This document shows, piece by piece, positions 1 to 64,000 of a DNA stretch of 64,000 nt (its first letter is position 1; every line of letters begins with the position of its first letter). The stretch covers positions 4,248,129 through 4,312,128 of the forward strand of contig OZ243961.1 of the NCBI GenBank assembly GCA_965214605.1, written 5' to 3'. The notes under the pieces are model-generated. The model ran no database searches and was not told the origin of the DNA. It worked only from the letters and a program-made list of their open reading frames with translations. Both the position numbers and the translations under genes were made by a program. Source of the DNA: an uncultured Candidatus Binatia bacterium. Its GTDB lineage: Bacteria > Desulfobacterota > Binatia > Bin18.

Positions 1-1
1 G

Positions 2-391
2 GTGAAATTAACCGTTAGCGGCGCACCGGTTGCTATGGGCTATTGCCACTGTGAGTCGTGTCGCCACTGGTCGGCGGGCCTGGTCAACGCTTTCACCCTA
101 TGGGACCCTAAGGCGGTTGTTATCACCCAAGGGGATGATAACCTGGGCAGCTATGCCAAGACCGACAACAGTCACCGCAAGTGGTGCAAAGTCTGTGGTG
201 GGCACGTGTTTACCGAACACCTCGGCATGGGTCTGACAGATGTCTACGCAGCAATCATCCCAGACCTACGGTTCGAGCCGGCGGTTCACGTCTTTTACGG
301 CGAAACCGTACTGCGTATCCACGACGGCATTGTCAAACAGCAGGATGTCCCGGCCGACATGGGTGGTTCCGGGGTTGAGCTGCCCGCATAA
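2..391 (+). CDS. GFA/CENP-V family Zn protein (5' partial)
   Basis: CHCESCR and CKVCGG Zn motifs; runs off the window start. Confidence 0.85.
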   Translation: MKLTVSGAPVAMGYCHCESCRHWSAGLVNAFTLWDPKAVVITQGDDNLGSYAKTDNSHRKWCKVCGGHVFTEHLGMGLTDVYAAIIPDLRFEPAVHVFYGETVLRIHDGIVKQQDVPADMGGSGVELPA

Positions 392-483
392 TTCGGTGTC
401 GGCCTTGGTTCGCAGACGTGACTTGACTAGCCGACAAAATTCTCCGAAAACCCAACAAAACAGAGCGTGTTAGGAGGAAAGCT

Positions 484-2109
484 ATGACAAACGCTGAACA
501 ACAGACTCAGACCGCTGGTACGGAGTCAGTCGAGCAATTTGATGCGATCGTCATCGGGGCCGGCGTGATGGGATTATATCAACTGTACCGTCTGCTGAAG
601 ATGGGACTGTCGGTGCGGCTCTATGAGGATGGCGGGGGGGTGGGCGGCACCTGGTATTGGAACCGCTACCCCGGCTGCCGCTTCGATTCCGAGAGTGAAA
701 CCTACGGCTACTCCTTCTCCGAAGAACTGCTCCAAGAGTGGGATTGGAAAGAGCATTTTTCGGGCCAGCCGGAGAACGAGCGCTACCTCAACTACGTGGC
801 CGATAAATTCAACCTGCGCTCTCACATTCAGCTCAATTCTCGGGTCGGCAGGGCAGTCTACGACGAGAACGAACATTGCTGGGAGGTCCAGATTGAGAAT
901 GGTCGGCGAGCGCGGGCACAATTTCTCATTGCAGCGGTCGGTATCCTGTCGGCGACGTATATGCCTCCCTTTGAAGGAATCGACAGTTTTGAGGGCGAGT
1001 CGTTTCATACCTCGCGTTGGCCGAAGGAGAAGGTGGACTTTAGCGGCAAGCGGGTAGGGTGCATTGGTACGGGAGCTACGGCCGTGCAGCTCATCCCGAT
1101 TGTAGCCCAGGAAGCGGGTCATCTGACCGTGTTTCAGCGCACGCCAAACTACTGCGCGCCGCTCAGGAATTCGGAAGTCGGAGGAGAGATCCAGCGCGAA
1201 TGGAAGACCAGCTACCCGGAAATCCACAAGCGGTGCCGTGAGACTCCGGCCGGCTTTATGCATGATTTCGATCCACGGTCCACCCTAGAGGTCCCCAAAG
1301 AAAAGCGACTGGCCCTGTACGAGGAGTTGTGGGCGCTGCCGGGCTTCAAGAAATGGCTAGGCAACTTCCACGACATTATGACCAACCGGGAGGCCAACGA
1401 GGACTTCGCCGAATTTGTCCGTAACAAGATCCGTGGTCGGGTTCACGATCCGGTGGTGGCGGAAATGCTCGTGCCCAAGGATCATCCGTTCGGGGCCAAG
1501 CGTATCCCTCTGGAGACCAACTATTACGAGGCCTACAACCGGGATAATGTGTTGCTGGTCGACGTGCGCAAGGCCCCGATCGAACGCATCATTCCCAAGG
1601 GTGTTAAGACTCAGGATGCCGAGTACGAATTTGACGTCATCATCTATGCGACGGGCTTTGACGCGGTATCCGGGCCCTTGACCCGGATCGATATTCGTGG
1701 CGAAGACGGGCAGACCTTCAAGGATAAATGGGCCAACGGTCCACGCAGCTACCTTGGTCTTCAGACCGCCGGCTTTCCGAATTTCTTTCTTGCCACAAAC
1801 TCGGCCTTCTGCAACTATACCGTCTGTGCCGAGATGATCGTGGAGTGGATAGCCGACTGCATCGGCTATCTACGCGAGAAGAACCTCTCATGTATTGCGC
1901 CCACTCCGCAGGCCGAAGAAGCCTGGGTGGAACACGCCAACGAGTTGGCCGCCCAGACACTCTTGAGCGACGGAGACTCCTGGTTTATGGGCTCGAATAT
2001 TCCGGGGAAGAAACGCGCCCTCCTGCTGTATGCCAACAGCGCCCCGGCTTATCGGAAGAAGTGCGCGGAGGTGGTGGCCAACGGCTACGAGGGGTTTGTG
2101 ATTCAATAG
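484..2109 (+). CDS. Baeyer-Villiger monooxygenase (CHMO/PAMO family)
   Basis: GAGVMG, GGTWYWNRYPG, FEGESFHTSRW fingerprint, GTGATA, ATG motif; RBS AGGAGG. Confidence 0.95.
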   Translation: MTNAEQQTQTAGTESVEQFDAIVIGAGVMGLYQLYRLLKMGLSVRLYEDGGGVGGTWYWNRYPGCRFDSESETYGYSFSEELLQEWDWKEHFSGQPENERYLNYVADKFNLRSHIQLNSRVGRAVYDENEHCWEVQIENGRRARAQFLIAAVGILSATYMPPFEGIDSFEGESFHTSRWPKEKVDFSGKRVGCIGTGATAVQLIPIVAQEAGHLTVFQRTPNYCAPLRNSEVGGEIQREWKTSYPEIHKRCRETPAGFMHDFDPRSTLEVPKEKRLALYEELWALPGFKKWLGNFHDIMTNREANEDFAEFVRNKIRGRVHDPVVAEMLVPKDHPFGAKRIPLETNYYEAYNRDNVLLVDVRKAPIERIIPKGVKTQDAEYEFDVIIYATGFDAVSGPLTRIDIRGEDGQTFKDKWANGPRSYLGLQTAGFPNFFLATNSAFCNYTVCAEMIVEWIADCIGYLREKNLSCIAPTPQAEEAWVEHANELAAQTLLSDGDSWFMGSNIPGKKRALLLYANSAPAYRKKCAEVVANGYEGFVIQ

Positions 2110-2137
2110 ACCGCTGTTCGTAGCCTCCTCCCCCTGA

Positions 2138-2159
2138 GCTGAGCGACCCGTCGCTCAGC
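2138..2159. terminator. Hairpin downstream of BVMO (terminator/REP-like)
   Basis: GCTGAGCGAC-CC-GTCGCTCAGC perfect 10-bp inverted repeat; no U-tract. Confidence 0.4.
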
Positions 2160-2189
2160 CCGGCCTCCTCCACGAAATGGGAGAGGGGC

Positions 2190-2350
2190 AGCTTCGGCAT
2201 GCCTTCCTCGCGGCAGCGGCGGCCACTCGTGGGCTCGCTGTCGTGACGCGGAACACGGGCGGGTTCCGCAACGAAGAGAGATGTGGCTTCCCCTGTACAG
2301 TTGCTGTCGTGACGCGGAACACGGGCGGGTTCCGCAACACCGGCGTCGCG
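2190..2350 (+). pseudogene. PIN/VapC toxin C-terminal fragment with internal duplication
   Basis: AFLAAAAATRGLAVVTRNTGGFRN..TGV matches the VapC C-terminal AxAxxxxLxxVTRNxxxF motif. Confidence 0.7.
2237..2338. repeat. 36-bp direct repeat x2 around a 30-bp unique spacer (mini-CRISPR-like)
   Basis: GCTGTCGTGACGCGGAACACGGGCGGGTTCCGCAAC at 2237-2272 and 2303-2338, identical; spacer 2273-2302. Confidence 0.95.
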
Positions 2351-2620
2351 ACGGGCGGTATGAAGGCGCAAGAGGCCGCCGGCGCCGCGAGTTGCAAAGG
2401 AGTCACCCCTAATTCGCCGGCCAGGGCCGCGACGACGGGAAGGAACGCCGCCGTCGCGGCCGTATTGCCGGTGAGCTCGGTCAAATAAATGACGAGCGCC
2501 ACAAGACCCAACACCAAAACGACGGCGGGATAGACGCCCAGCGCCCGCAGGCCGCCGCCCAGCCACTGGGCAAGACCGGTCGAGCCGATGGCCGCGGCCG
2601 GACTGAGGCCGCCGGACAAA
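2340..2620 (-). pseudogene. DASS/SLC13 anion symporter fragment
   Basis: GGLS..STGLAQWLG..YLTELTGNTAATAAFLPV..AASCAFIPPVATP. Confidence 0.75.
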
Positions 2621-3265
2621 CAGGGAGACGCTGGTGACGGTTGACGGAGGAGAGATCGTCTACGAAATCGATGACGACCTGTGTTCGGGTGCTGGCATAC
2701 GATGGTCGAACGACGAGTTGACCTCTGCACTCAAGGGGCGGGTTGCAGCCGTGCTCTTCGATGACGAGGGTAAGGCGAACATCGAAGAAATCCTCGTCGC
2801 GTCGGCGGAGACGGACTTTGCTCGTGACGGACTACGTCGCGTGCTGGAGGATCCCGAGGAGATTGAGGAATGGAGGGTGGGAGAAGCGATTGCGGAAACC
2901 TATCTGACAGAGCATCGGTCATGCAGCTTCCCATGGCCGGACGGACGCGACGAGAGAAAGAGCGGGTCCAGCCTGCTGGGTGCCGATTTGGTCGGATTCG
3001 GGATCGCTGATGAAGGCGATTGCCTTGCATTCGGCGAAGTGAAGACATCTAGTGATCGCAGCCATCCCCCGGGAGCGATGTACGGTCGCACGGGGCTGAA
3101 GCGGCAGCTGGAAGATCTGCGGGACGACGAAGCCGTCCGCGACGATCTCCTGAGGTATCTCGGTCATCGTGCCGGGTCGGCTCCGTGGCGAGCGCGGTTC
3201 GAGTGTGCGGGAAGCAGGTATCTGCGGAACAAATCCGACATTCAACAGCCGCGGCCGCTGACTGG

Positions 3266-3583
3266 CTACGCGGTGCGCCGCAACAGCTCCTCTAAGGCCC
3301 GGCCTTGGCGTTCGAGCGCCTGGCCGATCTGGCGCACGGCCTGCCCCAACGCGGCGCCCTGTTGTTCGAGCGCGTGGCCCAGCTTGTCAATTTCACGATC
3401 GCGCCGCCGCCCGGCCTGCTGCATCTGGCGCAGGCCCCACACAAGACAGGCCAAGCCGCCGGCGCTGACGAGGAGCTGCACCCCCGCTATCACCACGCCG
3501 GCCTGGTTGACCCAGCTCGTGCGATTGGCGGCCTGCAAGGCGGCGACCGCCTCCCGCGCTAATTGGACAAGTTCCGGCTCCAT
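3266..3583 (-). CDS. Small single-TM + coiled-coil protein (MEPELV...)
   Basis: RBS AGGAGGAGG; hydrophobic GVVIAGVQLLVSAGGLACLVWGL followed by heptad-like LEQQG/LERQG. Confidence 0.7.
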   Translation of the reverse strand: MEPELVQLAREAVAALQAANRTSWVNQAGVVIAGVQLLVSAGGLACLVWGLRQMQQAGRRRDREIDKLGHALEQQGAALGQAVRQIGQALERQGRALEELLRRTA

Positions 3584-3697
3584 CGTCGTCCTCCTCCTGA
3601 TGCGCGCTGCCAGCGGGGCGCCGTGCGTAGCCGGCTGGCGGCCCGGCCGCGGCAAAAGGTGTGGCAAACCGTTGGAGGAGCGTGATACGCCGCGCGG

Positions 3698-3916
3698 TCA
3701 GGCCGCCGGCTGGCGCCCGGCGATCGACTCGCGCAAGCCCTCCAGCAGCCCTTCGAGGTGGGCCATGCGTTCACGCAGCTCGGCTTGCCCCCGCTCAAGA
3801 GCGGCTAAGCGCGTCTCGACAGCCCGCAGGCGGGTCGCGACGCCGCGCTGCCCAGCGAGAATCACCCCAGCGAGGGCGACGCCTACGGCGAAAATCCCCA
3901 TCAGTTCCGGGCTCAT
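3698..3916 (-). CDS. Small N-terminal-TM + coiled-coil protein (MSPELM...)
   Basis: TM GIFAVGVALAGVILAG then VETRLAALERGQAELRERMAHLEGLLEGL; RBS AAGGAG upstream. Confidence 0.75.
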   Translation of the reverse strand: MSPELMGIFAVGVALAGVILAGQRGVATRLRAVETRLAALERGQAELRERMAHLEGLLEGLRESIAGRQPAA

Positions 3917-4128
3917 CTCTCATTCTCCTTCAGAACTGGCGTATACCAGATCAATATTTTTCTCGCAAGGAATTCTGTCAGGCTTGAGCAATTGCTCCAA
4001 CTTTCTCGAAGGGTCTCTTGTAAGAGAAATGATTGGATTTTATATCATAAATAGGGGGAAAGGGAGAGGAGAAGGACGAAGATACCTGGAGATCCGGCAC
4101 AAAAGAAGGCCGGAGGAAGGAGACCCAG

Positions 4129-4425
4129 ATGGCCGATCAGCCACAGGACGGCTCACGGCCGCGGCCGGGCGGCGGGGACCAGGCGCGGCCCCGCAAGCGG
4201 CGGCGCGCCCGCACGACCCCCCTGTATCCCTGGCAAGTCACGCTCTCGCTTCCCGCTGCCGTGGGTGAGCGCGTCGAGCGCGCGAGTGAGACGGGCGGGG
4301 TCGCCGTGCCGGAAGTGGTCCGCCAGGCCGTAATCGCCGGGTTGCCACTGCTGCTAGACCGCTATCGACACCGCAAAACGAATATACGGGTTCCTTGTCC
4401 GGGACGTGCCTCTCCATCAGGATGA
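4129..4425 (+). CDS. CopG/ribbon-helix-helix-like DNA-binding protein (3' end altered by the junction)
   Basis: WQVTLSLPAAVGERVERASETGGVAVPEVVRQAV has an RHH pattern; RBS AAGGAG; crosses the right junction at 4381. Confidence 0.55.
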   Translation: MADQPQDGSRPRPGGGDQARPRKRRRARTTPLYPWQVTLSLPAAVGERVERASETGGVAVPEVVRQAVIAGLPLLLDRYRHRKTNIRVPCPGRASPSG

Positions 4426-4563
4426 CCTCAGGGTGCGGGTCAGCAACCTTGCCGCTGGGTGTCCCGAAGAGACCCGTATCGAGCTACTTGCGCTCTCCCT
4501 GCCACACAGGAGCCTGGATGGTATTGGGGAGACGACAATATCGATTCGGGCAGGAGAAGGTGG

Positions 4564-7500
4564 ATGAGCCTGTCCGCAAGAGCATTGCAGGCGCTGAACG
4601 AACATTGGGCGGTCGCCGCCATCGGGGCGGACGCGCTGGAGCGCGCGCGGGATCTCGCTCACCAGCGGTTGGCACAACGGGCGGCGGGCAAGCAGATCAG
4701 CTTTTCCTTTGTGGAGAGCGCAGAGGATGAGCCGTTTCTTGAGCGTGTGGGACTGGCATTCGAGCTTGCAGCGATCGAGGGTCTAGAGGAACTGAGCCGA
4801 CCGGCCGGAGACAACCAGCGCCTTCGCGATCAGGCGGTGGCGGCATCGTTCCGTGCCTTCGACCTCCGCCGCCTTCTTCCGGTGCCGGCGGAGACGCTTG
4901 CACGTCTATTCTTCGTCCTGCAACTGTCCGCGATCGCCTATTGCGGGGATCGCTGGTCGGATTTGCGGAGATGGTATCGGGAGCAGGAAGAGGCAATCAG
5001 AGCGCCGAGTGTCGCGGATGCAGACTGGGACCGTAGGCTCCTGTACAGGCTGTTCGATTGCTGGGTCCGGCTCTTCCGCAAAGACGGGTGGGACGATTTG
5101 GATCGTATTCGCGAGATCATCGCCGGTTTGCGCAATGACCAAGTCGTTCACGAGGAACGCTGCCTAAAAAATGGTTCTGAGGCGGTAGACCGGGCGATCG
5201 CCTTTCGGCTGGCGGCGCTTTACAACTGGGCGAAGGCGACAGAGACGCTCGCCGGATACATACTCCAGGGCGAACCGGGCGATCCGTTCGGCGCTCTGGA
5301 CAAGCATTTCGAAGCGGGAGTCCGGGCGGCGACAGCGTCGGGGGACGCGCAGCACGAAGTGATGCTTCGGTGGCTGCATGCAGTGGCGCGCATCATGGTG
5401 ACGAATTCGCTCTGGTGGGCGACGCGGGCAGTTAACTCGCGGACCTCGGACTTCGTGCGCTCTCTGACGCACCGAGAACACCAAGCGATGTTCGAGCTAT
5501 TGCCGCCGCAGCGCACTGCGCTGCTCGAACAGGGGCTGCTCGACCAAGCGAAGACTGCAATCGTGGTCGACATGCCTACCTCTGGGGGGAAAACCCTGCT
5601 CGCGCAATTCCGGACACTCCAAGCGCTGAACCAGTTCCAGTCCGACCGGGGGTGGGTCGTCTATGTCACTCCGACCCGTGCGTTGTCGGCGCAGATCACG
5701 CGCCGCCTGCGCAAGGACTTCGAGCCTGTCGGACTACGCGTTGAGCAATTGACCGCTGCCGTCGAAGTGGACGCGTTCGAGGAAGAACTGCTCACCGAAA
5801 GGGATGAGCCGTTCGACATCCTGGTCGCAACGCCCGAGAAGCTGTCGCTGGTGGTACGAAACAGGAAGGTGGATCGTCCTCTCGCGCTGGTGGTGATGGA
5901 CGAAGCGCAGAACTTGGAATCTGAGGGGCGAGGCCTGCGGATTGAGTTGTTGTTGGCGACGATCAAGCGTGATTGCCCGCAGGCAAACTTTCTCCTGTTG
6001 ATGCCCTACGTGGAGGAATCGGAATCGGTAGCGCGCTGGCTGGCGCAGGACATCGACGCGGGAAACGCGATTAGCCTGGGCACGGTGCCGTGGAAGCCCA
6101 ACGAGCGGATTATTGGCCTCTATCGGGCGGTAGCCGATGACGGTGCACACGGAGGCTGGCACCTCGACTTCGAGACATTGACCGCGACTGAGAAGGCCAT
6201 GCCGCTTCACGGGACCCACCGCGTGGGGGGCCTAAGGCCGATTGACGTACCGAAAAGCCAAGTGCTCACGAAAGGTGTGCAGAAGGGACTCGGGTTGCAG
6301 ACGGCGGCAATCGGGGCGGTCATGTCGGCACGGGGCACGAGCGTTGCGGTGGCCAACAGCATTCCCACGGTCTGGAAGATGGCCGGGGAAGCGGCGCGGA
6401 GCCTTCCAGAGATGGACGAAGTGCCGTCGGACATCAGGTTGGTTCAGGACTTCCTGCGCACCGAGATCAGCGCCGACTTCAGGCTGGTCGGTATGCTTGA
6501 GAAGGGCGTCGGCGTGCACCATGCGGGGCTGTCCGACGAGGTCCGCGCACTGATGGAGTGGCTTGCGGAGGCAGGCAGCATTCGGATGCTGTGTGCGACG
6601 TCGACGATCGCGCAAGGCCTCAACTTCCCGGTGTCGTCGGTTTTCCTGTCCTCGCGCTATGTGCCACAGGGGACGAGGTCGGTGGCGATGGCCCCGCGGG
6701 AATTCTGGAACCTCGCCGGGCGCGCGGGCCGCATCGGCCACGACAGCGTCGGTGTCGTCGGTCTGTCGGAAGGGACTGATCGCGATGCACTGATCAAGTT
6801 CGTGAGACGGAACACCGGTGCGCTCGTCTCCCGTCTCGTGGTGCTACTTGACGAGCTTGCGACCCAAGGGTCGTTGGCGCAGCTGTCGAAGGTGCTTCGG
6901 AAAGACCAGTGGGAGGACTTTCGCTGCTACATCGCGCACCTTTGGGCCGAGAAGAAGAACCTCGATGCGGTCCTCGCGGATTCGGAGCAGCTTCTCAGAC
7001 AAACCTACGGATACACCTCGATGCGGAACGATCCAGAGCAACGGCAAAAGGCGGATGCGCTCCTAGATGCGACGCGGAGGTATGTCCGCAAACTCGCCGA
7101 TATGCCCGAGGGGATCGCGGAGCTTGCGGATTCTACCGGTTTTTCGCCCGAAGGCGTCCAGGCGGCGATGGGTGATATTAGGCGCCTGGAGAGCAAGCTA
7201 ACCGTGTCGGACTGGGCGCCGGAGAGCCTGTTCGGCAGCGGCGGCAGAATGGCGGACCTGTTCGGCGTCATGCTGCGGGTGCCGCAGCTCAGCCAGGATC
7301 TGATGGAGCTGGGGGGTAAGGGGTTCGACCGGAGCCGGATCTCCGAGATCACTAACGATTGGGTGAACGGAAAGGGACTGGAAGCGATCGCGAGGGAATA
7401 CTTCACCCGCGAGAAGGATGATGAAGCGGGCACGGGTGCACTGACGGATGCATGCAGGGCGATCTATCGCACCATCGTCAATAGCGGAACATGGGGTGTT

Positions 7501-7842
7501 TCGGCTCTCAGCCGAGTGTCGGGGATTGACTTCGACACGCTTCCAGAAGCCGGTAGACGGCGGATTAATGCACTGCCGGCCATGATCTATCACGGAGTGA
7601 GTAGCGAAGATGCGGTGCTTATGCGGATGAACTCGGCACCGCGAAGCGCGGCCGAGGCGCTGGGCAGCCTGTACCGGCGGGTCACCGGAGAGGACGAACG
7701 CAGGTATTCGGTAGGACAGGCGCGGCGCTTCCTGCAGGGACTTGGCGCCGATGATTGGGACGGGGTGAGGCCCGAGGGGGCGGCGCTTTCAGGAACGGGA
7801 TACAAACGGGTCTGGGAGGTCCTTTCGGGCGAGGGAAGTTGA
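4564..7842 (+). CDS. hamB: Hachiman HamB/AbpB-like Ski2-type helicase
   Basis: PTSGGKT, ATPEK, MDEAQ, HHAGL, TSTIAQGLNFP, AGRAGR; translationally coupled to the nuclease. Confidence 0.8.
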   Translation: MSLSARALQALNEHWAVAAIGADALERARDLAHQRLAQRAAGKQISFSFVESAEDEPFLERVGLAFELAAIEGLEELSRPAGDNQRLRDQAVAASFRAFDLRRLLPVPAETLARLFFVLQLSAIAYCGDRWSDLRRWYREQEEAIRAPSVADADWDRRLLYRLFDCWVRLFRKDGWDDLDRIREIIAGLRNDQVVHEERCLKNGSEAVDRAIAFRLAALYNWAKATETLAGYILQGEPGDPFGALDKHFEAGVRAATASGDAQHEVMLRWLHAVARIMVTNSLWWATRAVNSRTSDFVRSLTHREHQAMFELLPPQRTALLEQGLLDQAKTAIVVDMPTSGGKTLLAQFRTLQALNQFQSDRGWVVYVTPTRALSAQITRRLRKDFEPVGLRVEQLTAAVEVDAFEEELLTERDEPFDILVATPEKLSLVVRNRKVDRPLALVVMDEAQNLESEGRGLRIELLLATIKRDCPQANFLLLMPYVEESESVARWLAQDIDAGNAISLGTVPWKPNERIIGLYRAVADDGAHGGWHLDFETLTATEKAMPLHGTHRVGGLRPIDVPKSQVLTKGVQKGLGLQTAAIGAVMSARGTSVAVANSIPTVWKMAGEAARSLPEMDEVPSDIRLVQDFLRTEISADFRLVGMLEKGVGVHHAGLSDEVRALMEWLAEAGSIRMLCATSTIAQGLNFPVSSVFLSSRYVPQGTRSVAMAPREFWNLAGRAGRIGHDSVGVVGLSEGTDRDALIKFVRRNTGALVSRLVVLLDELATQGSLAQLSKVLRKDQWEDFRCYIAHLWAEKKNLDAVLADSEQLLRQTYGYTSMRNDPEQRQKADALLDATRRYVRKLADMPEGIAELADSTGFSPEGVQAAMGDIRRLESKLTVSDWAPESLFGSGGRMADLFGVMLRVPQLSQDLMELGGKGFDRSRISEITNDWVNGKGLEAIAREYFTREKDDEAGTGALTDACRAIYRTIVNSGTWGVSALSRVSGIDFDTLPEAGRRRINALPAMIYHGVSSEDAVLMRMNSAPRSAAEALGSLYRRVTGEDERRYSVGQARRFLQGLGADDWDGVRPEGAALSGTGYKRVWEVLSGEGS

Positions 7843-8204
7843 GAAAGGCCGAGTAGCCAACCGGGCGGTCACCGACCGGATTGGTCGCGAACGGGTGGCA
7901 TGGCCGGTGGCCGGCATGAACGTTGGGGATAGGGAGGACTCCTTGATGACAGTGCCGTGGTTGCAGCCCGATTAATATGAAGCCGTGCTCGGCGCCCTCG
8001 CCCTGTTGGTCTACTTGCGATGCTCCTGGAACGGGCGCTGGGCCGTCATCTTCGAGTGGAGTGTCCTCAGGGACTGGTTGAAGGAAAAGCGGCTTCGGGT
8101 GCCGATCGCGCTTGTGGCATCCTACGCAATGACGCTTGCGATAGATCGAACTCGAACGGGAGTCTAAAACACCCGCGGCTGGCCCTTCGCGCGAGTCTAC
8201 ACGT

Positions 8205-8365
8205 CGGTCGACGTGCGCCTACTCCGGGTAGACATGGACCTCGGGCGGATGTCCAGGCTCGCGACGCGGGTCGTGCTGCACCGCGAGTTCCACGTGTTCG
8301 GCGCTGGGCGTTTCGAACGTCTGGCCGAGGTCTCGGCGAGCCACGTCTACAACCTGCGGGTTCCC
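8205..8365 (+). pseudogene. Integrase/transposase fragment
   Basis: DVRLL..LGRMSRLATRVVLHREFHVFG..RFERLAEVSASHVYNLR resembles rve-type IS transposases. Confidence 0.55.
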
Positions 8366-8600
8366 GGATCTACCTCTGGGTGTAGATCGTGTGCCAATTG
8401 CCGACAAAGCACTCAAAATGAGTGTGCGCGGCGGTGCGCTCACGGCTGACGGCACTCAGTTTGGTTGCTCGGCCGAATCCGTCCCAGGGGCAGTGCAGCA
8501 CCTGCGGTTGGAGTCAACCCGGACGGAGTACCGCCCCAAGACCTGGCGCGACGCCCGTACCGCTCCAATATCGAAACTGGTCAAGGATTCGACAAAACAC

Positions 8601-8982
8601 ATGGCGCAGACGCTCACGAAGAATATCCGGGTCACTCCCGAACAGTGGGAACGTATCGAGAAGGCCGCCGAAGATCGCGGAAATTCGGCAAACCAGCTCG
8701 TCGTTGAGCTCACCATGGAGACCCTGGATCGCCGCGAATGGCCGCGTAAGCGACAGTGAACCCAGTCCGACCACGCCGTCCGAAGCACATAACCGGCGCC
8801 CGTTCATCGCCGATCCCGGTCCGCTCGGAGCGGAACATGCCGGGCAAATCAAGCACATCTTTCGGGGCGTCTATGTGCTCTTGACGCTCAAGCGCGACGA
8901 AATGGTCCGCGAAGGGCAGCAGGATGAGTTCGAGAATATCCACAAGGCTGCCCACAAAGCGCAGGATTCCATCTGCGAATAA
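8601..8982 (+). pseudogene. RHH/MobC-like accessory protein of a conjugative element, frameshifted
   Basis: MAQTLTKNIRVTPEQWERIEKAAEDRG.. continues in another frame as IFRGVYVLLTLKRDEM. Confidence 0.45.
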
Positions 8983-9141
8983 GCCTCCAGCTCGCCCGAA
9001 TGAAAGATCCGTACGACAACGGCAATGCCCGAACAGCGGCCCCAAATTCCGCCGCAGCGACCCGGAAACCTGTTTCCCGGCATTGTAATATGACGGCATT
9101 GACATTATATTCCTGACAAACGAACAGGAGACACCAAACCG

Positions 9142-9738
9142 ATGCCGGGCCTTCCCAAGCGCATCATGGAGCACGCCCAGGCTCTTCCGGAGGCCACGCC
9201 GCTGTGTCCGGGTGCCCTGCTTCACCTCGGTCACCGCGCGGCGATCGACCAAGCATTGTCGCGCTTGGCTCGCTCGGGAGAGCTGATGCGGATCTGCCGG
9301 GGCGTGTACATGCGTCCCGTCGAGACCCGGTTCGGCTTGCGGGCGCCCCGCCTCGGCAAGGTACTCGCCGCCCTGTCGGTGTTGTGGGGCGAAACTATTT
9401 TGCCGTGCGGCGGGACGGCGGCCAACCGTCTCGGGCTGACCACCCAGAATCCGGTCCGCGCGGTCTACCTCACCTCCGGTCCTCACCGCCGTCTTCAGTT
9501 CGGATCGTCCGTCGTGGAATTGCGCCCCGCGCCGCGTTGGCAACTCGTGGCTCCGCACCGCAGGGCCGGTGACGTCATCCGTGCCCTGGCCTGGCTCGGT
9601 CCGGAAGAGGTCGAGGACGGGCTCGGCGCGGTTCTGCCGACGCTTCGAGACGAGGAGCGCGACGAGCTCTCGGCCGCACGAGCCACGATGCCGCACTGGA
9701 TGGCGCAAGCTGTGAGCGCCCGCCTGTCGCATGGCTGA
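9142..9738 (+). CDS. abiEi: AbiEi-type antitoxin (DUF6088-like)
   Basis: AIDQALSRLARSGELMRICRGVY, GGTAANRLGLTTQNP; overlaps the toxin start. Confidence 0.85.
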   Translation: MPGLPKRIMEHAQALPEATPLCPGALLHLGHRAAIDQALSRLARSGELMRICRGVYMRPVETRFGLRAPRLGKVLAALSVLWGETILPCGGTAANRLGLTTQNPVRAVYLTSGPHRRLQFGSSVVELRPAPRWQLVAPHRRAGDVIRALAWLGPEEVEDGLGAVLPTLRDEERDELSAARATMPHWMAQAVSARLSHG

Positions 9739-10762
9739 GACGCGGTATCAGGACCTTTCGGTCGATGATCGGCGCGACGCCCTGGAGGTGGCGGAGCGCA
9801 CCGACAACCACAAGGCGCACCTTCTGGAGAAGGACATTTGGGTGGTCGCGACGCTTGACGCCCTGTTCGACAGCCCCTTCGCCCGGCACCTGACCTTCAA
9901 GGGCGGCACGTCGCTGTCGAAGGTATGGCGCGTGATTCGGCGTTTCTCCGAAGATGTCGATATCACCTACGACATCCGCGCCTTCGCGCCGGACCTGGTG
10001 TCCGGCGCCGGCGACGAGGCGCTTCCGCCAACCCGAAGCCAGGAAAAGCGCTGGTCGCGGGCGATCCGTGCCCGCCTTGCCGAATGGGTTCGAGAGCAAG
10101 CGTGTCCGCTCGTCGAGGACGGGCTCGCGCGTGCCGGTTTCGGTGCAGCGGTTCGTGTCGAGGGGGACCGCCTCTATATCGCTTACGAGCCGCTGTTCGG
10201 GGAGAGCGGATTGGTACGCCCGGAGGTCATGGTCGAGTTCGGCGCGCGCTCCACGGGCGAACCGCACGAGACCCGCCCGGTCGTTTGCGACGCAGCCGCA
10301 CGTTTGCCGGACCTGGCGTTCCCCGAGGCGAGGTCCATCGTCATGCTGGCCGAGCGGACCTTCTGGGAGAAAGCGACCGCGATCCACGTCTTCTGCCGCC
10401 AGGAGCGGCGCCGGGGCGAGCGGCTGTCCCGGCACTGGCACGACCTTGCGCGCCTCGACGAGGCCGGCGTTGCCGCGAACGCATTGGCCGACCGCTCGCT
10501 CGCGCTCTCGGTTGCCCGTCACAAGGCGATGTTCTTCTCCGAGAACGACGCGACTGGTACGCGGATCGACTACGAAACAGCGGTTTCCGGCGACCTGCAA
10601 CTCGTGCCCGCGGGCACCGCGCGTGCCGTGCTTGCCGATGACTACGCACGAATGCTGGCCGACGGTATGCTGCTTGATGACACCGAACCGTTCGATGCGC
10701 TGATGGAGCGGTGCGCCGCAATCGAGACGTGCGCCAACGCCGCAGGGTCGAGGATCAGCTGA
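9731..10762 (+). CDS. abiEii: AbiEii/AbiGii nucleotidyltransferase toxin
   Basis: LEKD, FKGGTSLSK, RFSEDVD, ERTFWEK, SRHWHD. Confidence 0.9.
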   Translation: MAETRYQDLSVDDRRDALEVAERTDNHKAHLLEKDIWVVATLDALFDSPFARHLTFKGGTSLSKVWRVIRRFSEDVDITYDIRAFAPDLVSGAGDEALPPTRSQEKRWSRAIRARLAEWVREQACPLVEDGLARAGFGAAVRVEGDRLYIAYEPLFGESGLVRPEVMVEFGARSTGEPHETRPVVCDAAARLPDLAFPEARSIVMLAERTFWEKATAIHVFCRQERRRGERLSRHWHDLARLDEAGVAANALADRSLALSVARHKAMFFSENDATGTRIDYETAVSGDLQLVPAGTARAVLADDYARMLADGMLLDDTEPFDALMERCAAIETCANAAGSRIS

Positions 10763-10815
10763 TGGACGTATTCGCGTTCCGCGAAGAACTCTTAGCCGAG
10801 TACAGCGGCTTTCCC
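10761..10815 (+). pseudogene. N-terminal stub of a DEAD/DEAH defence helicase
   Basis: MDVFAFREELLAEY coupled to the abiEii stop (TGATG); abruptly truncated. Confidence 0.4.
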
Positions 10816-10914
10816 GAAGCTTCGCCAAATTCCGCGCGGAAGCAACCAATAGCGACGGACAGACTTGGGCCGGCGCCCCAATCAGTGAACCGATGCGCAT
10901 CGAAACCGTGCACG

Positions 10915-11135
10915 AATACGGCGTCGGCGCTGGAACGACGATCATGGCCGGCTTGCCGGCCCGCGATCTCAAGCTACGCGGTTTCGCGGAACGGTTTCTT
11001 GTGGTCCGTCCTACAAACCCGACGTTTCACCTGCGGCGCAAGTTCAGCGAGAGATTTCTAAGAGAACTTCCCCATGCTCAAGTTCTAGGGCGGTGCCGAC
11101 CTTCGCAAACCTTCAGCGTCAACCGGTGAATGGAA
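10915..11135 (+). pseudogene. Degenerate SNF2 helicase fragment
   Basis: GVGAGTTIMAGLPARDLKLRGFAERFLVVRPTN resembles DAGAGKTIMAGLLIRELKLRG..ILVVCPAN. Confidence 0.6.
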
Positions 11136-11269
11136 CTGCGCGAACCGAAACCCCGACTCCTACGGGTGCGTTCGCTGAAGGATCGTCTACACAAACTGGG
11201 GGCCTCAGTGTCGAAACGTAACCAACAGAAGAGGAGGGAAAAACTGAGGCAAGTCGCGACATCCTCTTT

Positions 11270-11670
11270 AATCCGCGGTGTCGATTGCGGCGCGGGCGGG
11301 CTCACGCGCGGACTGGAGGCCGTCGGCGTCGATGTCCGGCTCAGCCATCGATATCGACCCGGCTAGCGAGTACCCCGACACCGAAAACAACAAAGCTTCT
11401 TTTCTCTTGATGTCGATTGAGGAGATCACCGCGGCCGATTTTGCCGAGGTCTTCGACGAAGATCCTTTCAAGCTGCCGTCAGGATGTGCGCCATGCCAGC
11501 CGTTTTCCACTTACAGCCAAACATGGTCCTGCCCCTCCGACGAACGCTGGAACCTGCTGGAGCATTTTTCGCGCTTGGTTGAAGGGACCAAGCCGCATCT
11601 CGTCACGATGGAACACGTCCCCCCTCCAGAGCGTGAGGACCTGTTCGTGGATTTCGTGGCCGTCCTTGAG
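11270..11670 (+). pseudogene. C5 DNA cytosine methyltransferase N-terminal fragment
   Basis: VD(LF missing)CGAGGLTRG, frameshift, IDIDP, GCAPCQPFS, VTMEHVP (ENV motif mutated). Confidence 0.8.
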
Positions 11671-11679
11671 TGCGATCCC

Positions 11680-12421
11680 GCAGGTATCAGCCGGACACGG
11701 CCTCGGGTGTCCAGGGCGACACCCCAACCGACGAGAAGAAGACCCGGACGATCGGACAGCTGCACCGGACCAGCAGGGGACTGACCATGGAACTCGTTGT
11801 TGCTTCTGTTCTCTGTTACCTCAACCACCCCAAAAGAAGTCGCGTTGAATTGTGCCCTGAACGAGAGGGGATCCTAAGCAAGGCCGCGGCGGGCCGCCAG
11901 TCCGACATCCTGGTTACGCCCGCGAATGTGAATACCTTTCAGGTCGTCTGTGCAGTGAGCGCCAACAAGGCAATGAGCGATGGCAAGTCCGTGGACCAAC
12001 TCGACGCAGCGCTCAAACACGCTCGGAAGTATAACGAGGAGGCCGAGGTGGTTATGACTTATGTGCTGCTGCTGAATCTCCGGGAAATCGGCCGCGACCG
12101 GCGCCTCCACCAGAAGTTTCAAACGTTCGTGGAGGAGCATTCGGACGAATTGCGCTTGTGGGCCCCATCCGATTCGTGTCCATGGAGGCGGCGGAACTCG
12201 CGGTTCTGGTGAATCGGTTGCACTACGAGGAGGAGAGGCTGAACTTCCTGAGTATGGTGCTCGCCGAGGCATTCGATTTCCTGCACGCGAGTATGTTCGC
12301 CGAGAAACTCCCGGAGGAAGAGCGGTGGATGTCTGACCTCGCGGTCAATACGGTCGAGCGTGACGCAAAGCAAAGGGAGGGAGGCGCGGACCTGTTTCCG
12401 GCACCGCGGCCGCCACTATAG
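11680..12421 (+). pseudogene. Putative restriction-endonuclease-like protein, frameshifted near 12165
   Basis: Two overlapping frames; AAAGRQSDI..VVCAVS resembles a degraded PD-(D/E)xK core. Confidence 0.35.
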
Positions 12422-12509
12422 AACTATTGGTGCGAATGCACGGGTAACGACCCGAGTTGGCGGCTGGTCTTCGGTGCCTCGAATACGACGGTGCGGATTG
12501 ACGCTGGAC

Positions 12510-12900
12510 CGCATGGAGTCGTGCTCCGGCCGCCGGGTCAGCACCAGACACAGAAGAGTGCCGCCGAAACCGCACCAAGCGCCGATTTCGGCGGCGGTCG
12601 CCACCATGCGGAGCAGATGGTCTCGCGCGGGCAACGCCTCGCCGTTGAACTTGAGATCCTCACGCATGACTGTCAGGATCGCGCCGTCCTCGGTCCGGTA
12701 CTCTGCCGGCTCGCGATCGTCGAAGCCGGCCTTGATCAGGATTTCCGTGAGGGTGAGCTTGCTAGCGGTGTATCAGTCATGGCCCGTGGTGTCGCGTACC
12801 AGCGCAATACCGCAGGCCAGAAACGCCATCGAGACGACGCCAGTCGCCCCGGCGAGGAGCGCCGACCCCACGTCGCCGGACCGAAGACAGCCGTCCATCC
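12510..12900 (-). pseudogene. TraD/T4 coupling-protein N-terminal membrane fragment
   Basis: MAFLACGIALVRDTTGHD*YTASKLTLTEILIKAGFDDREPAEYRTEDG..; internal stop. Confidence 0.45.
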
Positions 12901-13097
12901 GGCCCGGCGCCCGTGTCCTCCCCTGGCGAGCCGGGACCGCGGTGCCGCGGTCCATGATGGCCTCCAACGCCTCCTCGTCCACTATGGTGAAGGGACCGTC
13001 GAAACCGAAGCTCGTGCGCACAGCGTCGACTTGCCCGGCGTTGAGCATGTGCCTGATGAGGGCCTCACCCGCAGTGGGGTGTTGTTCACTTGCCCGA

Positions 13098-13200
13098 CCT
13101 GGCCACTCGCGCAACGGCAAGAAGGGGAAGCTGCAGATCGTCTACGACCTGTTGTGTCCCGCCGAGGGCTTGCCCGGTGGCCGTACAGGTTTATGAGGGC
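13098..13200 (+). mobile_element. IS1634-family transposase fragment
   Basis: GHSRNGKKGKLQIVYDLLCPAEG(fs)PVAVQVYEG. Confidence 0.75.
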
Positions 13201-13356
13201 CTTGCTACCCTCTCGGCCTGGCGCACACTCGTTGACGACGACCACGGCGCCGAACGACCCGTCGATGAACCAACTGAAGAGTGCGAAGTTGCGGTAGTCC
13301 CCACTCGTCAGCGCCTGGAAGGCACGGTAGTGCTCCCCGGTAATGTTGGTGCTCAT
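13200..13356 (-). pseudogene. Truncated hypothetical protein (mobile-element type)
   Basis: MSTNITGEHYRAFQALTSGDYRNFALFS with RBS GGAGG; cut by the IS1634 fragment. Confidence 0.4.
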
Positions 13357-13716
13357 TGGCGATCCTCCGTTTTGCGGCCGCGCGGGTTGCAGGTTTGGCG
13401 ACGGCCTCGCTCTGAACCCGTCGGACTCAGCCTCCGGTTGGGGGTGCTGAGCCGTGTGGAAGCGCCCAAGCCGTGTCGTGAGCGAATGCGGCCGGTCGGG
13501 ACGGAGAACGCTTGCCAGGACGTATGTGTCGGACGTGGTGCATGTTCCGACGACAGTGTGAAACGCGGTGGGGAGTTCGGCGCAGATGGGTTGATGTTCC
13601 GCGACGGTACGATTAGGATAGTGCGGCTGCCTGGGGAAGCCGGGCGCCGGAGTGGGGAGGGAGGACTCGTTCGGCTGGGTTCGCTTCTCCCAAACCATCG
13701 ACTATTGGGAGACTCC

Positions 13717-15517
13717 ATGACCATCCAGCGCTATTCGGTCAATCAGCATCCCATCCAGACCCTGCTTACCTGGATCGAGTCCGACGAGATCGCGATTCCA
13801 GAGATCCAGCGCCCGTTTGTCTGGAACGCGACGCAGGTGCGTGATTTTATCGACTCGCTCTATTTCGGCTATCCGGTCGGCTATCTCATCGCGTGGCGCA
13901 ATCCGTCGGTCCGGCTGAAGGACGGGACCCAATCGGCGGGCAAGCGTATTCTGATCGACGGCCAACAGCGTGTGAAGGCACTGCTGGCGGCCATGCTCGG
14001 ACGATCGCTCGTCGACAAGAGCTACAGGAAGGTACGCATTGCGATCGCGTTCCATCCTGGCGAGGAACGGTTCGAGGTCACGAACTCGGTAATCCGTCGC
14101 GACCGGACATGGCTTGCCGATATCGCCACCCTGTTTGCGCCCGACACGAAACTGCTTCGGGTCGTCGATACCTATTGCGAGGACAACGGGGAAGCGAACA
14201 GGGACGAGATATACGAACGTATCGAACGGCTTCGGGGCATCCGGAATAACTTACTCGGACTCATCGAGCTCAATGCCGACCTGGATGTCGAGACCGTCTC
14301 GGAGATCTTCGTTCGCATCAACTCACAGGGGGTTTCGCTGAACGCGGCCGACTTCGCCATGTCGAAGATGGCGGCCAACGAAAGGTATAACGGCCACCAG
14401 CTCCGCAAGTGCGTCGACTACTTCTGCCATCTCGCCGTCGCGCCGGAAACCTACGCTGATCTGGCGAATGACAGCGAGTTCGCCGGCACCCAGGTATTTT
14501 CGGGCTATGGAATGGCTCAAGTACGAGAAGGAGGACCTGTATGATCCCTCCTATACCGACATGCTTCGCGTAGCCTTTACTTCGGAGTTCAGGCGCGGAC
14601 GCCTCGACGACCTGGTCGCCCTGCTTTCCGGCCGTAACTTCGAAACCCGTGAGTTCGAGGAGGCCATTGCTGAGAAGTCGTTCCACAGGCTCAAGGAGGC
14701 GATCCTGCGCTTCATGAACGAGACCGACTTCAAGCGTTTCGTCATGATCCTGCGCTCGGCGGGGTTCGTGAACACGTCCATGATCCGATCGCAGAATACC
14801 GTCAATTTCGCCTATATCCTCTATCTGACATTACGCGCGCAGGACACGGCTCCGGCGCACATTGAGACCCTGGTACGGCGCTGGTTCGTCATGTCCGTCC
14901 TGACCGGCCGGTACACGGGCTCGGCTGAGACGGCATTTGACGTGGATATCCGTCACATCGCCGAACACAACGCGCAAACCCACCTGACCGCGGTGGAGCA
15001 GGCAAAGTTGTCGGACGCGTTCTGGGAGGCGGGCCTTCCCCAGCAGATGGACACCTCGGCGGCGGCGGCCCACAGCCCCTACTTCAATGTCTTTCTGGCG
15101 AGCCAGGTCAAGGCAAACGACAAGGGATTTCTGTCGAGTGACCACACGGTGCAGACCCTGCTCGAAGGCGCTTCGCATGTTCACCATGTGTTTCCGCGGA
15201 ACTACCTGAAGAAGCACGGTCTAGTGCGCAGCCGCTACAACCAGATCGCGAACTACGTCATGATGCAGGGCGAGATCAATATCGCCATCGGCGACGATCC
15301 GCCTGCGGCGTATTTCGGGGAGCTATGGCACCAATGCAAGAATGGAGAAGCGCGTTACGGCGGCATCACCGACGCTGAAGACCTGCATGCGAATCTCGTG
15401 GCTCACTGCATCCCCCAGGGCATGGATGCCGCTGAGGTCCGTGACTACGACAGGTTCCTGAAGGAGCGCAGACTGCTGATGGCCAGGAAGATCCGCGACT
15501 ATTACAAGGCGCTATAG
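13717..15517 (+). pseudogene. GmrSD-type restriction protein (DUF262 + HNH/DUF1524-like), one frameshift near 14493
   Basis: IPEIQRPFVW, DGQQR, FVRINSQG; second frame [23 protein letters not shown]. Confidence 0.85.
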
Positions 15518-15860
15518 GGCGGATTGCCGAGGATAACGAGGATCAGCGTCTCCTACTTCCCCTGTTCCGCCTAGTCGCGTTCCTCCCCCAACCGGGGAAG
15601 GGCAACGGGGCTTGGTCGTATACGGCTTCGAGCCCGCCAGGGCGTTGGTGAGGAAGACGCTGGCCCGTTCGTTCCCGTCATCCGCCAGCGGCGCGTCGAG
15701 TGCCTGCATAGTGAGCCCGCCTTGCAGATGGGCGACGACGAAGGGCGCGGGCATGATCTCGAGACCGAACACGCGCTCGGTCGCCGCCTGCTTCACCCGC
15801 GCCCCGGCGAACGCACTCAGCCCCCGGCCTTCGAGGTTGGCAGCGATGCGACGCAGCAGG
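15512..15860 (-). pseudogene. Type ISP/N6-adenine RM enzyme fragment
   Basis: FGLEIMPAPFVVAHLQ..VFLTNAL..(fs) [10 protein letters not shown]. Confidence 0.8.
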
Positions 15861-16053
15861 TGGTTCATCCGGCTGCGAGGCGAGAAGCAAGACGCAAGAG
15901 AATGGTCAAAAAACAGGGAGTCCTTGGTTGACCGCTGAAATACCCGTCCGCGAAGGGCAAGTCCTGACCGGTGCAGGGTGGGCTCAGCTTCAGGAGCGAC
16001 CCCACAGCCCAACGCTGCCTTGCCGGATGAAGTTCCAATCGAAGGCCGTATTG

Positions 16054-16215
16054 ATGGAGGCAAAACTCAAACATCTTGAATTCATGCAGGGCGTGATCAA
16101 CCGTCTCGCCACCGATTCGTTTCGCGTGAAGGGATGGGTTGTGGTCCTAGTCCCTCCCTTCTGATGGAGTGGTTTCATCCCGGTGCTCGTCTTCTGGGGC
16201 CTCGACGGCGCCTTC
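16054..16215 (+). pseudogene. Fragment of a TM protein of the type found beside TIR genes
   Basis: MEAKLKHLEFMQGVINRLATDSFRVKGW..(deletion) VLVFWGLDG. Confidence 0.55.
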
Positions 16216-16657
16216 TTAACCCGGCACCGCGCCGAGCTCGTCCAGACCCACCCGGAGTGTGTGGCGGCGCACTATGCCAAGGCCGGGACCAGCGAACCAG
16301 CCGTCGCCTATTGGCTCCAAGCCGGCCAACGGGCCTACGGCCAGGCGGCCTATCGCGAGGCGGCCGCGCACCTGCAGCACGGCTTGGCCGCGCTGCCGCA
16401 GGTGGCCGATGCGGCGGCGCGCACCCCCCTCGAGTTTACGCTCCAGGCCTGGCTAGGGCGGGTGTGGGCGGCGGAGCGGAGTTTGCGGGCCCCCGAGGTC
16501 GCGCAGGCGTATGGGCGGGCCCACGAACTGGCCCCGCACCTGCCGGCGGACCGGACGCTGGCCCCCCTCCTGTGTGCCGTCCGGCAGTTTTATGCGGCCC
16601 GGGCCGAGTACCAGACCGCCCGGGAGTTGGCCGACCACCAGCTCACCGTCGCCGATG
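16216..16657 (+). pseudogene. Adenylate cyclase/AAA-ATPase TPR region fragment
   Basis: PECVAAHYAKAG..AVAYWLQAGQRA..AYREAAAHL..APEVAQAYGRAHEL. Confidence 0.7.
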
Positions 16658-17006
16658 GTATGTCGAGTCCAACAAGGTGCCGCCCCAGTTCACGAATCCC
16701 CCCGGTTATCAGAGCCCGGCAGCGAGCGTCGGGGTGCTGCGCGGTACGAGCGGCCTCTTCAAACTGTTCCAGCATCCCAGCTTGGAGCGCTTCATGGCCA
16801 CCGGGCTGGTGTTTGCCGGTAATCCGGACAGTGTGTATCAGCAGATCAGGCACTTCTCCGCCTCCGTCGGCGGGTTTGGCCATATGCTGCTGCTGATGGG
16901 CCAAGCCAGGTACTGAGACTACCAGGAAACGGTCAAGGGGATGGAGTTGTTTGCCCGGGAAGTCTACCCGCGGCTCAAGGAGGGGGGAGGCCCCAACGTT
17001 CCTTGA
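16657..17006 (+). pseudogene. LLM-class monooxygenase C-terminal fragment
   Basis: FAGNPDSVYQQI..GGFGHML..*..KGMELFAREVYPRLKE. Confidence 0.7.
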
Positions 17007-17597
17007 ACAGACCCGGACGTCGTTGACCGCTCCAGGGATATTCGGGGCGCCCCGCCGGTCTGTGTAGGAACGCGGGCGGCGGTCGGGGCCTTGTTCGCTC
17101 ATCTGGAGGCCGGGCGATGGGCTTTTCTGGACGATTGCCCCGCGGTGAGCCACGAGCCGGCGGGGAGTGGGCCGGGGAAGCTCTGGTGACCGACGTTCAG
17201 GCACATCGTTCTTGGCGAGGTGGGCTGTTACGGAGGCTCCCCTGGCCATGAGGGGTTAGACCGTTCAAGAGAAGGGTCGGAATGGAGAAAGTAACGGTGA
17301 GTTTTGGCCTAAGCCGAGACGGCGTTTGACGCTTTCCCGACAGGCGACCAAGGCCTGCTGGCATACCAACGGCATCTCAGCGCGGTGCCTCTGCCGATTC
17401 TCCTCCTCGCCGTACGGACGCATCGTCTCGCCGACGTCCCATCCTTCGAGCCCGGAGGGGCCTGATTTGAAGTCCGGCACTGGCATGCGTGTTGCCCCAA
17501 GGGGCTGCTCCTGCCCGCTGATACCCCCAGCCCCCGCAATCTGATAAGACCTTGGGGCACGCTCAGGAAGAGCGACACGCATTGAGAAGGAGAGCGG

Positions 17598-18469
17598 ATG
17601 AAACTTGTCACGTTCACCCACGCTGGAGCAACCCGCATCGGGGTCTTGGACAACGCGGAGGTGGTAGACTTGGCCGCCGCCGTGCCCGCCCTGCCGCGCG
17701 AAATGCACGCCTTCCTGCGGGCCGGTGGTGGCGCCCTGGCCGCCGCCCGCCAAGCCATAAACAACGGCGTCGGCCGCCTGGCGCGGGGCGAGGTCACCAT
17801 CGAGGCGCCGATTCTGCGCCCGCCCAAGATACTCGCGGTGGGCCTGAACTATAAAGATCACATTGCCGAGGCCGGCAGGAAACCGCCCGCGGTGCCGCTG
17901 ATCTTTAACAAACAATCGACCGCCGTGACCGGTCCGACCCAATCCATGTGCCCCGGGCCTCGGCCCAGGTGGACTATGAGTGCGAGCTGGCGGTCGTCAT
18001 TGGACGCTTCTGCCGCCATGTGCCCAAAAGGCGGGCGGCGGCGGTGATTGCCGGCTATACCATTGCCAATGATGTCAGCGTCCGGGATTGGCAGCTGCGG
18101 GTGCCGACCTTTACGATGGGCAAGTCGTGGGACACCCACTGTCCGCTCGGTCCGTGTCTGGTGACCGGGGAGGAACTCGGCGACCCGCGCGGCCTGGCGC
18201 TGCAGACCTGGGTCAATGGGGAGTTGCGTCAGGACTCGAACACCCGGGAGCTGCTGTTCGACTGTTTTGATCTGGTGGAGCATCTGTCCACGGCGTTTAC
18301 GCTCGAGCCGGGGGACGTGATTTTGACCGGCACGCCGAGTGGGGTGGGGTTTGCCATGCGGCCGCCCCAGCTGCTCAAGCCGGGGGATAGGGTCCGGATG
18401 CGGATTGAGAACATTGGCCAGCTTGCGAACCCGGTGATTCCGGAGCCCGCCAGCACGCCGCGCCTCTGA
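17598..18469 (+). pseudogene. Fumarylacetoacetate hydrolase family, frameshift near 17940
   Basis: ILAVGLNYKDH in one frame, DYECEL..ANDVSVRD..GKSWDT..TGTPSG in the next; paralog of 42487-43362. Confidence 0.85.
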
Positions 18470-18497
18470 GGCCGGCAAGACAGAGAAGGAGGCCCGT

Positions 18498-19199
18498 ATG
18501 CGCACTCGCCTGAGCACCCCCCGTATACCGCCCCTGGCAAAAGAGGATTGGGACGAACAGGTGCAGGCCATCTTGCGGCCCCTGGTCGATGCCGGGACGG
18601 TGTATAATATCTTCACGACCCTGGCCCACCATCCAGCCCTGCTCCGCCGGTGGCTGGCGTTCGCCAAGCATGTGCGGTGCAAATTGGAGCACCTGTACGG
18701 GGCTGGGCGTGGTCCGGGTAGCGGGGGGCCTCGCTCCCTCTTTTCCCGGCCTTTCGTGCTGGCTCTGCTGCTCTGGCTTGGGCCGTCTGCCGGTCAAGCC
18801 GACGAATGCGGGCCATTGTGCGACCGAGACTTCTGGAGATCAGCTACGCCGGAGGACGTCAAGACGTTACTGGCCACAGGGCTGAACGTCAACGCCCGTG
18901 ATGAGACCGGTACCCCCCTGCATCGGGCGGCGGCGTTCAGTACGACCCCCGAAGTGGTTCGGGCGTTGGTAGCAGCGGGGGCGGCCGTCAACGCTCGTAC
19001 TGAGAACGGCTGGACCCCCCTGCATGGTGCGGCGGCGGGGAGCACGACTCCTGGAGTGCTCGCGATAGTGCTCGATGCCGGGGCAGACCCGACAGCTAAG
19101 ACGTCGGATGGCCGGACTGCTTTTGACCTGCTCCAAAGCAATAGCACCCTGAAAGGCACGCAGGTCTATTGGCGGCTGAACGACCTGCAATACGAATGA
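18498..19199 (+). CDS. Chimeric ORF: CMD/AhpD N-terminal fragment fused to a signal peptide + ankyrin-repeat protein
   Basis: PRIPPL..NIFTTLAHHP; then VLALLLWLGPSAGQA, and NVNARDETGTPLHRAA / VNARTENGWTPLHGAA ankyrin repeats. Confidence 0.7.
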   Translation: MRTRLSTPRIPPLAKEDWDEQVQAILRPLVDAGTVYNIFTTLAHHPALLRRWLAFAKHVRCKLEHLYGAGRGPGSGGPRSLFSRPFVLALLLWLGPSAGQADECGPLCDRDFWRSATPEDVKTLLATGLNVNARDETGTPLHRAAAFSTTPEVVRALVAAGAAVNARTENGWTPLHGAAAGSTTPGVLAIVLDAGADPTAKTSDGRTAFDLLQSNSTLKGTQVYWRLNDLQYE

Positions 19200-19238
19200 C
19201 GGCGTTCCCGCCGCTGCCTGAGTGAGCCTCGCCCGCCG

Positions 19239-19712
19239 CTACAGATTGTCCCCCTCCCGCTCCAACACCGCGCCATACTTCCGCAGCGCCTGCTCGCGAA
19301 GGGCCGGCAGGTGGCCGGTCGGGAACCGCCCCGGGGTCCCTGTGTACTCGCGGAGGACTTGGCGCGCCACCGTCACTTTGTGGACCTCGGTCGGGCCGTC
19401 GGCGAGACCCATGACGAACGCCTCGGTAATCTGCTGCGAGAACGGCATTTCATTGGACACGCCCAAGGCGCCGTGCAGGTGGAGGGCGCGGGCGGCGACA
19501 TCGTGGAAGACTTGGGGCATGACCGCCTTGATGGCGGCAATGTCGGTGCGGACCTTGCGATAGTCGTTGTATTTGTCAATTTTCCAGGCGGTGCGGAGGA
19601 CGAACAGGCGAAACTGTTCGATCTCGATCCACGAGTCGGCGATCTTCTCCTGCACCATCTGCTTCGTGGCCAGGAGTTCCCCCTGGGTCTCCCGTGAGAG
19701 GACCCGCTCGCA
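19239..19712 (-). pseudogene. Acyl-CoA dehydrogenase C-terminal fragment
   Basis: CERVLSRETQG..VQEKIAD..LHGALGVS..LADGPTEVHK. Confidence 0.85.
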
Positions 19713-19721
19713 CAACTGGCA

Positions 19722-19910
19722 ACGGCAATGACTGGGAACAGGTGAAGAAAGGCGACGATGCCGTGATCAAGCGGTGGATTGCCGACCAGATGAAGTCCCG
19801 TTCGCACGGTCGTATTGGTCGGATCGAACACAGCCAGTCGCAAATGGATAGAGATCAACAAGGCATGGAAAGACGGCATGGGGGTGGCCGGCATATACAT
19901 TCACGGTTGG
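19722..19910 (+). pseudogene. Thoeris ThsB-like TIR domain fragment
   Basis: NDWEQVKKGDDAVIKRWIADQMKSRS(fs)VVLVGSNTASRKWI-EINKAWKDGMGVAGIYIHG. Confidence 0.75.
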
Positions 19911-19977
19911 AACAAGGTGTTCCTTTCCAAACGGACGGCTGCTTGCGTGTGGCCGTGGGACACTCAATTATGGAAGA

Positions 19978-21150
19978 ATGGCCACGATTCCCAAGGAGCA
20001 CAAATGACTCGCCGCGGTGGATTTCCCCATTGCCGAGGTCTCCAAGCACGCGGTCCGGGAGAAGTCGATTCGGCATAGTCATCCCTCAACGTTGTACCTA
20101 TGGTGGGCACGGCGACCTCCGGCATCGCCTCGGGCGGTGTTGATGGCGTTGCTACTGCTGGACCTATGCGACCCGTACTGCCCGGCGGACTATCCTGAAA
20201 TTCATCACCGACTTCGCCAACCGGGATCGTACTGACCGAACTTATCTTGATGTGAGCCGGGCGTTGGTGAAAGCGGCGCACGGCGAGGCATCTCCCCTGG
20301 TCGTGGACCCGTGCCGGAGGGGGATCGCTGCCGCTGGAGGCACTCCAGCTCGGCTGCGAGGCGTTCGCTAGCGACCTGAATCCCGTGGCGTGCCTTATCC
20401 TGAAAGTGGTGCTGGAGGACACCCTACGCCAGGGAGCCACACTGAGCGGGAAAGTTGTGCAAAGTCGGCGGCGGGATCAAGCGACAAGCTGAGCGGGAGC
20501 TGGCCGATCTGTATCCGGCTGACCCCGACGGCGCGACCCCGACTGCCTACCTCTGGGCGCGGACGGCGCGATGCGCTGAGCTTGTGGGGTGGAGATTCCA
20601 CTCAGGCGCTCATTCCAGCTGTGCAGGAAGCCCAAACGCAAGTAGGCTCTCCGGCACCAGGTTGAGCGGCCTAGTGGTTCGGCCCCGCGTGTTGAATTCG
20701 AAGCCTGAAGGGGCAGCTCTAGCAACTCAATCCGGCTCGGCCCCGCGTGTCGAGTTCGAAGTGCTCGAACCAAAAGTGGATAAGGAAGTGCACGGAGGCA
20801 CGGTAACGCGCGCGAAGATGACCTGCATTTGTTGCGGCACAGTGCAACACCCACGCGGGTGCGGACACAGCTCGCAGAGTAAAAAGGTAGCGTGGACGTT
20901 GTCTTCGATGACGAGAGCCACTGGGACTGGTGGGGCTCGTATGACGGCAGTCGTAACTCTCCGCCCTGGGTAAGATCGGTAGAGCATTACAGGTTGCCGA
21001 CCGATGGGGACTACGCGGTGGTGTGCAAGGCGCAGGAGCGTCTCGCCAATATCTTTGACGAGTACGAACGTAAAGGTAAACGGGGTCTTTGCCCGGTACC
21101 GGATAAGTCGCAGCCATTGAGAGGGACGCTGGGATTTCGCAGACAGCTGT
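19978..21150 (+). pseudogene. DUF1156 adenine-MTase-like protein, multiply frameshifted
   Basis: [55 protein letters not shown]. Confidence 0.85.
20676..20761. repeat. Imperfect 28-bp direct repeat around a 30-bp insert
   Basis: GGTTCGGCCCCGCGTGTTGAATTCGAAG (20676-20703) vs GGCTCGGCCCCGCGTGTCGAGTTCGAAG (20734-20761), 3 mismatches. Confidence 0.8.
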
Positions 21151-21473
21151 AGGGCATGCTCCAGGGAAAGGCGGGGAGTTGGTGGTTCCGGACTCTGGTA
21201 CCGCTCGCGCTCGGGTGCCGGACGCTCTGGCATTTTAGCTATCGCAGAACGGCATGGGGGGCGCTCGGCGCAGCAGCCTCCCTGGTGGCTGGGCTACTGA
21301 GCCCGAGAGCGATCGCGGTTTACGCGATCGTATTCAGCCTTCCGGTGTGGGCCGCGTGGCGGGGCTGAGTCAGGAGGACAGCGGGCCGAGCTCAGCAGGA
21401 CCGTGGGTACACGGATTGTTCAAGAGGGGTCGGTCGCGGCGATACGCAGCCGGCCGCCGGTGTCCGAACGCGG

Positions 21474-21753
21474 CTAGGATGACGAGTCGATGTCACGGCC
21501 GAGCACTGTCAGGAGGCGCAGCAGATGCTCAAGCGGGTACTCGCGAAAGTCGCTCCGCAAGAGCCGAGAGACATCGGGCTGAGACAGTCCGAGCAAGCGC
21601 GCGGCCTCGGTCCGGGCGATGCCACGCTGACGGACGATGGCGTCGATGCGGCCGACGAGCTCTGCCTTCAGCAGGTGCACTTCAGCGTCGGGAAGGCCAA
21701 GGGTCCGCGAAGACGTTGCTGCTGCGTTCGACGGCTGGGTCGGATGTGGTCAT
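21474..21753 (-). pseudogene. HigA-like XRE HTH antitoxin, frameshifted
   Basis: SSNVFAD(fs)..KAELV..EAARLLGLSQPDVSRLL..LLRLLTVLGRDI. Confidence 0.75.
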
Positions 21754-21772
21754 GGTCCTAGCCATAGGTGTC

Positions 21773-21945
21773 CTAATAGTGCAGCTCGACGGCCTGCAAG
21801 TGGCTCCAGGCCAGGTCGAGCTCTTGCTTCGGCATGGCGATGCCCCGCTTGGCCTTCTTCTGGAAGGCGTGCAGGACATAGACTGCCGCTTGAAACCGGC
21901 CCGTCCCGTCGAAGGCGCGGTCTTCCTCATCAAGGGAAGCCTGTA
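21773..21945 (-). pseudogene. RelE/HigB (Gp49-like) toxin C-terminal fragment
   Basis: RFQAAVYVLHAFQKKAKRGIAMPKQELDL. Confidence 0.75.
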
Positions 21946-22074
21946 AGGTGACTCTCCAGGCAAGGCGCGAAGGTCTCTGACGAACAGTGCGACGGCTGTA
22001 CGGCGCTCCCATTGGAGGGGAGCGTGTTCGACTATTTGTGAGCATGCCGACTTTGATTATTGACGTATCTCTAC

Positions 22075-22190
22075 AGAGCGGTTGCTAAAGCTCGCCGCGG
22101 ATGAGGAGCGCTTCGAAAGGTTGAAACAGGCGTCAGTCTTCCAAAAACTGACGAACAACAAGAAACGCAAAGACACGAAGGCTGGTAAGA
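22075..22190 (+). pseudogene. Possible type I RM HsdM internal fragment
   Basis: DEERFERLKQASVFQKLTNNKKRKDTKA; weak recognition. Confidence 0.35.
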
Positions 22191-22658
22191 CACGACTCGG
22201 CCGTGCTGAGGAGAACGACAGCATGCAGGAATCAAACAGCTGCACAGCGCGTAGTGCTACCTAGACGTTTGGGATGCTGGCATATGAGGCCGGGATGGCA
22301 ACCATGGTGTATTCGAGACGGTCATCCAATTCACCGTTATCCGATCACTAACGGGCAGATGAGGAACATCGTGAGAGGGGTACGTAGAGCCACCGTGCGG
22401 TGGCAAGGCAGGGCGCAAGGGCCGATTCAAGTCCTTGAGATCTTGCGAGTGGTAGTTGGTATGGCTGTCGAGTAGTCCACGCGCGTTCTCAATATAGCTT
22501 TCATCTTCAAGAAGGCGCTCGCTCATCTCCTTATCAGCTATGTGGAGCAGAACGAGGAGATTACTGCCAAGCTCATGAACGGGACCTGCTTCCGTGAGAT
22601 AGTCGGTGTTCACCCGCTCTAAGAGGTGTCCGAGCAGATTCGGTCAGACGTGCTGCAT

Positions 22659-22685
22659 TAGGGGCACGGTATACCGTGCCCCTAC
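22659..22685 (-). repeat. GTAG-type REP palindrome downstream of BVMO
   Basis: GTAGGGGCACGGTATACCGTGCCCCTA; 26-bp perfect palindrome with a GTAG foot. Confidence 0.7.
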
Positions 22686-22699
22686 AGGTCCCGAACTCC

Positions 22700-24529
<1,830 letters not shown>

Positions 24530-25222
24530 GGCCAAAACTCCTTACTCAATGGGGAAGCCTTCTCTACCAGGCGTTCCGGTTTTTCGTTCTGGGAGAGTCT
24601 CGCACAGGAGTCTCCTTTTGGCAAGCGGAAACCGAGGTGCTGCACAGCTCGGCCTCACTCCCCCTCAAACGACATCGCCCGCCAGCCCGCATGAGCCGGG
24701 TCATCTGTCGTACGTCCTTGTGGGGCATTCTCTCTGGGCTTTTGAAAAAGGTTCTTACCCCAGGAAGCGTTTGTCCGTGATGGCCGGAAGGGCATGCCTC
24801 TCACCACCGGAATCAGGCGTGTCAGACCAGCTTTGAGGGATGGGCAGGCCGGGGCGGTCAGGGCTCGGCTAATAATCCTGGGTTGCCAACCGCAACAGCT
24901 CACTATCTTTAGCGCCGCACGCGCTCTCTCGGCCTGCCCCCAGTCCCTATAAGTCCTCATACTGGCCGCAGTACGTGCACGACGGCTGGGGGCCACAGCG
25001 CAACGTCTCTTCAAAAGCCATGCTGAGCCGATGTGGTCTTTCGTCAGTATCCCCCCACTATCTGCCCGTCTGTTGACAGCCGGTCAATCAGAGGGCGTCT
25101 CGCATTGTCGCGGGTCTATAGCCCCTGCTGCTCCGGTTTACGTTCGATGCGTAGCGCCCGATCGGTCTTTCTGGTCTACCTCAGGTCTGTTAGGCTGATC
25201 AAAACGAGAAAGGAGTAACCCT

Positions 25223-25984
25223 ATGGCAGGATTAGTAGAGGGAAAAGTCGCGCTGATCACCGGAGGCAGCACCGGGATTGGCCGGGCCTGCGCCCAGATT
25301 TTTGTCCGGGAAGGGGCACAGGTGGCGGTGGCCGATGTGAATGTTGAAGACGCTGAGGAAACCGTGCGGTTGATACAAGACGCTGGTGGCGAAGCGGTCT
25401 TTATCCGCACCGATGTATCCAAGGCGGCGGATGTTGAGGCGATGGTTAAGACCGTGATCAAGACCTACGGCCGGCTGGACTGCGCGTTCAATAACGCCGG
25501 CATCGAGGGTGAAGTCCGGTCCACCCAGGAGTACGCTGGGGCGACCTGGGATCGGGTGATCGCCATTAACCTTAAAGGCGTGTGGCTGAGCATGAAGGCC
25601 GAAATCCAGCACATGCTCAGCCGCGGCGGTGGGGCGATTGTGAATACCGCTTCTGCCGCCGGCCTTGTTGCCGTGCCGGACATGTCGGCCTATGTGGCGG
25701 CCAAACACGGGGTGGTCGGACTGACCAAAACCGCCGCCCTAGAGTACGCGAAGGCCGGTATCCGGGTTAACGCCGTGTGTCCAGGGGGCGTGGATACGCC
25801 GATGCTCAGACGGGTCTTTACCAACAACCCGCCGGCCGCCGAGGCCGTGGCGGCTGCTGAGCCGGTCGGGCGTCTGGCCCAGCCGGCCGAGATTGGCGAG
25901 GCTGTGGTGTGGTTATGTTCCGAGGCCGCCTCTTTTGTCACCGGCCACCCGATGGTGGTGGATGGCGGCTTTGTGGCTCAATAG
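25223..25984 (+). CDS. SDR oxidoreductase
   Basis: TGGSTGIG, NNAG, YVAAK. Confidence 0.95.
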   Translation: MAGLVEGKVALITGGSTGIGRACAQIFVREGAQVAVADVNVEDAEETVRLIQDAGGEAVFIRTDVSKAADVEAMVKTVIKTYGRLDCAFNNAGIEGEVRSTQEYAGATWDRVIAINLKGVWLSMKAEIQHMLSRGGGAIVNTASAAGLVAVPDMSAYVAAKHGVVGLTKTAALEYAKAGIRVNAVCPGGVDTPMLRRVFTNNPPAAEAVAAAEPVGRLAQPAEIGEAVVWLCSEAASFVTGHPMVVDGGFVAQ

Positions 25985-26076
25985 GCGAGGCGCCTCTTTC
26001 CCTTGCAATTTTCCCCACATGTGCAAAACACATGTGGGAGATAGGACTGTATGCATCTGACCTAAGGAGGACAACT

Positions 26077-27270
26077 ATGAGCGGTTACACGATTATTGAC
26101 GTGGATACCCACGTCACAGAAACGCCCGACCTCTGGACGAGCCGGGCCCCGGCTTCAGTCCGTGACCTCGTCCCGCGTATTGAGACGAACAAAGACGGAG
26201 CCCTGTCGTGGATTGTGGGCGGTACGCCGATGTTGGCCAGTCCTGGCTTAACAGCCACCGCCGGGGTGGGGAATTTCAAGAATCCGCCCAAGAATTATGA
26301 GGAGATGCACCCTGGGGCGTACGATGCCAATGAGCGGCTGAAATATATGGACAAGATGGGTATCTGGGCTATGGTCATGTATCCCAACGTTGGTGGCTTT
26401 GGCGCCCAAGAGTTCTTAAAGCTGAATGATCCCGAACTGATGCTCACCTGCGTCCAGATCTACAACGACTGGCAGACCGAATGGGCGTCGGCCGACTCCC
26501 GCCGCCTACTGCCCATTACCTCAATATCCTTCTGGGATGTTGACGCCGCAGTTAAGGAAGTCCGCCGGTGCGCAGCGATGGGCCACAAGGGGATTCTGTT
26601 CACGGGCGAGCCACAGTCCTTTGACCAGCCGCTGCTCGGCGATCCCCACTGGAATCCGTTGTGGGAAGTCGCGGTTGAACTAGACCTGCCAATTAGCTTC
26701 CATATTGGATCGGGCAACATGGAGCTGGGGTTGCTGGAGAGTAGGATTAGTTCCTATGGCAAAATGGCGGCTTTTACCGAACTGTCGGTCGATATCTTCT
26801 TGAAAAACGCGATGCAGCTGAATGACTTGATCATGTCTGGGGTGTTGGCCCGTTACCCGGACATTAAGTTCATTTCGGTTGAGAGCGGGATTGGCTGGAT
26901 TCCGTTTGCGCTTGAAGCCCTTGATTACCAGTTCCACGGTAACGATGTGTCTGAGGAGCACCCCGAGTTCGACCTGCTCCCGTCAGAGTATTTCGCCCGC
27001 AACGTCTACGCGTGCTACTGGTTTGAGCAGCTTGCCCCACGGCGGCTGATCGACAAGGTTGGGGCTGATAATATTTTGTTTGAGACTGACTTTCCGCATC
27101 CCACCTCGCTATACGGCGACGAAGTCCACAGCCGGATCAAGGGCGGCCTGTCTGACTGTGAAGAGGTGGTGCGGCGCAAGATCCTGTGGGAGAACGGTCA
27201 GAAACTGTACAAGGTTGAGGAGCCAACGGCCGAGGACGAGGTTAAGCGCGAGCAGGCGCTTGCTGCCTAA
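26077..27270 (+). CDS. Amidohydrolase_2 family protein
   Basis: DVDTH, FHIG, ESGIGW, ETDFPH; RBS AAGGAGG. Confidence 0.92.
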   Translation: MSGYTIIDVDTHVTETPDLWTSRAPASVRDLVPRIETNKDGALSWIVGGTPMLASPGLTATAGVGNFKNPPKNYEEMHPGAYDANERLKYMDKMGIWAMVMYPNVGGFGAQEFLKLNDPELMLTCVQIYNDWQTEWASADSRRLLPITSISFWDVDAAVKEVRRCAAMGHKGILFTGEPQSFDQPLLGDPHWNPLWEVAVELDLPISFHIGSGNMELGLLESRISSYGKMAAFTELSVDIFLKNAMQLNDLIMSGVLARYPDIKFISVESGIGWIPFALEALDYQFHGNDVSEEHPEFDLLPSEYFARNVYACYWFEQLAPRRLIDKVGADNILFETDFPHPTSLYGDEVHSRIKGGLSDCEEVVRRKILWENGQKLYKVEEPTAEDEVKREQALAA

Positions 27271-27344
27271 GGTACAAAGAGCCCCTCTTTTCTTCTGTTC
27301 AGGAAGCTGCCGGGCCAGCAGACTGTGGTCCGGCAGCGGTGTCC

Positions 27345-29369
27345 CTACGAGGCCTCCAGAGCCAACGACTCTTTTCTATAGGGGGCCAACTCCAACGATT
27401 TTTCGAGATAGTGTTTTGCCATATCCTCGTATTCTGGATTGGAGGTACTTATCGTCCGGTACAGCTTTGCTAGTGCTATGTGGATTCGCCAATTCTCGGG
27501 TTCACTTTCGAGGGCAGCGCCCGCCTCGGTATTCACTAGCGCGAGCGTTCGTTCTGCCTCAATTATGGACCTGCTGTGAAGATCTTCCCAGAGTGCTGCT
27601 GTCTCGTTGAAAAAGAGGAGCCTGCGATGGTTGGCGAGCGGCTTAAAGTTAGTAATGGCCTGCTGGAAATTTCTTCTGAATTGACCGGGGGTGCCTGTTC
27701 TGATGGTAATAATGCTAGCCGCTGAATATATTGCCTGGTTCGTGAGCAGACCTGTCCCAACAAGAGCCACCACTCCCACGGCTATGAGAGTGCGAGCCCC
27801 ATTGTGCCGAAGGAAGTCTGTAGGGTTGAGCTGCTTGAGTAGGGGTGAAACTCGTTGTTGAAGTCGAGCCCAGCACCCATGGGTTGGCGTTGTTCCCCCC
27901 CTTGCTCTTTCGAGATTGGCGACAAAAGCGAGCAGTAAGATATACTGGAGAAAACTGGTGGAGGGGGCGATTGCGAATTGGCTCTGGACAAAATGTCCCA
28001 GTAAGGTAGCGCCAACAAACAGCGTGAGAACCCGCTCCTTGGGGCTGAGCCCTTTGGAGGCCTGTAGCACAACCAAGAAGGTTACTCCCCAAACGGAGAG
28101 GTAGCTCAACAGACCGAGTAGGCCCTTCGTACTAAGCTCTTCAACGAGCGTGCTATGTGCATTGTCGTGAATCTGTGAACGGCTACCGACTCCAGAGACA
28201 TACCGACCGAAGATCACGACGTAGTTCTCTGGCCCCCAGCCGAGGAGCGGCTTGGCAACGAATCCTTTGAAACCTGCTTCCCAGGCCGCGAAGCGTGTTT
28301 GAATGGTCCCGTGAGACGTGAGGTAACGTAACAACGGATGGGAGAGCTCCGTTTTGGCCATTAGCATTGAGATAGTTGGCCTGAAAGACAAGACTGCCAG
28401 CATCAGCACGAGTGCTAGCCCGGCGAGACCCGTCAATCCAACGGAGGCGAAGCGGACCGTTCGAGTGCGTCCAAGAAACAGGCCTAGCACCCCCAAACAG
28501 CCGGCCGCGGTGATGAGTCCGATGAATCCCCCTCGGCTGCCAGCCAAGCTGAAGGCCCACAGTTCGATCAACACCACGCTTCCCCAGAAGAGTCTCTGGG
28601 CCCAAAGCATACGGCTATGGATCTTCACCGTCTGCGCGGACCGCCGTTTTTGGTGACGTCGTTTTCCTCTGGACGGCGGGGAGGTGCTTGGTACGGTGAC
28701 GAGGATAAACGACTGTGCGAGGAACCCCAGAGCGATGATGATGTTAACCGTCAAATATGCGCCGAGATAGAGCGGATTGCCGAGCGTTGCGCCTACTCTT
28801 GCTGTTGGAACGTCCCAGCTGAGAAAAAATGCCTCCGGAAAATAGTAGACTTGACCGATGGCTAGGAGGGCCATCACCAGGCTGAGACCCAGATTGAGAT
28901 TGAGAAGAACGCGCCAATTGCGGGTGGTTTGGACTACGGATACCAGAACGACAGCGAATCCGAACCAATGGGCTAGATCCACTACGCCCTGCATCCGTTC
29001 ATAGGTTGACCAGAAACTCCGCTGAATGCTGACACCGGAGCAGGCCGCAAGCGTTGATGCGCCGAGGACAATAGCAAACCCTATTAGAACCCATGAGCGC
29101 GGTGGACGGTATGCAGGTTTTAAGAAAGCGAGTAACGCCCAGAAACCGAAGATGACTTCAATAATGGCCCGTGAATACAACGCCTTCCCCACGATAAAAG
29201 GGAAAATAGTCTGGGGCGTGACGACGAAGGGCATCAGGAGGATGAGGGTAATCCCTGTCCAGATGCCGTACAGTAGAGCTTTTTCCAGAGTGCGAAGCCG
29301 GCTCGCAGGTTTAAGGCCCCGTGGACAGTCGCCTGAGGAGGGTTTTGTCCATCTGTAGGGCGAGGTCAT
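27345..29369 (-). CDS. O-antigen ligase-like membrane protein with C-terminal TPR
   Basis: Many TM helices, ATLGNPLYL, GSRGG, PLLGWGPENY, DNAHS; start uncertain. Confidence 0.8.
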   Translation of the reverse strand: MTSPYRWTKPSSGDCPRGLKPASRLRTLEKALLYGIWTGITLILLMPFVVTPQTIFPFIVGKALYSRAIIEVIFGFWALLAFLKPAYRPPRSWVLIGFAIVLGASTLAACSGVSIQRSFWSTYERMQGVVDLAHWFGFAVVLVSVVQTTRNWRVLLNLNLGLSLVMALLAIGQVYYFPEAFFLSWDVPTARVGATLGNPLYLGAYLTVNIIIALGFLAQSFILVTVPSTSPPSRGKRRHQKRRSAQTVKIHSRMLWAQRLFWGSVVLIELWAFSLAGSRGGFIGLITAAGCLGVLGLFLGRTRTVRFASVGLTGLAGLALVLMLAVLSFRPTISMLMAKTELSHPLLRYLTSHGTIQTRFAAWEAGFKGFVAKPLLGWGPENYVVIFGRYVSGVGSRSQIHDNAHSTLVEELSTKGLLGLLSYLSVWGVTFLVVLQASKGLSPKERVLTLFVGATLLGHFVQSQFAIAPSTSFLQYILLLAFVANLERARGGTTPTHGCWARLQQRVSPLLKQLNPTDFLRHNGARTLIAVGVVALVGTGLLTNQAIYSAASIITIRTGTPGQFRRNFQQAITNFKPLANHRRLLFFNETAALWEDLHSRSIIEAERTLALVNTEAGAALESEPENWRIHIALAKLYRTISTSNPEYEDMAKHYLEKSLELAPYRKESLALEAS

Positions 29370-29370
29370 C

Positions 29371-30657
29371 TCAACAGGTGGGAGAAGGGTGGAGGCCGAG
29401 CAGGTCGGCCGCGTTGCCCCCCAGCATCTGGGCAATCGTGGACTCAGCGACCGACGCCTGTCTGAGCTGGGCAATCGCCTCCCAGGCACTGGTCGTGTCT
29501 TGCTGGGGATAGCGTGAGCCCCAGACAATCTTGTGGGCGAAGAGCCGGGGCAGGCGCTGGATCAGCCGCTCCTCGGCGTCAAAGCCGAGCACCACCCGTC
29601 CTGCTTCCCACAGCGCTTCCACGTCGGTGCGGACCGGGTAGTAGTGGAGCAGGGGAATGGTGCGGGGCGACGCTTCCATCTTCTCCAACACTTCCTCCAT
29701 CCACGAGGCTTTCCCCCCGGCCACCACGATCTTGAGGGCCGGATAGCGTTGCATCACGGTAAAACCGATCAAGGTGGCAGCCACGAACATATGGTTGTCA
29801 AGCCATGGTGACAGAATCTGGGCGATTGGGTGGCCGAGTGGTTGCTGGGCAGCAAAGGCAAAGTTTGTCCCGTTTCCGCCACCCGCAAACGGGCCACCCC
29901 CGGATTCGCGGACAAAAGATATCTGATTGAGGCGGCCGTTGACCTTTTCCGCAAATGGGCCGTGAGACGTCCATTCAGGATTCCACAGACCGGCCGTGGG
30001 GTGGACCGCAAGGGTCAGCCCGAGCTGTTCCAGCTCGGCCCAAAACGGATCGTAGTAAGGGTGAGTATAGTAGCGATCCTCGATAAACATGGGCCGTAGG
30101 AAGACACTCCGGAAGCACGCAAGCGTGGCGATGCGGTGGAGCTCTTCCACTGCAAAATCCATGTTTTGTAGAGGAATCATGGCCGCCGCATACAGCCGGT
30201 CGGGGGCAGCTTGGCAAAAGTCGGCAATCCAGTTGTTGTACGCCCGGGCCAGGGCATAGGCCACGTCGGGGTCTTCGACCAGGGGAAAGCCCTCGGCAAA
30301 CCAGGTCGGATAGAGCAAGGCCTGATCTACACCCATGGCGTCCATATCCCGCAGGCGTGCCTGGGGGTCGGACGCGCCCTCGGTCATGGCGTGACGGATG
30401 GTGGGGTCGAGCTCGCCGATACGCTCCCAACTCATGCCCGGCCGCCAGATGGCGTGGCGGGGAATGTTGGGGTTCATCGGGTCGCGGTATATCTTGCCGT
30501 TGACTTTGAGGTAGGAGCCGTAACGGCCCTCCTCACGCCACAGCGCGGATTTCCCCAGCGTGCGGTATTCGGGCTCCAGATAGGTTTCCCACACGGCGCG
30601 CGGCTCGACGACGTGTGAATTGGTATCAAAGACGGCAAAGCTTTTGTGGTCCGTCAT
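29371..30657 (-). CDS. Amidohydrolase_2-like protein with degenerate metal motifs
   Basis: DTNSH instead of DxDxH, GSRYPQQD instead of SDYPHxD; coupled to the upstream paralog. Confidence 0.85.
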   Translation of the reverse strand: MTDHKSFAVFDTNSHVVEPRAVWETYLEPEYRTLGKSALWREEGRYGSYLKVNGKIYRDPMNPNIPRHAIWRPGMSWERIGELDPTIRHAMTEGASDPQARLRDMDAMGVDQALLYPTWFAEGFPLVEDPDVAYALARAYNNWIADFCQAAPDRLYAAAMIPLQNMDFAVEELHRIATLACFRSVFLRPMFIEDRYYTHPYYDPFWAELEQLGLTLAVHPTAGLWNPEWTSHGPFAEKVNGRLNQISFVRESGGGPFAGGGNGTNFAFAAQQPLGHPIAQILSPWLDNHMFVAATLIGFTVMQRYPALKIVVAGGKASWMEEVLEKMEASPRTIPLLHYYPVRTDVEALWEAGRVVLGFDAEERLIQRLPRLFAHKIVWGSRYPQQDTTSAWEAIAQLRQASVAESTIAQMLGGNAADLLGLHPSPTC

Positions 30658-32135
30658 GCCCGGACTCCTTGGGGCAGGACGGTTTGCGCCTTGCCATTAG
30701 CCCGTCTGTTGCCGTTTGCGCCGTTGGATCTCTTCCCGTTCTCTCTGTTTGGCCGCCATAGCGCAGCCTCGGGCTCCAAGGCGTGTTTGACCTCGGCCTC
30801 GGTCGGCCACCAGTCGGGACGCTCAATCTCGGTCACCCGCTCCCGGATGAAGGTCGGGGGAGCCTCAATGTTGTACAGCTTACGCGCATTGGCCCCCAGA
30901 AACCGTGCCTGATACGAGACCGGCAGCTCGCATTTCTGCATCGTCTCAATCGCCCGCCAGGCATCATCCCCGTCGTGATGATACACGTCGGAGGACCACG
31001 CTAAAATATCCTGGTAGAATTCGGGGAGCCGGGAGGGCGGAGCCTCATCCCCCTCAAAGCCGGTCACACAGTGCTCAAAAAAGGTCTGGCTGGGCAGGCG
31101 CTTGAGCGGCGGCAACTCTCGCTCGTTGCGATACAGCTTGTAGAACTTGTCGCACTCGTCCAACAGAAAGCTGAGCCAGGTTGAGGAAGCTTCAAATACC
31201 GCTGCTCGAATATTGGGATGTCGGTCAAAGAAGCCCGACATCAGCACCATAGTCACCCACAGGGCAGCTTCGGCCTGGAAGTTTTGGACATTGGTCAGAA
31301 AAGAGTGGGGTAATCCCGCAGAGACAACAGTCCGGGAGATTAGCTCCGCACCCGAGTACTGCTCGGCATAACCTGGCGGTTTGAGTGAGCCAAAGGCTGG
31401 AAAGGGGTGCATGCCGTACACCATCCCGGTCTCTTCCATGGCCCGCCACACCGCTTCATACTTGGGCTGGAGCGGATAGTTGCCCATCGCATCAATGGGC
31501 CGCACTAAGCCCACCCGACAGCCTTTGTCTGCAACCCGGTAGACTTCTTGGGCGGCAAACTTCGGATCTTGCATAGGGAGCAGGGCGGCAAAGAAGAGGC
31601 GCTGAGGTGCTTCCTGACAGTAGTCGTAGGCCCATTCGTTGTAGGCTTTGCACATGGCTTTGGCCCCTAGAGCGTTCTGCAGCCAGGGGTAGGTATCGAT
31701 ATCGGTCGGGATAACCATGACCTGGTCGATCCCCTGAATATCCATATCGTGCAGCCGGTCCTTGGGTTGGTAGGAGCCCTTATGGTCGATGTAATCGGCC
31801 TGCTCGGCTGTGAGGGCGGTGGCGGGATGGAGGTTTCGGACGTTGAGAGCGCGTTGGATATCGTGCTTCAAACCGGGGCCGGCCAGGGACAAGACATTCA
31901 CCATACCAGGCGTGCCGTGGATTTTTTGGGAGCCCAGCCCGGTACCAGCCGTACCGTTCACAATCAGCTGTTTGGTCTCGGCGTCGTACCACATCGTCGT
32001 CTTGAGAGCGGCCAACTCGTCCTTGCTCAACCACTCCTTGGCCCGCTCCCAGATCCACGGCGGCTCAGTGACGTGGGCATCACAATCAAAAGTGGGAAAG
32101 TCTTTGGTCATTGCGGCAAACTGTTGGATCGGCAT
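30654..32135 (-). CDS. Amidohydrolase_2 family protein
   Basis: DCDAHVTEP, MHPFP, FEAS, SSDVYHHD. Confidence 0.9.
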   Translation of the reverse strand: MPIQQFAAMTKDFPTFDCDAHVTEPPWIWERAKEWLSKDELAALKTTMWYDAETKQLIVNGTAGTGLGSQKIHGTPGMVNVLSLAGPGLKHDIQRALNVRNLHPATALTAEQADYIDHKGSYQPKDRLHDMDIQGIDQVMVIPTDIDTYPWLQNALGAKAMCKAYNEWAYDYCQEAPQRLFFAALLPMQDPKFAAQEVYRVADKGCRVGLVRPIDAMGNYPLQPKYEAVWRAMEETGMVYGMHPFPAFGSLKPPGYAEQYSGAELISRTVVSAGLPHSFLTNVQNFQAEAALWVTMVLMSGFFDRHPNIRAAVFEASSTWLSFLLDECDKFYKLYRNERELPPLKRLPSQTFFEHCVTGFEGDEAPPSRLPEFYQDILAWSSDVYHHDGDDAWRAIETMQKCELPVSYQARFLGANARKLYNIEAPPTFIRERVTEIERPDWWPTEAEVKHALEPEAALWRPNRENGKRSNGANGNRRANGKAQTVLPQGVRA

Positions 32136-32629
32136 GAACTCCCTCCTTCACGTTCGGACCGTCTCCCGAACCTTCTGACACCAGTATAGCACTGTGGGGG
32201 GACCTGGTGCAAAGAGGAGCTGGAATGGGGGGGCTGCGAGAGACGCCCAATTGATGATGCCGCGCGACAATCTCCCCCAAGAGGAGACAGACGGCATGCC
32301 GGCAGTTGTTGGCGTCGAGTGCTTTGGGAGTTTTGGCGCTCAGTACCTCGTGTCGCCCCCCGTGGGAAATGGTGTTGGCCGCGCTCTTGATGATCCGGAG
32401 AGGGGGCGTGTCAGAGGGCTTCTCCAAGGTCCGGATTGGGTTTCTCCGGTTGAGGCGATTCGTGTGGTGGACTCTGGCAGCCGTGATACAGGCCGACTAC
32501 CTCCACCCGGGCGGCTTCTTTTCCGGGGTGCTGGAACAGAGCGCCGAAAAACTGCCGGAGCACCACAGGCGGACGGTGGTGACCGAGGGGGCGCGATACC
32601 ATTCTGTGAACGAGTACCCCAATGTCCGG

Positions 32630-33727
32630 CTACTTAGCGCGAGCCGCCGTGGGCGGCTCGTCCACCGAGACGCTGGCGGCCTCTTCCCGAAAGTAGGGCA
32701 TGACATGCTGAGAGAATAACTCCATTGAGTGAAAGATCTTGTCTTTTGGCATGCCTCCCCAGTCAAACATGACCAGGAGGTGGCGGATGCCGGCCGCGTG
32801 GTATGTTTTGATTTTTTCGAGACACCGGGCAGGATCGCCAAAAATAGACAGGGCATCAAGTTGTTCGATGGTGGCTGTGGCCAGAAATTGACCGACCTTA
32901 GCAAACGCCTCATACCCACCGCCGGTGCCGGGTTTGGCCCAGACTTTGGTTGAGCTGCCGAGTTTGCGCTTCATTCCGGCCTCAGCCTCCCGCAGGGCCT
33001 GCTCGGTGGTGTCAGCCAGGTGAGTCCAAAACACGTGCGGTAAGTCGTCGCTTGGCTGGCCGTGACCAGATGCCCGAAAGGTATGCCGATAGCGATCTAG
33101 CTGCGCTGCTATTTTTTCGGGAGACGGGCTCGAAGCAAACGGCGCGGCGCAGAAGGCATAGCCTTTTTTCGCAATCTCTTCGGCGGAGCCGGGCGAGGCT
33201 GCAGCCACCCAAATCGGGGGACACGGTTGCTGTACGGGACGGGGCAGGAGGGCGATGTCTTGACACTGGTAATACTGACCGGCGTACGAGAACTGTTGCT
33301 GGGTCCACAGTCCGTGAATCACGTCGAGGCATTCCCAGAAGCGGGCTTTGGCGGTTTCCATGGGAATGCGAAAGCCGGTAAATTCGTGCGGCTGGTAGCC
33401 TCGGCCTGCCCCAAAACACACCCGTCCGTGGCTGAGCAGGTCTAGGGCGGCCATATCTTCGGCCAGACGCACAGGATCGTTGACCGGTAGGATACTCACC
33501 CCGACTCCCAGGCGCAGACGTGTGGTGCGCTGAGAGAGAGCGGCCAGCAGCATCTGAGGAGATGGAAACACCCGCTGACTGGCCTGAAAATGGTGCTCGC
33601 CAACCCAAAACCCCTCATAGCCGAGTGCCTCGGCATACTCCGCCTCGTCCAACACCTCGTGATAGAACTGCTCGTGCGAGCGTAGATTGGCATAATTATC
33701 GCCCAAAGTCAGAATCGAAAAACGCAT
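32630..33727 (-). CDS. LLM-class flavin-dependent oxidoreductase
   Basis: WVGEHHF, PVRLAED, GAGRGY. Confidence 0.93.
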   Translation of the reverse strand: MRFSILTLGDNYANLRSHEQFYHEVLDEAEYAEALGYEGFWVGEHHFQASQRVFPSPQMLLAALSQRTTRLRLGVGVSILPVNDPVRLAEDMAALDLLSHGRVCFGAGRGYQPHEFTGFRIPMETAKARFWECLDVIHGLWTQQQFSYAGQYYQCQDIALLPRPVQQPCPPIWVAAASPGSAEEIAKKGYAFCAAPFASSPSPEKIAAQLDRYRHTFRASGHGQPSDDLPHVFWTHLADTTEQALREAEAGMKRKLGSSTKVWAKPGTGGGYEAFAKVGQFLATATIEQLDALSIFGDPARCLEKIKTYHAAGIRHLLVMFDWGGMPKDKIFHSMELFSQHVMPYFREEAASVSVDEPPTAARAK

Positions 33728-33771
33728 ACTCACCTCCGGCTTTTCTCAGCCATGATGGTGCCCCCTATCCG

Positions 33772-34530
33772 TCAGGGCCCCACTTTCAGGTCGCTTCCGC
33801 CCGCGACCGGTAGGGTAACTCCGGTGATAAAGCCGGCCGCATCAGAGGCAAGAAACGCTACAGCATCGCCAATATCTTGGGGCTGGCCAAGGCGGCCCAT
33901 CGGGATTGTCTTGGCCACGGCGGTTTTTTGTGCTTCGCTCAACGAGCTGGCCATCATCGGTGTTTCAATTGGGCCGGGGGCAACGGCGTTGACCCGGATG
34001 CCCAGCGGGGCAAGTTCATAAGCGAGGTCTCTGGTCAGGGCGACGACCCCTGCCTTTGAGGCGGCATAGGGCACATGGGGTACGGTATAGTGCAGGGCGG
34101 CGATGGAGGCGATATTCACAATCACGCCGCTGCCTTGCTTTTCCATTGCTTGGGCAACCCGGTGACAGCACAGAAACACGCCTTTGAGGTTCACCTCTAA
34201 GACGCGATCCCAGTCGGCCTCGGTCTGGTCGCGCATACGCTTAAGCACAACGATACCGGCATTGTTGACTAAAATGTCAACGCGTCCAAAACGATCAAGC
34301 GTTTGTCTGACTAGTCGGTCTACCGCGTTGGCCTGGGTGACATCGGTTTGGACGCCGAGTGCCTGTACGCCCAACGATTCAAGGTTGGCCACGGTCGGGG
34401 GAATACGCTCCCGGACCGCTTCAGCCACAACAATGGAGGCTCCCGCCCGAGCCAGGCTGAGCGCAACACCCTGGCCAATACCCTGTACGCCACCGGTGAC
34501 AATTGCGATCCGTCCATCAAGTTGTGTCAT
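33772..34530 (-). CDS. SDR oxidoreductase
   Basis: TGGVQGIG, NNAG, YAASK. Confidence 0.95.
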   Translation of the reverse strand: MTQLDGRIAIVTGGVQGIGQGVALSLARAGASIVVAEAVRERIPPTVANLESLGVQALGVQTDVTQANAVDRLVRQTLDRFGRVDILVNNAGIVVLKRMRDQTEADWDRVLEVNLKGVFLCCHRVAQAMEKQGSGVIVNIASIAALHYTVPHVPYAASKAGVVALTRDLAYELAPLGIRVNAVAPGPIETPMMASSLSEAQKTAVAKTIPMGRLGQPQDIGDAVAFLASDAAGFITGVTLPVAGGSDLKVGP

Positions 34531-34820
34531 ACGCCCTCCCTATGATCTATAGACCCGTGCTCCTGACGGCGGCTCAGTTATGGTGGCTCATCGAACCAAT
34601 CGAATAGAATTACGCCGCTCAACCCCGCCCAACATAAAGCGGTGCCAGGCATTGCATCGGTCGGCTCAGTGGCCGCATGGTCTCTAACGAGGCCGGGAAA
34701 TATGCGTTCTCCTGCTGACGCCACCAGATACGACAGGAGGACACTGACAAAGCCCGCCGCTATTGGTCGGTCGTATTGGCACCCCTCCCGTGCCGCACGC
34801 CCCCGTCAAACAGCGGCACC

Positions 34821-34926
34821 GAGCCAGTCGGCATCACACTGCTGATAGGCTACTCCAAGGTTGAGCGGATGACGTTGGCAAAGTGCGCGGGAGCCAGTCG
34901 GCATCACACTACTGATAGGCTACTCC
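34821..34926. repeat. 36-bp direct repeat x2 around a 34-bp unique spacer (mini-CRISPR-like)
   Basis: GAGCCAGTCGGCATCACACT(G/A)CTGATAGGCTACTCC at 34821-34856 and 34891-34926, 1 mismatch. Confidence 0.95.
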
Positions 34927-35540
34927 TTTACGGTGTGTTCCTCAACTGCGGTATGCCTGCCAGGAATCAGTGCGGCGCCGCCGTTGATCGCAGTGGAGGC
35001 GTGAATCGCCCAGAGGACATAAGGCCGCGCCAGCAGTTGGCCACGGACGGGACATCGGATGGATACCGTCGTGTAGATCGTGCTGAGGATTCGCCCGGAA
35101 AAGGGCTGTTCTTCGTCGCTGAGCTGCGTTGAATCCGGTTTTCCAGGGAGAGTGCAACTGATGGCGAAAACGGCGGGTGGGGCTCCACAGGGCGTCCGCC
35201 GAGCAGATTTTGGCTCCCCCATTGTAGATCCGTTCGGTATGAAAGTCCTCAAAGTCGGCACCAGGGAAGTGGTGTGGCAAATCCGGTCCATTTCGGCACC
35301 GACTCCGATCCGCTTGTCGACGTCGAGCAGACTCTCAAGAATCAGAACCAGCCGTCCCGTCTGAGAGGTACTGCATCGTTCGCCACCGCCCGGCGTTCCC
35401 CTGGGCGGACAGCGCTGTACGCCGCTGGGCGTCACACACCCGGGCTACGGATCTTGCCGCTTTTGCGGGGGCTTGACTTACGCACCGGGCCCTATGGTCA
35501 AGGGAGCGATGAGGCCTGGGTTGACACGTCGTCGGCCTGC

Positions 35541-37319
<1,779 letters not shown>

Positions 37320-37459
37320 GAATATCTCCCGTGCCCGTGGTGGTATTGGCTACCTCCCCCCTTATCACCTGAGGAAGGGTGGCAAAAGGGGCCGACCGGC
37401 ATGAATACTGCTTGCGGATCTGATAGAGCAGCAGGTGTACTGTGATTGATTAAGCTGTC

Positions 37460-37890
37460 CAAACGCAGACGACGCGCTACCGTTTTGATGGTCGAAATAT
37501 CGAGTGGCGTGTCTTGGGGGATTTGGCACCCTTCACGGTGACCGTCCTGTCGGTCGATGAGGAAAGGAATATCGCTGATTTTATTGTGAAATGCCAACCC
37601 AACGACATGATCTTTCTGCATCGCCATTCAGCCCTGACCAATAGTTTTGTCATTGACGGCAGGCATATTATCCATGAGTCCGGCAACAGGCAGCGTCAAG
37701 AGGTACGCCCGGTTGGCTGCTATACGTCCAGCCAGCCGGGGGACGTGCATCACGAGGGCGGTGGGGCCGAGGGATGTATGGCGCACAACAGGGTGCAGCG
37801 GGAAACGGAGGCGATGTGTGACGTCAGTGGGACCGTCCTGGGGGCGCTCCGCACGGCTCAAAGCCGCCCTTGAGCGGCAGAAGCGGGCTG
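37460..37890 (+). pseudogene. ChrR-like cupin, degraded
   Basis: FDGRNIEWRVLG..IFLHRH..FVIDGRH..GDVHHEGGGAEG; no clean start or end. Confidence 0.55.
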
Positions 37891-38681
37891 CCCAACGCGT
37901 GCAGACTGCTGTCAGTCCCAGCACCGAAAAAAGCGTACACCCGAGAGATCAAACAGATGGCCACAGCCGGACCAACCGCCAACATGACCGGCCGGCAGAC
38001 GCGGCCTTTGTTGAGCTTCTTGCTGATCAGGCCGACGTTCCGGCCTGCATATCCTCACAACCGCCCTCATGGGCGAGACCTTGCCAGTGGCCTCCCTCGG
38101 TGCCGATCCCGGCGTCGGCTTGGGTGTCAAACGAGCCCTCGAACCAGTGGAAGGGATCGTTCATGGTGTTGCGCCGCAAAAAGCCTGAGCCGCTCTGGCG
38201 CTCGACACTTTGCAGACGCTTCCTGCGTCAGAAAAACCGTTTTTGGCCGGCTTCGGCCGACGCGGGATTAAATGCGGTTGATCGTGCATTGTCCACACCC
38301 GGGAGCCCCGCCTCATCGCTGCGATAGGCGCAACACGGGTTGCGGAGTTCGGGTCAGTCAACCTAGTCTTCCCCCTGGGCCGTGCCGGCTGACCTGGTTT
38401 GGGTCTGGAGGCAGGTCTGCGGCTGAGGCGTTCATGGTCGCCTTTGGGAGGGAAGGTTGCTAAACTGACCCGCGTCAGAGCGGTTGCCGTTGTGAGATGT
38501 TGCTGATGGCCCGACAACTCGCCGAACGTGTCTATGGCGCAGCCTTGGATTGTGGTGGGTGCGTCCTGAGGATCGGATATACCCGTGGCTGGGGGGGGGT
38601 ATGAGGAGGAGGGTTCCACAAATGTTTCTTGCACCGTTGGTGTTGGATGTGATTTTCTTACACGCACAGAGGAGGATGCTC

Positions 38682-40016
38682 ATGTTGTCTATGCAATTTG
38701 GTACGAAATCTCCGCCGATGCTTGTCTTCCTCATTTTCTTGGTTGGGGCCTGGAGCGGTCCACCCCCGGCCAAAGCGGAACCGGCCCGAACCTGGAAGAC
38801 CGTTCAAGAGCTGTCGGAACAAGAGCTGCTCCAAGTCGACCTGCGAACGGAGACGCCTCGGGATGAGACGATTCCGTATTTGCCGGCTGAGCCATACCCC
38901 TTTGCTCCACCCTATACGGCCGAAGAGATGGGCTTTTTGTCAACCGACTTCTCCCATATGCCGAGGTGGAACTGTGCCCTGGTTGAGGCCTACGGGTCGG
39001 TTACAACCAGCGGATATTTGACCAGCGCGCGGGCCGTTGGTTTAGTCCACTATCGTTCGCCGGCCGGGCTGATGGGACAGATCAAGACCAGGCCGGGCGA
39101 GTGGTATACCCGCTGGCTGTTTCAGACAACCGATCCGGCTGAAGCGTACGGCCATCAGTCAATCTACAATCTGTACCGGACCGACCAGAATTTCACCACC
39201 AAAGCCGACCTGTTTGCCTATGGGCCGGAACTCAGGCGCGTCCGTCGTCAACCGCAGCCGCGCCGTGAGGACAAATTCCCCGGATATGCGTTTGCCTTTG
39301 ATGATTTTCTGAACCGTGACGCCTGGGAGTTTCATTGGCGTCTGCTGGGAACGGACGTGCTATACGAAACCGTCCGCTTTCCACACACCAGGGACTCGCT
39401 GACTCTGGTGGCTGAGGACGGCTCGTTTTATAAGACCTCCTCTCAGGAGCTGAAACCAATGGGGGAAGACTATCCCCACTATACGCCGCAGGGAGGCGTT
39501 GAAACTTATGTGGTCGAAGCCACGCCACGCCAGGACTGGATTCCCGACTACTATATCCCGCGCCTCATCTACTGGCTGGACCGCCATACCTTTTTTCCGC
39601 TCCGGATTGAGCAGTATGACGCCGGCGGTACCCTGGTCAGTGTTGAACAGCGAGTGGCCAAGCTGATGAATCCACAGCTCGGTCAACAGGGCTACAGCGG
39701 CCAGATCTTTGTATTTTGGGATCTCCAGGAAGATCTCTTGAGCTATGACATGCACGACGCCCATCAGGTCCGTGACTGGTCCGCAAAAGATCTGGAGGTC
39801 TTCTTTAGCCCGGACTTTATGCGTCGAGTCTGGTTTGTGGCTCCCCTCAAGAGTCAAGCAACCATCCCGGTCCCAGAGGAGTTTTTCTTACGTCCGGCCC
39901 TGTATCCGGACAAGTTTCCCCAGGAGCGCAAAATCACTCTGTCGTCCCCTCTGAAGGAGCGTTTTGAAGCTCAGGAGAAATCAGGCCGGTTGATCTTTAC
40001 CGGCAGCGCAGACTGA
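38682..40016 (+). CDS. DUF1329/LolA-like periplasmic protein
   Basis: Signal-like N-terminus (..AKA), YGPELRRVRR, D-D motif, YVVEATP, IYWLD..FFPLRIEQYD. Confidence 0.75.
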   Translation: MLSMQFGTKSPPMLVFLIFLVGAWSGPPPAKAEPARTWKTVQELSEQELLQVDLRTETPRDETIPYLPAEPYPFAPPYTAEEMGFLSTDFSHMPRWNCALVEAYGSVTTSGYLTSARAVGLVHYRSPAGLMGQIKTRPGEWYTRWLFQTTDPAEAYGHQSIYNLYRTDQNFTTKADLFAYGPELRRVRRQPQPRREDKFPGYAFAFDDFLNRDAWEFHWRLLGTDVLYETVRFPHTRDSLTLVAEDGSFYKTSSQELKPMGEDYPHYTPQGGVETYVVEATPRQDWIPDYYIPRLIYWLDRHTFFPLRIEQYDAGGTLVSVEQRVAKLMNPQLGQQGYSGQIFVFWDLQEDLLSYDMHDAHQVRDWSAKDLEVFFSPDFMRRVWFVAPLKSQATIPVPEEFFLRPALYPDKFPQERKITLSSPLKERFEAQEKSGRLIFTGSAD

Positions 40017-40093
40017 GCCCAACCGCGCGTTTGACCACGCCGGCCGAGGCGGTATCGCCACGCGGTCAGGCCCGTCTTTTGAGGAGGAAGTGT

Positions 40094-40546
40094 ATGCACG
40101 TCACCGGTATGATGCACGTCAACGTCAACTGCAGCGATTATGAACGCTCGCGTGAGTTTTACGAGTTTCTGGGCTTCAAGGTCATGTGGGAAGTGCCGCA
40201 GCGCAACACCCCCGAAGTGGCGGCTGCGGTCGGCATGCCGCCCTATCACGTCCGGGGAGCGCTGCTCCAGTTGGAGGGCTCGCCCACCACTCCACTGATT
40301 GATCTATTGGAATGGAAAGAGCCGCGTGACAGTGATGCGCCGTATCCGCACTTGTACCACCTCGGGATCGCCCGGATCGCGCTGCTCACCTCTGATATGG
40401 ACGCCGATGTCGGAGCGCTCAAAGCGCGCGGGGTGGAGTTTCTGTCTGAACCCGTTTTGCTCAGTCCGCCCGACGCTCCACCAGCACGTTTCGTCTGTTT
40501 CAAGGATCCGGACGGAACGATCCTGGAACTAGTTGAAACGGGCTAG
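40094..40546 (+). CDS. VOC/glyoxalase family protein
   Basis: HVNVNCSDYERSREFY..FKDPDGTILELVE. Confidence 0.9.
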   Translation: MHVTGMMHVNVNCSDYERSREFYEFLGFKVMWEVPQRNTPEVAAAVGMPPYHVRGALLQLEGSPTTPLIDLLEWKEPRDSDAPYPHLYHLGIARIALLTSDMDADVGALKARGVEFLSEPVLLSPPDAPPARFVCFKDPDGTILELVETG

Positions 40547-40564
40547 CCGCATAAGGAGACGGAT

Positions 40565-41545
40565 ATGAAGATCGGCTTCAATATGCCCCAGCTCACGAGC
40601 TTTGCCAACCGACGGTCGTTACATGAATTTGCAGTCCGGGCCGACGGGTTAGGCTATGACTCCTTATGGGTCCAGGATCACTTTCTATATCCCGAACGGC
40701 CCGTTCAGAGTCATCCGATCGATCAGTTCCTCCACGGGCCACAGCCCATCCGGCGGTGGCCCCAGGCATACGAGAGTATCCTGGCGCCGCTGGAGTCCCT
40801 CGCCTATGCGGCAGGCGTTACCCGCCACATCCGTCTCGGCACCTCGGTCCTCGTCTTTGGCTACCACCGACCGGCTACGCTGGCCAAGCAGGCGGCAACG
40901 ATTGATCTGCTGTCCGAGGGACGCTTCGAACTGGGCCTCGGCCTTGGCTGGTCGCGCGAAGAGTATGCCCACCAGGATACTCCGTTTGAGCAGCTGGGCG
41001 GGCGCTGCAACGACTTCATCCGCGCCTTACGCGCCGCCTGGAGGTCGGATCCGACCGGCTATGAGGGAGAATTTTATTCGATTCCCCACGGTTCAAGCTC
41101 GCCAAAACCCGTCCAACGGGACGAACACGGCAATCCGGCGGTCCCGATTCTGGGCGGATTCCTCAGCGAGCCGGGCCTCAGCCGGGTTGCCGAGCTGTGT
41201 GACGCCTGGCACCCCGCCGGCCATACCGTAGAGATGGCGGTGTCCCGTATGCGGCAGCTCAACCGGATCGCCAAAGAGCAGTTCCAACGCGGTCCCTTAA
41301 AGCTTGTCCATCGGGTGTTTGCCGCCCCCGCCCTGCCGGGTATCGACAAGATCGGCGAACAAGTCATGCAGCCCAACTGGACCGGCACCCCGGATGACAT
41401 GATGCCGCATCTCAAAGCGTGTAAAGACGCCGGCATCGACGAGGTTGTCATTGATACCAGCTTTTTTGGGGAGATGACGGGCGAAGACGACTGGATTGCC
41501 CAGCCCGACTTTTTCAAGCCGCTCTTAGACGAGGCGCACGCCTGA
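40565..41545 (+). CDS. LLM-class (probable F420-dependent) oxidoreductase
   Basis: LWVQDH, RLGTSVL, GLGLGW, PKPVQ. Confidence 0.88.
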   Translation: MKIGFNMPQLTSFANRRSLHEFAVRADGLGYDSLWVQDHFLYPERPVQSHPIDQFLHGPQPIRRWPQAYESILAPLESLAYAAGVTRHIRLGTSVLVFGYHRPATLAKQAATIDLLSEGRFELGLGLGWSREEYAHQDTPFEQLGGRCNDFIRALRAAWRSDPTGYEGEFYSIPHGSSSPKPVQRDEHGNPAVPILGGFLSEPGLSRVAELCDAWHPAGHTVEMAVSRMRQLNRIAKEQFQRGPLKLVHRVFAAPALPGIDKIGEQVMQPNWTGTPDDMMPHLKACKDAGIDEVVIDTSFFGEMTGEDDWIAQPDFFKPLLDEAHA

Positions 41546-41573
41546 CCGTGCCGGGGCCCTGAGGACTGAGGCG

Positions 41574-42467
41574 CTAGTCTTGTGGACCGGCGTCGAATCC
41601 ACCGGCTTCGGGCTGGTGGCCGTACATGTCTGCGACGTAGTATTCCGACTGATAAGTTGCCGGTCTCCCACCATAGCCGTACTCGAACATCCAGCCCGAC
41701 GGACTGCTGAAGTAGAAGGAATACATGTGGTCGTTCGAGTGCTTGCCCGGCAGAATACAGACCGGGATCTTTTGCTTGCGGACCAGGTCGTAGGTCAGCC
41801 CTACGTCGTCGGGGTTGTCGACCTCAATCATAATGTGGTTGAGGCGGCGTTCGCCGTTTCCGACGCCAAAGGCCACAGTGTGATCGCGCTCGTTGCAGTG
41901 CATGAATATTGGCGTTGCAATCCGGTCGCCCATCTGAATTTTATATTCAACGCCGCCCCGCATACCGAGTGCCTTGAAAAAATTATAGGCGGCCGCGCTG
42001 TCCGGCTGGTGAATAATGCAGTGGCCGAGGCCGCCGCTGCCGGTCTTAAAACGGCCGTGCATGCCCCGTCCGGGATGGAAGGGGTTGCTGTACTGCACTT
42101 CCGGGCCGTGAAAGATCTCAATGGGATTGCCACCCGGATCCTTAAGCTTGAGCACGGCCAGCACGCGCCGCTCGGCGGCCTCTTCCCGTGAGCCGAGCCG
42201 ATAGGGGATCTCGGCGTTGGTCAGCTGGTGCTGCATCTGATCAAACTCTTCAGCCCCGGCCACCCGAAATCCCAAATAGCTCAGGTCGTCACTGCCGTCG
42301 TGGTGCAGCACCAGACGGTGGTGCCAATAATCCATGCGTAGGTAGGAGCGGTCGGCCTCGCCGTCGTCGGTCACTTCGAACCCGACCACCGTGGCTGCAA
42401 AGTCCTTCCAGGCCGTGCTGTCTGTTACCCCAATTCCCATGTATCCCAGTTCCGTTACCTGAATCAC
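41574..42467 (-). CDS. Extradiol ring-cleavage dioxygenase (BphC/HsaC family)
   Basis: LGYMGI, RMDYWHHR, GLGH, CNERDH, LNHIMIE, GKHSND..FYF..PSGW.FEYG. Confidence 0.92.
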   Translation of the reverse strand: MIQVTELGYMGIGVTDSTAWKDFAATVVGFEVTDDGEADRSYLRMDYWHHRLVLHHDGSDDLSYLGFRVAGAEEFDQMQHQLTNAEIPYRLGSREEAAERRVLAVLKLKDPGGNPIEIFHGPEVQYSNPFHPGRGMHGRFKTGSGGLGHCIIHQPDSAAAYNFFKALGMRGGVEYKIQMGDRIATPIFMHCNERDHTVAFGVGNGERRLNHIMIEVDNPDDVGLTYDLVRKQKIPVCILPGKHSNDHMYSFYFSSPSGWMFEYGYGGRPATYQSEYYVADMYGHQPEAGGFDAGPQD

Positions 42468-42486
42468 GTCGTCCTCCTTATTGGCG

Positions 42487-43362
42487 CTATATCCTCGGCG
42501 TGCCTTCCGGCTCGACAATGACCCGGTTCTCAAGCGTGCCAATCTTGGCAATTGAGATTTTGACCACGTCCCCGGCTTGTAAAAATCGGGGTGGCTTCAT
42601 GGCCGCACCAACACCACCCGGCGTGCCGGTCGCAATAACATCGCCCGGCTCAAGCGTAAACGCAGTGGAAAGATGCTCGACCAAATCAAAGCAATTGAAC
42701 AGGAGCTCGCGGGTGTTCGAGTCTTGTCGTGACTCGCCGTTCACCCAGGTCTGCAGCTCTAGCTGGTGAGGATCACCGATTTCGTCTGCGGTCACAATAC
42801 ATGGTCCGAGCGGACAGTGCGTATCAAACGACTTGCCCATGGTGAAGGTTGGCACACGTCGCTGCCAGTCCCGGACACTCACATCGTTGGCGATGGTGTA
42901 GCCGACGATCACCTCAGCCGCCCGCTGCTTCGGCACGTGGCGGCAGCGCCGACCGATGACCACGGCGAGTTCCCCTTCGTAGTCCAATTTGTCTGAAACG
43001 CGGGGCAGGTGGATCACGTCGGTCGGACCGGTCACGGCGGTTGACTGTTTGTTGAAAATCATCGGAAACTGAGGCGTGTCGCGGCCGGTTTCGGCGATAT
43101 GATCCCGGTAGTTGAGGCCGACGGCCAGAATCTTCGGCGGCCGTAGAATCGGCGCGACAAGTTTGACCTCGCTCAGTGCGAGTCTGTCGGTGGTGCGCGC
43201 CACGGCCCGCTCGGCCGTCTCCAGCGCCGTCTGCCCAGCCTCTAGAAAGGCACGCATATCGGTCGGGAGGTCTGGTGCCACGTGGGATAAGTCCACAACA
43301 CCCCCCTGGTCAAGGACGCCGATGCGGGTCGAGCCGGACTGGGTAAAAGTGATGAGTTTCAT
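42487..43362 (-). CDS. Fumarylacetoacetate hydrolase family protein
   Basis: GLNY.DH, DYEGEL, NDVSVRD, GKSFDT, TGTPGG. Confidence 0.95.
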   Translation of the reverse strand: MKLITFTQSGSTRIGVLDQGGVVDLSHVAPDLPTDMRAFLEAGQTALETAERAVARTTDRLALSEVKLVAPILRPPKILAVGLNYRDHIAETGRDTPQFPMIFNKQSTAVTGPTDVIHLPRVSDKLDYEGELAVVIGRRCRHVPKQRAAEVIVGYTIANDVSVRDWQRRVPTFTMGKSFDTHCPLGPCIVTADEIGDPHQLELQTWVNGESRQDSNTRELLFNCFDLVEHLSTAFTLEPGDVIATGTPGGVGAAMKPPRFLQAGDVVKISIAKIGTLENRVIVEPEGTPRI

Positions 43363-43427
43363 GCTGTTTCCTCCTGCATATGGGGGGGAGCTTCTCGCGC
43401 CTGGCGTGCTTTTCCCGGAGGGCTGTC

Positions 43428-44981
43428 CTAGTCTCTCTTTCCCCCAACCCGTCCCATAATGTGATTGACATCTGTTGCATTAATCAGATCCGGTGCCGTC
43501 CAGCCGTCAAGGTCGTAGTCCGCCATGCAGTCTTCAACAAAGGCCTTGAGCTCTTCGACGCGCCCGCCGGCCAGCGCGGCGGGTAGATTCTCAAGCCGAA
43601 TGTTCTCATAATTGCCGGCGTAATTCCGCTCATACAGTTCGTGGCGTCCGCCAAACTCCGAACCAACCGCGTCCCATAAGAGTTTGAGCAGTTTGACCCG
43701 CTCCGACGCGTCGTAATTATTTGACCCGCGTAAATACTTGTCGAGGTAGGGGCGCAGCTCTGGAATTTTAAAATCCACTGCGTGGGAGTTGAGGTAAATC
43801 AGCCCGCTCGAAATCGTCTGCTCAATGATCTCCTTGATGCGCGGGTAGGCTGTGGCGGCCAGAGTGCGGTAAGCGAGGCCGTACTCAGTGTTGGGCTGGA
43901 CGGCGCCGCCAACCCACGGCTCGGGGGTTTTAATCATCGCATCGGTGAGTCCCCAAAAGGTATGCCGCCAGGCCAAGACCTCGCCAACGTGGACTTGAGC
44001 GCTGCGTACCTCTTGTCCACCTACAGCCTCAAGGGCTTTGAGGAGGAGGCCGCTGAGAAAATCGAGTTTGACCGCAAAGCGGGTACAGCCGTGCAGAGTG
44101 AAGCGCGGAATAAACCCCGAGCCGGGGAAGAAGGTGTTGGCTTTGTCAACATCGCGATAGACAAACAGGTCCTCCCACGGAATGAGCACCTTATCCAAAA
44201 TCAGAATGGCGTCGTTTTCATCCAGACGCGAAGACAGGGGATAATCAAACGGACTGCCCATCGTTGCTGCGGCAAGTTCATACGACGGCCGACAGATGAG
44301 CTTGACCCCCGGTCGGTCCATCGGAATCATGGCAAACAGCGCCATCTCAGGCCGACCCAGCGGAGTCGGGCCGTAGAAACCAATAAAATTGTAGTGGGTC
44401 AGAGCTGAACCCGTGGCAACAACCTTGGCTCCACTGACAATGACGCCGGCGTCGGTTTCTTTCTCAACATGGACGTACACATCGGTGACTTCATCGGGCG
44501 AGCGTCCTTTGTCAGTCGGAGGATTGACCAGAGCGTGATTCAGGAACAGACAGCGCTCTTGACTCCGGCGATACCAGCGGCGGGCGTTGTCCTGATAGGG
44601 CTCGTAAAACTCGGCGTTTGCGCCCAGCGTGGCAGTCAGGCTAGCCTTGTAGTCAGGCGAGCGTCCCATCCAACCGTAGGAGATACGTGCCCACTCGGCA
44701 ATGGCGTCGCGGCTGCCGACCAAGTCGGTCACATCGTGGGGAATTTTGTAGAATTTGTGGGTGAAGCCACCGTTGCCCGTATCGGTCTCAGTGGTCAACG
44801 CGGCCTTTTTTGGGGGATCGTGCAGCGCGTTGTACATCCGGGCCAACATCCGGGCGGAGTTCCGAAAGGCTGGATGTTGGGTGACGTCTTTGACGCGTTC
44901 GCCATAGATCCAGATCTCACGGTCATCGTGCAGGCTGTCGAGGAACTCTTGGCCGGTAAAGGGGCGCACGATCTGACTCAC
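43428..44981 (-). CDS. hpaB: 4-hydroxyphenylacetate 3-monooxygenase large subunit family
   Basis: [59 protein letters not shown]. Confidence 0.88.
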
Positions 44982-45104
44982 GTCTCTCTCCTTTGAGACT
45001 TGCCGCAGCTCCCACAAGGACGGCGGCAAGCCAAAAGATACACCGGGATAAGAGGCTGAGGGGGAAAGCGCAGGGACTCGGGAACTGCGCTGTGCGGTCG
45101 CGTG

Positions 45105-45797
45105 TTAGTCCGCCTTTGGCTGAACCGGCGGCGTCGTCTCGCTGAGCTTTGCGGTGACGTCCTCGTCAGACATCCGGTAAATCACTTCCTGGCCCGGCGG
45201 AAAACGCATGGGCGGGTTGTCGGGATCAACCTCTGGATTTTGGACCGTGCCGCCGCGTGACTCGAAGGGCTGGGGATGTTTGTAACGTTCCAGCTCTTGC
45301 GGGCTGATGCCGTTTAAGCTGACGACTTCAGGATCAATCCAGGCTTCTTGATCAATAGCCTCGCCCTCTGAGGTCGAGAACTCCAGCATCAGGCCCTCGG
45401 GGCCGGCGAAGTAGATCGACTTGCAAAAACCATGATCAAGCGGTCCCATCACCCAATGGCCGCGGGCGCGCAGCCGGTCGCGCATGGTGAGCAGTTCTTC
45501 TTCGGTGTCAACGTTGAGAGCTAGGTGCTGCATAGTCCCTGGGGCGACCAGACCAGCCGTCCAACTGGGGTGGGAGACGCCCTCCAAGGGCTGAATCTCG
45601 CCACTCTCCGGGCCCTGCACAAAGGCGATGGAAGAGCTGTCGTTCATTCTCACAAAGCCGTGGTAGGTATTTTTGACGCCGTGCATCCAATACAGAGCGA
45701 CTAGCTCCATGCCGAGCACTTGGGTAAAAAATTCGATCTGGGCCTTCATGTCCTTGGTACAAATGGCCAGATGGTGTACTCCGTTCGGTAAGCCCAT
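45105..45797 (-). CDS. VOC family protein
   Basis: GVHHLA, MQHLA, DHGFCKSIYFAGPEGLMLE. Confidence 0.9.
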   Translation of the reverse strand: MGLPNGVHHLAICTKDMKAQIEFFTQVLGMELVALYWMHGVKNTYHGFVRMNDSSSIAFVQGPESGEIQPLEGVSHPSWTAGLVAPGTMQHLALNVDTEEELLTMRDRLRARGHWVMGPLDHGFCKSIYFAGPEGLMLEFSTSEGEAIDQEAWIDPEVVSLNGISPQELERYKHPQPFESRGGTVQNPEVDPDNPPMRFPPGQEVIYRMSDEDVTAKLSETTPPVQPKAD

Positions 45798-45880
45798 GGA
45801 AATCCCTCCTGTGGTAGCGTTTAGGTGACCCGTTCAATAGGATATGCTTTTCACTCTTGTCAAGCCAACGCGCTCTCAGA

Positions 45881-47335
45881 TCAAGGGCTCAACTCAGCCA
45901 GCAGTTTCTCCACCTGTGACTCAACTACCGTGCCGACGAAAAAGTCGGGGTTGAGGGCGGTCTTGAGTTTGACCGGATTCACAAACACAAAATCCCGAAA
46001 ATTTTCTTCGCTCACGATGCCGTCTTCCACCAGCTGCCAGGCTTCAGCGGCCGCGTTGCGCATGTCCGGCAAATCCCAGTGACCAAGGTCAGAACCGTAG
46101 ACGGTATTGAGCTTGACACCAAAGGCGTTGCGTTGGGTGTCAAACGCCCAGGCGGTTCCCCGGTCGTCTCCCTCGCACCCAAAATAAAAGGGCGACACAA
46201 ACAGGTCGACGATGTCTTCGACCCGCTCAATGCGGCAGGCTGCCCACTCGTCTCGGTCCGCCGGGTCTTCCGGCGTACCCCACAGGAGGTGGGAGCGCTG
46301 ATCGGGGTGCCGGAGTTTGTCGGCCAGGGCCGGACTGCCGTATTCGGTAAACAGCTGGTACATGCGCTGTTCATCTAGATTGGCCGGATCAAAGTTTTCA
46401 ATGAACTTGACATTGTGCTTTTCCCAGTGACCGATGAGCTCTCCGTACAGGCCGCACGCCCAGCCCACCCCGCCTTCGAGAAACGCCCACCGAAGCTGGG
46501 GGAAGCGGCGGGTCACGCCGCCAAAAAACAGCGATTTACACACCGCGTCGGCCGACGCGGCAAAATGGCCCAAATGGTTGTACATGAAGTTTGAGATCGA
46601 TGTCCGGCTACCCCAGCCCGCGCCAATGGAGTGGAACGTCGGCGCCACCTTGAGTTTAAGACACTTGGCCCACACCGGATCGTAATCATACTCGCTGTCA
46701 ATGCCGAACGTGTCGAGCCAGACGGCATAGCGCCCGAGTTCCGGCACATGCCGGGCGGCTGGGATCGGGCGCCGCACATGGGCCGCCAAGAGGGGGACTT
46801 TCATGCCCAAGGCGGCGACCGCATAGTCGAGCTCTTCGATTGCCTCCTGCGGGGTATGCATGGGGATCATGGCGACCGGCGTAAGGCGATCCGCATACTC
46901 GGCAAAGATGTCGGTATGGTAGGTGTTAAACGCTCGGCAGGCGACTCGACGCAGCTCATCATCGCTGGTGTGTAGGACGGCCATGCCGATGCTGGGATAA
47001 ATCACGCTGAAGTCCAGACCTGTTTCGTCTAAGCGGCGGTAGAGCAGCTTGGGCAGCGAACTGGTTGCCCGGTCGAGAGTGTTTTTGGTCGGATGAACCC
47101 ACCAGTGCGGCCGGGGAGCGCGGAGATGGCGGCGCTCCTCGCGGGACAGCGTATACCAGCCGAAATGAAAGGGCACATCGGGCGCTTTCTTAAAGCGCTC
47201 AATAGTCCGGCTGCCGCCAATATCGCGAAGATAGTCAAATACCGCCGGCTCAAACTCTGCCGTATGGCCGTCTGAGTCAATAATCGGGTGGTCTAGGTTG
47301 GCGCGGATGGCGGCCGATTTTGTTGGGCTTGACAT
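45881..47335 (-). CDS. Amidohydrolase_2 family protein
   Basis: DSDGH, FHS, LEGGVGW, GSDLGHWD. Confidence 0.9.
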   Translation of the reverse strand: MSSPTKSAAIRANLDHPIIDSDGHTAEFEPAVFDYLRDIGGSRTIERFKKAPDVPFHFGWYTLSREERRHLRAPRPHWWVHPTKNTLDRATSSLPKLLYRRLDETGLDFSVIYPSIGMAVLHTSDDELRRVACRAFNTYHTDIFAEYADRLTPVAMIPMHTPQEAIEELDYAVAALGMKVPLLAAHVRRPIPAARHVPELGRYAVWLDTFGIDSEYDYDPVWAKCLKLKVAPTFHSIGAGWGSRTSISNFMYNHLGHFAASADAVCKSLFFGGVTRRFPQLRWAFLEGGVGWACGLYGELIGHWEKHNVKFIENFDPANLDEQRMYQLFTEYGSPALADKLRHPDQRSHLLWGTPEDPADRDEWAACRIERVEDIVDLFVSPFYFGCEGDDRGTAWAFDTQRNAFGVKLNTVYGSDLGHWDLPDMRNAAAEAWQLVEDGIVSEENFRDFVFVNPVKLKTALNPDFFVGTVVESQVEKLLAELSP

Positions 47336-47381
47336 AGGGGCTCCTTGTGGAGCTGTTGGATTGCGCCGGCGCCGCTCCGAA

Positions 47382-48293
47382 CTAGCCGCAGGCCGGTCCG
47401 CCGTGCCGGGTGGAACCGTCAGCCGTCTTGTCGAGACTCTCCAGCCAGGCGGTAAGCTGTTGGTCAAACCGTGTCGCCTCTTCAAGTTGTGGAGTGTGAC
47501 CGCTGTGTGCAAAGAGATGATAGGTCAGATTTGGGAGGACCTTTTGCCGCTTCTCCCAGAGGGTATAGGGCACGACATAGTCGTAGCGTCCCAGGCCGAG
47601 AAAAATGGGCATTGTGAGCTCGGGCCCTTGAGCCAGGTCGTAGTCGGCAAACAGAGATCCGAACAGATGGGAGGTGAGTGACATATCCGGCGTCTCCCCA
47701 ATCCACAGCGCGGAACAGTCGTACTCGGGGTCATACCAGTATTTGGGGCCGTTGAGCACATAGGTTCGGATAAAGGCATCGCTGGGGGGAAGGGCATTCA
47801 CCACTTCGGGCGGAGTCGCTTCCCAATTCCGCGCCAGAGCCGCCTTGCGTTCTGGAGAGGCGTCTGTTTGCCAGAATTGCTCTGCCGCCGGTCCAAGTTC
47901 GTTCATCCCAACAGGGGGCGCCGCCAGTACGCCGAGACCCGCGATATGCTGCGGATAACGCCGGGCGTATTCCACAACAAGGAGGCCGTGAATAGAGTGA
48001 CCGATGACAGGGACGTTGTCTAAACCGAGCACTTGGCGAGCCCCCTCAATATCATCAGCATAGGTGGAGAGGGTGACGCGATCGGAGACCTGGGACGGAT
48101 CAACGTGGGCAAAATGGCGCGCCTCAACAAAGTGAAGTTCGCAATGTTCGCGGAGCTGCCGGGAGAAGGTCCGTGGATAATAGGCGGCCGAGCCGATCAC
48201 CAAACAGGGCGTCCCACTGCCCTGTACAACATAGCGGAGACGGGCGCCCTCAACGCTGATTGTGCCCTGTTTGGGCCGCGACGAGTCACGCAT
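47382..48293 (-). CDS. Alpha/beta hydrolase
   Basis: GHSIHG nucleophile elbow, GRYD, SGHTP. Confidence 0.9.
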   Translation of the reverse strand: MRDSSRPKQGTISVEGARLRYVVQGSGTPCLVIGSAAYYPRTFSRQLREHCELHFVEARHFAHVDPSQVSDRVTLSTYADDIEGARQVLGLDNVPVIGHSIHGLLVVEYARRYPQHIAGLGVLAAPPVGMNELGPAAEQFWQTDASPERKAALARNWEATPPEVVNALPPSDAFIRTYVLNGPKYWYDPEYDCSALWIGETPDMSLTSHLFGSLFADYDLAQGPELTMPIFLGLGRYDYVVPYTLWEKRQKVLPNLTYHLFAHSGHTPQLEEATRFDQQLTAWLESLDKTADGSTRHGGPACG

Positions 48294-48458
48294 GATCTTT
48301 TTCCTCCTGAGCCAACAGGATAACAGCTTCTCGGAAAAAAAGAACGGACTCTCTCATCCACGTGTCTCGCCCACAAGGCTCTCTCGGACCGGGCACCGCC
48401 CGGTTTCTCTTCCCGGTGGTCTAATGCTAAGACGGACGACAAAAAAATGGAGGAGCCC

Positions 48459-49511
48459 ATGAAGTTCGGTATGCTGAGTTTGCTGGATTATTATCCAGAG
48501 GACAAATCTGAAGAGCAGTACTACAAAGACTTTTTTACTGAGGTTGATTTGGCCGAAGAGCTGGGCTTTGACGCAATCTGGATCGGCGAGCATCACTTCT
48601 GTAACTATTTGTGTCCCTCGCCGCAGATAGTGGCCACGGCCATTGCCCAGCGGACTCAAAAGATGCGAATCGGAACCGCGGTGACCCTGTTACCCCACCA
48701 CGACCCGATCCGTCTGGCCGAGGACTACGCCATGCTTGATCTACTCAGCGGCGGGCGGCTCGATTTCGGCGTCGGGCGGGGGTTTATCAAGTTGATCTAC
48801 GACGGTTTTAATCAGTCGATGGACGAGAGCCGGGGGCGCTTTCGTGAGGCCTTGGAGGTCATTGAGCAGGCCTGGAGCAAAGAGACGTTTTCCTACCAGG
48901 GACAGTTCTACACCGCCAGTGAGGTCAGGCTGCTGCCGCGTCCGCTGCAAAAGCCGATGCCACCCATCTATATGGCCGCGGCGGCAAGTCAGGCATCTTT
49001 CGTCGCTGCCGGGCAGAAGGGCCACTCGCTGCTCCTGGCCTTATTTACCATGCCGATCAGCGCGTTTAAAGAAAACGTGCAGCTCTACCGTGAGACGCTG
49101 CACCAGGCTGGGCATGATGGTCAAAATCTCGAGGTTGCCGGAGCCTATCACTGCTTTGTTGACGACACGTCTGAAAAGGCCCGCCACAAGTGGGAGCGAC
49201 ACTATATGCGCTACTTGCATTTTGTTGGGCCGCTGATCGGGCCGCCGGAAAAGATTCCAGGCAGACAGTACGACGCGTGGAAGAAACTGGGCGAAAACCT
49301 ACGCCACGTCACCTTTGATCAGATGTATCCTGACCTGGTGATGTGTGGGGAGCCGTCTCAGTGCGTTGACCGGATCGGCATGCTGCAAGAGGAGCTGGGG
49401 CTGAACAATCTCCTGCTGTATATGGACCTGGGGGGCTTGGATCAGAAAGCACTCATGGGCTCAATGGAGCGCTTTGCCACCAAAGTCGTGCCTCATTTTC
49501 AGGAGGGCTGA
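48459..49511 (+). CDS. LLM-class flavin-dependent oxidoreductase
   Basis: WIGEHHF, PIRLAED, FGVGRG. Confidence 0.93.
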   Translation: MKFGMLSLLDYYPEDKSEEQYYKDFFTEVDLAEELGFDAIWIGEHHFCNYLCPSPQIVATAIAQRTQKMRIGTAVTLLPHHDPIRLAEDYAMLDLLSGGRLDFGVGRGFIKLIYDGFNQSMDESRGRFREALEVIEQAWSKETFSYQGQFYTASEVRLLPRPLQKPMPPIYMAAAASQASFVAAGQKGHSLLLALFTMPISAFKENVQLYRETLHQAGHDGQNLEVAGAYHCFVDDTSEKARHKWERHYMRYLHFVGPLIGPPEKIPGRQYDAWKKLGENLRHVTFDQMYPDLVMCGEPSQCVDRIGMLQEELGLNNLLLYMDLGGLDQKALMGSMERFATKVVPHFQEG

Positions 49512-49635
49512 GTCGCTGTGAGGGCAGGGAGCACGGGCTCGAAGCACGGGCTCCCTGGGGGTTACTCGGGAAAAAGCCGGAGCCGGTACTCCCCCATTGC
49601 CGCTAGGCAGGCATCTCCCGAACCAGAGACGGGCC

Positions 49636-50169
49636 TCACTGCGCTTCCACCTTGGCCACGAGTTGTTTGCCCCAGGATTCTATCTTGTCTCGGACCGGTC
49701 CATCGGACAAAAAACGTTTCGCCCCTTCAAGGAGTTCTTGTTGATGTTTCGGAATAGAGAGTGAGCGGTCCATATGGCGGGCCATGAGTTTGACAGCCGC
49801 CCGCCCCATGAGCACCAGGTCACGGTAAATGGTATTCAGCTCGGACTGCTCCAAACTCAGCGCGATGGCAAAAGCCTGATCCTGTTTTGCACCCTGTTGG
49901 GCCTGCTCTTCGGCTCGGCGGAGTTCTTGGTCCATCTCGGTCAGCTTGGCTTCAAACTCCGGCATAAAATATCCAGGATCAGAATCGACCTCTAGAGCCG
50001 CCTTTTCGGCTTCAAGAACTTTGGCATGGTGCTTCTCCTCTGCCGCCATTCCGAGCCAGTAGCTTTTCAGCTCTCGATCCTCGGGCTCATTGTGGGCAAA
50101 CTCGGTATAGATAGCGGCCACTCTTTGTTCGAGCTGACCGCATCGTTTTAGCACTTCTGTCATGAACAT
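49636..50169 (-). CDS. Ferritin/rubrerythrin-like protein
   Basis: LEQRVAAIY..MAAEEKHH..LEQSE..H di-iron-type pattern. Confidence 0.7.
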   Translation of the reverse strand: MFMTEVLKRCGQLEQRVAAIYTEFAHNEPEDRELKSYWLGMAAEEKHHAKVLEAEKAALEVDSDPGYFMPEFEAKLTEMDQELRRAEEQAQQGAKQDQAFAIALSLEQSELNTIYRDLVLMGRAAVKLMARHMDRSLSIPKHQQELLEGAKRFLSDGPVRDKIESWGKQLVAKVEAQ

Positions 50170-50254
50170 TCCGGCTCCTCCTTCTCTTTTGGTACATTAT
50201 TGATTCCAGCCAGAGCCTGAGATTCATGCTAGGTGGTCTCTCGCGCGTCATGAA

Positions 50255-51350
50255 TCAGGCTGAGGCCTGTAAAAGTTCGTCTATGCTTGCTTCGGGTTTG
50301 CTCGGCTCACCGCTGACGTGCGGGTGGGTGTAATGCCCAGCAAAGAGATATGTCCCCCGCCGGAGCGCGGTGCTCGTCCGTAGTGCTCCTGGTATCCCAC
50401 ACCGCTCGATGAGGTGGAGGTAGGGCGGGAGAGCTTGGGTATGGGCATGGGTCGCCGTCCGAGGGACTCGTGAGGGGACGTTTGGGAGCGCGTAGTGGAG
50501 GACTCCTGCCTGTGTAAACAGGCCGTCTTTGGAGCACGCGCGTCGTGGTGCTTCAACGCATCCCCCTTCGTTAACCGCAAAGTCAAGAATAACCGCGCCA
50601 GGCTTCATCTGCTTGAGGAGCGCTTTGTTCACCAGCCGCGGAACGGAGCCATCCGGTCGTCGGACTGCTCCAATGAAGACTTGGGCAAAGGTGACAAACT
50701 TTTCAATATTGAAACAACCGGCCGGCGCCATGAGCACTCTTCCTCCAAAGCGATGTTCAATAGTCTCGAGCTGGGTACGGGTTGGCATCAAGGACGTATA
50801 CGCCGGCTTCGGTCCCAAGAAAAGCAGTCGCCGGCACCGAGAAGAACCACATTGGCCGGGGGAGTTCCCGGCAAACCAGATAACAAACGTGCTCGCTTTC
50901 GAGTAACCGCCCGGCAAGCTGCGGAGCCGGCCGCCCGGCAAGCTGACTCGTCGCTCTTTGGAGCGGAAAAACTCCGTTATCTTCACAGATGGCGTCAAGT
51001 CCCAGAACTGCAGGATGACGTCGACATAGGGCGCGTGGGAGCCACCGTGCAGTGCCGTGAAGATGGATAAAGGAGATAACGGTCGCATCTTCCGCCAGCC
51101 ACAGAAAGTCAGCGTCATGGGGCCGTTCTACGCGCGGCCACACATCGGACCGCCCATACACTTCTCGGATATCGTAGACAATTTGTGCGCCTTCCTCAGA
51201 GGGAAAGCCGGCTCGGCAGCCTACCTTCTGTTGCACGAGCACTTCTGCTCCAGCTCTGCATAATTCCTGTATCCCGGCCGGGGAGAGCGCTACACGTCGT
51301 TCTCCGACTCCTTCACTGAGGTCTGTTTCAATGGGAATACCAAACCGCAT
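50255..51350 (-). pseudogene. ald: Alanine dehydrogenase, frameshifted and internally deleted
   Basis: ERRVALSP..SFIHL; other frame FIGAV..MKPGAVILD..EGGCVE..YALPNVPSRVPRTAT. Confidence 0.8.
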
Positions 51351-51421
51351 AGTCGGTCTCTAGCCTCCCGCAAGAGAGTGCAACATGCCTCTTGTCCTCT
51401 GCCTCAACAGTCTTACTCCTG

Positions 51422-51437
51422 CGCAAGACTTATACCA
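51422..51437 (-). promoter_or_regulatory. sigma54 -24/-12 promoter for ald
   Basis: TGGTATAAGTCTTGCG (GG-N10-GC). Confidence 0.7.
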
Positions 51438-51523
51438 AGCGGGAAGTTCCGAATAGATGCAGGATTGAAAACCGGGCGGGGGAAGGGGAGGAGGGGGCCT
51501 CTCTTCCAAAGGACGTCCAGGGC

Positions 51524-52885
51524 TTAGTCCGTGGCTGGGAGGGCGAGGCCGCCCAGCTTGCGATACAATGAGGACAGGCTCACCCCCAGAAGTTCTGCCG
51601 CGCCTCTCTTATTCCCGCCCATCTTTCTGAGAACATTTTCAATATGATTCCGTTCATAGATCCGCATGGCTTCTTTGAGATTATCGCCTGTCTGCACCAG
51701 CGGTATTCCTTCAGCCCCCTCATCGGCAGGTGGAAGGTCGGCCGGTGTGATCCACTCTCCGTCTCCAAGAATCATCGCCCGTTCCAAGACATTATCCAAT
51801 TCCCGTACATTTCCTTTCCAGGGTAATGACATCAGCAGCCTCATGGCTGAATTTCCCACCCCTTTGTAGGTTTTCTTCATCTCCCGGTTATGCCGCTGAA
51901 CAAAATAGTCGACTAGGGGGGGAATGTCTTCACGGCGGTTGCGTAGCGGGGAGAGGGAGAGACTGATGACATGCAGACGGTAGTACAGGTCTTCACGAAA
52001 CTGTCCGCGCTCAACTTCTTGCTTGAGCTCTCGATTAGTCGCAGCCAAAAGACGGACATCGACCTTGCTAGGTGTGGTTGCGCCAAGCGGTAAGACCTCT
52101 TTCTCTTCGACCACACGCAGCAGCTTGGTTTGCAGAGAGAGCGGGAGCTCACCAATTTCGTCCAAGAAAATCGTGCCTCCCCGAGCTCGCTGAAACAGCC
52201 CTTCCCGGGCTCCGGCCGCGCCCGTAAAGGCGCCTTTGGTATGGCCGAAGAGCTGGCTTTCCAGCAAGGTGTCCGGAATGGCGCTGCAATTGATGGGCAA
52301 AAACACATGTTCTTTGCGGTCGCTCTGGGCATGGAGCAAACGCGCCACGACTTCTTTGCCGGTCCCACTCTCGCCGGTGATAAGCACCGTGGCGTTCGTC
52401 GGAGCCACTTTTTTGATCAGCCTAACGACTTCCTGCCTAGCCGGGCTGCACCCGACCAAGCGATCGAACTGCGCCTCTTGATTTGCCTCTCGCCGCAACA
52501 ACTGTAGCTCCCAGGCTTGTTGCTTATGGGCGAGGAGACGGGCGATTTTATGCAGCAGATCCTCAAACAGCAGGGGTTTGAGGAGATAGTCCTGAGCGCC
52601 CCAGCGCAGGGCTTCGACCGCGGTTTCGACCGAGCCATATGCCGTCATCAGCAGCACCAGGGTCTGGGACGAACGTTCGCGGACCTGCTTGAGGACGGCC
52701 AGGCCATCGGCACCCGGCATCTTGAGATCGCACAGGATCAGGTCGATATCCCGCTCGTCGACAACTTGCAGGGCGGCTTGCCCATTGGCGGCTTCGTAGA
52801 CCTGATAGCCCTCCTCTTGGAGGACTTCGACCATGCTGTGGCGCGCGACAGCTTCATCCTCCGCAACCAAGATAGTTCCTCTCAT
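51524..52885 (-). CDS. sigma54-dependent response regulator (REC-AAA+-HTH; NtrC/AtoC family)
   Basis: DLKMP, GESGTGKE, GAFTGA, FLDEIG, FREDLYYRL, Fis-type HTH. Confidence 0.95.
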   Translation of the reverse strand: MRGTILVAEDEAVARHSMVEVLQEEGYQVYEAANGQAALQVVDERDIDLILCDLKMPGADGLAVLKQVRERSSQTLVLLMTAYGSVETAVEALRWGAQDYLLKPLLFEDLLHKIARLLAHKQQAWELQLLRREANQEAQFDRLVGCSPARQEVVRLIKKVAPTNATVLITGESGTGKEVVARLLHAQSDRKEHVFLPINCSAIPDTLLESQLFGHTKGAFTGAAGAREGLFQRARGGTIFLDEIGELPLSLQTKLLRVVEEKEVLPLGATTPSKVDVRLLAATNRELKQEVERGQFREDLYYRLHVISLSLSPLRNRREDIPPLVDYFVQRHNREMKKTYKGVGNSAMRLLMSLPWKGNVRELDNVLERAMILGDGEWITPADLPPADEGAEGIPLVQTGDNLKEAMRIYERNHIENVLRKMGGNKRGAAELLGVSLSSLYRKLGGLALPATD

Positions 52886-52911
52886 ACCTTACTCCCTCAC
52901 TGAACAGTCTC

Positions 52912-54519
52912 TCAGGCAAGCAGAGTCACAATCTCCATGAGTCTGTCCTGTACTCTCTCCTGTGTATCAATAACAAAGTGGGAGGAATCGGGGAGATCGT
53001 CAAAAGGTGGAAAAACATCCCAGGCCCGTTGAGCTATGGCCCAGGTGGCGTCCGACACCACGTCCGACTGTTGTTCGCGTTCCTGCAGCCGGCGTTTTAC
53101 TTCAGCCGGGCCGGCTTGACATTCCAGGAAGACCACGGGCACCTGCAGCCGACTGCCGAGTTCGAGGAAGGCCTGGCGGTCGGCCCGATTTTGGCACGTC
53201 GCGTCGATAATCACTCCGCGCCCGGCCTGCAGCTGCTCTTTGGCGTGGGTCCGCAGCCGGGCATAGGTCCGCCGGCTCACCTCCTCAGTGTATATCCCGC
53301 TCCCGTAGGGGGCAGTCCTCCGGTGGGTGGGGGTGATGCCGACCAAGCGTTTGCGGATCAGATCGGAACTGAACACCACAAAGCCGGTGTGGTCGCTCAG
53401 GAGCCGCGCGACGGTCGATTTGCCCGTGCCAATCCGGCCACACACAACCAGGAGGGCAGGAGCCTGTTTTCCACGGGCATAGCGGGCGGCTAGGCGGAAG
53501 GCATGCTGGGCGTGAAGACGGGCTTGGCGTTGTTCGGACGCTGACGCTTCCGGCGCCTGGCTTTTGAGACTCGCCACCTTACCACGGATATAGGCGCGAT
53601 AGCACTGATAGAAGGGCAATAAATCGAGCAGGGCCTCGTCATGGGTCTGGGCGCAATAGCTCTGGACCAGCTCTGAGGCGAGGGCTGGGGCACCGTGCAG
53701 CTCTAAGTCCATCACCAGAAAGGCGAGATCCGAGGCCACGTCACAGGTGCGCAGACGCGGACTAAATTCAATACAGTCGACTATGACGATCCCCTCATCA
53801 AGCAGATACACGTGGTCACAGCGTAAGTCGCCATGGCCGTCCCGCACTCGGCCAGTGCGGGCGCGTTCGTCGAAGAGCGTCCGATGAGTCGCGAGGAAGT
53901 CCCGGCTAAACGTTTGAATAACCCTCAACTGTTTGTCACTGAGCGTTTGACCGATAAATGGGCGGGTGTCGTCGAAATTCTCCGTCAGCGCCTGCTCAAT
54001 GACCTCGGGTGTCCCATACTGAGCGGCCAAATCGGGAGCAGCCGCCGCGTGAAAAGAAGACAGCCGCTCAGCCACGGCGCGTATGCTCGCCGGCGTCACG
54101 TTGTCGGCCGCCACTAAAGCCCCGAGCCTGCGCTCAGCGGGCAACCGGCGCATCTTGACCAAGTAGTCGACCACCATAGTATCCGCCGGGGGGAGCCCAG
54201 GCGGGAGAGCCTCAACCCAGTATCGGCCCTCCTGCCGCCACACGGGTACGGCTCCGAGATAGACGCTCGGAGCTAGGCGACGGTTGAGACGGACCTCTTC
54301 TTGGCAGTAGTGCCGTCGCAGCGCCAGTGTCGAGTAGTCCAGGAACGAGAAACGAACCGGTTTCTTGAGCTTATAGACGAGGTCGTCCGCCATAAAAACC
54401 GTGGAAATGTGGGTCTGAATTTGCTCAATGTGAGGCGGGCGAGGGGTGTAGCACGCAGGCTGGGCCAGCGCCTGTACGAGGCTGGCGTGCGAATCAGACT
54501 GTTGCGCGGGAGAAGACAT
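52912..54519 (-). CDS. Aminoglycoside-phosphotransferase-like + AAA kinase protein (Rv2004c-like)
   Basis: THIS, YKLKKPV, EVRLNRRLAP, HGDLR, DCIEF, GRIGTGKST, SDA. Confidence 0.9.
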   Translation of the reverse strand: MSSPAQQSDSHASLVQALAQPACYTPRPPHIEQIQTHISTVFMADDLVYKLKKPVRFSFLDYSTLALRRHYCQEEVRLNRRLAPSVYLGAVPVWRQEGRYWVEALPPGLPPADTMVVDYLVKMRRLPAERRLGALVAADNVTPASIRAVAERLSSFHAAAAPDLAAQYGTPEVIEQALTENFDDTRPFIGQTLSDKQLRVIQTFSRDFLATHRTLFDERARTGRVRDGHGDLRCDHVYLLDEGIVIVDCIEFSPRLRTCDVASDLAFLVMDLELHGAPALASELVQSYCAQTHDEALLDLLPFYQCYRAYIRGKVASLKSQAPEASASEQRQARLHAQHAFRLAARYARGKQAPALLVVCGRIGTGKSTVARLLSDHTGFVVFSSDLIRKRLVGITPTHRRTAPYGSGIYTEEVSRRTYARLRTHAKEQLQAGRGVIIDATCQNRADRQAFLELGSRLQVPVVFLECQAGPAEVKRRLQEREQQSDVVSDATWAIAQRAWDVFPPFDDLPDSSHFVIDTQERVQDRLMEIVTLLA

Positions 54520-54541
54520 CGCTGCGCTCCTCATTAGCGGA

Positions 54542-55144
54542 TTAGCGATGCACGCCAAGGACGGTGTAGCCCTTCGCGCGTAAGGCCGTACAGACGGCGT
54601 TCTCCTCAACTCCGCAACAGCGCAGGTAGAAGACGTCTCGCTCGCCTCTGGATTCCCGATAGATACCCACTCCCCGCACTGTCCCGCCCAGGTCGCCAAC
54701 GACGGCGGTGGCCGCGGTCAGGTTGAGGGAACTCCCCTCTTCCCCTAGGTCAATTCTCACACTCTTGTCGGTGGCCGCCCCCAAAACCTCCCGGAACGCC
54801 TGCAGGACATCGCTTGTTGTGATGATGCCTACCAGCTGTCCCGCTTCCACCACGGGCAGGCCGCCTATCTGCTTGGAGAGCATCACGTGGGCGGCTTCCT
54901 CGACCGGGGTCTCGGGGGAAACGGTAAGAGCAGGAGCGGTCATGGCCATATTGACCCGGGTCTGGGTCTCAATCCCCACATGGCGCCGGATATCCCGGTC
55001 CGTTACAATCCCCACCAGCTGGCCGGCCTCTTCGACGGGCAGACGCCGAAAGCGGCCGGCCTGCATTTTGGCTTGAGCGGTCGCCAAGGTGTCGTGGGGG
55101 GTGATTGTGATCGGGCGCTGACTCATGCAATGACGGATCAACAT
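54542..55144 (-). CDS. CBS-pair + ACT-like protein (AcuB type)
   Basis: RRLPV..LVGIVTDRD; GGLPVV..LVGIITTSD. Confidence 0.9.
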   Translation of the reverse strand: MLIRHCMSQRPITITPHDTLATAQAKMQAGRFRRLPVEEAGQLVGIVTDRDIRRHVGIETQTRVNMAMTAPALTVSPETPVEEAAHVMLSKQIGGLPVVEAGQLVGIITTSDVLQAFREVLGAATDKSVRIDLGEEGSSLNLTAATAVVGDLGGTVRGVGIYRESRGERDVFYLRCCGVEENAVCTALRAKGYTVLGVHR

Positions 55145-55181
55145 ACGCTTCTCCTCATCGGGGGGCTGTCTCAGTTGATCT

Positions 55182-55197
55182 AGCATGAGCCGTGCCG
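55182..55197 (-). promoter_or_regulatory. sigma54 promoter for the CBS-kinase-regulator operon
   Basis: CGGCACGGCTCATGCT (GG-N10-GC). Confidence 0.75.
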
Positions 55198-55238
55198 GAG
55201 CCGCTGAATCCTGCAGGGCCTGAAAAATCTCGTTATTT

Positions 55239-55283
55239 TTCTTAGCTATGAAAAAATGCGGCCGTTTTTCTCAAAAATAGGAA
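55239..55283. promoter_or_regulatory. Tandem palindromic enhancer-like sites (TTCYYA-N4-TRRGAA)
   Basis: TTCTTA-GCTA-TGAAAA (55239-54) and TTCTCA-AAAA-TAGGAA (55268-83). Confidence 0.55.
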
Positions 55284-55332
55284 AGAGCCTAGACAAAAGA
55301 CGGACTATTGGTCAAGCTCCTTGTTGCTGCCG

Positions 55333-56250
55333 CAGCAATTCTCATTTTGGCCTGCCCTGCCTCCAGAGGCCTATTGGGTTTAGGCTGGGGAGTTGAAGGG
55401 GGCTTGCCATCAGAGGACGAGCGGGGTCTCTCGTTGCGGGCCCTGGGATACCCGTGGTTTCGGATCAAAGGCCGCGGCGGGGGGCTGTGGCAGGAAGCGC
55501 CGTGAAGGCTCTTGAGCGCCTTCTCGACCGGCGGCGGGAGGGCTGCCGGGTGGCCGGCCCCGGGCCGCGGCCTCACCTGCCAGTCCGCCATGCCGGCCAT
55601 CGCCTTAGCGGCGCTGTCGGTGTTCTTCCCGCCGTCTCCTTCGTTCCCCGCCCCCCAGCGGGCGTGGGAGCACAGCCGCGCTTCCACGCCCACGGCCCGC
55701 CCCGTCTCTCCTCCGCCCCCCACCTCCGGCCCCCTTCGCCGGGCCGTTTCCCACCCTCGTCGAGGCTCTTGGTGCGCCCCTGCGCCAGCTTGACGCCCGC
55801 CTGCTGCTTGCCATGGCCGGCCCGGAGTTCTTTCACCCGCGTACTATCCCCTGCCCGCCCCGCCAGCGGCCCCGAACTCGTGTCCCCGAGGCTCGCGGCC
55901 CTCCTCGTGGCGTCAGGCCCCCCTCGCATGCTGCCGTTGCCTGCGGAGTTCAGCCCGCCCCGTGCCGGCGCCGCTAAGCAGGTCTGCGAGCGCGAAGCGG
56001 TTAAGCGCCACGGTCCCGGCTCCGCCCCATGGCGGCCGGTCTCCCTCGGTGCCGCCCGCGCCGCCGGCCAGCCCGTCTGCCCAGCACGGCTCGCCAGCGG
56101 CGCCTTCCTGCTCCCCGCCAAGCCGTCCCGCCCCAAGCCCCTCTCCGAGTCCTGCGCTGGCCTCCGCCTGCCATCCCCGCTCCGGTCCACAGCCACGGAG
56201 CCGCAAGCAACCCGAAATAAAACAGCAAATAGTCAAAAGGAGAATTGCTG
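55333..56250 (-). mobile_element. Degenerate 918-bp IS relic with TIRs
   Basis: CAGCAATTCTCATTTTG ... CAAAAGGAGAATTGCTG inverted termini; flanks CTGCCG/CTGCAG (5/6 TSD); decayed RWxxxNEG DDE-like motif on the minus strand. Confidence 0.75.
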
Positions 56251-56440
56251 CTGCAGTCGTGAGGGTTAGGAAAAAGCCGGCGCCCTCCCCGGTGAGGGCA
56301 TGGCCATACATCCGATTTCGATATGGACGGCATTGCGGCAGATTGCGTATAGAGCCGACGAAGAAAATGGGAGGATGTCGGAGAGAGCGTCATTACGGCC
56401 GGACTCTTTTCGCGTTTCCCTGCCGCCCGCCGTCCCTTGA

Positions 56441-56456
56441 TGGCCCACCTTTTGCT
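56441..56456 (+). promoter_or_regulatory. sigma54 promoter for usp (and possibly the kinase)
   Basis: TGGCCCACCTTTTGCT, near consensus. Confidence 0.8.
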
Positions 56457-56494
56457 TACTAAAGCAACTCCCGTGGATGAGAAAAGGAAGAGCT

Positions 56495-56950
56495 ATGCGG
56501 ATAAGAAAGATACTGGTTCCCTACGATTTTTCTCTGCATTCTAAATACGCCTTAGACTGGGCAATCGAACTGGCCGAGAAATGGCAGGCAAGGGTTGTAT
56601 TGGTGCAGATCGTCCATATCTTGCCGCGGGTCGTCGATATCCACACCGATGTCTACGCCCGTGTTGAACAGAATCAGCTTGCCGCCGCCCAAAAGAGCCT
56701 TGAAGCGGTGTGTGCCGAGAAAACAGAGGGCTCGCCGATAATACTCGACTGCCACGTCCGGCGGGGTGTTCCGTTTCAAGCGGTTTGTGACGAGGCGGAA
56801 GCACAAAAAGCAGACCTGATCGTGATGGGTTCACACGGTCGAACCGGACTCTCCCACGTGTTTATCGGGAGTGTTGCTGAACGGGTGATACGCCATGCTC
56901 CGTGTCCAGTGCTTGTGACAAAGTTCCTAGACCAACCCGATCCATCATGA
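56495..56950 (+). CDS. Universal stress protein
   Basis: ILVPYDFS, DLIVMGSHGRTG..GSVAERVIRHAPCPVLV. Confidence 0.95.
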   Translation: MRIRKILVPYDFSLHSKYALDWAIELAEKWQARVVLVQIVHILPRVVDIHTDVYARVEQNQLAAAQKSLEAVCAEKTEGSPIILDCHVRRGVPFQAVCDEAEAQKADLIVMGSHGRTGLSHVFIGSVAERVIRHAPCPVLVTKFLDQPDPS

Positions 56951-57108
56951 GTACTCAAAACTTTCCCGTCCTCTCCGGGGCAGACGAAAAACGGCAAGAG
57001 GCCGGCCAAGATCAAAAGAGAACTCCGCCGCACGGAGAAGAAGAAGCGGGCCAACACAAGCTTGACAGGAGGTGATGCATTGGAAAGGGTTGGCGGTCGG
57101 GGAATCTG

Positions 57109-58875
57109 ATGGGAGAGCCGGTCCGGCTGGAGAAAATCGTCGAGCAATTGATTGAGCAGTATACTCGAGCGGTCAAGGAGGCTTTGGCTGTGGGAGAAAC
57201 GGCCTCACTCGCTGAGGAGTACGTCGAGATCTTGTTCGAGCAGCTGAATCAGCAGTTAGAGCGACAGATTTCGGCCGTAACACAAGACTTACGGCGGGCC
57301 GAGACAGAGCTCCAAACGCGGGCACGCCAGCAGGCAGTCGTGGCCGAACTTGGGCAACGTGCGCTTGCTGGAGCAGATCTGGCGGTCCTGATGGACGAGG
57401 TTTGCCGTCACGTGGCAACGACTCTGGACGTGCCGTACTGCAAGGTCCTCGAACGACTGCCGGACGGCACGGGACTGCGTCTGTGCTCGGGCGTGGGCTG
57501 GAAAGAAGGGCTCGTCGGTCGGACGATCGTCGGTACGGGGCCTGACTCCCAAGCCGGCTATACGCTTCGTTTCAGCGAGCCGCTTATTGTTGAGGATCTG
57601 AGGACCGAGACCCGCTTTAACGGACCAGATTTGCTGCACGAGCACGGTATCATTAGTGGCATCAGCGTCATCATTCCAGGCCGGCCGCAGCCGTTTGGGG
57701 TTTTGGGGGCGTACACTTCAACACGGCGACACTTTAGCCGTGACGATATTTATTTTCTCCAAGCGGTGGCCAACATGCTGGCTGAGGCGGTCGCACGTAA
57801 ACGGGCGGAAGCCTGGTTACAGAGTTTAATCCAAACGACCCAAGATGCGGTGATCTCTATTGACCGCCAGGGGCGTATCGTCCTGTTCAACCCCTCAGCC
57901 GAGCGCATGTTTGGCTATAGCCAGGCTGAGATCATCGGGCAGAAGGTGAACATCTTAATGGCAGAGCCGTATGCGGGGAAGCATGATGGCTATATCGAGC
58001 GCTACGAACGGACAGGTGAGGCGCGGGCGATTGGTCGTATCCGCAACGTGGAGGCGAAACGCAAGACCGGAGAACTCTTTCCTATTGAGCTGTCTGTTAC
58101 GGCGGCCCGGAGTGAGACTGAGGTCCGCTACAGCGCTTTTATCCGTGATATTTCTGAGAAAGTACAGCTCCAGGAAGGCCTACTTGAGCGGGAGCATTTG
58201 GCCGCTATTGGGACGACCGCCGCGGCGTTTGCCCACGAGGTCGGGAATCCCCTGAACAGCATGTCCTTGACCGCCCAAATTCTGGAACGGCGGCTGGTCA
58301 AGCGGTCAGAGCCGGTAGAGGAGAATGTCCTCGCGCCGCTGCGTACCTTGATGGGTGAGGTGCGCCGTCTGTCCCTGCTACTGGATGAATTCCGGATGCT
58401 CGCCCGTCGGCAAGTGCTGGAGTGCCACCCTTTACAACTCGCTCAGCTGATCGCAGATGTTCTGACGATCGAAGCCCCGGGCTTCGCAGCAGCCGGGGTG
58501 CAGATCAGACAACACCTGCCGCCGGACTTGCCCCTCATCTCTGCGGATAGCGAAAAACTGAAACAAGCTCTGCTGAATGTATGTAAAAATGCGCTGGAAG
58601 CCATGCCCAAAGGAGGTATCCTGTCCGTGAGCATAACCCGCATGGGCTCCCAACTGCGCCTGGACGTCAGCGACACTGGTGTTGGCATCCCGGAAGGGAT
58701 TAACATCTTTGAGTCGTTTGTAACGACCAAGGCGCAGGGGACGGGGCTCGGCTTGACGATTACCCGTCAAATCCTTGCCGCCCACGGTGGCTCCTTGACC
58801 TATCAGAGTATACCTGGCCAAGGGACAAAATTTGCATTGACCCTTCCAATTATCCAGCCTGCTTCTGACCGCTAA
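57109..58875 (+). CDS. GAF + FixL-like heme-PAS sensor histidine kinase
   Basis: NILMAEPYAGKHDGYIERYERTGEARAIG (FixL heme-His region), AHEVGNPL, NALEA, DTGVG, GTGLGL. Confidence 0.9.
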   Translation: MGEPVRLEKIVEQLIEQYTRAVKEALAVGETASLAEEYVEILFEQLNQQLERQISAVTQDLRRAETELQTRARQQAVVAELGQRALAGADLAVLMDEVCRHVATTLDVPYCKVLERLPDGTGLRLCSGVGWKEGLVGRTIVGTGPDSQAGYTLRFSEPLIVEDLRTETRFNGPDLLHEHGIISGISVIIPGRPQPFGVLGAYTSTRRHFSRDDIYFLQAVANMLAEAVARKRAEAWLQSLIQTTQDAVISIDRQGRIVLFNPSAERMFGYSQAEIIGQKVNILMAEPYAGKHDGYIERYERTGEARAIGRIRNVEAKRKTGELFPIELSVTAARSETEVRYSAFIRDISEKVQLQEGLLEREHLAAIGTTAAAFAHEVGNPLNSMSLTAQILERRLVKRSEPVEENVLAPLRTLMGEVRRLSLLLDEFRMLARRQVLECHPLQLAQLIADVLTIEAPGFAAAGVQIRQHLPPDLPLISADSEKLKQALLNVCKNALEAMPKGGILSVSITRMGSQLRLDVSDTGVGIPEGINIFESFVTTKAQGTGLGLTITRQILAAHGGSLTYQSIPGQGTKFALTLPIIQPASDR

Positions 58876-58898
58876 GCGATCTTCAGACTCCGAATTGT

Positions 58899-59354
58899 TT
58901 ATGAATGGGCTTCGATCTCCACCTTTTTACTCGTCATCTCTTTGGGGGTCGGCATCGTGATGTGCAATACCCCGTCCCTGTAACGAGCTTTGACCTGTTC
59001 GGCCTCAACCCCGTCGGGCAGCGTCATAATCCGGGAGAACTTTCCGTAGCCGACTTCCTGATGGATGTAGTCATCCTCTTCTTTCTTTCCCTCCTGCTTG
59101 CGTTCTCCCTTAATGTTGAGCTGATTTTCAGTCACCGAAATCGACACCTCCCGAGGGTCAATCCCCGGCAGGGCTGCCTTGATAACGATAGTGCCGTTGC
59201 TCATACGGCTCTCAACCTCCGGCGTCCAGATCTCTGCATTCCACACCGGCCGCTCGCGCTCCCAGGGACCAAAGCAATGTTCGAACATGTCCTCCACGCG
59301 TCGTTGCATGGCACCCATTTCACGCAGCGGTTTCCACGGGATTAATGATCGCAT
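58899..59354 (-). CDS. Hsp20/alpha-crystallin small heat-shock protein
   Basis: LPGID, IKGERK, YGKFSR..LP, ARYRDGVLHITMP. Confidence 0.95.
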   Translation of the reverse strand: MRSLIPWKPLREMGAMQRRVEDMFEHCFGPWERERPVWNAEIWTPEVESRMSNGTIVIKAALPGIDPREVSISVTENQLNIKGERKQEGKKEEDDYIHQEVGYGKFSRIMTLPDGVEAEQVKARYRDGVLHITMPTPKEMTSKKVEIEAHS

Positions 59355-59385
59355 AGTCCTAAGTAAACTGCTATTAAGGAAAACC

Positions 59386-59401
59386 GGCAAGAAGCTTGCC
59401 G
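59386..59401 (-). promoter_or_regulatory. sigma54 promoter for hsp20
   Basis: CGGCAAGCTTCTTGCC (GG-N10-GC), within a palindrome. Confidence 0.55.
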
Positions 59402-59463
59402 GTTGCCGCTATACCGAACAGGCGTCTTTTTCTCGGGATATGATGCTCTGCGGGGTTTGCCGA

Positions 59464-59511
59464 TTCCTACTTATAGAATTTTTTCTCGGCAGATCTTCCT
59501 AGCTTTAAGAA
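59464..59511. promoter_or_regulatory. Tandem palindromic enhancer-like sites
   Basis: TTCCTA-CTTA-TAGAAT (59464-79) and TTCCTA-GCTT-TAAGAA (59496-511). Confidence 0.55.
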
Positions 59512-60083
59512 CCTTTGAGATTGCGAAAGTGTCCCGGGGCTGGGCGGACGACCTCGAACCAGCGGTATCTCGGCCACGGCCTAGACGGATCAGGCAAGTT
59601 GGTGACCGAACGCAGCTCCGACCCGTACCCAGGTGAGGCAGCGTATGAAGCCCTGAGCCGGGGGTAAGGAAGAGCCAAAGGCTGAGGGCTCGCTTATCTG
59701 TTCCGACCGCGAGATCCAGCCGAAGAGCCGACTCTGGCCGAAATATGTGAGGACCCCGACTGTGGCTTGGTGTGGGCGCTTGGGATCCCGTTGAGCACGC
59801 GCTCGCTTTACCACACGCTGGAGATCACGGGGATGCAGGTGCCTATTGGGGTCGGAACCGCACTGCAACTTTGGCCTTCACGGCCAAATCCCCCGGGACT
59901 CTCTTGAAGAGTTCAGCAGCGGGGGGTGGCAAGCCCTGTCTTTGCGGGACAAGAGCTTTGGCGAGGATCGGGAGCGTCTCAAGGAAAAATTCGTCGCCTG
60001 GGGCTTGAATAAAGGGAATCGATTCCACTATTTTTCCTGGGAACATCCGACACGGGAAGACTGCAGAATGAAGGAGGAACGTC

Positions 60084-60800
60084 ATGAGAACCGAAACGGT
60101 TGAATACAAAGACGGCGACGTCACCCTAAAGGGATATTTGGCTCTGGACGATCAGAGCGACCACAAGCGGCCCGGTATTTTGGTTATGCCCGAAGCGTTT
60201 GGTTTGGGAGAGCACGCCAAGGAGCGCGCCCTTCGGCTGGCGTCCTTGGGCTATGTCGCCTTGGCCGGTGATCCGTATGGCGACGGCCTTGAGGTCGACG
60301 ATTTGCAGGAAGCCGTCAAGCACGCGGGCGCCATACGTGAAACTGCAGAAAAGTTCCGTCAGCGGGGTCGGGTGGCCCTTGATACGCTGGCTGCGCTCCC
60401 CCAGGTCGATAGTGATCGCTTGGCCATGATTGGCTTTTGTATGGGTGGGTCCTTCTCAATCGAGTTGGCCCGTGACGGCGCTCCGCTGCGCGGTATTGTG
60501 TCTTTTCACGGCGCGCTCGAAACAAACGCACCTGCCCAGGCCGGGCAGGTCAAAGCCAAGATCCTGGTCTGTCACGGCGCTGATGATCCGTTCGTGCCGC
60601 CCGAACACGTCAACGCCTTTCAGCAGGAAATGACCGAGGCTGGGGCGGATTGGCAGGTGATCAGCTACGGCCGGACCGTCCATAGCTTTACCAACCCAAA
60701 CGCGGCCAATGCGGGTATGGACGGCATTGCCTACAACGAACAGACGGATAGGCGCTCGTGGCGGGCGATGCGGGATTTCTTTGACGAGATTTTTGCTTAG
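60084..60800 (+). CDS. Dienelactone hydrolase family protein
   Basis: GFCMGG, SFHG, HGADD, HSFTNP. Confidence 0.93.
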   Translation: MRTETVEYKDGDVTLKGYLALDDQSDHKRPGILVMPEAFGLGEHAKERALRLASLGYVALAGDPYGDGLEVDDLQEAVKHAGAIRETAEKFRQRGRVALDTLAALPQVDSDRLAMIGFCMGGSFSIELARDGAPLRGIVSFHGALETNAPAQAGQVKAKILVCHGADDPFVPPEHVNAFQQEMTEAGADWQVISYGRTVHSFTNPNAANAGMDGIAYNEQTDRRSWRAMRDFFDEIFA

Positions 60801-60895
60801 CCGGCTGGCTGCGAGCCGGCCGCCTGCCAACCACCCTCTTTTGCTAGCTGGGCGAGGGCATCTTTGACCGCCCGGCGATTGGTCGGGTCGTGTGG

Positions 60896-62167
60896 CTAAT
60901 TGATCACCGGCCCGGGCGTAAACGCGCACGGCAGGCGTTTGATGCCGTGGACAAAATTATTCTTTAGTCGTTCCGGCTCGCCGGTCACGCGAAGATCCGG
61001 CATCCGCTGAAACAATTCGCGGAACATGACCTCCATTTCTCGACGGGCCAGATTGGCCCCGAGGCAAAAGTGTCGACCCGCACCAAAGCCGACGTGTTCA
61101 TTTTTTTTGCGGCTGATATCGAAAGTGTCGGGATTGTCAAAGACCGTCTCGTCCCGGTTGGCCGAGGTGTAGTACAGGACAACTTTCTCACCCTCACGGA
61201 GCTGCCGGCCACCTAGCTCGGTCTCACACACGGTGGTCCGACGCATATAAATCACCGGGCTGGCGTAGCGTACGATTTCTTCAATGGCGGTCTTGTAATA
61301 CGCCTCAAAATCCGACTGCCACAGCCGGCGTTGGTCCGGGTGTTCGTCCAACAGCCTGATACCGTGGGCAATAGCGTTCCGGGTGGTTTCGTTGCCGGCG
61401 GCGGTCAGCAAGACAAAAAACGAGCCAAGCTCCTCGACCGTGAGCCGGTCACCGTCTAGTTCGGCGTGGACGAGGACCGAGGTTAGGTCGTCGCTGGGCC
61501 GGCGTAGGCGCTCTTTGCGCATTTCATCCATCAGCTGGAACAGATCGCGAGCGGCCTGAATATTGGCCGCAAAGCGTTCGAACAGATCTTGCGGACCGTA
61601 CTCGGGGTCTGCTCCGCTGAGCAGGATATTCGTGCGCTCAAAAACAAAGTCGTGTTCACTTGGCGGAATGCCCAGCATGCTGCAGATGATTTGAATGGGG
61701 AACGGGGCGGCGATGTCGGTCACAAAATCACAGCTGCCCTTCTCAATCACGGCATTGACTACCCGCCGGGCGGTCGATTCCACCTCTTGGCTTACCTTGC
61801 GGAGATGACGTGGGGTGAAAGCCTGGGAGACCAGACCGCGCAGACGTTTGTGACGCGGGTCGTCCATGACGATCATGGAACCGAACACGTCGCGGGTATC
61901 CGGAGGGATGTCGGCGATGACAATGCCTTGGGCCGAGGAAAAAATTTGTGGGTTCAAGCTCGCCCGCAAGACATCGGCGTGACGCGTCACCGCCCAATAT
62001 CCGGGCCCCGGTATCAGACTGGTCTCACCCTCTTCAAAAAAAGCGACGGGATGATGTTGACGCAGGAAGGCGAACGCCGCGTCCCGCTCTTCAAGTGGCT
62101 TGAGCCAAAAATCCCAGTCGGACAGCTTGATGTCATCAAGGGACTGCGGGTAGTCGTGCTGTTGCAT
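60896..62167 (-). CDS. Cytochrome P450 (CYP124/125-like)
   Basis: AGNETT, EEIVR, FGAGRHFCLG. Confidence 0.95.
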   Translation of the reverse strand: MQQHDYPQSLDDIKLSDWDFWLKPLEERDAAFAFLRQHHPVAFFEEGETSLIPGPGYWAVTRHADVLRASLNPQIFSSAQGIVIADIPPDTRDVFGSMIVMDDPRHKRLRGLVSQAFTPRHLRKVSQEVESTARRVVNAVIEKGSCDFVTDIAAPFPIQIICSMLGIPPSEHDFVFERTNILLSGADPEYGPQDLFERFAANIQAARDLFQLMDEMRKERLRRPSDDLTSVLVHAELDGDRLTVEELGSFFVLLTAAGNETTRNAIAHGIRLLDEHPDQRRLWQSDFEAYYKTAIEEIVRYASPVIYMRRTTVCETELGGRQLREGEKVVLYYTSANRDETVFDNPDTFDISRKKNEHVGFGAGRHFCLGANLARREMEVMFRELFQRMPDLRVTGEPERLKNNFVHGIKRLPCAFTPGPVIN

Positions 62168-62275
62168 AATGGTCTACTCCTCTCCGGCTAGGCCTCTTTA
62201 GCAAAAAAGGCGTCGACGGCTTGATCGTAGCATATTACCTCTTCTATAAAAATGCTGAATGAAGGAGGACGGCGT

Positions 62276-62827
62276 ATGAAACTGTCACAACCTCGTATTG
62301 AGCCCTTAACTGAAGCGGAGTGGACCGACGAACAACGCGAGACGTTGGAGCCCCGCCACAGAGAAGGTGTTGTCTACAATGTCATCGGCACCTTGGCTCG
62401 ACACTGGGAGGCGGCCAAGAAGTTTAACGTGTGGGCTTTTCACGTCATGGGCGATACCCAGACCCTCGCTCCCCGCGAACGGGAACTGTTGATTTTGCGG
62501 ATCGGCTGGCTGTGTCAGGCCGAGTATGAGTGGGGTCAGCATGTGCTGTTTGGCCGCCAGGCGGGCCTCAACGATGAAGAGATCGCTCGGATCAAACACG
62601 GCCCCGACGATCCGGCCTGGGATCCGTTTGATGCCAGCCTGCTGCGCGCTGCCGATGAGCTGCACGCCGAGGCGTTGATCAGCGACGCCACCTGGGCGGC
62701 CCTAAGCCAGCGCTATACCACCCAACAATTGATGGATGTGGTGTTTACCGTTGGTCAGTACAATCTGGTGTCAATGGCCCTCAACACGTTTGGCGTACAG
62801 CTGGACAAGGGGGTCAAGGGGTTCTAA
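62276..62827 (+). CDS. Carboxymuconolactone decarboxylase/AhpD family protein
   Basis: RERELLILR..YEWGQH..GQYNLVS. Confidence 0.9.
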   Translation: MKLSQPRIEPLTEAEWTDEQRETLEPRHREGVVYNVIGTLARHWEAAKKFNVWAFHVMGDTQTLAPRERELLILRIGWLCQAEYEWGQHVLFGRQAGLNDEEIARIKHGPDDPAWDPFDASLLRAADELHAEALISDATWAALSQRYTTQQLMDVVFTVGQYNLVSMALNTFGVQLDKGVKGF

Positions 62828-62833
62828 AGCGGT

Positions 62834-64000
62834 CTAAATATCGTCTAGGGGGAACACTGGCCGCCGGATCTTTTTATACGGCAGACGTGACAGGATTTGG
62901 GTGGCCAGACCGGGCGTATCCACGTCGATAATCTTGGCGGCAATACCGGCAAAGCCGGCGCGGTGCTGCATTTCGGCTTTGCAGGCCAAAATCCTGCGCT
63001 CGGTTGGCTCAATACCCAGGCTGCGAAAGTGGTTGGGTTCGAATACCAGCACCGGACGCGAGGTCAGAATAACCTCGGTCCCGCCGCAGTCGACGACCAC
63101 GGTTGGTCCACGGTCAAAGGTCATCGAGATAAAGGCGGTGCCGGTGGTGAAGACGCCCTCATGGATGGAGCGTACCCGGCCATGAATCTCGACCGGGTCC
63201 CCGTGAAACCTATCTGCCTTACCGCCAACGCTGAGAGTGACGCTCTTGCCAATACCGGCCTGTATGGCCATTTGGACGGCCTCGGCATCGGCAATATTGC
63301 CGATCACTGCGCCCGTGGCACCCTGTTTGAGGAACTCTGCCAAAATCGCCGTGCCGTCACCCGGCGTACCAGCCCCACCGCTGTCGGCCAGGTCGCCCAG
63401 GATGACGGGACCGCTCTCGGTTGCAATCGCCTCGCGGACGGCCTCTTCAACCGACACCATGTCGGTATGAAACGACTGCCGCTTGGCCCAACACGCCTCT
63501 TTGACCTGTTCGGCGATATCCTGAGCCAGGTTTGGCTCCCGGTCTGTCGTGACCACAACACTCATGCCCGTATGTGGAATCTCTGAGCAGAAAAATCCCT
63601 CGAGCAGTGACACATCCAGAACACGCGGGTCGCTAGTGGCCAGATTCTGAGCTTGGCGCATCAGATGTTCCATCGGCCAGCCGGGCGCAATATAGAGTTT
63701 CTGCAGGGCGGGGGCCATGGCCGGTTGGGCACGGACGGAGACCGGAGACAGGCTCGCCTCAAACATCCCGGCCATCACCTGAGCCGCCTTTCGGCCGACC
63801 GGAACAAAGTCGTAGTGCGGGTTGGTCTTGACGCCGATCAACATATCGGTCTGTTCGACCATCAGCGGGGTGACATTGGCATGGCCGTCCAAGGAGGCTA
63901 TGATCGCGACCTTCTCGCCCGTCGTCTCTCGTATAGCGGCCAGCAGATCGCCCTCACAGTCGTCAAGATGATCGGCCGCGCCGGTCCCGTGGAGTTGGAC
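62834..64000 (-). CDS. M81/MlrC metallopeptidase (5' partial)
   Basis: LHG..EGDLL, DGHAN, TNPHYD, DSGGAG.PGD. Confidence 0.88.
   Translation of the reverse strand, partial: VQLHGTGAADHLDDCEGDLLAAIRETTGEKVAIIASLDGHANVTPLMVEQTDMLIGVKTNPHYDFVPVGRKAAQVMAGMFEASLSPVSVRAQPAMAPALQKLYIAPGWPMEHLMRQAQNLATSDPRVLDVSLLEGFFCSEIPHTGMSVVVTTDREPNLAQDIAEQVKEACWAKRQSFHTDMVSVEEAVREAIATESGPVILGDLADSGGAGTPGDGTAILAEFLKQGATGAVIGNIADAEAVQMAIQAGIGKSVTLSVGGKADRFHGDPVEIHGRVRSIHEGVFTTGTAFISMTFDRGPTVVVDCGGTEVILTSRPVLVFEPNHFRSLGIEPTERRILACKAEMQHRAGFAGIAAKIIDVDTPGLATQILSRLPYKKIRRPVFPLDDI

Follow-up and report, generated by a model that had tools for sequence, protein, structure and literature searches.

In the chromosome of an uncultured Candidatus Binatia bacterium (G000), two identical copies of a 36-nt sequence enclose a 30-nt insert within the remnant of a toxin gene. 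We interpret this unit, with a probability of roughly 0.88, as the product of natural off-target (i.e., ectopic) spacer integration, carried out by the type II-C Cas1-Cas2 that the genome itself encodes. The original prediction had read the site as a natural fossil of spacer integration outside any array, and several lines of evidence agree with that reading: the type II-C geometry of the unit, a donor for the insert in the cell's own chromosome, an empty site in other samples, a homolog of the host sequence in which the target is present as a single copy, and a resemblance between the target and the native II-C repeat. Throughout, "the window" denotes the whole 64,000-nt stretch of DNA that was analysed (G000:C1:4248129-4312128); positions given without a contig name refer to the window, and those introduced by a contig name (C1, C4 and so on) refer to the genome assembly.

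Structure of the unit and its host sequence

The unit is built around an exact direct repeat of 36 nt (100% identity), whose copies occupy positions 2237-2272 and 2303-2338 and are spaced 66 nt from start to start; the insert fills the 30 nt between them (2273-2302). The exact duplication around a 30-bp insert was thus present as first described, and direct reading also confirmed two further details of the 36-mer that had been pointed out, namely a 7-nt inverted repeat (at its positions 12-18 and 27-33) and a reverse complement that begins GTTGCGG. A genome search returned no further copy of the 36-mer in the 4.37 Mb of the assembly, and by simple 4^-n arithmetic neither a perfect repeat of 36 nt nor another perfect copy of a 30-mer is to be expected by chance in 4.4 Mb (probability of the order of 1e-11 or less). 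In what follows we refer to the two copies of the duplicated target, to which no strand was assigned, as neo-repeats, and to the insert as an ectopic spacer, whose crRNA-equivalent sense we infer to be the minus strand.

A transposable element with target-site duplication was considered for this structure and rejected: the 30-nt insert has no terminal inverted repeat, it has a single other copy and belongs to no family, and the duplication is 36 nt long. Target-site duplications of transposable elements are usually short (2-15 nt).

The sequence that hosts the unit is the C-terminal remnant of a VapC/PIN toxin gene (2138-2355, plus strand), a pseudogene fragment of roughly 36-45 codons with a stop just upstream. 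It is recognisable by its homology to a 149-aa ORF in another genome (G056), which carries a PIN domain (PF01850, 48.2 bits) and is preceded by a FitA-like antitoxin. Residues 18-45 of the remnant match the C-terminus of this ORF with 68% identity (E = 1.2e-5) up to the residues FRN, and the second copy of the 36-mer, together with the sequence downstream of it, aligns contiguously to residues 124-140 of the homolog (AVVTRNTGGFRNTGVAT versus AIVTRNRAEFRNTGVET, 12/17 positions). Across the junction the homolog runs from ...VTRN..FRN directly into TGV.T, with nothing that would correspond to the 10 inserted codons.

The remnant can be aligned only to the last ~30-40 residues of the 149-aa PIN protein. 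It gave no Pfam match even at E values up to 10, and no significant PIN paralogs were found within its own genome. A complete PIN/VapC toxin gene (a PIN domain takes up ~120 residues) was therefore rejected, given the missing Pfam match, the presence of the C-terminal part only and the upstream stop. Of the earlier statement that the insertion lies inside a PIN gene, the PIN homology stands, while the gene itself turns out to be a dead C-terminal remnant. Since the host gene was already dead, the insertion came without cost to the cell.

The surroundings are of the same kind. A remnant of a CitMHS/DASS-type anion transporter lies on the minus strand at 2344-2613 (residues ~40-129 of the ORF at 2155-2730), with Pfam matches that cover the C-terminal part of the profile only and stay below the cut-offs (PF03600, 25.3 bits against a cut-off of 31.9; PF00939, 25 bits against 27). 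The interval 2110-2634, from the monooxygenase gene to the next ORF, is in effect a gene graveyard in which the plus-strand VapC remnant abuts the minus-strand transporter remnant, and this stretch is not conserved in 40 relatives.

Empty and filled sites

Both states of the site were found among public runs. In X1 (study P1) and X6 (study P2), the contig joins position 2236 to position 2303, skipping exactly 66 nt, with 0 other letters changed across 1950-2440; being contigs, these sequences are blind to minority alleles. By contrast, X3 (study P2, another sample) displays the four-unitig pattern of a filled site, i.e., left flank, 36-mer, a 90-nt unitig of repeat-insert-repeat, and right flank, with the 36-mer at about double depth (16 versus 7-10). 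At either junction, the near side of the 90-nt unitig comprises 30 letters, one fewer than the 31 that the bridging rule requires. The inserted form was found only in the assembly of the window and in runs from a single study, and X3 may be the very sample from which the assembly was made.

The event is a precise gain of 66 nt that is recent and strain-variable, i.e., polymorphic. We consider it recent because both copies of the target and the donor of the insert are still identical and because the insertion varies between strains. A single-copy ancestral state, which was to be sought in PIN homologs, is documented twice: by the homolog, which is contiguous across the junction, and by the empty-site contigs of X1 and X6.

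The X7 contig (study P3) agrees with the window over 1950-2104 only and then continues into unrelated AT-rich sequence, so that it is uninformative about the site itself; in this related strain, something else lies next to the monooxygenase gene. Among species-level relatives compared by DNA, 25 of 41 genomes matched, in each case within the monooxygenase gene alone (query 1 to ~610-678), and none covers the feature.

Origin of the insert

The insert is an exact copy (30/30) of G000:C1:1462643-1462672 on the opposite strand, and this is its one second copy in the genome. The 30 bases had been taken to be unique, i.e., novel to the cell; they are instead self-derived, and it was a search of the 30-mer against the host, as the original prediction had proposed, that revealed the donor copy in the chromosome. 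The flanks of the donor and of the insert are unrelated, with identity ending exactly at the borders of the 30-mer. The donor locus is present in 4/4 runs examined, empty-site runs included, and X1 and X6 retain the donor 30-mer within its own flanks. At the donor locus we found no match to an Rfam family and no overlapping ORF of at least 70 aa.

Read in the crRNA sense, the 3' flank of the donor is TGGTTGCC.... One self-match of an array in a genome of the same family (G057; 27/30 positions) has a 3' flank that reads N4-TGC, as does that of the donor, an agreement too thin to count towards a PAM. Searches with native spacers gave little to compare: the native II-C array had no protospacer match in phages and a single 27-nt match in plasmids, which is at chance level (E = 0.3); the 3' parts of two native II-C spacers had 0 matches each in IMG/VR; and the arrays of G000, G006 and G057 found no full-length protospacer in 55 genomes of the family, the matches in G042 and G064 from that search comprising merely ~19-20 contiguous nt.

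The type II-C system and its geometry

The genome encodes a type II-C system with the layout cas9-cas1-cas2-array at C1:528.8-534.6 kb, its genes being open frames, full-length and apparently intact, that adjoin the array. These are Cas9 (1080 aa; TIGR01865, 613.6 bits), whose nearest counterparts of solved structure are Cas9 proteins of ~1082 aa, a type II Cas1 (314 aa; TIGR03639, 255.4 bits) and Cas2 (118 aa, 72.4 bits). All repeats of the array (17/17) are identical and 36 nt long, and its 16 spacers measure 30 nt in 11 cases, 31 nt in two and 29 nt in one, the other two being 37 and 47 nt long. The length of the duplication thus equals that of the native II-C repeat, and the length of the insert equals the modal II-C spacer length.

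Altogether, the genome contains 8 Cas1-family and 7 Cas2-family matches and several arrays. Because the other large arrays differ in geometry (repeat plus spacer of 28+33, 37+39-51 and 38+33-40 nt) and none shares 36+30, the latter combination is the signature of the II-C system alone in G000. The view that 36+30 is a type II geometry therefore held for this genome, with the subtype now specified as II-C; the comparison with the genome's own cas1, cas2 and array lengths, which had been suggested as a check, led to a cas9-cas1-cas2 locus with 36-nt repeats and with spacers of 30 nt in 11/16 cases. Among the observations that count against the II-C reading of the focal event is the length of native spacers: the two cas2-proximal spacers (C1:529815-529934), which are presumably the newest and are surrounded by perfect repeats, are 47 and 37 nt long, not 30 nt.

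Directly upstream of cas9, a 22-mer (C1:534601-534623) matches positions 12-33 of the II-C repeat at 20/22 positions. We regard it as a candidate tracrRNA anti-repeat that would be transcribed divergently from cas9; the same arrangement occurs in G057. A search for an anti-repeat with the first 26 nt of the II-C repeat returned nothing relevant.

Several features of native arrays are recorded here in their own right. Related II-C arrays contain duplicated spacers, with one adjacent pair in L029 (G006) and two repeated spacers in L030 (G057), and the G057 array also includes a 70-nt "spacer" that contains a degenerate repeat. In G000, three native spacers (C1:51258-51299, 3218149-3218181 and 3170433-3170465), one from the 37-nt-repeat array and two from the 28-nt-repeat array, are matched at 100% elsewhere in the chromosome and are self-targeting or prophage-targeting.

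Leader orientation and resemblance of the target to the repeat

A flank of ~50 nt between array and cas2 is common to the II-C arrays of G000, G006 (same genus) and G057 (same family); by our own count, ~43/50 positions agree between G000 and G006. The cas-distal flanks are unrelated among the three arrays, and the cas-distal terminal repeat of G057 is degenerate, with 3 mismatches. On these grounds, the acquisition leader of the II-C array is probably its cas2-proximal, transcription-downstream end. Passages on Neisseria meningitidis that mention a "leader-adjacent repeat, R26" agree with a leader at the transcription-downstream end (PMC12477760), and a leader at the cas-distal end was rejected on the strength of the three-array comparison and of those passages.

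With a cas2-proximal leader, the plus strand of the window corresponds to the leader-to-repeat reading. We found that one end of the target agrees with the end of the native repeat at 7/8 positions (TCCGCAAC versus TCCGCAGC), agreement at least this good having a frequency of 0.00075 in a random-window null, and that the target agrees with the native II-C repeat overall at 18/36 positions (random-window null for 18/36 or better, 0.0012). Under a conservative null, in which the best of 2 orientations and 5 offsets was taken, the resemblance has p = 0.0072. No similarity was found between the focal target and the three other native repeats of the genome (p = 0.30-0.44).

On the leader side, if the leader is cas2-proximal, the junction of the target agrees with the native leader-repeat junction at 6/13 positions (-5 to +8), i.e., there is no resemblance. 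In type II-A systems, the leader-repeat junction is the main determinant of integration. By direct reading, both attacked 5' nucleotides at the target are G. At one of the attacked positions the native II-C repeat carries an A, and this, like the unmatched leader side, counts against the II-C reading.

Solitary units across the genome

We scanned the genome for all solitary exact direct-repeat pairs with a length of at least 24 nt, a gap of at least 8 nt and a period of up to 300 nt. Of 38 such pairs, 27 had a period of 60-79 nt, which corresponds to the periods of the genome's CRISPR arrays. Removal of 3 internal tandem repeats, 2 mini-arrays beside cas remnants and 1 duplicate contig left 21 curated events; the multi-unit loci C1:711165 and C1:1706198 had been left out by the "solitary" filter. 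The curated events fall into 28+33 (4 events, to which one 27+34 and one 27+33 can be added), 36+30 (1 event) and ~34-38+35-43 (about 10 events). As a 36+30 event the focal unit stands alone in this genome, which leaves the II-C class with no replicate. The classes just listed are the sharp duplication and insert length classes, matching the genome's own arrays, that a genome-wide scan had been expected to show if the original prediction was right. Inserts with a second genomic copy of spacer length were found in 8/21 curated events, compared with 3/227 native-array spacers.

Units that match the native 28+33 array (28+33, 27+33 or 27+34) lie at C1:91695, 500128, 1399850, 4089123, 3921609 and 2692053, with a two-spacer unit at 711165; four inserts of this class have second genomic copies (974074, 1691840, 915880 and 1215783). 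Targets of 28 nt show a tendency to be similar to the native 28-nt repeat (7/7, with p values from 0.002 to 0.23). Units with a period of 70-78 nt (~34-42 + 31-43) lie at C1:2103855, 3068860 (the same as C4:3868), 916264, 1880827, 1967748, 2197075, 2360674, 3676203, 1509183 and 1692739, and at C6:7607. They resemble the 37-/38-nt-repeat arrays in period, and two of them have self donors (862446 for one; 2646355 and C5:5574 for the other). Targets of this 37/38-nt class mostly show no resemblance to native repeats, so the case for off-target integration, as judged from the target sequences, appears weaker here; a non-CRISPR duplication-insertion process may account for this class.

Two further loci were noted alongside the scan. 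Positions ~12163-12190 of the window (C1:4260291-4260318) match the insert of the three-copy unit at C1:1706198 at 27/28 positions and may be its donor. The unit at C1:125263-125344 (period 61 nt) has an insert that copies 33 nt just past the last repeat of the 28+33 array, and this 33-nt source itself looks like a degenerate repeat.

On the whole we lean, with reserve, towards the broader view that G000 records off-target integration which is rampant, still continues and involves no fewer than two, and probably three to four, adaptation modules (28+33, 36+30 and ~37-38+35-41), with ~21 solitary units of which ~40% contain self-DNA. Under this broader view, immune-silent units would preserve the unselected output of acquisition that is purged from functional arrays, and would keep giving rise to in-frame insertions and disrupted genes while supplying raw material from which new arrays could form.

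Alternative explanations

The restriction of the inserted form to the assembly of the window and to the runs of one study, possibly its source, is what one would expect if a chimeric join in assembly or sequencing had set the 30-mer between falsely duplicated copies. The four unitigs of X3 with their doubled 36-mer depth, however, are the pattern that a real loop leaves at k=31; the donor locus, where the flanks differ, cannot be the source of the junction words; and a single error is hard to reconcile with the ~20 other units of this build that the chromosome contains. We consider an artefact extremely improbable. If the event is real, it may be asked whether another Cas1(-Cas2) module of the genome was responsible, i.e., one of the 37-/38-nt-repeat systems, the type I-E-like system with 28-nt repeats or the Cas1 that stands alone at the type V-C locus. 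Cas1-family and Cas2-family matches are numerous enough (8 and 7), and repeat lengths of 37 and 38 nt are near 36. An insert of 30 nt, though, is outside the spacer ranges of all of these systems (33-40 and 39-51 nt, 33 nt in the 28-nt array, and ~18-20 nt in the V-C array), and the target is unlike their repeats at the p values given above, so that an origin from another module is highly improbable.

A more general doubt is whether any CRISPR machinery was involved. A process of "insertion plus compensating target duplication" that copies short pieces of the cell's own DNA would make the 36/30 match to the II-C array a coincidence, and it would accommodate both the 37/38-nt-class targets, which are mostly unlike their presumed cognate repeats, and the odd splits seen among units (e.g., 42+31, 26+39 and 25+53). 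Yet the lengths 36 and 30 each fit the II-C array separately and not just when summed, the 28+33 class follows the native 28+33 array in the same way, with 4 exact matches and 2 that differ by no more than 1 nt, and of all the native repeats compared, the focal target is similar to that of the II-C array alone (p = 0.007). Moreover, we know of no bacterial transposition or repair process that yields a 36-nt target duplication. Such a process is, in our judgement, very unlikely to account for the focal unit, and we retain off-target integration by the type II-C Cas1-Cas2 as the preferred explanation.

Proposed mechanism and probable immune silence

If the type II-C Cas1-Cas2 made the unit, a prespacer would have been cut from the cell's own chromosome and loaded on the complex, which would then have docked on the dead VapC remnant, at a target similar at one end to the terminus of the true repeat. 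Two strand-transfer attacks on opposite strands, 36 nt apart and both at guanines, would have joined the prespacer to the target, and gap repair would then have duplicated the 36 nt. Neo-repeats that lack a promoter-like box and the part that matches the anti-repeat would give no working crRNA; the matching chromosomal target would be spared, and the unit would persist as a neutral, strain-variable scar.

The neo-repeat keeps 18/36 positions of the true II-C repeat and does not conserve positions 12-33, the stretch to which the candidate anti-repeat corresponds. By direct reading, the neo-repeat also lacks the TATACT-like box that the native repeat carries at its 3' end and that, in view of work on Neisseria, we take to be a promoter. 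Judging from these sequence features, a functional crRNA from the ectopic unit is unlikely, because its neo-repeats match the true repeat by half and lack both the box and the part that matches the anti-repeat. A functional II-C mini-array was rejected on the same three features. The intact donor site fits with the absence of a functional crRNA.

Discussion

The focal event is most likely a natural instance of a misfire that is known mainly from laboratory work. Its value lies in the combination, within one natural event, of a cognate II-C system, a donor, an empty site and a target that resembles the repeat. It would provide a natural data point on what the II-C integrase recognises, namely an end motif (TCCGCA) and a 36-nt ruler, and would suggest that self-derived spacers are taken up and tolerated where the landing site makes no crRNA. 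The genome-wide set, in which self-derived inserts make up 8/21 against 3/227 in native arrays, would let nature measure how often self-DNA is sampled and how often the array is missed.

Non-canonical spacer integration giving "neo-CRISPR" loci was reportedly described by Nivala, Shipman and Church in 2018 (Nat Microbiol 3:310), and an off-target origin is said to have been proposed for isolated or orphan CRISPR arrays by Shmakov et al. in 2020 (CRISPR J 3:535). In our limited literature search, we found no description of natural type II-C integration outside an array. Off-target acquisition is cited as one of three proposed origins of arrays that lie away from cas genes (PMC13142298). The isolated arrays treated there are recognised as CRISPR, whereas ours consists of one unit, in which ordinary gene sequence takes the place of the repeat and for which an empty-site allele exists.

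Among type II systems, the Cas1-Cas2 of the II-A system of Streptococcus thermophilus (Kim et al. 2019) offers a close biochemical parallel: guanine is preferred at both attack sites, off-targets mimic the native leader-repeat junction, and the second site is fixed by an element of the repeat that lies close to its leader-distal border (PMC6895254). Our event shares with it a 36-nt repeat, two opposite-strand attacks at the borders, guanines at the attacked positions and a junction mimicked at an off-target site. It differs in that the S. thermophilus results come from in vitro and plasmid experiments in which off-targets mimic the leader-repeat junction, whereas here the similarity is at the inferred leader-distal end of a II-C repeat and the leader side is unmatched (PMC6895254).

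The native locus of G000 is similar to the II-C system of N. meningitidis, with cas9-cas1-cas2, a 36-nt-repeat array and a leader beside the last repeat in transcription order (PMC12477760). [quoted passage not shown]

A close precedent for the product itself is the neo-CRISPR locus. Off-target integration of this kind was shown in type I-E E. coli, with only circumstantial evidence for two other species, according to a preprint that cites the work (10.1101/148544); the work is also cited in PMC7054753. Like the neo-CRISPR loci, our unit combines a spacer-sized insert with a repeat-length duplication of a non-CRISPR chromosomal target and involves the cell's own Cas1-Cas2. In the neo-CRISPR work, as described in these citing texts, the system was type I-E of E. 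coli with over-produced Cas1-Cas2 and supplied oligonucleotides; here the system is a natural type II-C, the donor has been identified in the same chromosome, and the empty site has been observed.

What the first reader, a model, noticed from the sequence alone, without database searches (positions are those of the whole stretch)
34821..34926. Second isolated repeat-spacer-repeat unit with a 36-bp duplication
Seen: a 36-bp repeat, unrelated in sequence to the one at 2237, occurs twice (1 mismatch) around the unique 34-mer AAGGTTGAGCGGATGACGTTGGCAAAGTGCGCGG. It is partly palindromic (ATCA/TGAT, GAG/CTC). There is no third repeat, obvious leader or cas gene. Two different targets with the same 36-bp duplication length in 64 kb point to a ruler-type integrase. 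Inference: frequent off-target Cas1-like integration, or an unknown short-DNA capture system acting genome-wide.
Basis: partly seen in the sequence, partly recalled or inferred. Interest (0 to 1): 0.78.

Follow-up and report, generated by a model that had tools for sequence, protein, structure and literature searches.

The report
Misplaced CRISPR spacer in dead gene
A 34-base piece of unrelated DNA, flanked by a 36-base duplication of the target, sits inside a decayed gene; it is most likely the scar of a CRISPR spacer-inserting enzyme that missed its array, a known kind of error that this genome shows many times.

Summary
A 36-nt direct repeat (35 of 36 identical) flanks a unique 34-nt insert at 34821-34926, and the 36-mer occurs nowhere else in the 4.37-Mb genome.

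It is not a CRISPR remnant or a dispersed repeat. The 36-mer is coding sequence of a PhyH-family dioxygenase gene. Five of five relatives examined keep that gene intact, and the four same-genus loci aligned carry one copy of the site and lack exactly 70 bp. In this genome the gene is a multiply broken pseudogene.

The genome encodes five CRISPR-Cas systems with cas1: I-E, I-D, III-B, II-C and V-C. A genome-wide scan found 29 isolated repeat-insert-repeat units (28 unique), and their geometry clusters on the arrays' periods. Eight of 27 inserts copy the genome's own DNA, against 4 of 225 array spacers.

The unit is therefore a fossil of ectopic full-site Cas1-Cas2 spacer integration. This reaction is known from E. 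coli experiments ("neo-CRISPR") and a few natural cases.

Which integrase made it is unresolved. The 36 + 34 geometry lies between II-C (36 + 30) and I-D (37 + 34-41). No protospacer was found.

Verdict: a new member of a known kind. The single scar is of modest interest; the genome-wide load is more notable.

The parts
34821..34856 (.). Copy 1 of the 36-bp target-site duplication. It is native PhyH coding sequence.
   Evidence: In the relatives a single copy of this sequence is contiguous with both flanks.
34857..34890 (.). The 34-bp insert (the 'spacer'). It is absent from relatives and its origin was not found.
   Evidence: it falls in the 70-bp gap in 4 of 4 aligned relatives. No protospacer was found in the own genome, phages, plasmids, 54 family genomes at up to 3 mismatches, or as an exact match in IMG/VR, metagenome or genome contigs.
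34891..34926 (.). Copy 2 of the 36-bp duplication, with one substitution (A at 34911).
34603..35442 (-). Decayed PhyH-family (Fe/2OG dioxygenase) pseudogene that hosts the unit. Besides the 70-bp insertion it has several frameshifts and in-frame stops.
   Evidence: tblastn pieces fall in frames -1, -2 and -3, with stops; the relatives' gene matches Pfam PhyH at E = 1.1e-29; the ORF is intact in 5 of 5 relatives.
2237..2338 (.). This is type II-C geometry, and the insert copies the genome's own DNA.
   Evidence: The protospacer is 30 of 30 identical at G000:C1:1462643-1462672. In reverse orientation the repeat matches the II-C repeat at 18 of 36 positions, p = 0.002.

Best explanation
The unit is the fossil of one ectopic ('off-target') full-site spacer integration by a resident Cas1-Cas2 integrase.

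Inferred mechanism, from the established Cas1-Cas2 reaction:
1. The complex carried a roughly 34-bp prespacer.
2. Its two 3'-OH ends attacked the two DNA strands 36 bp apart inside the PhyH gene, each next to a G on the attacked strand.
3. Gap repair copied the 36 bp between the cuts. The result is 36 (native) + 34 (foreign) + 36 (native), a net gain of 70 bp that shifts the reading frame.

The unit is not a working CRISPR array. Its 'repeat' is ordinary coding sequence with no likeness to any resident repeat, and there is no leader or promoter. The scar persists as neutral DNA in a pseudogene.

What is shown: the insertion is derived, it has integrase-type geometry, and the same process recurs across this genome in step with the resident arrays.

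What is inferred: the enzyme. My odds are I-D or III-B (37-bp repeats) about 60%, II-C (36-bp repeat) about 30%, other about 10%.
For: **1. Empty site.** Four same-genus genomes align across the site with one copy of the 36-mer region and a gap of exactly 70 bp. The PhyH ORF is intact (281-283 aa, no stops) in 5 of 5 relatives examined. Synteny with the neighbouring SDR gene is kept, in one alignment piece.

**2. Enzymes present.** cas1 matches lie beside four arrays and one odd array. NCBIfam assigns complete I-D, III-B with Cas1-Cas2, II-C (Cas9-Cas1-Cas2) and I-E loci.

**3. Geometry.** Array repeat and spacer lengths:

| System | Repeat | Spacers |
|---|---|---|
| II-C | 36 | 29-31 in 14 of 16, plus 37 and 47 |
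| I-D | 37 | 34-41 |
| III-B | 37 | 39-52 |
| I-E | 28 | 33 in 94 of 96 |

This unit is 36 + 34.

**4. Recurrence.** An unbiased scan covered start-to-start distances of 36-200, repeat length at least 24, isolated and non-tandem pairs. It gave 34 pairs, of which 29 have distances of 59-80: 61 seven times, 73 five times, 76-79 nine times, 70 twice and 66 once. The binomial p is 6e-21.

**5. Inserts behave like spacers.** Eight of 27 have full-length protospacers elsewhere in the same genome with sharp boundaries, against 4 of 225 array spacers. Fisher p = 2e-6. This fits non-functional units escaping selection against self-targeting.

**6. Attack sites.** A G lies at both attacked positions: the duplication starts with G and ends with C. 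Guanine is the preferred off-target attack base for a type II-A integrase in vitro (PMC6895254, passages seen).

**7. Age.** Contigs of two public runs from two studies span the whole unit with the insertion. They carry 3 flank SNPs and no difference inside the unit. The scar is therefore fixed in more than one strain.
Against: - No protospacer, and so no PAM, was found for this insert.
- The geometry fits no resident array exactly. Spacer length 34 occurs in 0 of 16 II-C spacers and only 2 of 91 I-D spacers, and the duplication is 36, not 37.
- The 36-mer has no significant likeness to any resident repeat: II-C 13 of 36, p = 0.17; III-B 15, p = 0.07; I-D 11, p = 0.68; I-E 10, p = 0.50.
- Empty-site tests for four other units (2237, C1:916264, 500128, 2197075) were uninformative because their flanks are not conserved in the 5-7 same-genus genomes searched. 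The empty site is therefore shown directly for this unit only.
- Some of the 29 units are probably not ectopic events. C1:2206322 resembles the III-B repeat at 20 of 33 positions. A unit at C1:3644454, seen but dropped by the isolation filter, lies by a cas1 fragment. C4:3868 duplicates C1:3068860.
- No biochemistry was done.
Confidence: 0.85

Rival explanations
1. An unknown, non-Cas insertion process adds a fixed total length (insert plus compensating duplication).
For: Within the distance-73 group the apparent duplication varies (42, 38, 38, 37) while the sum stays at 73. There are two units of sum 70, 36 + 34 and 35 + 35. Many inserts are copies of the genome's own DNA.
Against: Among the well-preserved units of the 37-class, the duplication length clusters more tightly (mostly 36-38) than the sum (70-79). 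This is my own comparison of the listed values. Where protospacers fix the boundaries, the units read 36 + 30, 28 + 33 and 36-37 + 36-37; the last carries one base of boundary ambiguity. The three geometry classes coincide with the three repeat lengths of this genome's own arrays. A process unrelated to Cas would not predict that.
Confidence: 0.06
2. Repair of a staggered double-strand break or a replication template switch produced a 36-bp duplication with 34 bp of filler DNA, with no integrase involved.
For: Filler DNA of unknown origin and a target duplication can in principle arise from fill-in of long 5' overhangs. No protospacer was found.
Against: That mechanism has no reason to produce repeat-length duplications and spacer-length inserts 29 times, peaking at the arrays' periods (p = 6e-21). 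It also would not produce inserts that are exact, sharply bounded 30-37-nt copies of distant loci.
Confidence: 0.05
3. It is a working mini-CRISPR (a neo-CRISPR array or regulatory CRISPR-like RNA) that is transcribed, processed and used by one of the resident effectors.
For: The + strand of the repeat can fold into a hairpin as RNA (-14.9 kcal/mol, z = -3.3). The unit is kept in strains from two studies.
Against: - The repeat is PhyH coding sequence and is unlike all resident repeats.
- There is no promoter-like site in 34400-35600 (0 found).
- The second copy has already lost a stem pair.
- There is no general hairpin enrichment among the 29 units (KS p = 0.86).
- The unit lies in a decaying pseudogene.
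Confidence: 0.03
4. It is a degenerate remnant of a canonical CRISPR array, or a dispersed repeat (REP or MITE).
For: It has the repeat-spacer-repeat layout with CRISPR-like lengths.
Against: There are only two copies in the genome even at up to 8 mismatches. The repeat is conserved protein-coding sequence present once in the relatives. There is no Rfam CRISPR repeat family hit in the window.
Confidence: 0.01

Closest known systems
Non-canonical (off-target) Cas1-Cas2 spacer integration, 'neo-CRISPR' units (Nivala, Shipman & Church 2018, Nat Microbiol 3:310). I saw this paper only through citing passages in 10.1101/148544, PMC6607411, PMC6698737 and PMC7054753. The paper itself is not held.
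   Same: A spacer-sized insert sits at a non-CRISPR chromosomal site, flanked by a repeat-length duplication of the target. The product is non-functional for immunity. The I-E class in this genome shows 28 + 33; that this is the E. coli product is recalled, not seen in a call.
   Different: This is a natural event in an uncultured bacterium, not over-expressed E. coli I-E. The geometry is 36 + 34, pointing to a I-D, III-B or II-C integrase. The genome holds about 28 such scars from at least three geometry classes. The citing preprint speaks only of 'circumstantial evidence' in two other species.
In-vitro off-target integration by type II-A (S. thermophilus, PMC6895254), P. furiosus (PMC6698737) and type III-A (T. 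profunda, PMC13769266) Cas1-Cas2
   Same: The integrase attacks non-CRISPR DNA. Guanine is preferred at the attack site, and a ruler sets the second cut (passages).
   Different: Those events are mostly half-site events on plasmids in the test tube. This one is a completed, repaired, inherited full-site event in a chromosome.
Isolated or orphan mini-arrays away from cas genes (Shmakov et al. 2020, CRISPR J 3:535). I saw the reference entry only. The paper is not held, and its content is recalled.
   Same: Two repeats and one spacer far from any cas gene. As I recall, that survey attributes some such arrays to off-target integration.
   Different: Most isolated arrays carry repeats like those of a cas-linked array. 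Here the 'repeat' is unrelated coding sequence with a demonstrable empty site.
Casposon or transposon target-site duplications
   Same: An integrase of the Cas1 family, or a transposase, duplicates the target on insertion.
   Different: As I recall, known target-site duplications are 2-15 bp and flank kilobase elements with terminal inverted repeats. Here 36 bp flank 34 bp with no element.

Membership tests
Ectopic full-site Cas1-Cas2 integration product (neo-CRISPR unit) | The insertion is derived: related genomes keep a single-copy, uninterrupted target. | tested here: met
   4 of 4 aligned same-genus loci lack exactly 70 bp; the ORF is intact in 5 of 5 relatives.
Ectopic full-site Cas1-Cas2 integration product (neo-CRISPR unit) | The target duplication equals the repeat length of a resident CRISPR system. 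| tested here: met
   The duplication is 36 bp, equal to the II-C repeat (36) and one base short of the I-D and III-B repeats (37). The I-E class units vary by plus or minus 1 (27-29) in the same genome.
Ectopic full-site Cas1-Cas2 integration product (neo-CRISPR unit) | The insert has the spacer length of the same system. | tested here: inconclusive
   34 nt is within the I-D range (34-41, but only 2 of 91 spacers). It is outside the main II-C range (29-31; 0 of 16 at 34, with outliers at 37 and 47).
Ectopic full-site Cas1-Cas2 integration product (neo-CRISPR unit) | Intact cas1-cas2 in the same genome. | tested here: met
   One search gives the cas1 matches. Searches show Cas1 and Cas2 of I-D, III-B, II-C and I-E above the curated cut-offs.
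Ectopic full-site Cas1-Cas2 integration product (neo-CRISPR unit) | The insert derives from a protospacer elsewhere (with a PAM where the system uses one). | tested here: not met
   No protospacer for this insert. The feature is met for 8 of 27 sister units.
Ectopic full-site Cas1-Cas2 integration product (neo-CRISPR unit) | Catalysis by Cas1-Cas2 at this site. | not testable with these tools
   Needs an integration assay.
Canonical CRISPR array or its remnant | The repeat belongs to a repeat family: it is like a cas-linked array, or recurs. | tested here: not met
   no significant likeness to any of four resident repeats; two copies only; no Rfam family; the repeat is PhyH coding sequence.
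Dispersed repeat (REP or MITE) | Many copies across the genome. | tested here: not met
   two copies at up to 8 mismatches.
Tandem duplication by slippage | All duplicated and intervening sequence is ancestral to the locus. | tested here: not met
   the 34-nt insert has no counterpart in the relatives.

The most novel reading that the evidence does not exclude
This genome is a natural record of repeated integrase misfiring by at least three different CRISPR adaptation modules (I-E, II-C, and I-D and/or III-B). About 28 scars survive, and about 30% of their inserts copy the cell's own DNA. Because the scars are not expressed as guides, they would show the unfiltered spectrum of what the integrases capture, before selection against autoimmunity. 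They would also show that CRISPR adaptation is a measurable source of insertion mutations, including one at the 3' end of a type III-B cas gene. A still bolder version is that the two units of period 70 (36 + 34 and 35 + 35) come from an integrase or process not among the five resident systems.
Probability: 0.45. Interest if true: 0.65.

Novelty: new member of a known kind. Interest (0 to 1): 0.45.

Why it matters
Off-target spacer integration has been shown mainly with over-expressed E. coli Cas1-Cas2 and in the test tube. Clean natural cases with a demonstrable empty site are few.

This case gives one such proof. It also places the scar in a genome where the process can be counted: about 28 scars, classes that match the resident arrays, and a 20-fold excess of self-derived inserts over the arrays.

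That makes three things testable in nature:
- the cost of CRISPR adaptation as a mutagen;
- the true share of self DNA among captured spacers;
- how precisely different integrases keep their ruler when the repeat's guiding motifs are absent.

The single scar itself has no function and sits in a dead gene.

Tried and rejected
- **Protospacer and PAM for the 34-mer.** Nothing beyond chance 14-24-nt matches in the own genome, phages, plasmids or 54 family genomes at up to 3 mismatches. There were 0 exact matches in IMG/VR, metagenome contigs and genome contigs. The exact scans would miss diverged protospacers.
- **Assigning the integrase by likeness of the 36-mer to resident repeats.** Not significant. 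In register with the II-C repeat I noticed a shared GCTA at positions 29-32 and a G at position 1. This is post hoc and I do not rely on it.
- **Hairpin or cruciform preference of ectopic sites.** No enrichment in 29 units.
- **Empty sites for four other units.** Their flanks are not conserved in the relatives searched.
- **In-silico removal of each unit to see whether a gene is restored.** Mostly uninformative in this GC-rich DNA.
- **Population polymorphism.** Contigs of runs X1 and X6 carry the insertion. X2 and X7 contigs end inside copy 1, which a repeat longer than the assembler's word would cause. No contig joins across an empty site. Contigs cannot show absence of a minority form.
- **Missing IHF as a reason for low fidelity.** Three DNABII genes are present. 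The IHF-alpha-like and IHF-beta-like matches score 109 and 102 bits, both under the cut-offs of about 120. This gives no evidence either way.
- **I-E PAM from self protospacers.** The flanks are not consistent among four units. I did not pursue this.
- **Papers.** Nivala 2018 and Shmakov 2020 are not held. Supplements were not consulted.

Full report
**The observation**

Window 34821-34856 and 34891-34926 hold a 36-nt direct repeat, 35 of 36 identical. They flank the 34-nt insert at 34857-34890, which reads exactly as reported. The bases just outside the two copies differ on both sides, so the duplication is exactly 36 nt and the period is 70.

The window is G000:C1:4248129-4312128. Allowing up to 8 mismatches on both strands, the 36-mer occurs only at these two places in the 4.37-Mb assembly. 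The same is true of the 2237 repeat. A pair like this is expected about 4e-11 times by chance. No Rfam family, CRISPR repeat families included, matches the window.

**What the site is**

A search of 40 relatives with window 34300-35500 found four same-genus genomes in which the two flanks are contiguous. In the alignment all four carry a single copy of the 36-mer region and a gap of exactly 70 columns, one repeat plus the insert.

In the relatives the site lies inside a 283-aa gene that matches Pfam PhyH (phytanoyl-CoA dioxygenase family) at E = 1.1e-29. That ORF is uninterrupted in 5 of 5 relatives examined: four of the same genus and one of the same family.

In the window the orthologue lies on the minus strand, between a short-chain dehydrogenase gene (33772-34530) and a flavin monooxygenase gene (35541-37319). 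It is a pseudogene. Its pieces fall in three frames with in-frame stops, in addition to the 70-bp frameshifting insertion.

The 36-mer is therefore native coding sequence, the empty site is ancestral, and the insert plus duplication is derived. This excludes a CRISPR remnant, a dispersed repeat and simple slippage.

**The genome's CRISPR systems**

Pfam Cas1 matches lie at five loci, plus two fragments. NCBIfam scans of the neighbouring ORFs identify four systems:
- a complete type I-D locus (Cas10d, Csc2, Csc1, Cas3', Cas6, Cas4, Cas1d, Cas2);
- a type III-B Cmr locus with Cas1 and Cas2;
- a type II locus of Cas9-Cas1-Cas2 without csn2 or cas4, that is II-C;
- a complete I-E locus.

The fifth cas1 sits beside a 25-nt-repeat, 18-19-nt-spacer array. 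I did not re-test that.

Array geometry:

| System | Repeat | Spacers |
|---|---|---|
| II-C | 36 nt | 29-31 in 14 of 16, plus one of 37 and one of 47 |
| I-D | 37 nt | 34-41, mode 37-38, n = 91 |
| III-B | 37 nt | 39-52, n = 24 |
| I-E | 28 nt | 33 in 94 of 96 |

**Recurrence across the genome**

I scanned for direct-repeat pairs with a start-to-start distance of 36-200 and length at least 24. I kept only isolated pairs (no other pair within 400 nt) that were not tandem duplications. This gave 34 pairs.

Twenty-nine of them have distances of 59-80, and only 5 lie elsewhere. Among the 29, distance 61 occurs seven times, 73 five times, 76-79 nine times, 70 twice and 66 once. With 22 of 165 distances in that band, the binomial p is 6e-21.

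By geometry the 29 fall into these groups:

| Group | Count | Notes |
|---|---|---|
| I-E-like (27-29 + 32-34) | 9 | |
| II-C-like (36 + 30) | 1 | window 2237 |
| Period 70 | 2 | this unit, 36 + 34; C1:916264, 35 + 35 |
| 37-class (33-42 nt duplication, distance 73-78) | 12 | C4:3868 is the reverse complement of C1:3068860, so 11 unique |
| Odd (25-27 nt apparent duplication, distance 64-79) | 5 | some extend to about 37 nt when mismatches are allowed |

Not every unit need be ectopic. C1:2206322 resembles the III-B repeat at 20 of 33 positions. A unit at C1:3644454, seen but dropped by the isolation filter, lies by a cas1 fragment.

**The inserts behave like spacers**

Of the 27 isolated-unit inserts searched against the genome, 8 have full-length protospacers elsewhere in it. 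The 2237 insert is 30 of 30 identical to C1:1462643-1462672. Where the flanks of unit and protospacer differ, the boundaries are sharp: 36 + 30 and 28 + 33. A third case reads 36-37 + 36-37, because one base fits both sides.

By contrast only 4 of 225 array spacers match non-array DNA of the genome. Fisher p = 2e-6. This is what one expects if the ectopic units are not expressed as guides and so escape selection against self-targeting. That reading is an inference.

The I-E class repeats are each mildly similar to the I-E repeat (p = 0.001-0.07). The 2237 repeat, in reverse orientation, matches the II-C repeat at 18 of 36 positions (p = 0.002).

**Mechanism**

The best-supported explanation is one ectopic full-site integration by Cas1-Cas2. 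The two 3' ends of a roughly 34-bp prespacer attack the two strands 36 bp apart, and gap repair duplicates the interval. This is established knowledge of the integrase, applied here by inference.

Both attacked positions carry G on the attacked strand, because the duplication starts with G and ends with C. The chance of that from base composition is about 0.085. Guanine is the preferred off-target attack base of a type II-A integrase in vitro, and a ruler sets the second cut (PMC6895254, passages seen).

**Which integrase made it**

This stays open.
- For II-C: the duplication is exactly 36 bp.
- Against II-C: 34-nt spacers occur in 0 of 16 II-C spacers. The 36-mer is unlike the II-C repeat (13 of 36, p = 0.17). 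Only one other unit in the genome has II-C geometry.
- For I-D or III-B: this class has made most of the long-duplication scars. Duplication length varies by plus or minus 1-2 in both the I-E and the 37-nt classes. A 34-nt spacer is within the I-D range. Target sites of this class generally show no likeness to the repeat.

My odds are I-D or III-B about 60%, II-C about 30%, other about 10%. The shared '36' of the two units in this window may therefore be coincidence.

**Function and age**

The unit has no leader. There is no promoter-like site in 34400-35600, and the repeat is unrelated to any resident repeat.

Its + strand can fold as an RNA hairpin (z = -3.3). With DNA parameters it is unremarkable (14.5th percentile), and the 29 units as a set show no hairpin enrichment (KS p = 0.86).

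One substitution separates the two copies. Contigs of two public runs from two studies span the whole unit with the insertion. They differ at three flanking positions and at none inside the unit, and no contig joins across an empty site. The scar is thus fixed in more than one strain, and it sits in a gene that has decayed further.

**Rivals**

It fits less well here, for three reasons:
- among well-preserved units of the 37-class, duplication length is tighter (mostly 36-38) than the sum (70-79) (my comparison);
- protospacer-defined boundaries give integrase-type numbers;
- the classes mirror the resident arrays.

Break repair with filler DNA does not predict the recurrence or the sharply bounded copies. 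A working mini-array is unlikely for the reasons given under function and age.

**Comparison with what is known**

Off-target integration that creates 'neo-CRISPR' units was shown in E. coli by Nivala, Shipman and Church (2018). I could not read that paper. Citing passages say that:
- such events give no functional immunity (PMC6607411);
- they were detected by shotgun sequencing (PMC7054753).

In-vitro off-target integration is reported for type II-A, P. furiosus and type III-A integrases, where HU suppresses it (PMC13769266). Shmakov et al. 2020 on isolated arrays is not held. That it attributes some mini-arrays to off-target integration is recalled.

Earlier notes of this scan report the same footprint in other genomes, so the scan has found this kind before on other DNA.

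**Verdict**

The unit is a real, derived, integrase-type insertion scar, and a new natural member of a known kind. The single scar is functionless. The genome-wide load, its match to several co-resident systems and the excess of self-derived inserts are the more interesting result.

Noticed in passing
G000:C1:1692733-1692843 (L013 3034-3144): An isolated unit (about 34-nt duplication, period 77) overlaps the 3' end of the type III-B Cmr6/Cmr1 fusion gene (L013 3085-5484, minus strand). Removing one repeat plus insert in silico lengthens the open frame across the site from 229 to 807 codons. An ectopic integration seems to have altered the end of a cas gene.
   Followed up: partly
G000:C1:1691840-1691871 (L013 2141-2172): The insert of the I-E-geometry unit at C1:1399850 copies 32 nt of the CARF gene (TIGR02710 family) inside the type III-B cas locus. 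One system's integrase sampled another system's cas operon.
   Followed up: no
G000:C1:528854-529970 (L014 855-1971): Every repeat of the II-C array ends with TGCTATACT, an extended -10-like motif. The array's sense strand is opposite to cas9-cas1-cas2. As I recall, this is the repeat-internal promoter arrangement known from Neisseria type II-C. The two cas-proximal spacers are unusually long (47 and 37 nt).
   Followed up: no
G000:C1 arrays: III-B spacers at 1689179 and 1689492, I-E spacers at 2305693 and 2302033, I-D spacers at 3926733 and C2:1136: Spacers of different systems overlap each other by 21-27 nt: III-B with I-E, III-B with I-D, and I-E with I-D. Different adaptation modules sampled the same stretch of the same invaders, possibly through cross-system priming.
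   Followed up: no
G000:C1:2534815-2534962: A three-repeat mini-array with perfect I-E repeats lies about 227 kb from the I-E cas operon, on the opposite strand. It is an orphan array with true repeats, unlike the ectopic units.
   Followed up: no
G000:C4:3868-3978 and C1:3068860-3068970: The same unit (38 + 35) is present on a 14.6-kb contig and, reverse-complemented, on the chromosome. It is either a repeated element that carries a scar or an assembly redundancy.
   Followed up: no
G000:C1:916770-916858 (L016 971-1059): A pair of roughly 30-nt repeats that recurs dozens of times in each of three same-genus genomes (43 matches each in G001, G004 and G005). It looks like a REP-type dispersed element of the genus.
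   Followed up: no
window 35227-35262: A 36-nt stretch 61% identical to the duplicated 36-mer lies 336 nt downstream, inside the same pseudogene. I take it as chance and did not test it.
   Followed up: no
G000:C1:912965-916333: Two isolated units (912965 and 916264) and the protospacer of a third (915880-915912, for the unit at 4089123) lie within 3.4 kb. This may be a local hot spot for both capture and misintegration.
   Followed up: no
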